From positions 81,842,001 through 81,906,000 of the forward strand of contig NC_045696.1 in the NCBI RefSeq assembly GCF_009834535.1: a stretch of DNA of 64,000 nt, read 5' to 3'. A program made the position numbers and the translations under genes. The stretch is from Camelus ferus (lineage: Eukaryota). The notes beneath the pieces were generated by a model. It made no database searches. It was not told where the DNA came from and was given only the letters and a program-made list of their open reading frames with translations. This document shows, one piece after another, positions 1-64,000 of this stretch. The number at the start of each line of letters is the position of its first letter. Positions within the stretch are counted from its first letter, which is position 1.

Positions 1-2400
1 TACTTTAGAGTTAGATACTAAAATATTTACAGATGAAACAGGATGCAAGGGATTTATTTCAAAATGAGCTAAAGAGAAAGGGGCAGGGGAGGGGGCGAGT
101 GATGAGTAGAGGGCCTTCTTTATTCAAGTCTCTCCACCTCTGTAAGTTTTGAATTCTTCAAAAGTAAATTCAAGAAAAATTGTTTCTGATCAGTCTCTAC
201 CTCACAGCCACCCCTGGTAGATGGGAGAAATAACAGCTGGAAGTACCCTGGATTAGGACATGGAGGGACCCAGAAGGGTTTTAACTGCAGCTGTGGAAAA
301 TTCTGTATTTTGTCCTGTGCCCCAAGTTTCCTGCCTGTGTAATGCATATAATCATAACCTCCCCCAACACACACACACACCATTCCCAAACAGGCTAGGA
401 GGAGTCTAAACAAAATAACATTTGTAGAACATTTTGGGAGAAAGGTACGACATAATGATGTGATGCATCATCCTAGGACCTCAGCACCAGAAGCGCTGGG
501 TGAAGTCTAGTTCAGATGATTCAGGATTCCCAGAATCCCCACAGATTTTTCAGAAACTACCTCATGCTAGTTCTCTAAGCCAACTGAAAAAAGTAGCAGA
601 AACAAAACACCCTGCTTCTACACAGCAGGCTTTTAGCGGCTCTGTTTACTCCTCTGACACAAAGCCCTTGTTGATGTGTGACAGATGGTAATACATGTTT
701 GTCTCTCTTCTCTCTCTCTCCTCTGCTTCCCTCCCTCCCTTCATTTGTTCCCCTGTTTCTTTGTCCCCTTCCATTTTTCCTTGTCTCCAATTCTTCTCTA
801 CCACACACCACTTTCCTGAGTTGACTCAAAGGCCAGCAAGAGGGATGAAGGCAGACAGGATGTCAAGACCCAGGAGCTGCGTTTGTCTGGCCAGCGACCC
901 GTTCTGTCGGGCTGCAGGCACACAGTTCCTCCTTGGCTCATAGCACTCATATTTGAAATGCATTTTTGAAGACAGAATAACACACCTTTGAAACTGTAGG
1001 GGGCTCAGAGCAAACATTAAAACGCCCATAAATATTTATGTGGCAGTTTTCCATGGACTGCTTTCCCAAAGTAATCACAGTCGACACATTTGTGCACAGA
1101 CACATATACACACATACACACACACACACATACTCGTGTTCCTTTCAGGCCCAGCCACTCCAAAAATAAGACCTAACCTCATACTGAATATTTACTGCAC
1201 TAGGCACAGTTCATGGCCCAGCCGGGGCGGGGGCGCGGTGGAGGGTTGGATGTGCTAGAGCCTTTCCTCTGTCCACACGGAATGCTGGGGTTGCCCTTCT
1301 CAGAGCCACTCAAGTGACTTAGTCTTTCCCAGCTTCCATTTCTTCTTCTGTAAAATGAAGGTAGTCAGATAGATAAATGACAGAGGCTCTTTTCCAGCTC
1401 TAAATAGCAATTATTTTATGCATAATCACACCAAAGGCTCTCAGAGAATTCCCATAAATCAATCTACCTGATACCCCAATACCTGGTCGGGGCAGAGGAA
1501 GGTTTGTCAGAACAGACGTCAAAGCAGTGCTTGAATGATGACCTGTGTAGTACAGAGGAGAGAAGTTAGGGACAAGGGGGAAAGAAGAAAATGGTATTAA
1601 GCTTAGTAGGGAAGTAAGTCTTATAAATAGGGTCTGAGAAGGAGATCAAAGAGGAAAGAATTGATATAATAGATACCAAGCAGGAAGAGAAGGCAAGCTT
1701 TGGCACCTGCCTGGATGTCTAGGAGAAAAGCCAGCAAGAAAGAAAACCTGGGCAAATGGAGGTGTGTGCCTGATGATAAACTTGGTCTTCTGAAATTTAT
1801 TCTCAGATCTCAAATGTGCTTCCAACAGAGACGTTCTCCAAGAAGCAGCATACTGGACCTTTTAGAAGAGACCTTAATTTGGTGCCTTGTTCTATACAAG
1901 GATAATAACTATGCGCTGTGGCCACTCCCCACCCCCAGACAAGAAAGAGTAGATCTATAGTCAGAAAAATGAAGTTGCTATTTGAGAAGTAATAGCTACA
2001 TCTGCAAATGATTAACTCCAGGATTTACTACCAATTAGAACTATAAATCTCTGCTTACTTTGGCTCCTGGAAAGTTGATTTCACAGGGGGAAGGGGGAGG
2101 GGAGAGAGTCATTTGAGACAAGGAGGGAGAAATCCAAGCTTAAAAAGACACACTTCACATTCAAAAGGGAGCAGGATCCCTCAAGCACCAGAGCAGAAAG
2201 CAAGCTTCACCTTGTGGTTCTAAGCGAACAGCCCGGCAGATGCCCGCAAGGTTTGCAAAGTCAAAGAGACTAGAGCCACCCAAGAGGACATCGGGGCGTG
2301 GAAGGAGGGTGCATAACCCAGGGGCCCCCAGGGGCCCGGCCACAATATGGCCAGAGTTGGCGGTAGAGCACATGCATCAAGAGCTTTAACGTTCCTGATC

Positions 2401-2580
2401 TCAGGGATTCTCAGCCTTGGCTGACCACTGTAGTCATCTGCGAAGCTTTAAAAATGCCTATGTTTGGGTCACACTGCAGAGTAATTAAATCAGACTCTCC
2501 AGGCAGGAGGCTCAGGTATCAGGATTGTTCCAAAACTTCCCAGGTGACCTTCCAGGTGCAGCTAGGTTGAGAACCACTGC
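2401..2580. mobile_element. MER5-like hAT-Charlie non-autonomous DNA transposon
   Basis: Termini cagggattctcagcc ... ggttgagaaccactg with internal aaatcagactctcc, typical of MER5A (recalled consensus). Confidence 0.6.
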
Positions 2581-3727
2581 TTATCTCATTTCCTCCTCAC
2601 AGCAAACCCATGGTATAGGTACAATACTCTCATGGTTTCATAGAAGAGAAAGCTGAGGCACAAAGAGGCTCAGTAGCTGGTCCAGGGTTACACAGCTCAT
2701 AGTGGTGGAGGCAGGATTTAAACCCAGAGCTCACTCTTAACCCTCATGTCTCCTGGCCTCCAAGGCTACGGTTCTGTGTTCGAGGCCCTGAGTTCTCAGT
2801 GTTCCAGGCCCTGAGCCTTCATGGGCTTTTCAAGGTAGAAAATGGGGTCTCAAACTATTCTCATTTTTTTCCTAAAAATTCTAATAGAAATGGAATATTG
2901 GTCTACATTAATGCGATATATTTAACTAGGCAGGCAGGTTTCTTTCCTTTGTTGGGAATGACATCAAAACAAGGCGGCTGCACTGGACTTTTCATGCTCA
3001 TCAGGAGTTCTCATTCATTCATTCAACAAACGTTAAGTGCCAATTTTCTGCAGTCTATAAGACAGAATCACACACTAGATGTTCTAAGGGCCATAACAGT
3101 AACATGCACTAGACACTCTGAAAGTCCACAAAAGAAAGTGGACAGCTCTGAACAGCAGTTATGTATTATGCCACTGGTAAGTGAAAAATGGCAAAGTAAA
3201 TTGTAGGGCAATATATGCATGTTGCTAAGTGGTGAAATAAAAGATGGAGTCCCTAAGTAGAGGTGTGGGATAATAAAATGCTATGAGAAGGTTGGGAATA
3301 CACTGTCAGTGACCCATAACTATTTAACCCAGTGTAGAAAATGCAAATTCCTGTCTGGCACCTACGTGAGTATAGTGAGCTGGATGTCAAATAGGAGGTG
3401 GGGACAGAAGAGACCTCAAGAGCCCATATCCTGTCTAAAGAGGCAGCCAGTTCTCACCTCCAGCCAAAAGTCTCCAGATAGGAATGTGGGTGCAGTGTTG
3501 TCAGACCTTCTGACTTTTTTAGGGGAAGCTGTAAATATGGGTTGCTTAACGCAAGATCTCCCAATTTTTAAATGGCATCTAATTTGAGTCTTTTCAAAAC
3601 ACTGTAGACCAAAGAAAACACATCCACCACCAGCTCTGCATTCACCATCAAGAGTGATCTCCCTGCTTGTCCCATGGATCCCAAAGCAACTGCTTATTCA
3701 CCTGTGCCTCCCCCTCCCTCGCTGCAG

Positions 3728-4050
3728 GTATGCTCATTTATTTTGGATACGGCATCTGGAACAGCACCCTGGAAATCAGCGCCCGAGAAGCAGCCCTGCA
3801 CCAAAGCACGTACCAGCGCTACGACGTGGACGACCCCTTCTCGGTGGAGGAGGGTTTCTCCTACGCCACAGAGGGCGAGAGCCAGGAGAACTGGGGCGGG
3901 CCAGCGGAAGACAAAGGCTTCTATTACCAGCAAATGTCAGATGCGCAGGCAAACACCCGGACAAGTAGCAAAGCGAAGAGCAAAAGCAAACACAAACAGA
4001 ACTCAGAGGCCCTGATTGCAAACGATGAGTTAGATTACTCTCCAGAGTAG
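3728..4050 (+). CDS. SLC7A14: SLC7A14 (cationic amino acid transporter family) terminal coding exon
   Basis: Pyrimidine tract plus CAG acceptor (AG 3726-3727), phase 1. Translates (G)MLIYFGYGIWNSTLEISARE...KHKQNSEALIANDELDYSPE-TAG (4048-4050), the recognisable SLC7A14 C-terminus. Upstream exons lie outside the window. Confidence 0.96.
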
Positions 4051-6309
4051 GAGTGAACATGCAAGAAATGTGTAGAAATGATGGTGATTTATTTTTAGTA
4101 ACTTAACCTGGGGCTAGAAGGTGGAAACTTCTTGGGCTCTCATTTCAAAAATCCAGCCTTCCCCAAAGTTGGTCCCCAGTCATAGCCTGTCATTTGCCAC
4201 CTCTGCTCTTCAGGATAGCTCTGTCGAAGGGTTTAACCAGGGTCCCGTACTGGTCCCCTTGTTAAAAAAAAATTAAACAAGAAGCTACAAGAAATTCTAT
4301 CTTAGGTGCAACCATCAGAGCTGATGGCAGCAAATGTTTCCCAGGCCTTTGCTTTGCTGGTTGAATCTTTTTGATTTCTTACTATGACCCCAAGAAGCAG
4401 GGTCTTGGGCCACACTGAGGCTGCAGCTCCTCCTGGAGATGTGCCGAAGCAGGTGGGGGGGTGGGCACAAGGCAGCATTTCAACCACCTGAGACCATGAG
4501 GGCACAGCTCTATTCTCAGCATGCTAGGCTGAGAGTCATTCCCCAAAGTCAGGTGGCATTTGGCACTTCCTCAGCTCAGCAGGCAACATTTTGTCCTGAA
4601 ATCTCACAAAAACAAATTCAATGAGATGCATACTTCTTTTTATGCGCCAAGGTTCTCACAGGTCTCCAAACCAGAACTTTAGGATGTAGCAAAGGTCAGG
4701 GACTCTGAGACCAGGACCCTAAAGATTTCAGACTCACTGTAAAGCAGTCATGCAGACCCAATAATATGGTAAGAAGCACCATCAAAGCTCTACCTAAATG
4801 CCCAGAAAAAAACTAAATAACCATCTCTTACAGTGAAGACCAGAAGGGCACTGGCAGAAATTAACGCTCTGTCATGCCTTCTCTTATCCCAGATTCTAAG
4901 CTCCTGCTGATACGATGAAGAGGGCAAAGTGGGAGCACGATTTCATGGCACTAATATGCCTTGAAGAAGTAGGCTGTTTGTTCTATGATCAGATAAAAAA
5001 TTTTACAAGGAGAAGTGACCCAGCCACTGAGATCACATTGCAAATTCTATTGCAGATTTCTAAAATTATACATTCTGTATTTTTTTTGAGATAAAGCAAC
5101 CACTTGATAGGTGGGTGCTACTCTGAAAACAAAACTGTTGAAGCACAGCTACTTAGGTAATTGCATTCCATGAGATCGCATTTCACTTCTGAACTTTGTT
5201 TCCCTGGAGTAGCTCTCTATTAGACATGTATCTTTCCTACTATTTCCCAGAGCAGTTTCACTGAAATCCAGAGAAAAATCTACCTGGTAAGGTCTAAATT
5301 TGGGCCAAATACCTACACGTATTTTCTCAGAAACAAGTCAGAAGAGAAAATCTGCAACAAGAAAAAACATATGGTCTGTGCATTATAGTCTTCGGTTACA
5401 GGGATTCCAACACTGCCCTGAGATGTGTACGCATGTATGTGAAGGAACAATTTGGATCAAGCTAAAATATTTATAAGAATTTCCTAAAAGGGGATCAAAA
5501 TAGCAGAATCTTTGCTCTCTCTGTCTACTGGATCTAGCATTATCCGAAAAATTTTCCAGGAGATCAACTAATGTTTAAGTCTATTCTTTCTTAAAGGTTG
5601 AAGTTTGTACCATCTTGGCATGCTTTGGAATTATAGAGGAGGCAAACTTTTTTTTATGAAACTAACACTGATCAAGAATGTACCAAGTCCTAAGTGATGG
5701 GAATAAAAAGAAATGTAACATTTAAACCCTGGAGGCTCACAGCCCCACAATGTTGAATGTAGATAAAACAACCAAGCCTTCCACTGTATCAGCTGTTAAG
5801 AACTCTGGTTTCCTGAGGTCATTTTGTCATTTTAATGTAATGCTTGGCAATGGCGTATTTTCTCTTCCCTAAACTTAACCATAAAGATACAGCGCCTGGT
5901 GTGTGAAATATATTCTTGGGGACTGAATTAGTTATCAGCAATTTTTGTAAAAACAAAGTTCTGAACTGGTCTTAGGACTCTACAAATCTGCCTAGTTTAA
6001 ATACAATCTGTTAAACTTGAGATACATTCAGATAGATGGGGTGGGGCTACATTCATTAAAAGTGTTCAAAGGGAAAGATGAATGCAAAATAACAAAATCT
6101 TAACGTGAGTGAAAGAGCTTCCTTTCACTAGTGAGGTGCAGGTATTAGAGTAACAATTGTCTGGTGGGAGAGGTATGCGGTTTCTGTAGCCCAAGAAGAG
6201 AGAACACATGCTTTGGTTAACCCTACTGGTATTAATTTCATGAAGATCCTCTCTACTAACTACTCTCATTTTTGGAGTCATTTCTCTCAAATAGCATCTC
6301 TATATTTTT

Positions 6310-6456
6310 AAAATAACTTAGTTTTATTTTATTTTATTTTTGGAAGGGAGGTAATTAGGTTTACTTATTTATTTTTTTCAGAGGAGGTACTGGAATTGAA
6401 CCCAGGACCTCATGCAAGTTAAGCATGCGCTCTATCATTTGAGCTATGTACTCCCC
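6310..6456 (-). mobile_element. tRNA-Ala-derived camelid-type SINE (Vic-1-like) in the SLC7A14 3'UTR
   Basis: Reverse complement reads GGGGAG..TAGCTCAAATGATAGAGCGCATGCTTAACTTGCATGAGGTCCTGGGTTCAATTCCAGTACCTCC plus an A-rich tail. TSD agcatctctatatttt at ~6293 and ~6457. Confidence 0.85.
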
Positions 6457-8699
6457 AGCATCTCTATATTTTTTAAGCTTTGCTCTCTTTATTGCCCTAA
6501 AGTAAATTAGTCATCTCACTCACCCAGTTTTTTAAACTCACTCAGTTTTTTAATTAGCTAATATGATAGAAAAAGTTTTTCAAGATAAATAGACATGTTT
6601 TTCCCTCACATTTATCAGCCTCTGTGAAACAGTCCCAGATTTCACAATGCAGTTTTCAAATACCATTCGTCACTAGAATGATTATATTAATGTTTCCTAA
6701 TTCATTGTCTTAAGACCACATTTGTGGGACTATGTTAAAAGAAAGATCACCCTACAATTACCTCAGAAACTTAGCCCCTTGAACAGAGTCCAAGGAAGAC
6801 CTATATTTTATTGAATTCTCTATAGCAAGGGCTCTTTCAGCGAGATTTCATCATGCAGATTTGTGGTTTGGAGCCAATAACTTGATTTTTTAAAACTGTA
6901 TTCTATTTATTAGTACTCTGTTTCATTTCAAGAGGATGTGAGGTGGCTATCAAAATACATATAATACAAAAGAATTCAGTGAGGAAACTGGGACAAATAA
7001 AAATATAAATAGAAAGGCTAAGACAAAGCTAGAAGTGTATTTAGTGTACAAATGCAGATCCCTGCTATGCATTGCTAAATTTGCCAATGAGGGGGCAACT
7101 TAAAAAATAAGGAATTGTTGGTAATGACAGCAAGAAGTATTCCTGCATGATAAAAACAAGTCGTTCCCCATGAGGGCAGAGAACTGCAATAGCATAGATC
7201 GTTGAAACCCACAGATAAGCTTCAGAGCTAGATTTTACCAACGACATGTGACTGGCATATAGAGGAAGTTCAGTAAGTATCTGATGATCAGATGGGATGC
7301 ACAGGTGGATGGATGAAAGGAAAATGAAATATTTATTTAACAATCTTTTTGTGCAGAGCTTATGTGCTGTGGCATAAGAAATAGGGGAAATAGGATACGT
7401 AAATAAAGAACAATAGTGAAAGTGACAGGCGAGCTGAGGGAGTTATCATGGTGGGGGTGGTGTTCAAATATGGAAAAGACCTCCCTCCACTGGAAAGATT
7501 ATAGAGAATGCAGCCCTTGTGTTGAGCCTTGTGGAACAGGCAGAATTTCTCCAGGTAGAAATGAGGGAGAGGCTTGCCAAGGGGAAGATTAGCATGAGTA
7601 AAATGTAGGCTGTGGCTGATAGCTGTCTTCTGACTAACAATTTGTACAGTGCCTCCTTCAAGGGAAAACAAGAAGCTCATCTGACAGGAGTGCTCATCTG
7701 ACAAAGTGATTTATATATAGAACTACAGCCAATATTGCTGAGAAAGCAGGTCAGGGCTCACGCACAAGTAGATGTGAATGTTGAAGTAAACTGGCTGGCT
7801 CTCCTTGGGTGGGGAGGCATTGAGGAAATGAAAGTATGAATCAGGGAAGGCTGGACTTTAAGCTGGGGCAGTGGCTTCATCTGCCAAAGGCAAGGAGGAA
7901 GTCAATCACATACACACTCAAAGCAGACTTAATGTATTAAAGGGGGAAAAATTGTCCATATCAAAGCAATGTATGATTCTTCCTTTGAGTCCTGTCTGAT
8001 TTCATCAATAACATACGAGAAGTATGGTCATTTAACACGTGGACAGATGACACACACTTATTCGCAGCCCCTTTAAAATTTTCAGCAGTTAGTTTAAACA
8101 ACCAAACCTAACAACAGTTTATATCTATCTGATGTAAACAGTAAAACCTCAGCTCCAAGGTTTACTCAACTTAAGTGCAAACCCATTTAAAACTAGTGAA
8201 AGGAATTGAATGACAAAATTAGGTGAAGTTCTAGTTCTTAGTAACAAACAAATACCTAACCAAATGTCCACATAACGCTCATGATGAGCCTGTTTAATAA
8301 ACAGGAAAAAAATTGTTGAATTTAATGATCCATCCTTCTCTAGAACCTGTGGATGGGTCAGGATACAAACCCACTAATTACTGGGAAACAGAATACAAAC
8401 TCCTTCAAAGAAATGTCTTTCCCTTATTCTCCTGAAAAGGGTTGATAAAGTTGTCCTCCTTTACATCCCACTTGGAAGTCCACCTTACAAAGGTAGACCT
8501 CTTCTCCGCGTTACAGAGAAGCTACAAGAGCCTGAGGATCAGCCTAAAACACTGGAGGAAATTGCTGTCCCCTTTTCCACCAGCTTTTACCAGGACCAAG
8601 ATGTCAGTGGAAGCCCACTGAGGGTCAGCCACAGGTTTACCAATTCTGTATTTCAGATTAGAACGTCTTGTTGGGTGGAGATGTCAGAAATCAGGAAAT

Positions 8700-9330
8700 G
8701 TGTCTGAAGCCACGGCTAGGGTCAACTCACCGAGTCCGGGCAGCGGTTAACAGTCCACTCCTGGGTTGCAGCCCTCGGGTCTGGGAGCACTGCCTTCATT
8801 TCTTACGCTGGCGGGGAGGGCAGAGCAAAGGAAACACATGCTCCAAATTCGCCTCATGGAACTCGCACTCCGTTTTCATGCCATTTAGAGCTCGACTTGT
8901 CAAGGAGGAGTTTCCTAGCCAGAATTTTCGCGCAGGCCCGGTTTCTCCTGCGTGCAGATGCCTCCCTGACGCGGAGGACACGCTTGTCCACAGGGCCCTC
9001 TGGGGTCCCTCAGAGAGAGCGAGGCGCCAACTGGCCCCCGTGGGGGCGCGGCCGTCCCAGAGCCAATCATTAAACAGCGCGCAGGCGCAGAAGCAGCACC
9101 CCCCCGCACCAGGCCGCCGCCCCGCGGGACCCCGGGTGGATGCTGTTTCACTCGGGCGTTTACTTTCCATTTTTCAACGGTGATGAGTAGCAAAAAGCTC
9201 CTTTCGTGTACAAAACTGGTATTCCTGTGTCTACTTCTGTTTTCACTAAGCTTTTAGAAGTGCGGCTGTTGTAATATTTTTCACCCTGAGGAGCAACCTC
9301 GTTTCCAAAACGCTTTCGTCATCTTGCCCG
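8700..9330. promoter_or_regulatory. CpG island with promoter-type motifs inside the SLC7A14 3'UTR
   Basis: Sharp local rise in GC and CpG. TTTTCGCGC (E2F-like, 8925-8933), AGCCAATCA (NF-Y, 9061-9069), CGCGCAGGCGCA (NRF1-like, 9078-9089), CCGCCC (GC box, 9117-9122). Confidence 0.6.
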
Positions 9331-10534
9331 GCTTCAGTGACTCAGGCATCGTTCTGAAATACCTAGGCACTTGCCTTTTGCCAAAACTACTTCTCTAAGA
9401 AAATGTTTGGGGTTTTCGTTTGTTTGCTTGCTTTGCTTTTGTTTTTGTTTTTTAGGATTTAAGGCCCGAAAGGGATTAGCGGAAATTGTGAAGCCCATCA
9501 AAAGTGAACGTATATTTTGTAGTATCAACTAAAATAGTATTAGAAATCATTAAACCGCATGCTTTGTGCATGGAGTTACAAAATTCACACAGGGCTTTCA
9601 CAAAGACAGCTTTGGGCTTAAAGTCTTCCGAAAGCGTGTAACTGTAATTTCCTACTGTACAAGAACACTGCGTGCATTTTGGTATAATAAGGAAAGAAAA
9701 TGGCTTTATATTAGAACTAGGAGACAGGCAGCCTGCATTTTTTTGTTAGGGACTCCCTCTGTGCTTTTTTCTTTTCTTTTCTTTTCTTTCCTGTTTTCCT
9801 GACATTGGCATTGATGACTGGCCAAAGGGAATTGTGGAAGTGCAGACTAGGAAGAACTGTGATATTCCAATATTGGGGTGAGGAGGCTGTTCCTTGCACA
9901 TCTCCTATTGATTGATCTTGACGGTTGCCGATGCTTTGTTTCCCACACTCACCTTAACACTCCGAAGGCTAGAATCTACCCTAAATCCCTCACTTTCCAA
10001 AGCAAAGGCACAGTTAATGCTCCAATGGCGCATAAATACCTCAACCGTCTGGGCTGGTAGAAGGGGCTGCAGGTCTTTTAAAGAGCAGCTACAGTCCTCA
10101 TCCCATGTAGTCACACCATCTACAACAGGACTCACGTTCTAGCTTTTCTCACTGTGGAAAGGAAACGTTACTGTTTAATTCATATCCAAAGTTATAAATA
10201 CAGCTTGTAAATTTTACTAACTTGTTTCACTTTTGTTTGGTCCTTGAGAAGTACAACTTGCTTTTTGCAGATGGTAATTTCTGGTGGTGTTCTCTGCTTT
10301 TTTTTTTTTTTTTTTTTTTCCTGGTATGAACTTGCTGTATTTGTTAAAGTTTGTTTGTCTTGTGGTTTCTAATTCCCATTGGTGCACTGTACAATGGGGT
10401 GTGTAGTGTCATGAAGAAAGAAATAATATGCAGATATGTTATAAAGTGTGTTTTATTTTTAAATGACTGTGGTGTTGATAATATATTGATTTATCAAGAA
10501 ACTAAGGGAAAATTTACCAAAATGTGTATATTTT

Positions 10535-10540
10535 AATAAA
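10535..10540 (+). terminator. Probable SLC7A14 polyadenylation signal
   Basis: AATAAA followed by tgcataaagctttattgtgtgcc (GU-rich), at the end of a U-rich distal UTR segment. Confidence 0.65.
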
Positions 10541-11979
10541 TGCATAAAGCTTTATTGTGTGCCTTTAAATTTTAAAGTGGGTTTATAAAGCAAGTCAGAA
10601 ACAAAAGTGTCTTAATATAAAATATCCATAGTAATGTAAAGCTCTTACACAGGAAATGACCAGAAGGAAAAAAAGAAAAGGAGCTTTCCCGTATTTTGTT
10701 AACCTTAACCAGTACCTGAAGTCTGCTACTTTCTTTCCATTCTAAAATGGAGATGAATAAGTGAATCTTGCCTTAAATGTTTCAATTATCCTTTGTAGAA
10801 AAGCCAGATAAATGAGCTCATTTTTTTGAACTAACGGCATTATTGTGGAAAATTCGTTTTCAGAATAAAAATATTTTAAAAATTACAGCTAATGGACTAT
10901 TAAAATTTAAACTTGAAGAAAGTCAGTGCCATCTTACCTTTTTAAATTCACTTTATGTCCATGAAGAAACTGAAAGTTCCATTTTAACAGACTCTTGGGA
11001 GACCAGGAAGTGGTTCTATCTCCCTCTCACTGTTTTCCTTCTAACGAGGTACAGGACTCTACCTGGAACCCTGCTGACTACACTGCCTTGTGAAATTACC
11101 CCATCCCAGTACAGACACCTAGTCACAGCCACACACCGCTTCACCCTCAGCACCACAGAAAATTCAACTCATTGCCTGCATTCATTTTATGGACAAGTGG
11201 CAGGAAATTACCTGCCTGTAGTCTCAAACCCAATTAATGACAGTAGCATTAATTTATTTTACTTTTTGAAGGCACCTGGAGAAAAGGCAGAGGGGCATAT
11301 CAGCGTTACATATTTTCCACACCAAGTGAAATGCGAAGAACCTGCCATGTCTTTATTTCCTACAACTCCTCGATCTCCTTTGCAAAGGTCCACCCACATG
11401 AGTAGCAAGGGAGAGAAAAACAAACTTTGAATGTGTTCATTTGTGGAATCACAGTTGTCTTCCAGTTTGGTCTCTTTTTAGGTGATCAGATCTCTTTGGG
11501 ATAAATCCTCTGTCTTTGGGATTTCCTCCCCTCCCCCTTGCTTCTCTCCAAAATGGCATCTGGGAACAGAACCTATATGAGCTCCTGCTGGGGAGGGGGG
11601 CCTGCCCATGAAAACCAGGGTGCTCTGGACTCTTAATGGATACTGCTGCAGAATGGCCACTGGATGGCTCCATGGACAGGTGACCACTGAAGAAGGTTGT
11701 GCCCATGGTGACATTCACTTCCAAAGGCCATAGGCCTGGCTTTTAACTCAAGAAGAATTCCTTTTAACTCCATCAAGAATTCCTTGATGCTTCCCATATG
11801 GACTCCAGGCCTTGCTGGTCCACTTGAGGCCTCAGCACTTCTACATCAGAACCCACTGCATCCCTCCCACCCCAGGGCCTGGGGAACCAGGAGCACCACC
11901 TGGGGCCCAAGAATCAGCCACCAGGAGCCTCACTAATGAGGCACTCTCATCACTGGGCTCTGCTCACTGAGGCTTACTG

Positions 11980-12403
11980 CCGGTGGTGTGCGGCAGCCAG
12001 CTCATGAGAATGGTTGTCAGCTTTTCATGACTTTTGGGAGTCAGCTGCTGAACACAACCATTATTAAAACTTAACTTCTATAAACTTAACTTCTTAAACT
12101 TAGTTATATTGGAAACAAAGGTAATGAATACTCAGAAGTAACTATTTTACTACCTGTAACTGTTGTCTCTGCTCCTGAGGTTATTTACCACTGTTACATC
12201 TGTCTGGGGAAATGCTACGTGATCATGTGCTATGACACATCTCTTCCCAACTCCATGTTCAGTGAGTTTGCATTGGTAGCTTGAAATCAGTCATGGTGGG
12301 AGTATTTACACCATGCGAATTGCAAAATGCTGCAAAATAAGAGTTGGTTGGTTGTTTTTTATCCCAGAGAGCTGTCTGTTAAACATTTATAAGCACACCA
12401 CGG
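11980..12403. mobile_element. MER63-like hAT-Blackjack DNA transposon
   Basis: Inverted termini ccggtggtgtgc ... gcacaccacgg, with subterminal tgttaaacatttat. Confidence 0.6.
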
Positions 12404-12814
12404 CTTATATCCTTTCCGGCTAAGTATAACCATAACCCAATATTTCGTGTTCTCACTCTTATCACATCCTCACCCACGGAGGGTGTAGGGGTAACCTGGA
12501 CAAGTACTTTTCCCTCTCCCTCTTACCTCTGTTCCCCCTCTCCCCGCCATCCAGCAGGACCAGCATGGGCTGACTTTCCACTCTTCTTTCAGTCTAACAA
12601 GGATTCCCTTACATATTATCTTCCTTCCTGGGGGCAGTAAGCCTTTTAATTTAATCTTACTGGTAGGAGGGTTGCCCATTTGCCTGTTTACGAACAGTCT
12701 CCAAGAAGAGTCACAGGACAACATGGAACTGGCAATTATCAGGATCAAAAATAATTGGATTACTATTCCAAAATACAACCTCATCACATGGGTCTTGAAG
12801 TTAAAAAGTTGTTT

Positions 12815-14490
12815 AATAACAAGTACTGGTGACTATATGGAGAAACTGGAACCCTTGTGCACTGTAAAAGGATGCAGCCACTGTGGAAAACAACTTGGCA
12901 ATTCCTCAAAAAATTAAAGATAGAACTACCATATGATCCAGCAATTCCACTTCTAGGCATATATCCAAAAATACTGAAAACAGGGTCTCAGAGGTATTTA
13001 TTCATAGCAGCATTATTCACCATGGCTAAAACATGGAAGGAACCCAAGTGTCCATCAGTGAGTGGATAAAGAAAATGTGGTCTACACATACAATGGAATA
13101 TTATTCAACCATAAAAAGGAATATAATTTGACACATGCAACAACATGGATGAGTTTTGAGGACATTATGCTAAGTGAAATAAGCCAATCACAAAAAGACA
13201 AATACTATATGAGTCCACTTACATAAGGCACCTAAAATAGTTAAAATCATAGACAGTAAGAATGGTGGTTTGGTGGCACAACATTATAAAATGACTATAA
13301 CTCAATAAAAAATGTTATTTAAAAAAAAAAGAATGGTGATTTGGTTGCCAAGGGCTGGGGGGGAGGGGCAAGTACAGAGATGTTTAATGGATATGGAATT
13401 TCCATTCTGCAAGATGAAAAGAGTTTGGGATTCTCCAAGGAAGAAATACAAATGATCAATAGGCACATGAAAAAATGCTCAATATCACTAATTATCAGAG
13501 AAATGCAAATCAAAACTATGATGAAGATCATCTCACACCAGTCAGAATGGCCATCATTCAAAAGTCCACAAATGACAAATGCTGGAGAGGCTGTGGAGAA
13601 AAGGGAACCTTCCTACACTGCTGCTGGAAATGCAGTTTGGTGCAGCCACTGTGGAAAACAGTATGGAGATTCCTCAAAAGACTAGGAATAGACTTACCAT
13701 ATAACCCAGGAATCCCGCTCCTGGGCATATATCCAGAAGGAACCCTACTTCAAAAAGACACCTGCACCTCAGTGTTCATAGCAGCACTATTTACAATAGC
13801 CAAGACATGGAAACAGCCTAAATGTCCATCAACAGATGACTGGATAAAGAAGATGTGGTATATTTATACAATGGAATACTACTCAGCCATAAAAACCGAC
13901 AACATAACGCCATTTGCAGCAACATGGATGTCCCTGGAGAATGTCATTCTAAGTGAAGTAAGCCAGAAAGAGAGAAAAATACCATATGAGATCGCTCATA
14001 TGTGGAATCTAAAAAAAAAAAAAAAAAGAGTATAAATACAAAACAGAAACAGACTCATAGACATAGAATACAAACTTGTGGTTGCCAAAGGGGCGGCGAG
14101 TGGGAAGGAACAGACTGGGATTTCAAAATTTGTAGATACTGACAGACATATGCAGAATAGATAAACAAGATCACACTGTATAGCACAGGGAAATATATAC
14201 AAAATCTTGTGGTAGCTCACAGCAAAAAAAAATGTGACAATGAATATATGTATGTTCATGTATAACTGAAAAATTGTGCTCTATGTTGGAATTTGACACA
14301 ACATTATAAAATGACTATAACTCAATAAAAGATGTTTAAAAAAAAAGAGTTTGGGAGAAGATGGTGATGATGGCTGCACAACAATATAAATGAACTTAAT
14401 ACCACTGAACTGTACTCTTAAAAATGCCTAATACAGTAAATTTTATGTTATATATGTATTCCCATAATTCTAAAAATTGGCCCCAAAAAT
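12815..14490 (+). mobile_element. Old L1M 3' end (ORF2 C-terminus and 3'UTR) carrying two younger L1 insertions
   Basis: ORF 12857-13069 ([32 protein letters not shown]) is L1 ORF2-like. Its 3'UTR resumes after each insertion. Confidence 0.85.
13431..14342 (+). mobile_element. Younger 5'-truncated L1 (ORF2 C-terminus, 3'UTR, polyA)
   Basis: ORF 13475-14035 contains [49 protein letters not shown], the L1 ORF2 Cys-rich end. AATAAA and A tail follow. TSD aaaagagtttggga at 13417-13430 and 14343-14356. Confidence 0.92.
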
Positions 14491-17400
14491 TAAAAGATTA
14501 TTCAGGGTATCAAAGCTGTTTTAGAGGCATCCTCTCCTTAAGCTGTAACTCAAAATTATTTTAAAAACTAAATATCCCATTTGAAGTTTAAGGAATCCCC
14601 ATATGCCAAGCATTAAATTGACAGCTCTTCCATGTTTAATTTCTAACAATCAGCAGTTCACTGAGAGTCCTTTCTGTGTCAAGTTCCCTTCCTCTCCTTA
14701 GCCCACATGCATCTACCTGAGGATAGTTTCCTTCCATTCTCACAATGGCCTCAATCGAATCAGGAAAGATTCTAAACTATGAGGCTCAGAGAAAAAACTG
14801 CATGCCCCCATTTCTGTGACCTAGAAATTTGAATTCTCCAAGCTTTTATTACAAATATGTGTAAGCCTGATGCTTACCCATCAGAGCCATTTAGAGTGTT
14901 TTCAAGAAGGAATGAGCCCTCTGGAAGTCAATTAACTGGATGAGATAAGTACTGTGTCAGGCTTTCCTTCAGAGAAGGGAAATACAAATGATTTGTGACT
15001 CTAATTAACTTCAAAAACAGCAACGGGAATACAATTTGGAACAGAATCCAAAGAGGAAATAGTCCATCCAAATTCAATTCTGGTGACTGGAAGACTGTAA
15101 TTGAATTTCCTTCCTAGCGGAGACACTCCTCAGGGCAGGTGGGGAGGGGGAAGGGAGTTTCCTAGCAATGGGGTTTCCCTGTTCTACAAAGCTCTGTATC
15201 CAAAGCAGCCCCTTTAACGTATTGGAAATAAGTTCAAGGTGCAGATACAACGTCCTCAAATCTCTCACCCAGGCTTGTCAATCTTGTGGTTAAGAAGGTG
15301 AGGATTGGGCTAACTAATCGTGGTGGAGAGGGTATGGGAAGATGTGCTGTGAGCCTTAAGGACCAGCAGAGGAAGGTCACTTCTGTCCTATCTGCTCCCT
15401 GACACCCAAATGCCTCCACTAGAAACAAAGTCTGGCATTCCTCAATAAGAAAGATCTTTGAATGCCTTCACAATTAACTCCCCTTGGAAGAAGGAACATA
15501 GTGTCTTAACTTACTGACATTGAGATATGAATGACTGATACCAGTTCCTTCCCAGAAAGCAGGTTTTCACAAGTCATGAGAAAGTTATGAGGTCTCTGGG
15601 TGCCTGAGAGAGGGTTGGGGGACTACAGGAGCGGAAATGGCACAGAAGGGAGAGGTCAGGGCCCCAAAGACACACTTGGACCCATTCACTTTGCAACCTT
15701 GCCAAGAGTTAGATCTAAATATAGCAAGGGCAGAAGATGCCATAAACCAGCCCTGAGCTGATGCCCTCAAGATCGCTCTGAGGGGAGATATGGCTGGTGA
15801 GGTGCAAAGAGGGTTGGACAGTGGGGTGCAAGAGAGAAACCTGTATTCCAACCCTGGCTTTCCACAGGCTAGGTAAACCCGGGCTCTACACTGGCTGTGT
15901 AAACATGTGCAGACCTCTTCCCCTGTTTTCTCATCTGTAAACAAGAAGATGACCCGTGATTTCTAACTTTCCAGTGCACTGCCATGAGGGCAGTGAACAC
16001 ATCTCTCCTGTTTCCTGCTGCACCTTGGCACCCATGAGATGCAGGAGGCTTTCAATGAATATTTGTTGAAAGAATGGATGAACAGAAGTTAAGTCTTCTC
16101 TCATCATCCAGAGGCCCTCCCTATACTTTTGCCAAAGTGGAGAACAATTTCAATCACTCTATTTAAAGATTCAACTGTTCACCTCCCTGACAGATTTCAG
16201 ATCCTTGGAATCCCTTTGAGAAATTGATCCTAAGAAAATAAACAATCAAAGATATGGTCAAACATTTATGCCAAAAAAGTCTCTATAATTACACAGAAAA
16301 AAAAACCCTCAAAATGGAATTAATCTAATGTCCCAAACTTGAGGTTGTTTAAATAAATTACAGTGTAACTTTAGAATTCAACACTGTACAGCCATATAAA
16401 AATGTCTTCAAAGAATGTTTCATGACATGAGAATCTTCATTAATTATATTACATTTTTAAAGCCAGATGTAGAGATTATATATGTCTTTAGTTTAGCAAA
16501 TGCATATATTTGATATATGCACATAGAGAAATATTTAGGAGATTGTATAAATTATTAACCATTGTTACCTCTAAGAAGTCTGATTTGGGGTAGTGTTGCA
16601 TTTTCTTCTTCACACTTTTCTATTTTTTCCAAACGTTCTTCAAAATATATTTTACTTTTATTTTCAAAAATAAAATGTAATTAATGTTTATTTCCTATGA
16701 TATATGGGCCCTTTAAATTATCTGTCATGTCCTAAATGGCAAACCAAGAAGGCACCCTGGCACCTCCCCACAAGCAATGACACAAATAATAGAAGGTGCC
16801 CTCTCAAAGCCATACCACAGACTTCTCTCACTGCACTGGCACTTACAAATTTAGGATTTTTATATTCCTTCTGCAAAAGGAATCCATGCTCAAGTGGAGT
16901 TTATAAGCTTGGATACTTGGCTCACATACGTATTGTTAAGTATTAAGTGCTAGTGTTAACTCGTTCCAGATGACAAGGATGTTGAAAAGACATCACAATG
17001 CTAAAGGATTAATGAAGATATTTGTGTATTTAATTGCAAATATTCAGCTTAATCCTTCTATCGAGTAAAATATGCGCCAACATACATTCGTGTGGCCTTG
17101 GGGATACTGTCTGTCACACAGAATATGGTCAATAATTATTTGTTAAATCAGGTTAAACAGAATTTCACACAAACCTGCCAAAAATGTAATTATTTTCAAA
17201 ATATACATATTGTTCATGATTTAGAAATGAAATCCATCCTTCGCTAAGGTCATTCTGCTACTTAAAATCTCCAGTGGCTCCCACTGGCCAACAGATCAAA
17301 GCCCTTCACAGCCTGCACCTGCTCCATCTCCCTGGTCTCATGTCTAACTCACCCCCAGGCGTCCAGTGTTTGGACCCCAACAGACTCCTCAGTGTTTCCT

Positions 17401-17724
17401 GGGCACACTCTCTTGTTCCCTTGTGTATCTTTGAATGCCCTTCACCCCTTCTTCACTCAGCAAACTCCCATTCGTCCTTCCAGCTCGTCTCAAATGTATC
17501 TCCCCTCTGAATTTCCTGAATTTAACCTCTGCCCAACTCTCTCCTCCCCCACCACATGTTCCCCTAATATTCTTTTTTTGTGTACGTAGCATTTTACATG
17601 TTGAATCCAATTGTTTATGTCTCTCTCCTGCTATAGAGCAGAAGCCCCCAAAAAGAGTAAAAAGAAAATATTAGAAATATTTTAATCTAAAAATTAAGAA
17701 GAAAATTAAGCAGTATATCAATAT

Positions 17725-17800
17725 AGCATTATATAATATTAACATATTATTAGATGTTAATAACAATATATTATAATATGTTGTTATAATATATTATAAT
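17725..17800. repeat. AT-rich low-complexity tract
   Basis: Nearly pure A/T with repeated tataat/attata units. Confidence 0.7.
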
Positions 17801-19759
17801 GTGTCATTTATATATTAACATACAATATGTTCGGTGTGTTAAATATGAAGCATAATTTGGTTTGTATTACACTATGAAGTTTACTATGGATGCTGCTGAG
17901 CCACATATTCAGCAGGCATCCCTCTGAGGGACTACTGGGCATCTGGGTCTTCAAGAGCTCCTGGAGACAGAGCATCCTCTTCAATGAGGAGAGGTAAACG
18001 GCACCACCCTCACCACCTTTGCTATTTTGTTTAAGTTGCAATATTTTATATGGTACCAATACCCATTTAAGTGGATTTATCTGTTTTTATCAAACTAACC
18101 ACACAAAAAGAGCTAGTCATTTTAAAAGATTCCTACAAAGAAATCCAAAAAACCATCACAGCAAAAATAGTGAAGCCAAAAGGACAAAAGTTTGCTGTCT
18201 AGCAAGAATTTTCAATAAACACTGCTAATCTATGATCTTATAACAATTCATGAAAAAGCAACTATTTTTTTGAAGAAAATTAGTGCAATGGAGAGATCAT
18301 TTTGAAAACAGATGTTTGTTCACTTATGTGATTTTCTTACCAAAAATAATATGTATCAACTATAAAAAGTTCTACTGTACATACAGAAAATTTTTCATTT
18401 TTAAATCTGATTAAGAAATTTTACAAAGAGTCTCTATGGGTCTTGAAACAATTTTTTAGAAGTAAAAAGAAAATTGACCTGATTAGTTTGAAAAAACAAC
18501 TGAAAGTCACCAAGGAAGTTGGAGAATTGCCAAATTTTAATACAAATCTTTGCAAAATTGGTGGAGGAGATTGACACAAGAGTATATTGATTGAAGAAGG
18601 TAGTCAGTGATGGTTCTATGCATTTCTGTAAGGTACCTTTTTCCAGCCAAAGTAGCTATTAAAACCAAATAGTGAAATTAACTGAACTAAGAATCAGACT
18701 TCTGAATGCTTTTATCTCAGTGTTAAATAATGAAGTAGGTTCAAGCTCATTGCTCTCATGATTACATTATTACTAATATAAAGAGAAGAGTTTGTATCAT
18801 TAAAAAATATGAAATAAAATTAAAATGTTATTTCATTTTCCCCATTCTTTTAATTTTTTGTACATTTTATACTGCACATAATACAATAATACCATTACTC
18901 ATCTATAGAGGTAAGTAAATAAACATACACAGGTATACCTAGAAATAGGAGAGAGAGTTAATTAAAGTTTGCAGAACGAAAATCTTCTAATAAGATTTAA
19001 TAGCAGAGATATAAAAAGTGTCCATGGATCCTGTGCACAGTATGTGAAAAAGACATAAAAAGGGGGGGGAAAACTTTTAGGTAGGCATGGTCTGTTTATT
19101 TTGTAATAATCAAAAGGAGAGAAATCCTCTCTAAAAATTTTGGTGTCCTACAATTTAAACTATAGCACTGAGTAGACTAGAATATAAACTGTAGCACTGA
19201 ATAACAGATAAGAATGGGAAACTATATATCTAGCTAAGAAAATGTATGGGAGAGAAATTAGACATTGAAGTTAAGTGGCATTTTCTGGCAAACTCTTAAG
19301 ATCTCATTATTTAATGAATTCACTTGACCAGACAAAGGCACGTGTTAGTACCTTTCCTAAGAACACACTAATTTGAATTCATGAATATGATGAAATTCTG
19401 TTTTCCAGAAAATACTCAGCCAGTTAGTGAAAAGAACATAGAGGGAAATTAGAGGCAGTTTTATCACTTATCATTATGTAGCAATGTCGTGTTTTGAAAA
19501 TGAGATTGAAACATGCTTCGTTGTCTTCTCTCAAACTCTGTGGAGCTTTTGTTTAACAGATTAGAAGATGGATGCAAGTGAAGCTAGTTCACTAGTTGCA
19601 GTGCCCAGGTCTTCGGTAGCTGCAGAGTGCTTCCCCTGTCTTTCTCCCCAAGCTTGCATCTCAAAAGCTGCTCCTTCTCCGGCGCTGAGATCAGTTTTTC
19701 GACCTATGGGAGGAGATGAGCAAACTTAGTGGTGACCAAAGGAACCCTTGATGAGATAA

Positions 19760-19935
19760 AGCAACAGCCTTACCAGAGACAATTTGAGGACAAATAAAAG
19801 CAATAAGTCATTTCACCCTGGGTGGTAAACATATGGAACAATGTTAACTCCAAGTGACAGTGCTCACCGAAGCATAAATGGGTTCAAGGAGGGTTCAGAC
19901 ACACTTGGGGAGAATTACTCTCTAAAGGGTTATTA
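19760..19935 (+). mobile_element. Ancient CR1/L3 LINE 3' fragment
   Basis: tttgaggacaaataaaag...ggtaaacatatggaac...ataaatgggttcaaggagggttcagac resembles the recalled CR1 3' consensus. Confidence 0.5.
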
Positions 19936-21237
19936 AATAAAATTAAGTTTGCTTTGGGAAACTTCCAGGCTCTGGAGACAGACCTCAAGGACTCAAATCC
20001 CATTCCTCTGTCCTCAGGGCGCTGCAGTGACAACACCTGACACAGAGCAAGTTTCTTTCGTTCTTGTCATGACATCAGAACTAAATTCCAAATTCTGTTA
20101 CACAGAAGGAGTCTTTGACAGCTTCCCAGGTCTTGGCACTGCCCGCTGTCCTTGGGCTGGTGAAGAAAGGATCTGACTAAGAAATCAGAACCCTGCTTCT
20201 CCCTTTCCCATCCAGATAGACTTTTTAAAACAAAATCAAGGCCCTACTTCCCTTCGAGGGGCCTTTTGGGATTGAAAGTAACTCAGAAAGACCTCCTAAC
20301 CTACAGTGCTCTTTTTTATTTTATTTTCAAATTTTAAGCCCAAACTAGTTAACTTCAAAGAAGCTCTGTGCCAAAATCACAGCTTTGTTTTCCTAAGGAG
20401 GCCTTATTGAATGATTGATATTTTGAAGGTTTTCCAGTCCAATGATTTCTTTGCTAAAAACATGGTTTACTCACTCATCTCGGCCTTTGTTGCAAACCAA
20501 ACCCACAGTCTGGACGCTGTCCCCTCACCCCCTTAATGGTGGAACTGCTAACAAGCAGTGACCACAGTGGCCCATTCCTAGTAAAAGGTGCCCCTCTGAG
20601 CTTTGCTTTTTACATGCAGATTATGAGCGCTGTCATTCATTAGGACTTCAAAGCCTACAAGAGAGTTTACTCCCTTTGGTAGCTAATTTCCCTTATTTCC
20701 TGAAAATCCATTTGTGGAGTAGTGGAGAATATGAGTCTACACTTCCTCTTTCCAGAGGTAGAAATATTCAATAGCCTTTGTACCATAGAGAAGCCTGAGT
20801 TCCCTTTATTTTCCAACTGACCACAGATAAAGGATCCCTTTCTAAGAACGTTTGTTTTGAAGACTAGCAGGTCCAGAATTTAAACCTACCCCTAAACCAA
20901 CATCTTCAATTGGGAGAATATTTATGTTAAAGAAACTTACGCTAATTTTGAATCTGTCCTTTCATTAAATGGCTTTCCATGGTAATTCATTCCACTTTCT
21001 TAGGGAATAAATTCCTCTTGAGAGCTAGAGTGGTGGGTAATACTTCAGGTTTACAGTCAGACTTGCAAGGCTATGGAACCTTAGACAATATACTTAACCA
21101 CTCTGTGCCTCTGTTTTTGCATCCATAAAATGGGCATATGATAGCCCTTAACTCATGAAGTTGCTGTAAAAATTAAATGAACAAATACATGTATGGTGCA
21201 CTCTATGTTACAATTTTAAGTAAAATGAATGTGTCTC

Positions 21238-21385
21238 CTTTTTTTTTTTTTTTTTTTGAGGTGGGGAGGGAGGTAATTAAGTTTACCCATTTATTTACTT
21301 TTTTTAGAGGAAGTACTGAGGATTGAACCCAGGACCTCGTGCATGCTAAGCACGCACTCTACCACTTTGAGCTATACCCTCACCC
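21238..21385 (-). mobile_element. Camelid-type tRNA-derived SINE
   Basis: Reverse complement GGGTGAGGGTATAGCTCAAAGTGGTAGAGTGCGTGCTTAGCATGCACGAGGTCCTGGGTTCAATCC with a polyA tail. Confidence 0.85.
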
Positions 21386-21629
21386 TGCTTCTCTTTAATA
21401 CCCTATAAGAAAGATGCTTAATTTTGACATTTTGATTCTACCTGTATTTTGTTAAACATAATTTGGTTTTGTTTCATAAATTCAAAGTATGCTGTAGCAG
21501 TATGAGAACCGGCCTCAGCACTGGAAGAGATGGGTTCAAATCCCAACCTTGATACTTACTAGCTCTGGGGCCTAGACTCATTACCTTATCTCCCTGAGCC
21601 CCAGTTTCTCCACAGAAAAAAGAATGATG

Positions 21630-21915
21630 CTGGTAGCTGAATGGACTGAATGTGTGCTCCCCAAAATTCATCTGCTGAAGCCCTAATCCTCAGTGTGATG
21701 GTATTTGGAGGTGAGCCTTTTAGAAGGTAATTAGGTTTAAATGAGGTCATGAGGGGAGAGCCCCCACGATGGAATTTGTATCCTTTTAAGAAGAAAGACT
21801 ACAGCACACTCTCGCTTTTTCATGCTCTGTCTCTCCTCAACCCCCGCCAACCCTGACCAAGTGAGGACACAGCCAGAAGGCAGCCCTCTGCAAACCAGGA
21901 AGAGTCCTCCTCAGA
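21630..21915 (+). mobile_element. MLT1A-like (ERVL-MaLR) LTR fragment
   Basis: ggactgaatgtgtgctccccaaaattcat..gaagccctaatc..gtgatggtatttggaggtg..aattaggttt..gaggtcatgagg is the MLT1/MST pattern. Confidence 0.7.
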
Positions 21916-21974
21916 CTCCAGACTCAGACTTCATCAAAATTTTAGCCAGGCACAGAGCCAGATAGAATAAAGGC

Positions 21975-23307
21975 CAGGGCCAGCCTCATGGACATGCGAC
22001 CTATATAGCCTCACAGGCCCCACAAGCAGAAGGACCCTGCACTTGGTTTAATTCTCTGCTGTTGGCATCTTGGATTCTTCATAATTTTATCATGAAACCT
22101 GTGTTTTGTAAGTGAAGTCTGATGGGACAGTGGAGCGTGTGGTGAGCAAAGAACATACGTGTGATGCACGTGTTCACCATTTCTTGCCACCTTATCTGCA
22201 CATGGTGCTCACGATGCCCTGAGAGCATAGGGTTCCGGTGGGCCACAGTACACAGGAGTCAGGAGGACTCAAAGCAAGTTCAGAGTCAAGTGTGTGTTAT
22301 GAGTTTCATGGTGAATGTTTGTGTTTCCCCAAAATTTATATGTTGAAATCCCAGCTCCCACAACGGACGGTATTAGGAGGTAGGGCCTTTGGGAGGTGCT
22401 TAGGTCATGAGAATGGAGCCCTCAGATATGGAATTAGTGCTTTTATAAAGGGCCCCACAGAGCGCCCTCCACCATGTGAGGACACACGAAGAGGGCGCCA
22501 GCTCTGAACCAGGAAGAGGGTCCTCATCAGAAGGTGACCATGCTGGTGCCTTGATCTTGGATGTCCCAGAACTGTGAGAAATAGATTTCTGTTGTTTATA
22601 AGCTCCCAGTCTGTGGTATTTGTTGTAGCAGCCTGCACAGGCTGAAAAGGAGTAAACAGTGCACTGACAGTCCCCAGAGGCCACACTTACCATTCAAACC
22701 ACAACTTTCTTCGAATAGAAAACAAAGGCAATGGAGCTCTAAGACACGTGAATGACCAAGGAACATTGTCCTTGTGTTAACTTCCTGTGTTCACCAACCT
22801 GTGTTTACAATGAAAATGATGACATAGAAGGAAAGAGAAAGATAGGGCAACTTATTGCTCCTATTTCTTTCAGTCCTTCCTTCCTCATCGGTAAGCTGAA
22901 GGTAGAGAGTGTTGGCAGAAAGTGTGCATATCAAGAAGTGAAATAAAAAATAATTGAGTTAGCTTTGTAGGAAGTTTCTGCTGCTCTCATAAGAAATCCT
23001 AATATGTGTACATGCTACCAAGTACAAAGTGTGGAATTTCAGTGTTTCCACATAAAAGTGGCATGCTCTTTTATTTGCATTTAAAACAGACATTGCACAA
23101 TAGAAAGACTGGTAAAATTCAAATGCTAGTAATTTAAAATTTTAATTTTTCTTTACTCAGAAAAAACACCATGACAAGTCAAGAGAGAGATCACAAAAAA
23201 GGGGGAAAGCTTTACACTTTAAGTACCTTTAACACTTCTGTATTTTGTAAAAGGAGCTACATATTTTCATTTTACACTGGGCACTGCAAATTATGTAGCC
23301 AACCTGG
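21975..23307. mobile_element. hAT-Tip100 (MER91/Zaphod-like) DNA transposon interrupted by an LTR
   Basis: MER91-type termini cagggccagcctcatgg ... cactgggcactgcaaattatgtagcc. 8-bp TSD ataaaggc (21967-21974) / ataaagac (23308-23315). Confidence 0.65.
22300..22645 (+). mobile_element. MLT1A-like solo LTR
   Basis: tgaatgtttgtgtttccccaaaatttatatgttgaaatcc...cagaactgtgagaaatagatttctgttgtttataag...gtggtatttgttgtagcagcc. Confidence 0.75.
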
Positions 23308-25406
23308 ATAAAGACCATATTTCCCTGGCTCTCTGGCAGCTACATGTAGCTTTGTGACTTCCTGCAAGCAGATTCCTGTGGCAGCTTCAAAAGCTTCAGC
23401 CTTTGCCCCTTTACTTTGATCCTTTCTCCACCTGCAAGGTAGGTGCTTCCATCTTGGCCATGAGTTCAAGAGCCCCACCCCCACCCCCAGGGTTGGTAAA
23501 GCAGTGAGTTGGGAGAAGCCAGGGTCCCTGAGGCTTTGTGAACAGGAACCACCATACAGGCCAAGCCTGTGCGTGGAATGGATTCCATGAAATGACTCGT
23601 GTGAATGTGTGTGTCTATACCAGTCACTCAATGAATGCCTAGATTTTTGTTTTTTATTGTTTGTTTTTTGGTGAACTAAGAAAAGAAATATTATTCTTCA
23701 TATCTTTCTTAGGAACAGTTCAGCGCCCTCAGACCATCTGCCATCCCCAGCACGGGGGTCACTGCTGCAAGTCCCCACTTCCCTCTGCTCACAGGACCGG
23801 GCGGTGCCTTTTATGCAGATGTCACCTGACTCCGCTGTTTCTGTGGCACCTATCACAGTAAAAGCTGAGCTCTGACACCTGCAGGGGGAGTTTTTAAGTC
23901 ATTCAGACAAGAGAGTATTGACACCGTCTACTAAATTACAGCTCTAAGAAACAAGGTGCTCCTCTGCAGAAGGTGTCAGCAGGGCATTGTGCAGAAGCCT
24001 GGAGGAGCCTTTTCTGCCATTTCCTCACTGTGCTGCACAGAATTAAATCGACAGACTTTAAGGAGTCAGGATTGGCTGACTTTCAACACTCTTAAAAAAG
24101 ATGCCAAGTTGGGAGGAGATCTGGTCATGATGCCTTTATATATCAAACATCCGTAAGCTCTTATCTTTAATCAGTGCACTAATATGCTTCTGTTGGTATT
24201 TTCTTTTCCCTCTCTGTCATGGTATATGTTTCCAGAGTAGATTAAAGATGACAATGATGAGAAACTCACGGCATCATTATTCACGGTGTTCCTGACTATA
24301 CCTCTAGGCTGTGAGTTAGCAGAGGGCTGGGTTGACTTTGCACTCCTTATTTATATCTGGTGGCTAGTGTGTGGCTGGCACCTAACAAATGTTCATCAAA
24401 TGTTTGCTTAATTAACTACTTAACAAAAGAACCAGTGAATGAACAAATAATTTTAGCAGATGCTCCTAAAACCCATTTTAAGATGACCAAAGTTCTAAGA
24501 GCTTGTAAATTGTCTTTTTCCACAGGGTTCAAATTTTCTGATGAACATATACCATTTCAGATGTGAGTCCAGACCAACAGCATCAGCATCCCCTGAAAGC
24601 TGGTTAGCTATGAGAGAGCTGGTTAGCTATGCAGAGTCCCAAGCCCCACCCCCGACCTGCTGAGCCAGAATCTGCATTTTAACCAGACCCTTAGGTGATC
24701 TGTATGCACATTACAGTTTTAGCAGCAAAGCTGAATACAACTCAACATAATACTTTCATTAAAGAAAGTCTCAGACAGTGACCACCGGGTGCTCGTTGCC
24801 ATTTGGAAGGTAATTTTGATGTAAAGGATATGCAATTCTTACCTTCCACAGTCCTCTAGAAACAGCTTAACAGTTTCCTTATTTTTTCGTTTCAACAATG
24901 GGGCATGGAGCAGTGACAAGTCCCTCCGTCTCCACTCCCTCCCCCAGCCCCGGGGCCACAAAGCCTGAGCTCTGAGGTTCTGCGTGAGGTAGAGAAATAT
25001 AGATTCCTCAAGAGCTGCTATTCAAGTCCTAAGCAGCATGTGCCAATGTTCCACCCACAATTCTGGTGCAGTCTCCTTGAAGCTGCACATCTGGCTGTCA
25101 CACACTCTTTTGTGGGGACATCTCAATGGCAGCACTGATGCTCCCTCTGCCCGGGACCAACCCTACAGTGGCCTCCCTGTCCTCCCAGCATGTGATGTCA
25201 TGAGCATGAATGTCCTGCCAAACATTTAAGATGTTGCAGTTACATTGTGTACATTGTATAGAGAAACACTGACACGCAGATTTGAAATTAAAAAAAAGAA
25301 AAAGGAAAAAACAGGGCAAGATAAAACCAAACCTTGTTCTATTGTTATCCCTAACCACCAATTCAACACAAATATGTAACTTGTATTCTTAAAGGACACA
25401 GTCTTC

Positions 25407-25438
<32 letters not shown>

Positions 25439-26249
25439 CGTTGTAACTGGCATTCATAGATTCAGAGATTTCCTTGAAACATTCTTTCTCTAATTCGGTT
25501 TCTATCAAATTCTTAGATAGCGTGAGCAGAACTAGTTCATTTCAAATCAAAGATCCCCTGCATGCAGGTCTCTTCAGAACAGGACAAAGACTCAGGGGAA
25601 GCTGGATGTAACTCTCAGTCATCTTGCCTCCGAGGACCATCCAAGAGGGACGAGGGACGGGATTGGCTGCACTACAGAAGGACGTGAGAAAGAGGCCTGC
25701 CCTTCACTGTTTATCAAAGTGTGGCATGGGGACCACCTCGTCAGAATCACCGGGGATGCAGAATAAAAATGCAGACTCTTGGGTACCAACCCACATCTAT
25801 TGAGTCGGTGTACTGGGTGAAGAGAGAGAATCTGCAATTCATCCTGACGTCCCAGTAGTGATTCTTATACTGGAGAACAAAGACTTCACAATTAGACTTA
25901 AATCCAATATTAGCTCTATATAGGGGCAACTTGACCTTGACAAATAACCTACACTCTCTACATGTCATTTTCCTCATCTATACACTGGGGACTGTGGGGA
26001 GGATTTTAGCACAAAGAGGTCTCAAGAGCAGGACTTAAAAAAAAAAAGAGCAGGACTTCCCTTTTTCCTGTTTTTCAGGAGGAGCTCCTTGGGTCTGCTG
26101 TTTTACCTGTGACTGGGGTTACTGTCTTCCTCTGGTGACAATTACTGTCACTGTAAGTGCCAGGTTACAATGGAGCTCTAATGAGGGCAGCTAAAACCAT
26201 CAAGACTGAGTCCCCCTTTTGTTACTGAGACAGAACGTGTTGTTCTGTA

Positions 26250-26570
26250 ACCGTGCTGTCCAATCCAGCAGCCACTAGCCATCCATGGCCACTGAGCACT
26301 TGCAGCATGGCCAGTGTCAATGGAGAGGGACTGTAAGTGTAAAACACGCCCTGGAATCCAAAGACTTAATACAAAAAGAAGAACATAAAATATCCCATTA
26401 ATAACTGACTATATGAGGATATGATAATATTTTGGATGTACTGGATTAAAATAGAATATATTAAAATTAATTTCATTCATTTGCTTTTAGCTTTTTTAAT
26501 GTGGCTCCTAGAAAAATTTTAAATCACATGTGTGGCTGATGTTATATTTCTACTGGACAGTGCTCTTCTG
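26250..26570. mobile_element. MER3/MER33-like hAT-Charlie element
   Basis: Inverted ends gtgctgtccaat ... actggacagtgct, with gccactagcca..tggccactgagcacttg inside. Confidence 0.6.
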
Positions 26571-27797
26571 GAGGAACAGCTAGCCGCCCTCCCCCCCACC
26601 GCCCCCCGCCTCGCTCACACTGATAATAAAACCCTGCGCTGGAGTTATGGCCTCCAAAATGGGATTCTCTCACTAGGCGGGCAGCGATCGCTAGGAGAGA
26701 TTGGGAGCGCCTCTCCTCCTGCTGCAGGGGAAACTGGGGCTCAGGCAGCACACCCCCTCACGTGAGAAGGCAGGCAGCAGCCTCAGAGAAGGAGGCGGGT
26801 GAGTGGGCACACGCATCCGTAAGAGGACACTTCCCATTCAAGCCAGCGGTTGTGAGGAGGGCAAGGGATGTGGGGACCTACAGCCCTCCTTGTCCACACC
26901 CCTCAGTGCCTCTTGCTCCATTCGTGTCCACGGCCATCGCACTCTGACAAGTTTTTAGGAGGCAGGGACGGCCCTCCAACATCGTCACGTAACTTGTGTC
27001 CTTACAAACACTGTATCATAACTCAGCAAATATTTTGGTCAACATGAAGATTGTCTTCTCTCCATAAGTAATTTAGAAATTGTTTCCACTAAGCTATAAT
27101 CTCCTAATGTACACAAATATCTACAAAAAAATGACTAACCCAAATGGATATTTCCAAAGAGGAAACTTTTGCCAATTATTATACTATCAGCTAACAAAAT
27201 TAGTACTTTTGGAAAAATACTGCCAAAATACATTGTAATCTTTTTTTTTTTCTTTTTTAGAGCAGACTCATAACTAGACAGAGTTTCTAGAATAGAAAAT
27301 AAACAAAAATCAATTCAATATATCTGTCTTTCTTCAAAATTCCCAAATACCTACACACATATGTTTAAGTGAAATGCATGAGGTATTTTTACCTAAAGAT
27401 CCAATAAAATGAGATTGTTTTATAGTTCCCTTTATACGTAGGCAATTTCTTTACTAAGCGTTCAGAGCAGATAAAGGAGTTTAGCGTGTAATGCTCGGCA
27501 CTTGGTACACAATGGCTGCCTTTTTATCTATGACAGAGGAGCCATAACATCGCTCCACTTAAGAAACCTAGAGAGCATTTAGGTTACACTTTTATCACCA
27601 TGCATTACCACCATGATACAGTGAATAAAATATAACTTTTTAATTATTCAGGGCAGTGCAGAATGACTTGTTCTTGAATCACTGTCCAGGTTCCCTATAA
27701 ATTACTAGTCGAGATTAACGAAAAAATTTCATATTGATGGATGATACCTCTGGATACAACAGAATATTAAAGGCCAGTTTTGCAGACAGTCTGTTAT

Positions 27798-27803
27798 TTT
27801 ATT
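27798..27803 (-). terminator. CLDN11: CLDN11 polyadenylation signal
   Basis: Minus strand tgtgcAATAAAataacagactgtctgc, about 1.04 kb downstream of the stop codon. Confidence 0.75.
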
Positions 27804-28839
27804 GCACAGATTTCATTTAAAGAACAAAATGCACCATCAATGTTTGGAGACTTTGGGGCCTCAGATACTGATACGCCACTAGTGTTTACACCCGTAAAGC
27901 CAAATTCAACAGTACAATTTATGTTAAACAATATCACTTCAAGACAGCTAACAGAATGGAAATAGAGAGAAAGGGGGAAAAGCTTTAAAAATGTGTTAAG
28001 TTGAAGCATATGCAAGTGTAGGATTAAAAACTACATCATACAAACCTGGAAATCAAACATGTTTTGTGGAATGTCAGAGTTATACTCACTTGTACAGTTA
28101 CTTATGGTATCATTAAACTCTGTTTGGTTCATTTCCTTCATACTGACGAGTTGAGAATTTCAGGAAAACCATGGTTATAAAAATGATCAATCTTGAAAAA
28201 GTATGTACAGATAAATGTAAAACCACAAACTAAAAAACATCCCCACCCGCTTGCCCTCAACTTACAAAAGGGAAACTTCCCCGTGGAGGGAAAGTTCCAC
28301 GATTCCCCTCCCTCCCCCGCCCCATGTCCCCAATTCTGTCTTTTTCTGTTGCTTACAACTAAATGACCTTGGAGCTGAGAGGAGGGAGGGAACAGAGAGG
28401 CATCTTTATGCAGCTCCCATTGTCATCTGTAACAGTTTGAAAGTGTCTTTTATTTCTCTACCCACACCCAGCTCAGCAATGTTTGCAAGACATTTAAAAT
28501 TTAAAGAGAGAGAGGAACTTTTTCTTCATATATATATATGTATATGTATATATGTACATATACATATATATGACAAAAGAATACCTAAGAGAGAAGAGCT
28601 AATAGTGGGCAAGACCATGAAAAACATATGTGGCATTATTTGAGCTAAAGATTTCTTGTAAGGCAACAAAAGGAGAGTGGGGTGTTAAGACTACAAAATG
28701 CCAGATAGGATGCTTTTTTAGACCTTTGGCTTTGGAGCCTAGCAGAGGAGTGGGCTTCCCACCCCCTCACTGTGGCAAGCAAACCTAGGGCCAGGGGCCC
28801 AGTATCGACAGCACCTCCGTGGGCAGGCCAGCAGCTCTC

Positions 28840-29072
28840 TTATACATGGGCACTCTTGGCATGAGTAGGGGAACTGGAGCCGGAAGAGTAGTAGAAACGG
28901 TTTTCACCAAACGACTGGGCATCTCCAGCGCAGCAGACGATGACACAGCCACCCACGAGGCACAGCACAGCACCGATCCAGCCCGCGTACAGGGAGTAGC
29001 CAAAGCTCACGATGGTGGTCTCACGGTGGGCGCACACGGGAAACCAGATGGTGGCAACCATGGCACAGAGAG
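28840..29072 (-). CDS. CLDN11: Claudin-11 exon 3 coding part (233 nt including stop)
   Basis: Acceptor ctccccAG|CT, phase 1. (A)LCAMVATIWFPVCAHRETTIVSFGYSLYAGWIG...SSSPTHAKSAHV-TAA. Exons sum to 226+165+233=624 nt = 207 aa plus stop. Confidence 0.97.
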
Positions 29073-30309
29073 CTGGGGAGACATGGAGAGGGCTGTGACT
29101 GGGCATACCCATCACACACCAAGCCGCCAGCAGGCTCCCCTTACTCCACGTACACACCCCTCTGGCTTCCAACCAACTCCCAAAACTCAGTACATAGAGC
29201 TCTGATCCCTCAGGGGCAATCTGAACCTAAAGGTTTGCACCTACAGAATAAGCAGATCAAAAGCTTGTGTCAGACTGCTAGGTCCGTATTTTTTCAACAG
29301 GTGGCAGAGACAAAGCAACTCCAATGTAAAAACCTAGAAACAAATCATTTAAGTCCAAAAAATATGTATTTGTATTTACACATGTATCTTGACTATATAT
29401 ACCTATTGATATAATTTTATTATTTCACTTACCTAATTGCATTATAATTATCTCTTTGCAAGTTCTGAGTTCCTTGAAGGCCAGGCCCATGTCTTACTTA
29501 TGTTTGTAAAATCAGTGTTTAGCTAAGCAAGAAGCACATAGTATGTGCTCAGTGTATACCAGTGACATGATGGATGACCTAAGCTATTTAGAAATGAGAA
29601 ACAAGATGGTGCCCACTTCAATTTGTACTCCATCTTTTCATTTTGGTCAATTCACAGTACAAAGACCCAAGGAAGCTATGCAAATTCCCTTGCTGTGGTG
29701 AATACTGCTGGACATCAGTGGAGTATCAGCTAAGAATCTGAGTTTGTATTATGCTGTTCACAATCACAAGATATCAACACACACGAACAGTTCTGAGTAA
29801 AAGAAGTTATCCATTGAAGGATTTTTATAATGATGATATTTGTTGTGGGTCACAATGGTAGAACTTTATGGTCTTGCACCAACCAGCCTAACTTTCAGAT
29901 TTGGTTTAGATTTTAAAGAATCAGATAAGAAACAGCCTCTGCATCATTTAATTCTTCCCCTTCTCCTAAGCAAAGTAACAAAACAGGGCAGGCAGGAGTC
30001 TATAAAGACTTAAAAATATTTTAAACCTCTACCCTAGCACTGTCAAATAGACAGTGGGCTACGTGGGCTACTGAAGGTTTCTTATGAGGTAAGTGAGACT
30101 GAAAACCAAATTTTAAACTTTAATTAATTTAAATTTAAATGACCACATATGCCTAGTGGCTAATGTACTAAACAACAAAGCTTTAGACAAAGTAACTCCA
30201 TACTTTTTTTGATATCATCTGATTTCTCACAACTGCAGCAGAACAGAAATTTTAGTCAAAGCTTTAAGTTGGGATGGCACATTAAAGTTGACAGTCCAAA
30301 AAAATAATA

Positions 30310-30353
<44 letters not shown>
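30310..30353. repeat. (TGA)n microsatellite in CLDN11 intron 2
   Basis: About 14 uninterrupted GAT units preceded by (AAT)3. Confidence 0.9.
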
Positions 30354-30354
<1 letters not shown>

Positions 30355-31990
30355 TGTCCAATCATTATTCAGAAAGCCTTTAGTAAATTCAAAGCAGTGG
30401 GTTTGCTCCAATTGGCTTTCTAACAGCCTAAATTCATTCCATTAATTCTAAACTATTCATACATTTAAAGAGTTTGTACAGATTATCTAAGAAGCTAAAA
30501 TCTACCCATGTGTTAATGGCTTCATTTTATTTAAAGAGTAAAACACAATCATGCCAGTTTCTGTAAAATTTTTATATGAGGTATCATGAGAAGATGTGTT
30601 TTCTTCCTACAAATAGAATATTCTCAAGAAGACCAGTTGATCTGGTCGATTTCCAGCCCAAGGCTTTGACTATGTTGAGATACAGGAAAAGGTATTTTTT
30701 TCTCTCCTCCTCTGGACACGGATTCCAAATCTGGCACTCTTGGAGAAGCGCTTGGCTATTGTCATGGTTACACTCTCAACAAAGCATAGAGAGATAACTT
30801 TTCTTCATCAGCCAGAGACAAGAACTGTTCTAGATTCTTCATATCAATACACAATCCAGCTACACACACCTATAAGCCAAAAGGAGGCAAAAACAGCAAC
30901 CTAGCAAGGGTTTCCAAACACTCAAGCTTGATTAGAGGGAAAAGGTGGGGAGAGAAGAGCTGAATTCCATAGGAAAAAAAAAAAAAAGACTTGATCCCAA
31001 ATGATTTGGTTCAAGTCAATCGATTTTTCCTATAAACAATTAACTTGTTTCAAAAGAGGTTATGGTTCAAATTCAGTTTTCTATTTTTCAATTACTGTGT
31101 ATTTACACATACCACACACACACAAAAGCATTCTCCACATTTCATGTACACCTCACCTAACTTTCAGATTTGGTTCAGATTTTATAGAATAAGATTTTTT
31201 TTAATTGCCTGTAATTTCACTGAATTCTTCCCCTTTGCCTAAGCAAAGTAATAAAACAGGTTATCTTCAGGTAGGGAAAGAATCATCCTCAATTTTCCAA
31301 AAGTAACCTTCAGGGATTTTGTTAGATTTTATTCCAAAATAATTCACTAGAAAAAGGGAAAAATCAGAAAACTGTCTAAACATTTAAATAATGAACCGAT
31401 AGGACTGGATGAGTGAATGGGTGGATGGATGGACAGACAGATGGAGAAATGAAAGACCGTCTCATTTCTAGTCTATTCTCCACCTCATCCACACCAAAAC
31501 TGACTTCCAAAATTATAAAACCTTAATGTGACTTTAACACACTTAAAGCGACAAGCTCTCGATTTACCTCATTGAAGATTTCCTGCTTTTACAAGGCATG
31601 CAAGACAAGGCAAATGAGTGCCAGCAGGCTCTTTATTTCCTAGTAGATAATTGAACTCTGGGTGGAATTCCTGTGGCTCTCAAAGATGGACCACATCAAA
31701 ACCACTGAAAGATGACAGACCGCCACACAACATGAAGGGAAATGAGGGGTTTGCTGGGAACAGTGACCTTCAACTGAACTCACAATGAAGAATGTTTAAA
31801 AACTAAAGAAGGAGAGTTTACTCAGCTTCAGCATGATTTAAAGGGAAAAGGGACTATATTTCAATCAGTAAAGTTAAAAATGCAAGTCATACCATACTTA
31901 ACTAAAAGATGTGAAATATTAATAGAACTGGCAATAATTTTTGGCTTTCTTAAAGACATAGAAGGCCTGCTAGATTTATTTCTATTTGCA

Positions 31991-31992
<2 letters not shown>

Positions 31993-32046
<54 letters not shown>
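31993..32046. repeat. (CA)n microsatellite in CLDN11 intron 2
   Basis: About 27 perfect CA units. Confidence 0.95.
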
Positions 32047-32050
<4 letters not shown>

Positions 32051-35000
32051 TTGTAATGATTCTCTACATATTTGGGGAAAAATAAGAAAATGTTCTTTAA
32101 AAGTCACAGCTACCTATAAGGTAAGGAAAATTGAAGGAAGATAAAGGGAATTTTTGTTTCTTTTTATGTCATGAGAATTTATTTTTAAATGAAGTCTTTA
32201 GAAATAAAAGTAGGGGAATTTTAACATGCAAATTTTTCATTCTTTCTCCCCTTCTACCTTCAGAAGATGCGATAGTTAACTGCACAAGAGGGAAAAAAAA
32301 TCTGCCACTTGTGGGAGGGTAGAAAGTGAAAATTGGGGATATCTTCATCTTAAAAAACAAAAGAAGAAGGGGGGAAGAAAGCTGCACTGTGTAGGTATAG
32401 ATCGATCTGGACTGGGTCCTCTCACAAGCAGAATTCCTTGCTTTTCATAGAATAAAATTGTTTGCCTCTTTTGATAAGTTTCAAATAATCTAATGCAATC
32501 AGTACTTTAGTTGATAGAAAACAACCTTACTAAAAGTTAGCAATGATCTTGATGTAGCCAAACACAGAAAATATTTGAAAACGCAGTTTTCAAGCAATGA
32601 AATGTTAAGTGTAGCTTTTCATCTCTTTAGGGATTATATGACACATGGTACTACATGGAGCTAAATAAATGTGATGAAGTTAAATATAGTTGGTACAGGT
32701 ATGTTTGGTTTTGGCAGTAACAACTTACAGAGATAGCCAAAGAAGCCCAGAAAGACAGAAGAGCAGTGGACCCTCACATTTCTTCCTTCCTCCAATGAAC
32801 ACATGTCTTCCAGCTTTTGTCACTTTCAGCACTAAGCATTGAAAGGACTTTTAAAAACATCATTTCTAGCACAAAACACTATTTTCATTGAAATCACTTA
32901 AATTATTCTGACTTACATTAGTAATACTGGAGGAAAAGAAAAAAAAATCCTCCTTGATCTCATATCTGAGATTGGCTTCAAAAAAAAAAAACATCTGGGG
33001 ATGGAAGAAAAGGAGAAGTACAAAGACCAAGCACATTGGCCGTGAGTTGATCATTACTGGGAATGAATCTGGGTTCCTGGGCATTCATTATACTATGCTT
33101 TCTATGTTTGTGTGTGTTTAAAATTTTCCACAATAAAAACTTTTTAAAAAATCTCCCTCCATTTAACATTTACAATGCACCGAATGCTGTCTTCTATGAC
33201 TGATGCTATTACATCCCGTGCTGTAACTACCAATTCACTTTAGCTCTTCACAAAGAGGTCAGTTGACTCAAGGCAACAAGCAATGAGATCTCTAACGAGC
33301 TGTCGGTTGGAGTCATATGTATTTGTTGTTTTCCTAATAATTTGAAACCAGAGGATTTTTATTTTTCATTTGTCCTTCTCTAAATTTTGACTGAAGAAAA
33401 CGTAGCTGCCAAAGGACCCACACCTCTTAGACAATGACTTTTATGAAGATCTAATATTTATAACACTCATCAAGTCAGTGGAATATTTGAGTACATTATT
33501 TTCCTGGCCTGCTTTCAACATTTTCCCCCTTTATTTCTATTCCACACATCATTATCTCTTTTTTTTCCTATAACACTTTTTCAAAGTCAGCTTTGTGGTT
33601 GTCAATTAAAAAAAAAAAAAAAAACCACAGAATTTAGAGACAAGAGAGACCTCATAAAGCAGTTAATTCCTCCAGTTTCACTGATAAGGTCATTTTAAGC
33701 CACAACCACACCAAGATGCCACATACTTTTCTCTACCCAAATGGAATTTGATTTAGGAACTTGTTTGTGTAAAGCTAATGAGTTTGGAAGAAGACTTTTT
33801 CTAACTATTGTCTTAATGCTCCAGGATTAAGGGCATCACTGTTTATTCCACACCCAAGGATTCCCAGTCCCTGAGGACATCTTATTTTGTGTGCATGACA
33901 AGCTCAATTTGTCCCACATTTGCATATACCCTTTATTTCACAGCAATTTCATTATTAAGCTATAAGTTTCAAGTTAAAAACTTTTTTTCCAATGCAAATA
34001 GGATTCCTGGGGCCATGTTTTTTAAAAGGGGAAGAGAAGACAAAGGATTCCACTTAAGAAGGAAAATACATTTCCTTTCCTTTTGTTCCCTACCCCGTCT
34101 CCCCCAGGAACACCCAAATCAAGTACTTCTAACTTACAGCAAAGTGAGAATTAGACTCAGTCAGAACTAAGCTTGAGAATTTTCAGCTGCATAGCTTATG
34201 GTGGCTTTTCATAATGGAATAAGCAAAAAACTCAAAACTATTGATCCTACACTCTGGTTTCTACAAAGTAAAGCAAGGAAATAGTTCCATTAGACTAGGC
34301 TGTGACCTGGTGTTTCCAGGAACAGCTCACCGTCTCCCCTTACCAGTTCCACGTGTGGAGATGACTCTGCAGAAGTCAGACAGACGGACTACCAGTTGCC
34401 TTCTAGGTTAGCTCTCTATTTCCTCTCACTAACAACAGCAGTAAAAAAGCCACCTTTTGCTGAGGACTTATCGCTTATATACATCATTTCCCTATTTTTA
34501 GCAACCTCAAAAGTAGACAGTATTGTGCCCATTTTATCTAAAGGCTCAGAGACATGAAGTAACCGCCCCCATTCACACAGCTAGAAAATGGTAGTTCCAA
34601 GATCTAGCGCAGTTGGTCTGACTCCAAATGATAAGACACAGCACCCCAGGACCTAGGTACCTCCTGCCTTGGCAGGGGTTCTTGAAAAGTCACAGATTAG
34701 CTTGGCCTCAGATCCATCCTGGATCTGGAAGCCTGCTGCTCCTTGAGCTACTCATCTGGCTTAAGAAGCCGGCAGCATCAGGCTCCCAGTCCCTCCCTCA
34801 CAGCAGGAACCAAATCCAAACACTGCTGAACTGAGACTGCCAAGAAGATAAAGCTGACATAATTTTTTTAAGCTTTCAGAAAAACAATTAAAGATTTTCA
34901 GGCTCAGAAAGAATTGATTTTAATTAATAGTTCTTACAGTTTTCAGACCAAGATGAGTTTTCACCCTGTTTCCAGTTCCCAGGCCCCCACACCCCAGTAT

Positions 35001-35685
35001 GCCTGGTCCCCCTTTGGTGAGGGACCACATCTCAAGTGGAGCACTGTCGGTGACCCCTAGCACCCAGCACTGGCTTCTCCGGGGGCAGCGACAGAGCCCA
35101 TCCCCAGCGCACAAAGGGAGCCTTCACTCTCTGGCTCCTCCCACCCCCTGCCAGCAGGGGAAACAAGGCACTCGGGCTCCCTGCGGAGAAGACCCAGAGA
35201 AGACCAGCAGGTGCCACACTTGAGACAATGAGCTTTACATTTCCAGAGCTAGCTTGGTCCAGTCAAAACAACATCCAACCCAAAGGCAGGTGGTGACACA
35301 CTGGGAAATAAATCTGGTCGGGAACAATCAATGAGGACATAGGTAACACTGGAGACACAAGGCTACAGGAGGGCCAGGTGCGGTGCTCTCGTCCCCTCCT
35401 AACAGCGAGTGGCCAGAACGGGGCAGCCGATCCCTGGGGAATGGGTAGCAGTCACTCAGCACCCCCTCTGTCATTTCCTTCCAGGCAGCAAGCAGAGGAA
35501 CTCACAGCACTGCCTCCCCTCCTCTCACTTTACTCTCTATGATTCTGTCTGTATCCACCAACCCCCTTGAAAAAGATAAACTTTATTTAATTCAGCTAGG
35601 AAGTTCCAAACAATTGGTTGCTATTTTTTTTAAGTAACCCTTATATTCAACTGGACAATTCAATGGTTTTCAGGCTTTTTAAAAA

Positions 35686-35810
35686 TATATTTATTTTATT
35701 TGGGGGGGTTATTATGTTTATTTATTTATTTTGATGGAGGTACTGGGGATTGAACCCAGGACCTCATGCATGCTAAGCACACACTCTACAACTGAGCTAT
35801 ACCCTTCCCC
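35686..35810 (-). mobile_element. Camelid-type tRNA-derived SINE in CLDN11 intron 2
   Basis: Same tRNA-Ala-like head and A-rich tail as the other copies. Flanking repeat caggcttttt at 35671 and 35811. Confidence 0.85.
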
Positions 35811-37689
35811 CAGGCTTTTTTAAAATACCAATTTGTATGTATGATTTTGCTTTTATATCTTTCTTTTCTACTGGATTTGGGGTTTTTTTTTTTAATGTAT
35901 TCTCTTACATGTGGGTATTCTGTGACTCTCATATAGAAGGCTGGAATTTCTAAAGGTGACTATTCACCCAACACAACAGACCCATCCTTTGGCTTTGGCT
36001 TTGGCTTTGGCTTTGACATCCTCAAAGCCAAAGAGAGAGCCTTGTGGGGCTTCTGTTGGAATGTGAGGAAAGTTACAACCACCAATGTCTCGGATGAGAA
36101 GGGTTTCACCTGGATTCTGCAAACCAGTTTACTTGTAGAGCTTTGGTCTCCCTACTGGAAAGGGAGTTCAGATACAAAGATCTGACCACCAAAAAGCATG
36201 ATGGAAATGGACCCTGTGAGTTGGATGAAGCACATAATGCTGACAGTGTGTTCCATGTGGCACTCACACACACATTCTATGCAGCTGGAACCAAAATGTC
36301 CATGCCCAGATTCTCCTCTGGAAATTACAGGTTTTCTGGTCTCTTCACTCCTTTTCATACATACACATCTACACAGACACAAGCCCCTCCTCTAAATTCT
36401 CTATGGCTTCACAAGCCCCTAAAAATTTCCATCCCTTTGCAATCAAGGGAAATGGCACCCCTACCTCTCATGTCCCCTCACCTCGGTGTCACTGTGGGTT
36501 ACCTTCACTAAGTGGCACTGACCCACACAAAACCCTGACTCCTTACCTTTCCCCCTCAAACACATGGCCCAATGCCAGCTGGGGGATGGGAATTCCTTGT
36601 CCCAGGAGAATCTGACTTTATATCTAACTCACATCCAGACTAACGTCTTCTCACAGAATTATCAGTGCACTCTGCAACAATAGCTGCTGTTCTTAAAATG
36701 CATATCTTCTATTAGGATTTAGAATGTGCTGGTGGAATTAGCCTTCAAAAAAAAAGACTAGAGAGAGATGAAATCACTGATGACAGCAGAGCTAGGAAGA
36801 CCCTCCCTGGGTTGTTAAATCAAGCCCCCTGCATGCAGGTGTAATCAGAAAAACTGAACGAGCACACACTGTGTCCTTGACCTGGGCTGTCCCTCTCTCC
36901 AATCCATGACCTGACCACCTTCTCTCCAACTGTCAAAACTCATCGCTGGACTCCTCTGCTCTGGGAAGCTCCTCTAGTCTGGGTCAGGTGCCTTCCTATG
37001 TGTGTGCACAGCCTGGGTACCTTTTATAGATGAGCACATACCACACTCTACCAAGATGTCCAAGTACATTCAAGGCAGAGATGGCTTTCTTTTTTCCAAT
37101 ATCCCCGGAGCCCACCAGGGTGCCTGGCCCTCAGCAGGTGCTCAATGAATGTTTATTGAATGAAAGATGGAATCATCACCTAGTGATCTTCCACCCTCAA
37201 CATCTGACTTTTCTCCTGCCCTCCTCTCTCTTGGGTCTTTCTTTATATGTTAACTGAACTTCTCAACACTGGCTGCATATAAACGTCATCTAGGAAGCTT
37301 TCAAAAAATATCTTTGCCTGGCCTGATGCCCAGAGATTATGACTCCATTGATCTGCTGTGGGACCTGGGCATGAGTGTTTCCAAAAAGGGATTCCATCGC
37401 GAAGCCTGAGTGGAGAACCACTATGTAACTCTCTTCCGTCCTTCTGGTCTCTCTCTTAGCTGTGTCTCAAAATCCTTTTATTTTTGTTGGTTTTTTAACT
37501 TATTTTCATGTTCAGTGACCCTTACAGACTACTTATTTCTCTGCATCAACTGCCTAGGAAACATGAAGGGATATACATTGTATCCATGCCTTCCTTGTGC
37601 ACATCTCTTGAGCTCAGTGAAGCAGTAGCAAAACCTGAGATTCTTTGGGTTCACTCGCAGTTGGGGTGCTCTATAGAAAGCCATCTTAC

Positions 37690-37854
37690 CCAGCAGAATG
37701 AGCATGACGCCAGCCAGCTGGGCCCGCCTGTACTTGGCCACGCCTGGCTCATGGCCCATTCGGATGAAGGGGAGAACTGTCAGCAGCAGGAGAATGGCCG
37801 GCAGACCCAGGACTGAGGCACCGATCATCAGGGCTCGGCAAGCCTGCACATAGC
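37690..37854 (-). CDS. CLDN11: Claudin-11 exon 2 (165 nt)
   Basis: Acceptor ttccAG|GC and donor G|GTAAGA. (G)YVQACRALMIGASVLGLPAILLLLTVLPFIRMGHEPGVAKYRRAQLAGVMLILL. Confidence 0.97.
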
Positions 37855-40800
37855 CTGGAAACAAGAGCACAGATGAGGGGGTTAGGCCATGGGTCCCCTT
37901 GGATCCTGAACCCTGCCCCTCGGTAATTCAGCACCATTCGCCTTCCTCCCTCTTGCCCCACTGCAGGACTTAGAATATGTTAAATGGGGTCCAAGATCCC
38001 CTCACATGTTCAACTATTAAAGTGACTCTGACAAAAAAGGAGGTTGGGGGCTGGAGAGACAGAAAGGGGATCCCTGGTTTAGACCATTCATCCAAGTGTC
38101 CAAGATGAAGGGGCCAAGAGACCAATTACACTATTACATCACCTTGTGAAAGATTCAGATTAAAATTCATATCTTCCAAGCAGTCTTCTGGGATGATCTG
38201 TGTCGATTCCAGCCTGCTGTTGATAAGCTCTACCTGTGTGACCTTGGGCAAGTTACTGAACTGCTGTGTCTTGACACTTTCCTCATCTATGGAGTAAAAA
38301 TAATAATGGTACCTACACTTCTTCCATAGAGTTTGATGAAGATTAAATTAGTTAATTCATGCAGTGCTCAAAACAGTGCCTAGCACATGCTAAATACTCC
38401 AGAAAGGTTAGCTATTATTATCGGTATTACTGGCATTATTCTGTGTCAGAGCAGTAGTTTTATCTCCAGGTGTACCACACGATTTTGTCCCTTAACCATG
38501 TGCTTTTAATTCACATTGTATATAAACAGTGTGTGGTCCTAAATAGACTAAGCTAAGACTCAGTCTTCCTCTCCTGGTATCTCTCCACAGGCTGTCTTGC
38601 TTATGAATCCTGCCCCTATAGGACGTCAGGCTCCATCTCCTGCCTCCACCACTGTGCCCTGGGCCTGCTTCTACAATGATCCATTATCCCTTAAAGGCAT
38701 GTCTCCAGCCCCAGGGATTCCTGGAGGACAGACACCTGCCTTGGTCTTCATGAGTTAACATAGTGGCCATAACAGATGATGTAAACACACAATTACGAAT
38801 GAAGGAATTAACAAGTTGAATAAAAAGCATGAAGCAAAACTACCTGAACTTTATACTGTCAAATAAAATGCCAAGTAACTACTTTATTAAGAGACAGATT
38901 ATAATATGCACAATATTTATGTGAAATAAATCTGATAAGATGCTGGGAGAACATGACAAACTTAAATGTATTGTTTCTCATTAAAACACTCTCCCTTCTT
39001 CAAAATAAAGGGGGGAGTTGTACTTATTACTCTCCGTCTTTACTCAGAAAAAAGGAGAGCTAGTGGCCTGGAGGAGGCAGAGTTCATGGCAAAGCCAAAA
39101 ACGAGCCCCAGCTTCCGCCACCCGTGCCAGGACCCTCATACCAAACCTGGCCAGCCTACCTTGTGCACCAAGACCCAACTGCAAGACTGTCTCTTAGTAG
39201 GATGTGTTTTGCCAGAATTTAGACTCCACAAGGACACTCTTCCAACCATTTCCCATCTCAGTTTCTTCTGAATTAAGGGTAATCAATCAAGTATTTGTTA
39301 ACTTGAACACCCCCAGAAAGGAGCCATAGGGTGTCTGACACAAGACCTCTAACCATAGTTCTATGCCACTGTGGCTGGTCGGAGAGCCAGAGCTGGGACA
39401 AAGGAGAGAGTCAACTAGAGACCTGGGTTCTGAAATTCACGGTGCAGGCTATCCACATGCTAGGTGCCAAAGCCATGTCTGAGAATCTAAAGATGGAGAC
39501 TGAGATCTGTCCCTGTCCCCACCTAGAGTGTGAGGGACGGGACTGCAGGAAGGGATAGGCCCTCCCTAAAATGTACTCCATCTGCGGGATGGTCTATGTT
39601 CTCTGAAAATAAACCACTTGGCACTAAATGCTCAGCAAACTTAACTTCAGGAGAGGGAAGCAGAGAAGAATTTTATGTGACAGTCAGAGTCCTGCAAATT
39701 CCATGCCCAGATTTAATAAAAATTATAGCTACCATTTTTAGAGCATTTACTACATCTAAGGAGGTTAACATTTCTCATCTCGTGTAATCCTTCAAACAAT
39801 TCTGAAAGACAGGTGGTTGGTTTGATTTTAATTTTTAAAAGAAGACAACTGCAGTCCATAGAGGTTAGTTTCTTGTCCCAAATCCTCAGACTGTGAGCAC
39901 TGAGACAGGTCTACCAACAGCAGCTTTAACTTAAGGTGGGCAAGTTAAAGGGATCTCTTGACCTCTGTCATCCTGAAAGTTAAAAATGCAGGGCAGGGCA
40001 AAATGGAGCACACACCTGCCGTGCATCAGGGGCACTGCCGGTGCAGGGGAAGATGTGAAGAGGGTAGGAAGCCATCCATATCTTTGGGGAACTTTAAATG
40101 CGGTAGAACTTGACTCACAAACAACGAACAAAAAAGTTGAAACGTGCACTGATGGGGATAAGTGTCAAACACCAGGGCAGCAAGGAGGAAGTGGGGATAG
40201 AATCCGACTACAGGGGCCTGGAAATAGGAAGCACTTGAGGGGAGGCTTAAGGAAGGGCAGAGTCTCAGGAAGCTAAAGACTCATTCGGGAGAAGGCGCAA
40301 AGCAAGTGGCTTCCAGACTGCCGGCCTCAGGGCCCAGTTACTCTGCTCGTTAAGAAAACCGGGATAGGCCTTTAAGGGCGCACCATCGTTAAAGGCTAGC
40401 CGGACAGAAGACAGCCAGGCTTAGGCCCAGGACCGGGATAAACCAAGATTCCAAGCAGAAACCCGAAGGGGCGCCCCCGACCTTGCCAAATCATCCAACT
40501 GGCTCGAGGTTTAAATCTGAATTGAAACTTGCCCAGAAGTTTTCAACGGGGCATTAGGTGAGGATAGGGCCCCCGGCTGGCGTCAGGGGAGTGAAGACCA
40601 GGCAACTGTCTCTCTCTTCCTCACTCCGAGGCACAGCTGGAGGCGAGGAGGCGGCCCTTTCCCCAGGGTGAGGGGGCCCTCCCAGGGGCGCCCGCTCTTC
40701 CCTCTGGGACCCCGGAGTGTGGGGGCGGGAAGGAGAGTCACCGCAGGCCCGCGGGCCGACGCCCCCACTGCGACGGCAAAGGACTGGGAAAGTGAGATAG

Positions 40801-41290
40801 GCCCGGGGTCTGCGGGAACCGACCTGATGCAGCTAGGAGGGCCCTAACTTGGACAGGGAAACAGCCTGCGCCTGTTCGGATCGCCGGAATGCTTTCCTCT
40901 CGTTCCTCCTCGCCTCTGCGGTGGATTCTAAGGCGGGATGAAGCACTGCTAATCCATCGACAGTGGGAGCATGGGGAGGCGGGGCGACGGTAAAAAACTG
41001 GCACGGAGTTCCAACTATGTGACTATGTCTCAGTTCATTACCTTCTCAGGGTGACTCGGCCAGTGGCCACCACTGTCATCTCAAATTCCAGATAAGAAAA
41101 CCGAGGCTGACAGAAGTTAAGTTCAGGGCTGCCTAATTCCGCCACAGCAAAGCGGAACTGAAGGTGTCAAAATGTGCCCCAAAGTCTTCCAGCCCCCAAA
41201 TGTTTCTGTGAACGCCGCCTAATGCCCCCTCCCCCGTCTGCCTGGAGAGTAAGGGTTTAGGAGCAGCCACTTGCAAGGCGGGGTCCTTAC

Positions 41291-41516
41291 CCGGCAGGAT
41301 GAGAATATCCACCAGGGGCTTGCAGTGGTACAGCCCAGTGGCCATGACGCAGTCGGCCCACAGCCCCTTTGAGCCCAGCTCGTCCAGCTTGCGGCAGGTG
41401 GGGATGGTGTAACCGCAGGTCACCACCCAGTCATTGGTGGACGTGGTAACGATGATGCCGATCCAACCCACGAAGCTCGTGACGAAGCCCACTACCAGCA
41501 GGCATGTGGCCACCAT
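41291..41516 (-). CDS. CLDN11: Claudin-11 exon 1 coding part (226 nt)
   Basis: Strong Kozak gccacgATGG. MVATCLLVVGFVTSFVGWIG...W..GLWADC..C claudin signature. Donor CGG|GTAAGG. Confidence 0.97.
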
Positions 41517-41774
41517 CGTGGCCAGCGTGGAGTCCCCACGCCTCGCCGCTCACTAGCTGTGCTCGCGCCCGGGATGGACGGCGCCTGCCCTGGTCCTCCC
41601 GCTCCCGCGCTCGCGAGCCGCTGGCCGGCGACGGCGCGATGCGGGACGCTGGAGGCGGCGAGAGGCCACGAGACGCTGCGAGCCCAGCTGCGACGGCGCG
41701 AGCGGCGCACGGCGGGGACAGCGACGGGCGCAAAGCTCGGACAGCAGCTAGGCCGGGCAGCGCACCCCTGCCCC

Positions 41775-41905
41775 CCTTCTTAAGCCCCGCAGACCCGGCA
41801 GGCGAGCGCCAATCCGCGACGGCCTCGGGTCGAGACGGCCAATCGGGGGGCGGGGTCCAGAGAGGGGTGTGGAGGGGAGCCGGGTTAGGCAGGGGGGCCA
41901 ATCCC
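41775..41905 (-). promoter_or_regulatory. CLDN11: CLDN11 core promoter: TATA-like element, three CCAAT boxes, GC box
   Basis: Minus-strand CTTAAGAA at ~41777-41785. CCAAT at 41809, 41839 and 41898. GGGGCGGGG at ~41847-41855. Confidence 0.7.
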
Positions 41906-44900
41906 GCAGCCCGCCCGCCTGCGTCGCGCGGTTAGAGTTGGAAAGTAAAATATTTCGATCCAGGTCCAAGCAAAGGAGGGCCCGCGTCGGGCGCGAGTTG
42001 TATTTTGCTGCGAATTATTTCTCTTCTTGCTGCTTCATTCTCATCTCAGTCCTTGAGTCTCCGCTTCGCTCCATCCCTGCTCAATTTCTGCCTACCCGCT
42101 CCTTCCTCCCAGCTGAGAGCAGGGACCGTGGTACTCCCTAGGGTGCCAGTTTCTCCTCGCCCAGGATTGTAACTGATGAGATGAGCATTGCCCTAAGGAA
42201 CAGATGCGAAGCATTCAGCACACCATGGTTATTGGTAGAAAGAAAATGATCCTTTCCCCGTGGTCGAAAATCTTTAGAGGCGGCCATGGCCATGGTAATG
42301 GTAACAACAATAGCAACTCACATATATGCATCTGTGTCACGTACTGTGTGCTTGACTTTGCGTATTATCTCATTTAATTCTCTTAACAACCCTCTGTGAA
42401 CAAATGTCACACATGATATTCATGGACAAACAGCAGAGGGTAAGTTGCCCTAGTTCACATAGCAAGGAAGGAGTAGACTCCACGGGCCCATCTAACTCCT
42501 CCTCACTAACCATTCCTGGGAACCTGTCCTGATGATCACTTTCTGAAAATTCCTGAAGTGTTCGATTTCGACATTAAAAGCTACTTACTATAAATAAGTT
42601 AGTATCTGTACTCCACTGAGAACACTGTGTAGCCTAGAGTGGTCTGCAAGGGTAAGCTATCATCTTCATCATCACCACCACCACCACCATCGTCGCCATC
42701 ATCATCAGCTTCAAGACACCTTTTCTCCATGCATTCAAATAAGATCCATTACATGTACTTTTGTATCAAGTGGAGAAGTCCTCCTTGGGCTATATTTACA
42801 TTAAACAGTTTTAACTCCCTTTGATACAGTTGGGTTATCAACAATCATGAGATTTAAAGGTGAGAAGGATTTCAGTAAGCATGAAACTTCCTACTCAACA
42901 CTCTGAGAGATGGATCATAAATCACAGGTACTAACCTTTCCTATATTTATGCTGAGTGTCAGGGCAAATCACCCTGTTTTCCAGGGAAAACTGGCCTCGA
43001 GGAGACCCCAAAGAAACCAGGTGCACAGACTGAAAAGGCTCTGTAATAGATGACAGAGTGTCAAGAACCAGAGCAGCAATAATCACCCAGGAGAGAATGC
43101 AGGCCAGACTGCCTGGCTGCAACTCCTGTCTCAACCGTTTACTACCCGTGGGTTCAAGTTACGTCACCTCTCTAGGCCTCAGTTTCCTCATTTGTAAAAT
43201 GAGAATTAAAATCGTGCCTAACTCATAGGTTTCTTGATGATTATGTGATTATGTGTGCACATACAGAGCTTTAAACAATGTCTGGTACAAAGTAAGGCCT
43301 CAGGGAACCTGGGCCACTATTACACATGATATACAAATATGATGATTCAGAGCTTTTGCTTTTGCACTCTTATGGATTCACACAAGTTTGATTTGTGGAA
43401 ACTACTATATTACAGGAAGATGTCCCTTTTTCAGCGAGTCATTGTGTTCGGGGGCATTTCATCACCAGGGTCTATTGACCTGACTGTTTTCAGGTATTTC
43501 CTTACAACATAAAAAAAAGAGCTTTGGTATGAAGTACAACATGAAATACAAAACAAAAGCAACATCAGTTTATTGAAAAAGCAGGTCTGAAATCTGCACT
43601 ACTGTGACTCCATGAGCATTTGATATTCTAATGATAAAAATTCAACCAATCATAATTCAGCAAAGCCCAGATCACCCACAGGTCACACACAGAGGCATCT
43701 GTAGAGTCAGGTTTCAGAACTCAGGCACTAACTGGCAGAAAGAGTTGTGAAGTTAAGATCTTGGGTTGTAACTTCCTGAGTTCATATTCCAACTTTATCA
43801 GTTGGGCTATCCCTTAACCTATGTGACTGTCGGGTTTTTCATCTATTAAGTCAGAATAGCAGATGCTCCCATAGGGTCATTGTGAGAATTATTAAGTGAG
43901 ATAACTTTTACAAAGTACGTAGCACAGTGCCCAGCACAGGTGGGCACTCTTTAATGTTGTCTACTGTTGGTATTATTCATAAGCAATACAGAAAGATTGG
44001 AAATATGAGTTGCCTTTGATAAAGACTAAAACTAAAATGATTAGGTTATTATTATCATTATCTATTAATGGGAGAAAAAATCCCAAGATGAAGGTCTAAA
44101 CGATCACAGCATAGATATACAAAAGGCCACTCAAGGGAGGCCAGCAAAGTATACCTGTGTGACTCAATTAGCCATAAATAGAGTGTGTCCCTTGGAAAGG
44201 AAGTTGGGCAGCCATGGAAGCACAGAGAAGTGGCAAGAAGCAGAGAGGCCCTGAGAATCCTCTACTGTCCATAGGATGTGGAGGCAACATTGTGGCCACA
44301 GAATCTGAGGGTGTGGTCCCTTTGGCAAGGTTCCCTGTAAAGTGGGGATGTCCCTCAGGCTGTCTTAGCCAAAGGGCTTTTCCTAACAGCATCCACATTC
44401 TTTGGCTGTGACTCTACTTCCCTAGCCCTCCTTGTGGTTAGAATCTGACTTCCCACATAGCATAACTTAATAAACTGACATTCCAGGTCTACCACAGTCC
44501 CAGGCACCCCGTTAGTTGTGAGAATCAGTCTCTCAGGGTCCAGTTACCCCTGATAAATATCAACAATGGATCTGCAGACCTCCCAGACAAAGGCTTTTCC
44601 AGTTAACTTTCTCTTAGAAAATCCTGCCATGCCATCTCTTCACATTTCTATAGTATATATCAGAACTAGTAAGGTATATGTGAAATCTAATTCCAGGCCT
44701 TCCAATCCTAAATTCAATGTTCTTTCCATTTTGGAAAATCTAAGAAGCATCTTTCCTATGGGCTTGAGCATAAATTCCTCAACCTTATTCTTATTCAAAG
44801 AGCTTTAAAGGGGAGATTTAGAAAGACAGTCAGTGTCCTAAACCCCAGATGTGCACTGAACAAAGGAAACAGACTGGTTAACTGTTCTTTCTACCATTAC

Positions 44901-44934
44901 ACCTAAAAATAGTTAATAAAACTAAGTGTGAAGT

Positions 44935-45345
44935 AAAACTGAGTGAAGTAAGCCAGAAAGAGAAAGAAAAAATCACATTATATCACTTATATGTGGAATC
45001 TAAAAAAAAAATACAAACAAACTTATTTACAAAACAGAAACAGACTCACAGACATAAAAAACAAACTTATGGTTACCAAAGGAGGAAGGGGGTGGGAAGG
45101 GATAAATTGGGAGTTTTTGAGATTTGTAGATACTAACTAATATATATAAAATAGATAAACAAGTTCATACCTTATAGCATAGGAAACTGTATCTAATATC
45201 TTGTAGTAACCTATGGCGAAAAAGAATATGAAAACGAATATATGTATTTTCATGTATGACTGAAGCATTATGCTGTACACCAGAAATTGACTCAACATTG
45301 TAAACTGACTATACTTCAATAAAAATACATAGATTAAAAAAAAAA
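44935..45345 (+). mobile_element. L1 3' end fragment, related to the L1 at 13431-14342
   Basis: gagtgaagtaagccagaaagag...atgtggaatctaaaaaaa...acaaaacagaaacagactca shared with ~13951-14060. Ends in AATAAA and an A tail. Confidence 0.85.
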
Positions 45346-46619
45346 GAAACAGCCTGAGCGTTGGAGCACAAATGCATGTCATACTGGCAAACGTGTTTGC
45401 AGACAAGTGCTCATTGAAAGCAAAGCTTGGGCCAAAGGAGTGGACTCACAGTGCCTACTAGTGGTTTTCTTCTATCATTGCATAGCTGATAAAAACATTT
45501 TCTGTGTAAAAGGGCCTATGACTTGTAGGCAAACATGATTAACCGCAAATTCCAAATGTGTTATCACTATATCCAAATGGAATGAAATCTGTGAAAGATT
45601 TCCTCATATATTAAGAAAGATGCATCTCTTTAGGAAACTAAGCATGAAAACATAGGACATACATGGGCAAGGGCAGAGGGAAGACCTCTCTTGGTCTCTG
45701 AAACCATCTGCTGTGCTTGGTAAAGTGGAGATTTCTTCAGTAGGAGGGAGGTGTGCTACTCGGGTCCCAAGCAGGAAAAGCTCTGATTACCTCGAGACAC
45801 TGACATCAGTCAAGGTCTCTCCATCAAGAGAAGAGCAGCACATTCACAAATAACTTCCATCTAGAATTTCAAATTCCACTAGTGAAAATTTTGCCTTTTT
45901 AGGGTCCTATTTCTTGGCCTTCATGGTGCAATTAAAATACCATTCTTTCAGAAGCCATGTTATTCCAAATTTCCCCTTTGTCCACTTGGAGATAAAGCAA
46001 AATGATGAAAAGTTTTACTTGGAGTGTTAGGGTTTGAGTCTTTTCCAGAATGTTTTCTCTCTCTGCTTTCAAAGAGCCAATTCTCTTTATCTGCTTCTCT
46101 ACCAGAAGTTTCAGATGGTACGATGTCTAATCCAAGCAATGAGATCACACTTTCTGAAGAGCAGTAAAAGTCCTTAGTTTTAGCTCAAACTGGAGGTCAC
46201 ATTTTCTGAAAATATAATAGAAATATGGTATGTAAGGATGAAAGGGAAATTAACTAGAAAGTCACACCATTAAATTTGCTTGGATATCAAGAAGAGGTGT
46301 TTGCATTTAGCTATCTAAGACAACAAAACGCAGAGCAACTTGTCTTTAAGTCTTTGACTGAAAATGTATGAATTATAAAGTGACTAAAACTATCACGTCT
46401 CCTCTTATTATTCACTCAGTACATAATATAAAATCACAAATTATGTTACCAACACTATACTATTCCGTAAAAAAAATGGCTAGAAGAGAAGCCCATGTCT
46501 CAATTATACCAATAGTTTTGTTTCTTTGTTTCTTACATAAATAAAGATCCTATTTTATGAAATTAGCCTGAATGGGAACATTCATGGACACTGAGATCCA
46601 AGGGGGATATCAGAGCAGG

Positions 46620-46860
46620 GAGGTCAAAGGCACTGTATTGGAATCTTGGCTCCATTACTTACTAGTTGTGTGGCCTTGGGCAAGTTATTTAACCTCTCTG
46701 TTAAGTAACTCTGTTTAGTAACTAATGTTCTGTTTCCTGCCAGTAAAATGGTCTTTAAAATAGTAATTTTTTCATGATAGCTATGAGAATTGAATGCATT
46801 ACTGCATGTAAAATGCTTGGAGCAGTGCCTAACACAGATAATATTCAATAAATATTAGCT
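46620..46860 (+). mobile_element. MIR SINE; similar MIR relics near 2580-2740, 21490-21630, 38200-38420, 43085-43320, 43730-43960, 50040-50225 and 51280-51530
   Basis: MIR core: ttactagttgtgtggccttgggcaagttatttaacctctctg...gtaaaatgg...aaatgcttggagcagtgcctaacaca. Confidence 0.7.
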
Positions 46861-48615
46861 TTTATACCAAAACTAGTTAATCAGTTGATTGTAAACCTAC
46901 CTGAAATCAATATAATCTTAACCTTCATATTACACAGCAGTGAAATTTAAAACATTTCATAGTCTGATAGCAAAAGTACAAGAATTTGAAAGGAAAGCAA
47001 ATGCCATTTCTTCCTCTAATTACAAGTCCTTTTTAACAGCTAAGATACTTCTAGTCACTCTCCTTTTTTTGACATTAAGATTTGACAACTAAATAGTTCT
47101 TTTTTAATCCACTGATGATGTTTTTGCTAGGAATTAGCTCGGCCACTGGGGGGCTCTCACAGTCTCTCGTTAGTGCTATTTAAAAGTGATTCACTGAAAA
47201 TAAAACAAAGAACAACCGTTACAAAATACCAGTAACACAACTGATAAACCCCTTTTCAAAAGTAATTCAGCAGCATATAGCAAACAGAATAGTATACGTA
47301 TATTCTTTGACCCAGCTTCTAAAATTCTATCTAAAAAATTATTATGAAAGTGCTCAATTAACTTTTTCAATTTATATTTCAATTCAGTGTTCAAGAAGTA
47401 GATGATCTGTTACAAAACATTAATTTCAAAATGTAAATTTTTCAATTTTATTTCAAAATATCTGTAGAGTTGGAGACTGGTTTTTGAATATATAGAAATA
47501 TATTTGGAAAATAGATACTGAAATATGAACGAGCAGCTCCTTGGCGCAGCGAGACTGAGGGGCTTTTCCCTCTTCTGTCCTTTAGGCGTTTTCCAATTTT
47601 CCATAATGAACATGAGTTGATTTTAAAGTGAGAGGAAAAGAAGTTTTTCATTTAAAGTATTTTTGATATTTTAAAGTATTTTATAAGGGACTACAGAGAG
47701 TACTCATGTGACCATCCTGATAATTATGTTACTACCTCACTGGTGGCCCTCTTTACCTTCAGCAAAGTTCAAACCCTTTAGGATGGAACATCAAACAGGC
47801 CCTTTATGACTCAAACCCCTCGACAAGCTCCCTTCCACCGTACAGCCCCTACTCCAAGCAGTGTCCACACCAGTCATAAGGAACTCCTTGGCAGTTCCTC
47901 ATAGAGGAACGTCACACTTTCTCATCCCCTACGTTTTATACCTGCTCTTAATTCTGTAAGAAGTGACCTTTTCACCCAGCTACTTTCCAGTCAGCCAAAA
48001 TTAGCCCAAGAACCTCCCATGACAGGACTTTCCTACCTCTTCCTATGAAGTTCTGAAGGGTTCCCATAACACCTTGTGCATGCATTTATCAAAAGATAAA
48101 TTACCCAGATTATCCTATCTAGTTTCTAATTTAACCGTGTGAATTGTCGTCTCAGAAAGTATAACTTTGCATTCATTACTAGCCTCCAACTATCCTCACG
48201 CAGATCCTTCTGCCTAGAATTCTTTCCAACATGGCCACAGCCCTCTCTCTCCAGCTCACATCCCTCAAAGTTCCATCCAAAACTTATGTGGAATAGGAAC
48301 ACTTCTCACCCTCCAGGTGGAGTGAAGTCTACTCCTCCTGTCCCCCTAGCCCTCTGTATAGGACTTAGCCATGCTGCTTTAAAATTATCTATTCAGCTGG
48401 CCAGGAGATCCTCAAAGGCAGAAGCTGTGCCTGACTCATTCCAGTAAGTCCAACATCTAGCAGAGTATCAGTGACAGACCAGAGCAAACAGTAATCATTG
48501 TTATCTGAGCTAAACACCTTCTTTTAAAACTTTCCAAACTAAAGTTCTAGTTTTAATGTCTAAAACACTGTGGTTTTAACCAAGATGATTCTGGAGGGAA
48601 GTCCTGGTCCTGTCC

Positions 48616-48782
48616 TGTGGTAAGCAGCCTCTAAGATGAGTCCCAGTGACCCCCACCTCCTGATTGTCACACTCTTGTGTAGTTCCTCCCCAATGTTCCA
48701 GGGTGAGTCTGTAAGAACAAGAGCATAGGACAGAAGTGATGGTATATCACTTGCAAGATTAGGTTATAAAAAGACTGTGGCT
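48616..48782 (+). mobile_element. MLT1-type LTR 5' portion, truncated by an L1
   Basis: tgtggtaagcagcctctaagatg..cccagtgacccccacctcctg...gattaggttataaaaagactgtggc. Confidence 0.6.
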
Positions 48783-51700
48783 AAATAAAAGAGTGGTAAG
48801 AAAAATGATGAACTACGAAACTCCAAGCCCTCATTCTCCACAGCAGCATCCAAAAAAGAGAGAGACAGAATGCTGGGACCAACTTTGTTGATGCTCTGGA
48901 AAATAGTCAAAGGTTTATAGCAATCAAACCAACACACAATCAAGGAAAAGCCATTCGTAAAGCTAGGAAATACAACTTTTTATTTCATAATTAGAGCTAA
49001 GATTTAGAATGCAAGCACCTGAAGATAGAAACAGTGTTTTATTTTACCTTCACACTGAAGTACTTGGTGAGACAGAAAGAAACCTGACCAAGGAACAGGA
49101 ACACCAATTTTCCATGAAGTGAAAGAGATTCTAAGAGTATTGGGTGCTTAAGCTCAGAGTCAAGTCTTGGCATGTCAGAATCTTAATCAGGAATAAAAAT
49201 TCTTCCCCGTGTCAGTAAGCAATATCCCAGGAAGTTCCCTACTTACAAATGGTTTGTGTTACAAAGTTTTGTTTGGAAATTAAAATGGAGAAACAATCAT
49301 ATAAAAAAAATTACAGAGCCACTGATGAAATAATTGAGAAAATTTGCAATGCAAAAACGTTATATACAAAGCTCTGAGTCAGGGTTTCTGCTGAGCAGGA
49401 TGGTGGTGCCTTTTTAAAAATTCTTTTCCTAATGCTTGGGGATTATTCTGATTTGTGGGGCTTCTTCACGAGGTAGAAGGCAGAAACTTGGTTCCCTTCC
49501 TTGTAGCAAGGGTCTCAGATTTCCCCTCCTCTCTATTTATATTCTAATGAGAAGGACCTGGGGAAGGAGGAGGCATGTGGAGCACATTCTGGTGAACCGG
49601 GCAGCAGTGAGGTCCAGCTTTAAAGAAGCAGGTGTCTGGGTGGAGCCCGTTACCCAGCTCTGGTGACTGGGGGCCATTCCCTTGAGCCCAGTGCCCGGAA
49701 CAGTAGGACCCCCATCAGAGCAATGGTGGTGTAATTTGTCAGCAGTTCCTGACTGCATAGCCTCCTAACCTGACTTTGAGACCCTCTCTCAGACATTGTA
49801 CAAACTGCTGACTCTTCTTTAATCAATTCCTTTCATATTAAAACTAACTAGAGTGGGTTCCACTATTTGCAACTACAATATCTGATGTAGTTTCTTCCCC
49901 AGTGATGTTTGGGATGACTCGCTTAGCAGCGGGGTGGGGGTACATGATCTTTTCCTTGTCTTTGCCCACAAGCTGCATTGATTCCACACACCAGAGTTAA
50001 ACAAAGTTGCAGGTATTTTTGCGTCAGTCCCAGAAGCAGCCTGTGAAATGGAAAGGACATTGGATCCGGAGGGCAGGCCATGGCTCTAGTCTACCTTACC
50101 ACTCTCTTGCTGCAGTGGTTTTATGCAAGTCATTTCTTCTGTTTAGGCCTTAGTTTTCTTATTTGTGAAATAAGAGAATTATACTCAACAAACTCTAAGG
50201 TCCCTTCCAATTTCAGCAGCCTGTGATGAACCGCTTTGGTGTTTTTATTATTTGAGAGTTTTTATTATTTGAGAGTTATTTCTGTTGTCCAGATCTGCGC
50301 TATCTGATACATGAGCTACTAACCACATGTGGCTATTTAAGTTTAAGTTGACTAAAATTCAACAAGTTTACAAATTTAGCTCCTTAGCTGCACTAGCCAC
50401 ATTTTAAGTGCTCATTGGTCACATGTAGCTACTGGCTATCATATTGGACAGTGCAGATATGGAACATTTCCATCATCGTGAACATTCTCTTGGCTAACAC
50501 TGGCCTAGATGATAATGCCACTTGTCTACTTCCTTTGTTGAGATGCTGGGTGTTCTATTGTATTTCTCCCTGTGTACTTGAAAGATCAACATCCATTGTA
50601 TTAGCCATTCAGCTTGCCCCAAATGGAATTCCTTATCTACTCTTCCCTCTCTCAATAGCCCCTTTGTCCCAACCCTACTCTCTCCTCTATCTTAGGGAGT
50701 GGCATCCCATCCACATTAACCAAGGCAGAAACCGTGGGGTCAGTCTGGAAATGTCCTTCTTCATCTCCCCCCACATTCCCCATTTTGGTCCCTGAATTCT
50801 GTCATTTCCTCCTATTAAATATTAAGTGAACATGCCCTGTTTCCTCACTTCTGTGGTGTCTGCCATCACCGAGGCCCCCCCTCATCTTCCGCTTCCCTTC
50901 TATTATGAACCTCACCTTTACTTTCTTCCTCATTCCAGTCTGTCCCCTCAATTTACACCCAGGGTTATTGAATTAAAACAATTTGCAGACAAACCAACAA
51001 AAGGCAGTTTCAATTCACCCTTCTCCTTCCTCCACAGCCATGTATTCAACTGCCTTTTCCAGACTTAACATTTAGTCCATGCACAATCGCGGTTAACTTT
51101 TATTCATTTCCCATTTTCTTCTTTCATTCATTTTCTTCTTTCTTTTTGTGCGTGCTTGTGCCCCTCTTCCTGTATAGGCCTTCTCAGCACGCGGTTCAGA
51201 GGTCACCTCAGTAAAGTTCTTGCTGACTCCCCTGGAAGATTTAGGGGCCCCCCATGGGGTGCTCTGCCATCCTGTAGGTAAGGGTCAGTAGCTGGGGCTC
51301 AGGCTCTGGCGTCCAGCTGCCTGGGTTTGGATGCCTCTTGCATCACTATTTACTCTATAACCAACTTGACAGCTCTGTACTTGACTTTCTGCATCTGTAA
51401 CATGAGTACTAGTAATAATACATCCCTCCTTCATTGGGCCTTTTTTAAGAATTACATGACATATATTTAAAGTGCTTAAAATTGCACTCAGCATGGGGGA
51501 AGCACCTAATAATTGTTCGTTGTTGTCATCATCATTATACTCTCTCTTGCCATCTTGTTCATCCTCTGGATGTTAGCAGACTGAATGGCAACGCTGATTT
51601 TTTTTTTTTTAAGAGAAATCTAGGATTCTCCTTTCTCATGGGTTTGATGAATTATATGTAAGCTCCTTGAGAGCCAGAATCATGAGGTTGCTTTCTCCTA

Positions 51701-54700
51701 CATTTTCTTTGAGCACCTGGCAACAGACGGTGTGTCCACAGGATGGACGTAAACAGGTGGAGCTGGCTGCAGCCCAAACCCACCCAGCTCTCGCACCTAC
51801 TAGCTGTGTAACTTGATTAGCAAGTTTTTTTTTTTCATATCACTGCTGCTTTTAGGAGGAAAGTCAGACACTTCAAATGTCTGAGTTAAACCAAGCAAAT
51901 AAATACCACACAAGTAAGATCAGTCATTCTAAATGTAGGGATCCACTAATTTAATCCATCAGATTGTTTCAGTATTTGCTATGGCCTAGAAAGCCTACTC
52001 AGTACTTGGAACACAGTAATAAGCAAAGATAGACACAGTTCCTACTCTCACAGAAAGAAAGGAAGAAAGAGAGAAAGAGAGAGAGAGAGAAAGAAAGGAA
52101 GGAAGGAAGGGAGAATCTTCAAAATAACAGGAAAGTTTGGGGGCATTTTTATTCACACTTTTGCCTCCCTACTCCAGTGCAGCAGCAGTTTTGAGGTTGA
52201 AGCAGCAGCAGCCCAGTTTCCTCCCTTGAACAAGAGGGAACAGAGCAGAGCTTACTTGAAAACCATCAGTACATCTGTTCTGACCTGTCTGGGACATACT
52301 TGAACTAACACAAGACTCTCATCTTCAGTTCACCCAGCTTGGAACTTAGATGGAGAAAGCAGTAGGCACTGCTTGTAAAAAATTACAGACTCACAGATGC
52401 CTGGGACAAGAGATTATAGGTGGAAACAACCAATAGACTGTCTAAGAACTGGAGGCGAGTTAGATAAAATTCTTCAAGAAGTTAGGGCATTCAAAAGCAG
52501 CTCTCTATAGGGGGGATTTAGAAAACTACATACATGCCCAGGCAAGATGTGTACCCAGAAAAGACCTGAAAAGGCCTTAAGTTTTTACTGTGGGCTGATT
52601 CCTAGGATCAGAGTAAGCCTACCTAAGTACTAACGGAGTGTCTTAACACAAAACCAAGCTGCAAAGACTGGAAGAAGTAATTGGATTTTTTTGCTTTTCT
52701 GCTTCTCTTCTTTAAATTTTTTTGTGTGAGTTTTTGTTGTTTTGTTTGTTTAGCTCCTGGCATTCAAGGAATCTGTCAAAATATTAGCTGAACATGAGCT
52801 AAAGGAACAGACAATTCTGTGACCACACACAATAAGGAATAGTCTTTGCAAAATAGTGTGGAAAAAATCTCAAAGCAAATAAACTACCACAACCTTCAGC
52901 AATAATAATTTTTTTAACAAACTGCAAACCCTGGTGAAGAGGGTAAATCTGATTTCCAAAGTTACATTATAATTGTCAAAAGCTTAATTTTCAACAACAA
53001 AAAATATCACAAGGCATACAAAGAAAGAAAAAATATAATACATTCCAAGGAACAAACAAATTGACAGAAACCACCCTTGAAAATGCCAGTTATTGGATTT
53101 GCTAAACAAAGACTTCAAAACAACCATACTAAATATGCTCAGAAAAACTAAAGAAAAATCTGAACAAAGAACTAAAGGAAATCAGGAAAGCAATTTACAA
53201 ACTAAATAAGAATGTCAGTAAAAGAGAGAAATTATAAAAGCAAACCAAATAGAAATTCTGAAGCATTATGGGAGTCCTAAAGAAGAAAGGGGAGATTATT
53301 TGAAGATTCATTGAAGAAATAATCTGAAAACTTTGCAGATGTGATGAAACACCTAAATCTACAAATCTAAGCAGCTCAGTGAACTGCACATAAACTCCCA
53401 CACCAAGAAACGTTATAATTAAACTGTTGAAAGACAAAGGGAGAATTCTGAAAGCAGCTGGAGAAGTGACTCCTGAATATGGAATCCTTAATAAGATTAC
53501 CAGCAGACTGCTCAGCAGAAACTTTGAAGACTAGAAGTCAGTGGAATGATGTAAAGTGCTGAAAGAAAGAACTTTCAACCAAGAAATTTATATCTGGCAA
53601 AACTGTCCTTCCAAAATGAGGGAGAAATTAAGACATTACCAGATAAATAAATGCTGACTACCCCTAGACCTACTCTACAAGAAATGTTAAAGAGAATCCT
53701 TTAGATTGAAACAAAGGACACAAGACAATAACCTGAAGCTGTAAGAAGAAATAAAAATCTCCAAGAAAGGTGAATACATGAGCAAATATAAAAGCCAGTA
53801 TTATTGCAATTTTACTTTGTAACTATGTTTTATTTCCCAAGATGGAAATTTATAGCTATAAAGGCATCCACTAAAAAAGATCTCAAATTAATAATCAAAC
53901 TGTAAACCTTGAGGAACCTAGAAAAATAAGAGTAAACTAAACTCAAAACTTGTAGAAGGAACTAATAAAGATTAGAGTGGAAATAAAGAATATAAAAACA
54001 AGAGAGAAAATCAATGAAATAAAAAGTTGATTCTATGAAAGTATCAACAAAATTGACAAACACTTAGATACACTTAGGGGAAAAAAACTCAAAAATTCCT
54101 AAAATCAGAAATGAAAATAGGAACATATTAACCTATTTTACAGAAATAAAAAGGATTTTAAGAGAATACCATGAGCCATCAAATTAGATAACCTACATGA
54201 AATTGATAAATTCTTAGAAATACACAATCTACCAAAAGCGACTCATGAAGAAATAGGAAATAGGTAAACCTGTAACTAGTAAAGAGATTAAGTCAGTAAT
54301 CAAAAACCTCCAAACAAAGAAAAGCCTAGGACCAGATGGCTTCACTGCTGAGGTCTACCAAATATTAAAAGAAGTAAGACCAGTCCTTCTCAAACTTTTC
54401 CTAAAAAATCAAAGCAAAGAGAACCCTTTCTAACTCATTCTATGAAGCCAGGATTAACCTCATATCAACACCAAAGACACTGCAAAACAAACAAAACCTA
54501 GAGACTAATATCCCTTACGAATATAGATGCAAACATCCTCAACAAAATCTCGGCAAACCAAATTCAGCGTATTAGACTATATATAAATGTATGAAATTAA
54601 ACATGTTGTACACCTTAAATTTATAGAATGTTATATGTCAAATGCATTTCAAATAAATAAATAAACAACAGCATATTAAAAGGATTAGATACCATGAGCA

Positions 54701-55449
54701 AGTAGGATTTATTCTTGGAATGCAAAAGATAGTTAACTTATGAAAACCAAGCAATGTAATACATCATAGCAATAACATGAAGGAAAAAACTACATTATCA
54801 TCTCAATTGATACAGAAAAATCATTAAACAAAATTCAATGCTACCTCATGGTAAAAAAAAAAAAAAGTACAGAAGAGAACTTCTTCAACATGATAAATAG
54901 GCCATATATGAAAAAAAAACCCCAGCTAACATAATACTCAAAGGTAAAAGACTGAAAGCTTTCCCTCTAAGATTAAGAACAAAACAAGGACACCTGATTT
55001 CACCACTTCTATTCATATAGCATCAGAGGTTCTAGCTAGAGCAATTAGGCAAGAAAAAGAAATAAAAAGCATCCAAATTGGAAAAGAAGTAAAATTACCT
55101 GTATTCACAAATGATGTGACCTTATACATAGAAACTCTTAAAGACTTCACACACACAAAAAAGAGCTCTCAGCTAATAAATAAATTTAGCGAAGTTCCAG
55201 GATACAAAGTCAACACTGCAAAATCAATTGCATTTTCTACACATTGGCAATGAACAATCTGAAATAGAAACTAAGAAAACAATTCCAGTAAGAGCTAAAA
55301 ATATAACACTCTTAGGAGAAAACATGTGAAAAGCTTCATGACACTGGATTTTGGCAATGATTTCTTGGATATACCACCAAAAAGTACAGACAACAAAAGA
55401 AAAAATAGGTAAGTTGGACTTGATCAAAATTTAAAACTTTCGTGCATCA

Positions 55450-55597
55450 GAGGGGAGGGTATAGCTCAAGTGGCAGAGTACGTGCTTAGCATGCATGAGG
55501 TCCTGGGTTCAAGCCCCAGTATGCCATCTAAAATTAAATAAATAAATAAAACTAACTACCCCCCCCAACACATTAAATTTAAAAATTAAAAAAAAAA
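55450..55597 (+). mobile_element. Camelid-type tRNA-derived SINE nested in L1
   Basis: GGGGAGGGTATAGCTCAAGTGGCAGAGTACGTGCTTAGCATGCATGAGGTCCTGGGTTCAAGCCCC. TSD aaaactttYgtgcatca on both sides. Confidence 0.88.
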
Positions 55598-55707
55598 CTT
55601 TTGTGCATCAAAGGACACTATTAAGAGTGAAAAGACAACCTAAAGAATGGGAGAAAATAGTAAACATCTCAACTTAAAAATGAGCAAAGGACTTGGATAA
55701 GCATTTC

Positions 55708-55709
<2 letters not shown>

Positions 55710-55744
<35 letters not shown>
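55710..55744. repeat. (TG)n microsatellite
   Basis: About 17 TG units. Confidence 0.9.
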
Positions 55745-55746
<2 letters not shown>

Positions 55747-56140
55747 ATACATACACAATGGCATATTATTCAGTCATAAAAAGGAATGAAATTGATACAT
55801 GCTACAACATGGATATAAACATCATGCTAAGTCAAACAGTGCAAAGTTAGACACAAAAGGACAAATATTTTTATTCCACTTATGTGAGGTACCTAGAATA
55901 GGCAAATTCATAGAGAAAGTAAAATAGAGGATATCAAGGGCTAGAGGGAGAGGGAATAGGGAGTTATGTTTAATAGAGTTTCTGTTTGGGATAGTGAAAA
56001 AGTTCTTGATATAGTGGTGACAGTTACACAACATTGTGTAATGTACTTTATGCCCCTGACTTATACATTTTAAAATGGTTAAAATAGTAAATTTTATGTT
56101 ATGTATATTTTGCCACAAACAAAAAGAAAATTTAGAGGAT

Positions 56141-56618
56141 ATGGCAACTAAATTCTAAGATAGCCCCCAGTGATCCTTGCCTCCTTATATTCAAAAATCG
56201 CCAATTGAGCATGGGCTGGACTCAGGGACTTACTTCTTACAAACAGGATAAGGAAAAAGTAACAGTATATGACTTAAAAGAGTCTAGGTCATTAATAAAT
56301 TGTGGCATCACTCTTCTTTGGATCATTCATTTGAAGCCATCCACTAAGTTGTAAAGAGATCCAAGGACAGGTGCATACAGTGATGGGCTGAGCACCTGTC
56401 AATAGCCCTGTGAGTAAGCTGGGAAGCAGATCCTACAGCTGTCAGTCATATGACTTCAGCCCCAGGTAACACCTTAAATGAACCCACCTAAGAGCTCCTG
56501 AGCCATCGCGTTCAACTACCCTGACTCTGGATTTCTGATCCTCAGATACTATGAGGTACCTGTTGTTTTAAGCTCCTAAATTTTGGAATTTTTTAATGCA
56601 GTAATTGATAACTAACAC
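56141..56618 (+). mobile_element. MLT1-type LTR
   Basis: ttctaagatagcccccagtgatcc...ctgatcctcagatactatgag..tgttgttttaagct..gcagtaattgataactaacac. Confidence 0.65.
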
Positions 56619-56849
56619 CAGAGATGGGGGTGAGGAAAAGATGTTAAAGCAAGAGTCCAAGTATCATGATAAAGAATAATCACAAAATGCCAGTATATTC
56701 ATCACCTAAAATTTCACATTTTACAATTTACTAAAGTTTCTCAAGTTAGTCACTTGCTGTGTTAGACTTTAAAGGAACAAAAGGAGAAAATGTCAATCTT
56801 AAGAAATACGAAAGTTGAGCTCACACAGGATACCAAGATGGCTTGAATC

Positions 56850-59800
56850 AATTCCATTGGCATTAAAAGTTTTTATTTGGAATTTAATCCACAATCTATA
56901 CAAGTTATTTACAAGGCATGAAAATGGAAAACAGCGCAAAATACAATTGAGGTATAAGCTAAGAGCACAGTATGTCATGTTTCAATAAATATAATTCAAA
57001 ATTTGTAAACTAACTGACCAGATAGATGAGTCTTGTTTTATAGTAAAACCATATAAAATATTTATTTCACGTGAGGTAGAGGACAGTTTTGTGTGTCATG
57101 TAATGCAACCAACCACAGCAATTTTAACCATAAAACTGTACATCATTGGCAAAATTTTAAATTGAATTATGGTCAATGTAGTCAACAATTTGTGTCAATA
57201 GTTGCACAACAGATCTTTCATTTACCGCGTTCACAGATTAGAAATTCAGAAATAATTTAAGACTACTGTGTTGGCTTAAAATTATCAGGATAAATAAATA
57301 CTTCTAATAGGATGGTTAAAAGCAAATATATTTTATTTCTTCCAAACTATAATTCCCCAAAAGTTGTTCAAGATTTAGCAATTCTTTTAGTAGGATTTTT
57401 TTTTTTCACTAGAACTACTTTAAGTATGCTGTGCTTTATTTTCAAGTGAGGTATCTATATTGAAGAAAAAACTTTGTAAATTTCTTTACATTCAACCAAC
57501 TTAATACACTATTTTGTTTTCTGGGCTTAATTTTTAAATTTCAATTTTTACATTTGTTCATTTTAATTCAAAAACAGTAGCACTATATAAGACATTTAAG
57601 TCTATCACTAAAGAAACAAGCTCCAAATTGCATTATGTAATTTAGAAACCATTGAAAATGGGAAGATTTTACAAAAGAAAAAAAAAAACTGTCCTTTTAA
57701 ACAAGATGCAATATAGACTACCCATATGAATTTCTTCCAATAATAGAAATAAATTTAAGCTGTTTAAATTATTCAATCCCACAATTTATAATACAGCAGT
57801 AATGTGTCCCTTATTGCTGACAGTTTCAATAAAAATAAGTAGTTTCAAGCACAGAAATAGATGTACAGTATGAGCACAACTTTCCATTATATTAATTTTT
57901 AATGTCCTGTCACGCAGATTAAATGTATAAGAGCAAATAAAAACGAGGATTCTTCCCTAAGCAATCAAAACATAAGTCATGGACAACAAAATTTTAGAAA
58001 CTGATCAAAAACCTTCAGCACCAGCTTTCCTATTACTTTCAGGGAAATAAAACATGTTTTCTGTTACTCGAGTTGCCTTATCATTTTACTTTCCTTCAAA
58101 CAGAAGCCATAGATGTGCAAATAAATTGGCTATTCTGTCATGACTTCTAAAATATATGGATAACCTGCAAGTATCATTGTACTCAGTCTATTATTTAGTA
58201 ACTGATTTTTAATTCAATATGTACACATGATTTTATATCTCAATTGGTAATATATTAAATATGTTATAAAATTAGTTCAAGAAGCATAAAACATCCCAAC
58301 TCTTCTGGACACAGAAATTCAAAAGCAAAAGAATATGCTTTACAAAACTAAAGCACAAGCCAAAATTATATTGTTGGTCAAATCCTTTGATAGTGTCCTA
58401 AGTTGTATTTGTGATATCAGGGTGGTTTAGAGCTTTCTCAATGACAGCAGGTTTTATGTTTCTATAGATTTGGTACCTTCTTCTCATGAAGTTTAGAGTA
58501 TAGAAACTGTCGTCACCCAAATTAAACATCACTTGTCACCCAGTAAACTAATATTCTATCTTTTCTTCTTTTTAAAGATGCTCTAGCACTCTTGATAGGC
58601 CATTCCTTTAACACAGGTTTTTAAAGTAAATATTTTTGTATTTTTCCTACAAAGAATAACATTATAAAGTCTGAGGGAAAATCTGCTTTCCTGATGAATT
58701 GGCACACAAAAACTAACACCAAAACAACTAACACCAAAACAAACTTCAGGCTAGCAATCAACACACAAAATGAGCATGCCAAGAATAAGAGTAAGTTTAT
58801 ACGGGTATTTTAAGCAGAGGCCACTTGTAAAGTATTACAAAGTCTCAATAGTTTCAAGCTATGTGGTACAAGTTTAACTTAAAATGACTTTTAACTAGAA
58901 TAGGCATAATATTTACAATTGACTAAAAAAAACTATTTTCAAAGAAGTTAGACAGAAACCTATGGCACATCGATGTAGCTTCTGGAAAATAAAGACTATA
59001 CAATTTCACGTGGCAAGTTTCCCTTATGTGAAGGACCAGAAAAAGCAGTTCTTTACTCAATTTTAAACTAAGAGTTTATGAAATTTAAAGGTAATTAAGC
59101 ACTGCTTAGAATTTTCAAATAACATATTTCAAAGATTAGGCAATTTATTTTAGAAGTTTTGAGTTAAAACCTAAGTAAGCTAATTATTTAAACTAAGTAA
59201 CATAAGTAGATTTTGAGTGAATCAGAAAAATAAATGAAATTACAGGGCCTTGAGTTTTGTCTCCCAAAAAGCTTAGCTATGACACAGCTAATTTACAACT
59301 AAAATGAAACTATGTCATAAAATGTCTTTGTGATTTTTCTTTCTCCAGATAAAGATAAATAAGAGGTAATAGGAGGGCATGTCACTTTTAATATTTGTTC
59401 CTATATGTCATTTTAGACATGTGTTCCTCCTTGAGTAGGTTCCAATAATCAACAAAGTAAACTGCAGGGTTAATATAGTAAAATTTGAATGGAAAATAGA
59501 AAATAAACACTTAGACCACACTCTAGTGAAGAAACTATACTTCGAGAAGTATAAAAATTCTTTTAGGATATATTAAGTACCATTAAGCAAAATATGAAAA
59601 TAACTGGTTAAATGATAACATCTTTATTTTTGAAGTTCTATATCATTAGAGTATCCATCACCTATGGTGGGAATAGTAAATAATCTTAATCCTAGCTGAA
59701 TTATTTTAAAAACAAATTTAGGTCTCAAGTTATTTCATACAATACCTTACACAAGAATATAAACATGAAATTCATGGGATAATAATGTCAATTAATGGCA

Positions 59801-61084
59801 GATTCTGGAAAAGTCTTTTAAAAAATACATACTAAGAATTTTACCTAGTACCTGTTAAGCCAAGATTTAAGTAATATGAAATTTGCTATTAAAAGAATGA
59901 CAGGCTTTCTGTGCAAAAAAAAAAAAAAAAAAAAAAGTGCAGAAGTTGCCCCTCCCCCAAACTATGGAATTCCTTTGTCTTCTAAAAATTATCTAAAAAT
60001 CTTTTAGTAGCAATAACTAAACACTACCAGCTGACTGTATATTCCTGATTTTGATATTAAATAGTAACTGAAAATGGTCCATTCGTGCAAATTTTGGTAA
60101 GACTTGACATTTAAACATACAAAAGTCCAAAATAATCTTCAAGGTGTTTAATATTTTACAATTTAAAGGAAAACAAATCCATTAAGGAAAACAAATCCAT
60201 TATATAAATTGTAGTAAGACCCATAACTACATATAAAAACTGTACAGGAGGATTATGGATTGTATAGAAACTGATACACATCAATGTTATCAGTTTTTCT
60301 CAAGTACATTAATATTCTCACACCACTATTAACAACATAAACAGAAGCTCAAAAATTATTACATTTTATTCCCTCTCCTGAAGTTGCTGCATAAAAATTT
60401 TTTTCTAAATATAACCCCATTTAAACAAAAAAAGCTAATTATAACTGCTTCTTGTGTTTAGCAGCAGTGTGTAAGAAAGCATATAATCCTTCCCCATGGG
60501 GTGTGCTATAACCCTCTATGGACAAAATGTCTCTCAGGAGACATTAAATAGAAGACAATCAGTGGAAATTCATTCCACAATATTAACAAAAGCAAATTTT
60601 GATTATAATAATGAGATTACTACATCAACTTAGACAGGAGACTGTATTAATAAAAAACATGGAGATTCAACTCCTTGAGTGGCTCTATAAATGAAATATG
60701 AAGCCGCCATTGTATCTAAAATTGAGTCTGAAATATGGATAACAAAACTGACCACAACTATTTTCCACCACACAATGCAGCTTTTAAAAAGTATGCAACT
60801 GCTAAATTTGCATTAGAAATATAGGCAGATAATATTATAGTTGAAATCATATAGTACTGTTACTAAGCTAGTTGAAAAAAAGTTCAAAGAAACATACACT
60901 TTCATTCATTTGGAAAATGTAAAAATTGATGTACCAATATATAATCTCTTCACTTTCTCTGACCTACAAATGGATAGAATGCCTAGTTATTTCATGCAGA
61001 TAAATTGTTCAGAATTCAATGACCAAGCAAACAAACAAAAATAAACCCTGTTGGGAATACACAGATGAATCTCTTTAAAGATTT
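56850..61084 (-). other. SKIL: SKIL long AU-rich 3'UTR
   Basis: Apparently transposon-free AT-rich region between the stop codon and the distal AATAAA, containing miRNA seed matches. Confidence 0.7.
56872..56877 (-). terminator. SKIL: Probable SKIL distal polyadenylation signal
   Basis: Minus strand ccAAATAAAaacttttaatgccaatgg at the end of an apparently repeat-free, AU-rich 4.2-kb stretch after the SKIL stop. Confidence 0.7.
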
Positions 61085-61243
61085 TTATTCTTTAACAGTC
61101 TTTGATGATTTCAAAATTTGCAGCTTTAGTTCTTTTATCATCATCTCTAATTTCTGTCTTGCCTCCCGTTCCTGTCTGAGTTCATCCTGGAGTTCTTGCC
61201 TATCAGCCTCTGCATGGTCCAATCTCTGTCTCAGTTCTGCCAG
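61085..61243 (-). CDS. SKIL: SKIL (SnoN) terminal coding exon
   Basis: Acceptor cacac[60 protein letters not shown], the SnoN coiled-coil C-terminus. Confidence 0.96.
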
Positions 61244-61899
61244 CTGTGTGATTTAAAAGAGTGTGTCAGTTTTCACTTAGTTTTGTTTTTCCATTTACTC
61301 CTCACATCATGGCAAAGATCTACTTTCAAATTACTTTTTACAAAATGAGCTGTTTTATATATACTGCAATCTCCTGAACATCTAATACTATTAATCTGAC
61401 TTTGACATAACCTTAAAATGAGGGAAAAACAAAGGGTCAAGAGAACTGAACCTAGAGCACGTTCACGATGCCGTAACACTTCAGTACCCCTCTCATCACA
61501 GCCTGCTCACACTGAGTTATTTGTTCATCTTCCCCAAGTTGTGAGTTCATTTTTGCTCCAGGGCTTGTGAACACAGTGGGCAACAGTTCATGGTTGTTAA
61601 TTCACTTGATTTGAAAGCACATATACTACATTAAAATCATATAACATTTGATATTCAGACAGCTAGAGATTTAGACAACTCAATTACAGAAACCCATAAA
61701 AGTTTAAAGTAATAAAGCAATCAAGGTCAAAAAATCATCTTAGATGATACAGCATTAAGTTGTATTTAATGGAATTCTCTATTTTGAAATCTAGTCTAAT
61801 GAAACAAGCTTGAAAAAAAGTAATTTCTTTAATGAGTAAAGTAACAGCTTCAATTTCCACACTGAAAGGGCAACACTATACAAACTGAGTAATTCTTAC

Positions 61900-62124
61900 C
61901 TGCGCTGCATATTCAGCCTCTTTATCTTTTTCTAAATTTGAGTCACAGGTACATTTCTGCTTCATTACCTGCTCCAATTTTTTCTCTAAGTCCTTCTGTT
62001 CAACATAAAATTCTTCCATTTTATGAGCATGTTCATTCTGCAAAGATTCGAGCTCTTTCTGTAAATTCTGCTGTTCTTCAGTGAGCTCCTTCATAGCTTT
62101 TGAACTACTCAACATTTCAACTTC
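61900..62124 (-). CDS. SKIL: SKIL penultimate exon (225 nt, phase 0-0)
   Basis: ttacAG|GAA ... [49 protein letters not shown]...DKEAEYAAQ. Confidence 0.96.
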
Positions 62125-62419
62125 CTGTAATTTAAAGAATCACAATACAATTTTTACTTTACTTCCATCATGTTAAAATTTTCAAGTCAGGAAAGAACAG
62201 GACAGAAAAAATCTAAAATTCCACTGTCATATCAATTCTACATAGAAGTAATTATCTAGAAAAATTATTTTCTCTAAAGATTTAAAAGTATATTAATCTT
62301 TCTGATGAACGTAAAACTGAATAATCTTAAATACATTTGCAGCATGTTATCATGACTTTTCTTAAGAATACGCAGAAGTATCTTTTCACAATGGACTATT
62401 ATTTAGATAACAATTTTAC

Positions 62420-62662
62420 CATCTGAAGTTGTTGCTTCTTCTGTAAAATTGAGTTCAGTTTTTCCTGTTGTTTTACGTAAGTTTTCATTACTTCCTCCAT
62501 GATTTTTCCCTTATCATCCTCACAAATGACATCTTTGACAAGAACTGGAGGATGAAGCTACAGCATCATGGTCAGCTCCCACCTTGCTTGTGTCCCTGGT
62601 TGAGTTGCAGGTAGTAGACTCAGGTTTCTTTTTACTTGTAGAATTACTCGAAACTGATGGAT
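62420..62662 (-). CDS. SKIL: SKIL antepenultimate exon (243 nt as assembled, with an apparent +1 frameshift)
   Basis: tctcaaAG|AT ... ATG|GTAAAA. The 5' part reads (D)[19 protein letters not shown].. and the 3' part [43 protein letters not shown], but the two SnoN-like halves are in different frames. Confidence 0.9.
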
Positions 62663-62719
62663 CTTTGAGAGGCAAAAATGAAGTAAGAGTATTAATATCA
62701 CTCTGTTAAAAAGTAACTT

Positions 62720-64000
62720 GAACAATCCATAAATGAAATTAAGACGATAACCCCACTTACAAATAAAATAAAAGATAATAAAATACTTACGAATGAATTT
62801 AACAAAAGAGTATAAAACATGTACAATGAAAACTATAAAACATCATTTAAAGAAATAAAAGACTAAAAAATGGAAAGGCATCCCATGTTTGTGGATTGGA
62901 AGACTTAATATTGTTAAGATGCTATCATGATCTGAATGTCAGTGACTTTCAAAATTCACATGTTGAAATCGTAACCCCCAATGTGATGGTTTAGGAGGTG
63001 GGGCCTTTGGGAGGTAATTAGGTCACAAGGGTCATAAGAGCCCCCATCATGGGATTTATGACCTTAAAAAGAGATTTCAGAGAGCTCTACCATTTAACCA
63101 CGCAGAAGACAGTGAAAAGACAGCCATCTATGAACCAGGTAGCAGGTCCTTGCCAGACCAAATCTGTTGGTGCCTTGATCTTGGACTTCCCAGCCTCTAG
63201 ACTGTGAAAAATAAATGTTTGTGGTGTCAGCCACTCAGTCTATGGTATTTTTGTTATAGCAGCCCAAAGGGACAATGATAAATGGTAAAACACCCCCAAA
63301 CTGATCTATGTTTTTAGTGCAATCTCTATCAAAATCCCAACTGGCTTCATGGCAGAAATAGACAAGCTGATTCTAAAACTCATATGGAAATAAAAGGAAG
63401 CCAAAATAGCCAAAACAATCTTGAAAAAGAACAATAAAGTTGGAGGACTCACAATCTCCAATTTGAAAGCTCATTACAAAGCTACAGAAATCAAAACTGT
63501 GTGCAGTACTGGCATAAGGATTGAGTCCAGAAATAAACTCATACTTTTATGGGCAACTGGTTTTCAACAATGGTGCCAAGACAGTTCAATTGGGAAAGAG
63601 AAGTCTTTTCAACAGTGTTGGGACAACTGTACCTATATACAGAGAATGAGGTTCATACCTTACATAAAAATTAACTCAAAATGGATCACAGACTTAAATG
63701 TAAGAGCCAAAACTCTTAACTGTAAATCTTTGTAAGCTTGGACTAGGCAATGGTTTCTTAGACATGACACCTAAAGTAAGCAACCAAAGAAAAACTAAAC
63801 TGGACTCCATCAGAATCTAAAACTTTTGTTCTTCAAAGGACACTAACAAGGAAGTGAAAAGGCAATTGACAGAATGGCATATTATGTAGATAAGGGTCTA
63901 GTACCCAGAATGAATAAAGAACTCCTATAACTCAATAGTAAAGAGACAAATAACCCTACTTAAAAATAGGCACAAGATCTCAATAGGCACTTTTCCAAAG
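62720..64000 (+). mobile_element. Degenerate L1 ORF2 fragment in a SKIL intron (antisense to SKIL), interrupted by an MLT1A/MST-like LTR at ~62925-63272
   Basis: ORF 63421-63735 (KKNNKVGGLTISNLKAHYKATEIKTV..KINSKWITDLNVRAKT) is L1 ORF2-like. The LTR resembles 22300-22645. Confidence 0.85.

Follow-up and report, generated by a model that had tools for sequence, protein, structure and literature searches.

Single-base lesions in otherwise sound camelid genes have been described before. PMC12127551, in which all camelids are compared, notes in section 34 that lesions of this kind are frequently sequencing errors, which RefSeq has corrected. The corrected frameshifts treated in sections 11 and 34 of that paper resemble the one reported here, being likewise single isolated indels in otherwise conserved genes, and lacking from the proteins of sister species. 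In the sections of PMC12127551 consulted, only lesions that the three camel species of the Old World have in common were sought. Uncorrected PacBio indels in camel assemblies were assessed in PMC7468183 and, as far as the consulted portion of that paper goes, few were found in the dromedary assemblies tested.

Shortened forms of SnoN, the protein encoded by SKIL, are also on record. In the consulted parts of PMC5992185, SnoI (399 aa) and SnoA (415 aa) are described as keeping the N-terminal Dachshund-homology (DHD) and Smad4-binding domains, as would the 523-aa product predicted from the frameshift described below, and like that product they are without the C-terminal dimerisation region. They differ from it in that they arise by alternative splicing and not from a genomic indel, and they end some 110-125 residues earlier. 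The same parts of PMC5992185 report that in mice one Skil knockout was embryo-lethal and others gave viable animals with T-cell defects, and that heterozygous mice develop lymphoma. The cost of losing SnoN in the mouse disfavours a real truncating allele in a camelid, without making it impossible.

The window analysed here is the whole stretch of 64,000 nucleotides from the Camelus ferus assembly (contig NC_045696.1, positions 81,842,001 to 81,906,000), and all coordinates below are counted from its first letter. The assembled SKIL orthologue in this window carries a +1 frameshift. We consider that the surplus base is very probably a one-base consensus error of the assembly and not part of the animal's DNA, and we present the evidence for this reading together with the alternatives.

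The SKIL locus

SKIL is represented in the window by its final three coding exons, all on the minus strand; those before them fall past the end of the window. The first of the three, at 62662-62420, is an internal coding exon that we take to be exon 5 in the usual numbering. It is assembled at 243 nt, while camelid SnoN residues 477-557 need 242 nt (2 bases of codon 477 plus 80 codons). A normal splice acceptor AG (62663..62664, minus strand, 11 of 14 upstream positions being pyrimidines) precedes it and a splice donor GT (GTAAAA; 62418..62419, minus strand) follows it. The next exon (62124-61900, minus strand, 225 nt) is intact and encodes 75 residues, all 75 the same as in SnoN 558-632 of alpaca and Camelus. 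The last coding exon (61243-61085, minus strand, 159 nt including the TAA) is equally intact, with 52 of 52 residues matching camelid SnoN 633-684. AG/GT ends were found at the three exons. An earlier note on this DNA, made from the letters alone, had counted 243 nt where 242 are required and had judged the downstream exons and splice sites to be undamaged; both observations are borne out.

The same note had named the gene as SKIL, and this too is upheld. A search with the 225-nt exon returned 367 proteins; of the 120 listed, those that bear a name were SKIL or ski-like. The closest identity among these 120 listed matches was to an alpaca protein (99%, including one intronic residue), the Ski-like protein of Vicugna pacos (P0004; XP_072816849.1 / XP_015091927.1). 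The cluster of this protein also includes the Ski-like protein of Camelus bactrianus (P0127; XP_074224025.1 / XP_010950400.1), in which the Dachshund-homology (PF02437) and Smad4-binding (PF08782) domains were found. Apart from the frame break, the exons in the window are 100% identical to camelid SnoN 477-684. A search of the PDB with the 225-nt exon gave weak chance matches only (best E 0.077). The gene contains introns and is not a retrocopy, as there are three spliced exons with an intact CLDN11 downstream on the same strand; we assume that the gene order SKIL-CLDN11-SLC7A14 is conserved. The intron upstream of the 243-nt exon contains a decayed LINE-1-like piece at about 63000-64000, where a plus-strand frame (63394-63732) presumably resembles L1 ORF2.

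Neighbouring features

The three CLDN11 exons (41516-41291, 37854-37690 and 29072-28840, minus strand) are intact, and 207 of 207 residues are identical to camelid claudin-11 (P0192). Camelid claudin-11 departs from the other claudin-11 proteins fetched at three conserved positions (Q7L, A87G and C105F). Leucine at position 7 occurs in 1 of 39 proteins, glycine at 87 in 1 of 46 and phenylalanine at 105 in 3 of 57, the last also in Daubentonia. C105, we believe, comes after the second membrane helix and is a possible site of palmitoylation. That these three residues are assembly errors was rejected, since they are identical in P0192.

On the plus strand an open frame at 3658-4050 ends in DELDYSPE and a stop; it looks to us like the last exon of SLC7A14, converging on CLDN11. 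Four modest Rfam tRNA matches (29.6-45.4 bits; 6389-6447, 21308-21381, 35735-35806 and 55458-55526) are probably the heads of tRNA-derived SINEs rather than tRNA genes. Stretches of 17, 15 and 18 bases are perfectly duplicated in tandem at 50241-50277, 58711-58742 and 60166-60202, and these could be recent microduplications or assembly slips; the second and third are on the 3' side of the SKIL stop codon and probably belong to the 3' UTR or its vicinity.

The frameshift

Read from its acceptor, the 243-nt exon begins D-PSVSS, and the reading closes, after a final nine out-of-frame residues, at a TGA (62520..62522, minus strand), which is the premature stop that had been reported earlier. The SnoN-like 3' half lies in another frame, closed on its 5' side by a TAG (62558..62560, minus strand) just as the earlier note had it, and this half is thus not enterable from an upstream in-frame acceptor. 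An alternative upstream acceptor was considered for the 243-nt length and rejected, since from each of the four in-frame AGs 5' of the insertion the frame is stopped by this TAG.

With both the alpaca and the Camelus protein as queries, tblastn placed residues 477-514, of which 38 of 38 are identical, in frame -3; from residue 515 the match continued in frame -1, shifted by exactly +1 nt. The two halves of the exon were each matched by 130 of the 134 SKIL proteins, every offset being 1 mod 3; among the remaining four, two begin past the exon and two match the 3' half alone. The prediction that tblastn with a SKIL protein would reveal one frameshift here agrees with these offsets, +1 with alpaca and Camelus and 1 mod 3 with the others.

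When each of the 243 bases was removed in turn, exactly three removals yielded the camelid exon peptide (80 of 80 residues identical), namely those of C 62551, C 62550 or T 62549. The earlier proposal that taking out one C at 62550/62551 restores the frame is thus right, while its choice of base is not unique: the T at 62549 serves equally well. Since the three removals are equivalent, the surplus base is placed to 62549-62551 (minus strand), within the Ser-Ser-Pro codons and not in the GG alone, and may be read as either C or T. It falls after codon 514 of camelid SnoN.

Comparison with SKIL proteins

The alpaca and Camelus proteins are both full-length (684 aa) and, once one base at 62549-62551 is removed, both are identical to the window over residues 477-684. 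These camelid records read on past codon 514, where the window has one extra base. The two proteins differ from each other at four positions, all upstream of the exons in the window, so that these exons are camelid without telling one genus from the other. Full-length SKIL is represented by at least two accessions each for alpaca and Bactrian camel. By convention RefSeq flags a low-quality protein model in its name. No such label stands in the displayed camelid SKIL names, among the 15 of 114 cluster members listed. A RefSeq-corrected model would have the identical protein, and the identity is accordingly no proof that every camel assembly is intact.

The out-of-frame tail has left no trace in the proteins searched. 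Among 143 SKIL proteins, none contains a five-residue piece of it bearing a cysteine. With the frameshifted peptide itself as query there were 35 matches among 103 candidates, no match spanning more than 85% of the peptide, and absence in this search is weak evidence.

The site itself has changed length in other mammals. In the proteins of phyllostomid bats (P0135, P0137 and P0138) two extra in-frame serines stand at the site of the extra base, so that this run of serine codons does take real indels in evolution.

The lesion is isolated: the 1251 coding bases of the SKIL and CLDN11 exons, three of each gene, contain one indel and give no amino-acid difference. The want of other decay speaks against gene loss, yet it also means that errors do not visibly abound in the region. 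A fixed loss of the C-terminal region in the species or a population, that is, an early stage of gene loss, has the frameshift itself in its favour and nothing more, and we regard it as extremely improbable. The alpaca and Camelus records are full-length, a second lesion and amino-acid drift are both lacking, and sequencing runs from the same species should contain the stretch exactly as assembled (a share of 1.00 in the comparison below) unless another window-only difference exists. The locus does not have the look of a unitary pseudogene, the camelid proteins being full-length and a second lesion absent. The literature points the same way. SKIL has no mention in the main text of PMC12127551 and one in its six supplementary files, in the list of one-to-one orthologues; it is absent from the inactivation text and tables found there, the 58-gene list being figure S7, which may fall outside a text search. 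Our literature search found no paper linking loss of SKIL to camels.

Sequencing runs

Twenty-four sequencing runs were listed, and were compared with the window over 61800-62900 by 113 sampled words. The best 14 of the 24 each contained 0.96 of the sampled words and none reached 1.00. These 14 runs (eight marked "DNA?" and six of unknown kind) bear two organism labels and come from seven studies. The other ten comprise six RNA runs (0.09-0.54 of the words) and four additions from the same samples (0.00-0.41). For the RNA runs 0.35-0.38 would be expected from the two exons alone, against the 0.09-0.54 seen, and they were not counted as evidence.

A lone insertion breaks 30 of the 1071 words in this interval, and so 3.2 of the 113 sampled words are expected to be missing, while a share of 0.96 corresponds to four or five. 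The probability of four or five missing words is 0.305 for one insertion, 0.264 for two separate differences and 0.052 for three. The window thus probably has one or two features common to none of the top 14 runs, at places that the word share does not locate. The simplest candidate for a window-only feature is the gene-breaking base, although the word test gives no position. An exact 30-base pattern beside the site had no match in metagenome contigs.

The same picture would be given by a private or rare frameshift allele, probably heterozygous, that was captured in the haploid consensus or that arose in a cell line. Such an allele would have come about by replication slippage in the run of serine codons, and would lead to nonsense-mediated decay (NMD) or to a 523-aa SnoN without the dimerisation region. 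The run data are compatible with an allele absent from other individuals, the bats have in-frame indels at the site, and the rest of SKIL and CLDN11 in the window is error-free. Truncating alleles in constrained regulators, when real, are rarer than assembly indels, and this weighs against the allele. So do the out-of-frame tail, present in no protein record searched, and the absence of any listed run with all sampled words. The mouse data cut both ways, in that some of the Skil knockouts in mice are viable (PMC5992185, section 9) while heterozygotes develop lymphoma, according to the consulted parts of that source. On balance we hold a private allele to be quite unlikely.

Predicted consequences

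If the base were real, the transcript would be a predicted target of NMD. By the usual rule NMD is expected when the distance from a stop to the last exon junction downstream exceeds 50-55 nt, and the premature TGA precedes the next junction by 100 nt and the last one by 325 nt, a geometry that agrees with the fate foreseen in the earlier note. The predicted product would have 523 aa in place of 684, without residues 515-684, and the C-terminal region would be lost as had also been supposed. The DHD (aa 127-234) and the Smad4-binding domain (aa 261-355) would remain in the product. The dimerisation region that it would lack, a coiled coil described in the consulted parts of PMC5992185, falls within residues 515-684. 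Skipping of the exon was considered as a rescue and rejected, as the neighbouring exons require a length of 3n+2 and the frame would stay broken.

Three AGs 3' of the insertion are in frame and open to the donor, all on the minus strand. One is a CAG just 3' of the extra base (62545..62547), with 10 of 14 pyrimidines upstream, and its use would cost 39 codons. Another is an AAG (62535-62533), again with 10 of 14 pyrimidines upstream, which would drop 43 codons. The third (62492-62491) has 3 of 14 pyrimidines upstream. The possible acceptors at the CAG and AAG offer a route by which a real base could be tolerated. Splicing would shift to the CAG, or to the AAG; the 39 or 43 codons left out belong to a poorly conserved linker, and the C-terminal region would be preserved. 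Both AGs stand just past the insertion with the frame and pyrimidine content already given, the CAG accompanies the valine that camelids have at residue 516, and the skipped stretch matches at only about 44-84% in non-camelids. Against this, the shift depends on the base being real, the normal acceptor is intact, and such a junction is seen in none of the camelid proteins compared. We therefore consider the shift highly improbable.

At residue 516 the camelid valine occurs in 2 of the 98 proteins scored and leucine in 90; 45 of the 143 proteins, which did not fit the motif, were left out of this count. The CAG at 62545-62547 would exist, together with the valine 516 codon, in an intact allele as well. 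To judge from the letters, camelids may possess a minor SnoN isoform that lacks 39 residues through use of this in-exon CAG.

Taken as a whole, a natural truncating SKIL allele in the sequenced camelid, one that removes the dimerisation region and is possibly softened by the cryptic acceptor from the L516V codon, seems to us unlikely.

Conclusions

We return to the reading that the surplus base at 62549-62551 is an error of the assembly, which the earlier note had already thought the likelier explanation. It is supported by the intact alpaca and camel SKIL proteins, by the top runs at 0.96, no listed run having the stretch exactly as assembled, and by the absence of other decay. The error would probably be an insertion that polishing failed to remove from the short TCA-TCC-TCC-A run, such as the doubling of one C to CC. 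The true gene would then encode an ordinary 684-aa SnoN Smad co-repressor.

Several observations count against an error. CLDN11 is free of errors and the region is not visibly error-prone. The word share indicates that within 1.1 kb the window differs from the runs in one place or more, and two unrelated differences fit it almost equally well. A private allele of the assembled animal would give an identical picture in the runs, and the site tolerates real in-frame indels, as the phyllostomid bats demonstrate.

If the base is an error, there is a base to correct in the reference, since it can produce a false SKIL knockout in gene-loss screens and in variant calls for animals mapped to that reference. 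A real base would amount to one deleterious allele and still to no new mechanism. It would, all the same, be a natural truncation of SnoN in a large mammal, and would bear on the conflicting reports of lethal and of viable knockouts in mice and on the lymphoma risk of heterozygotes (both from the consulted parts of PMC5992185), and on the health of breeding lines.
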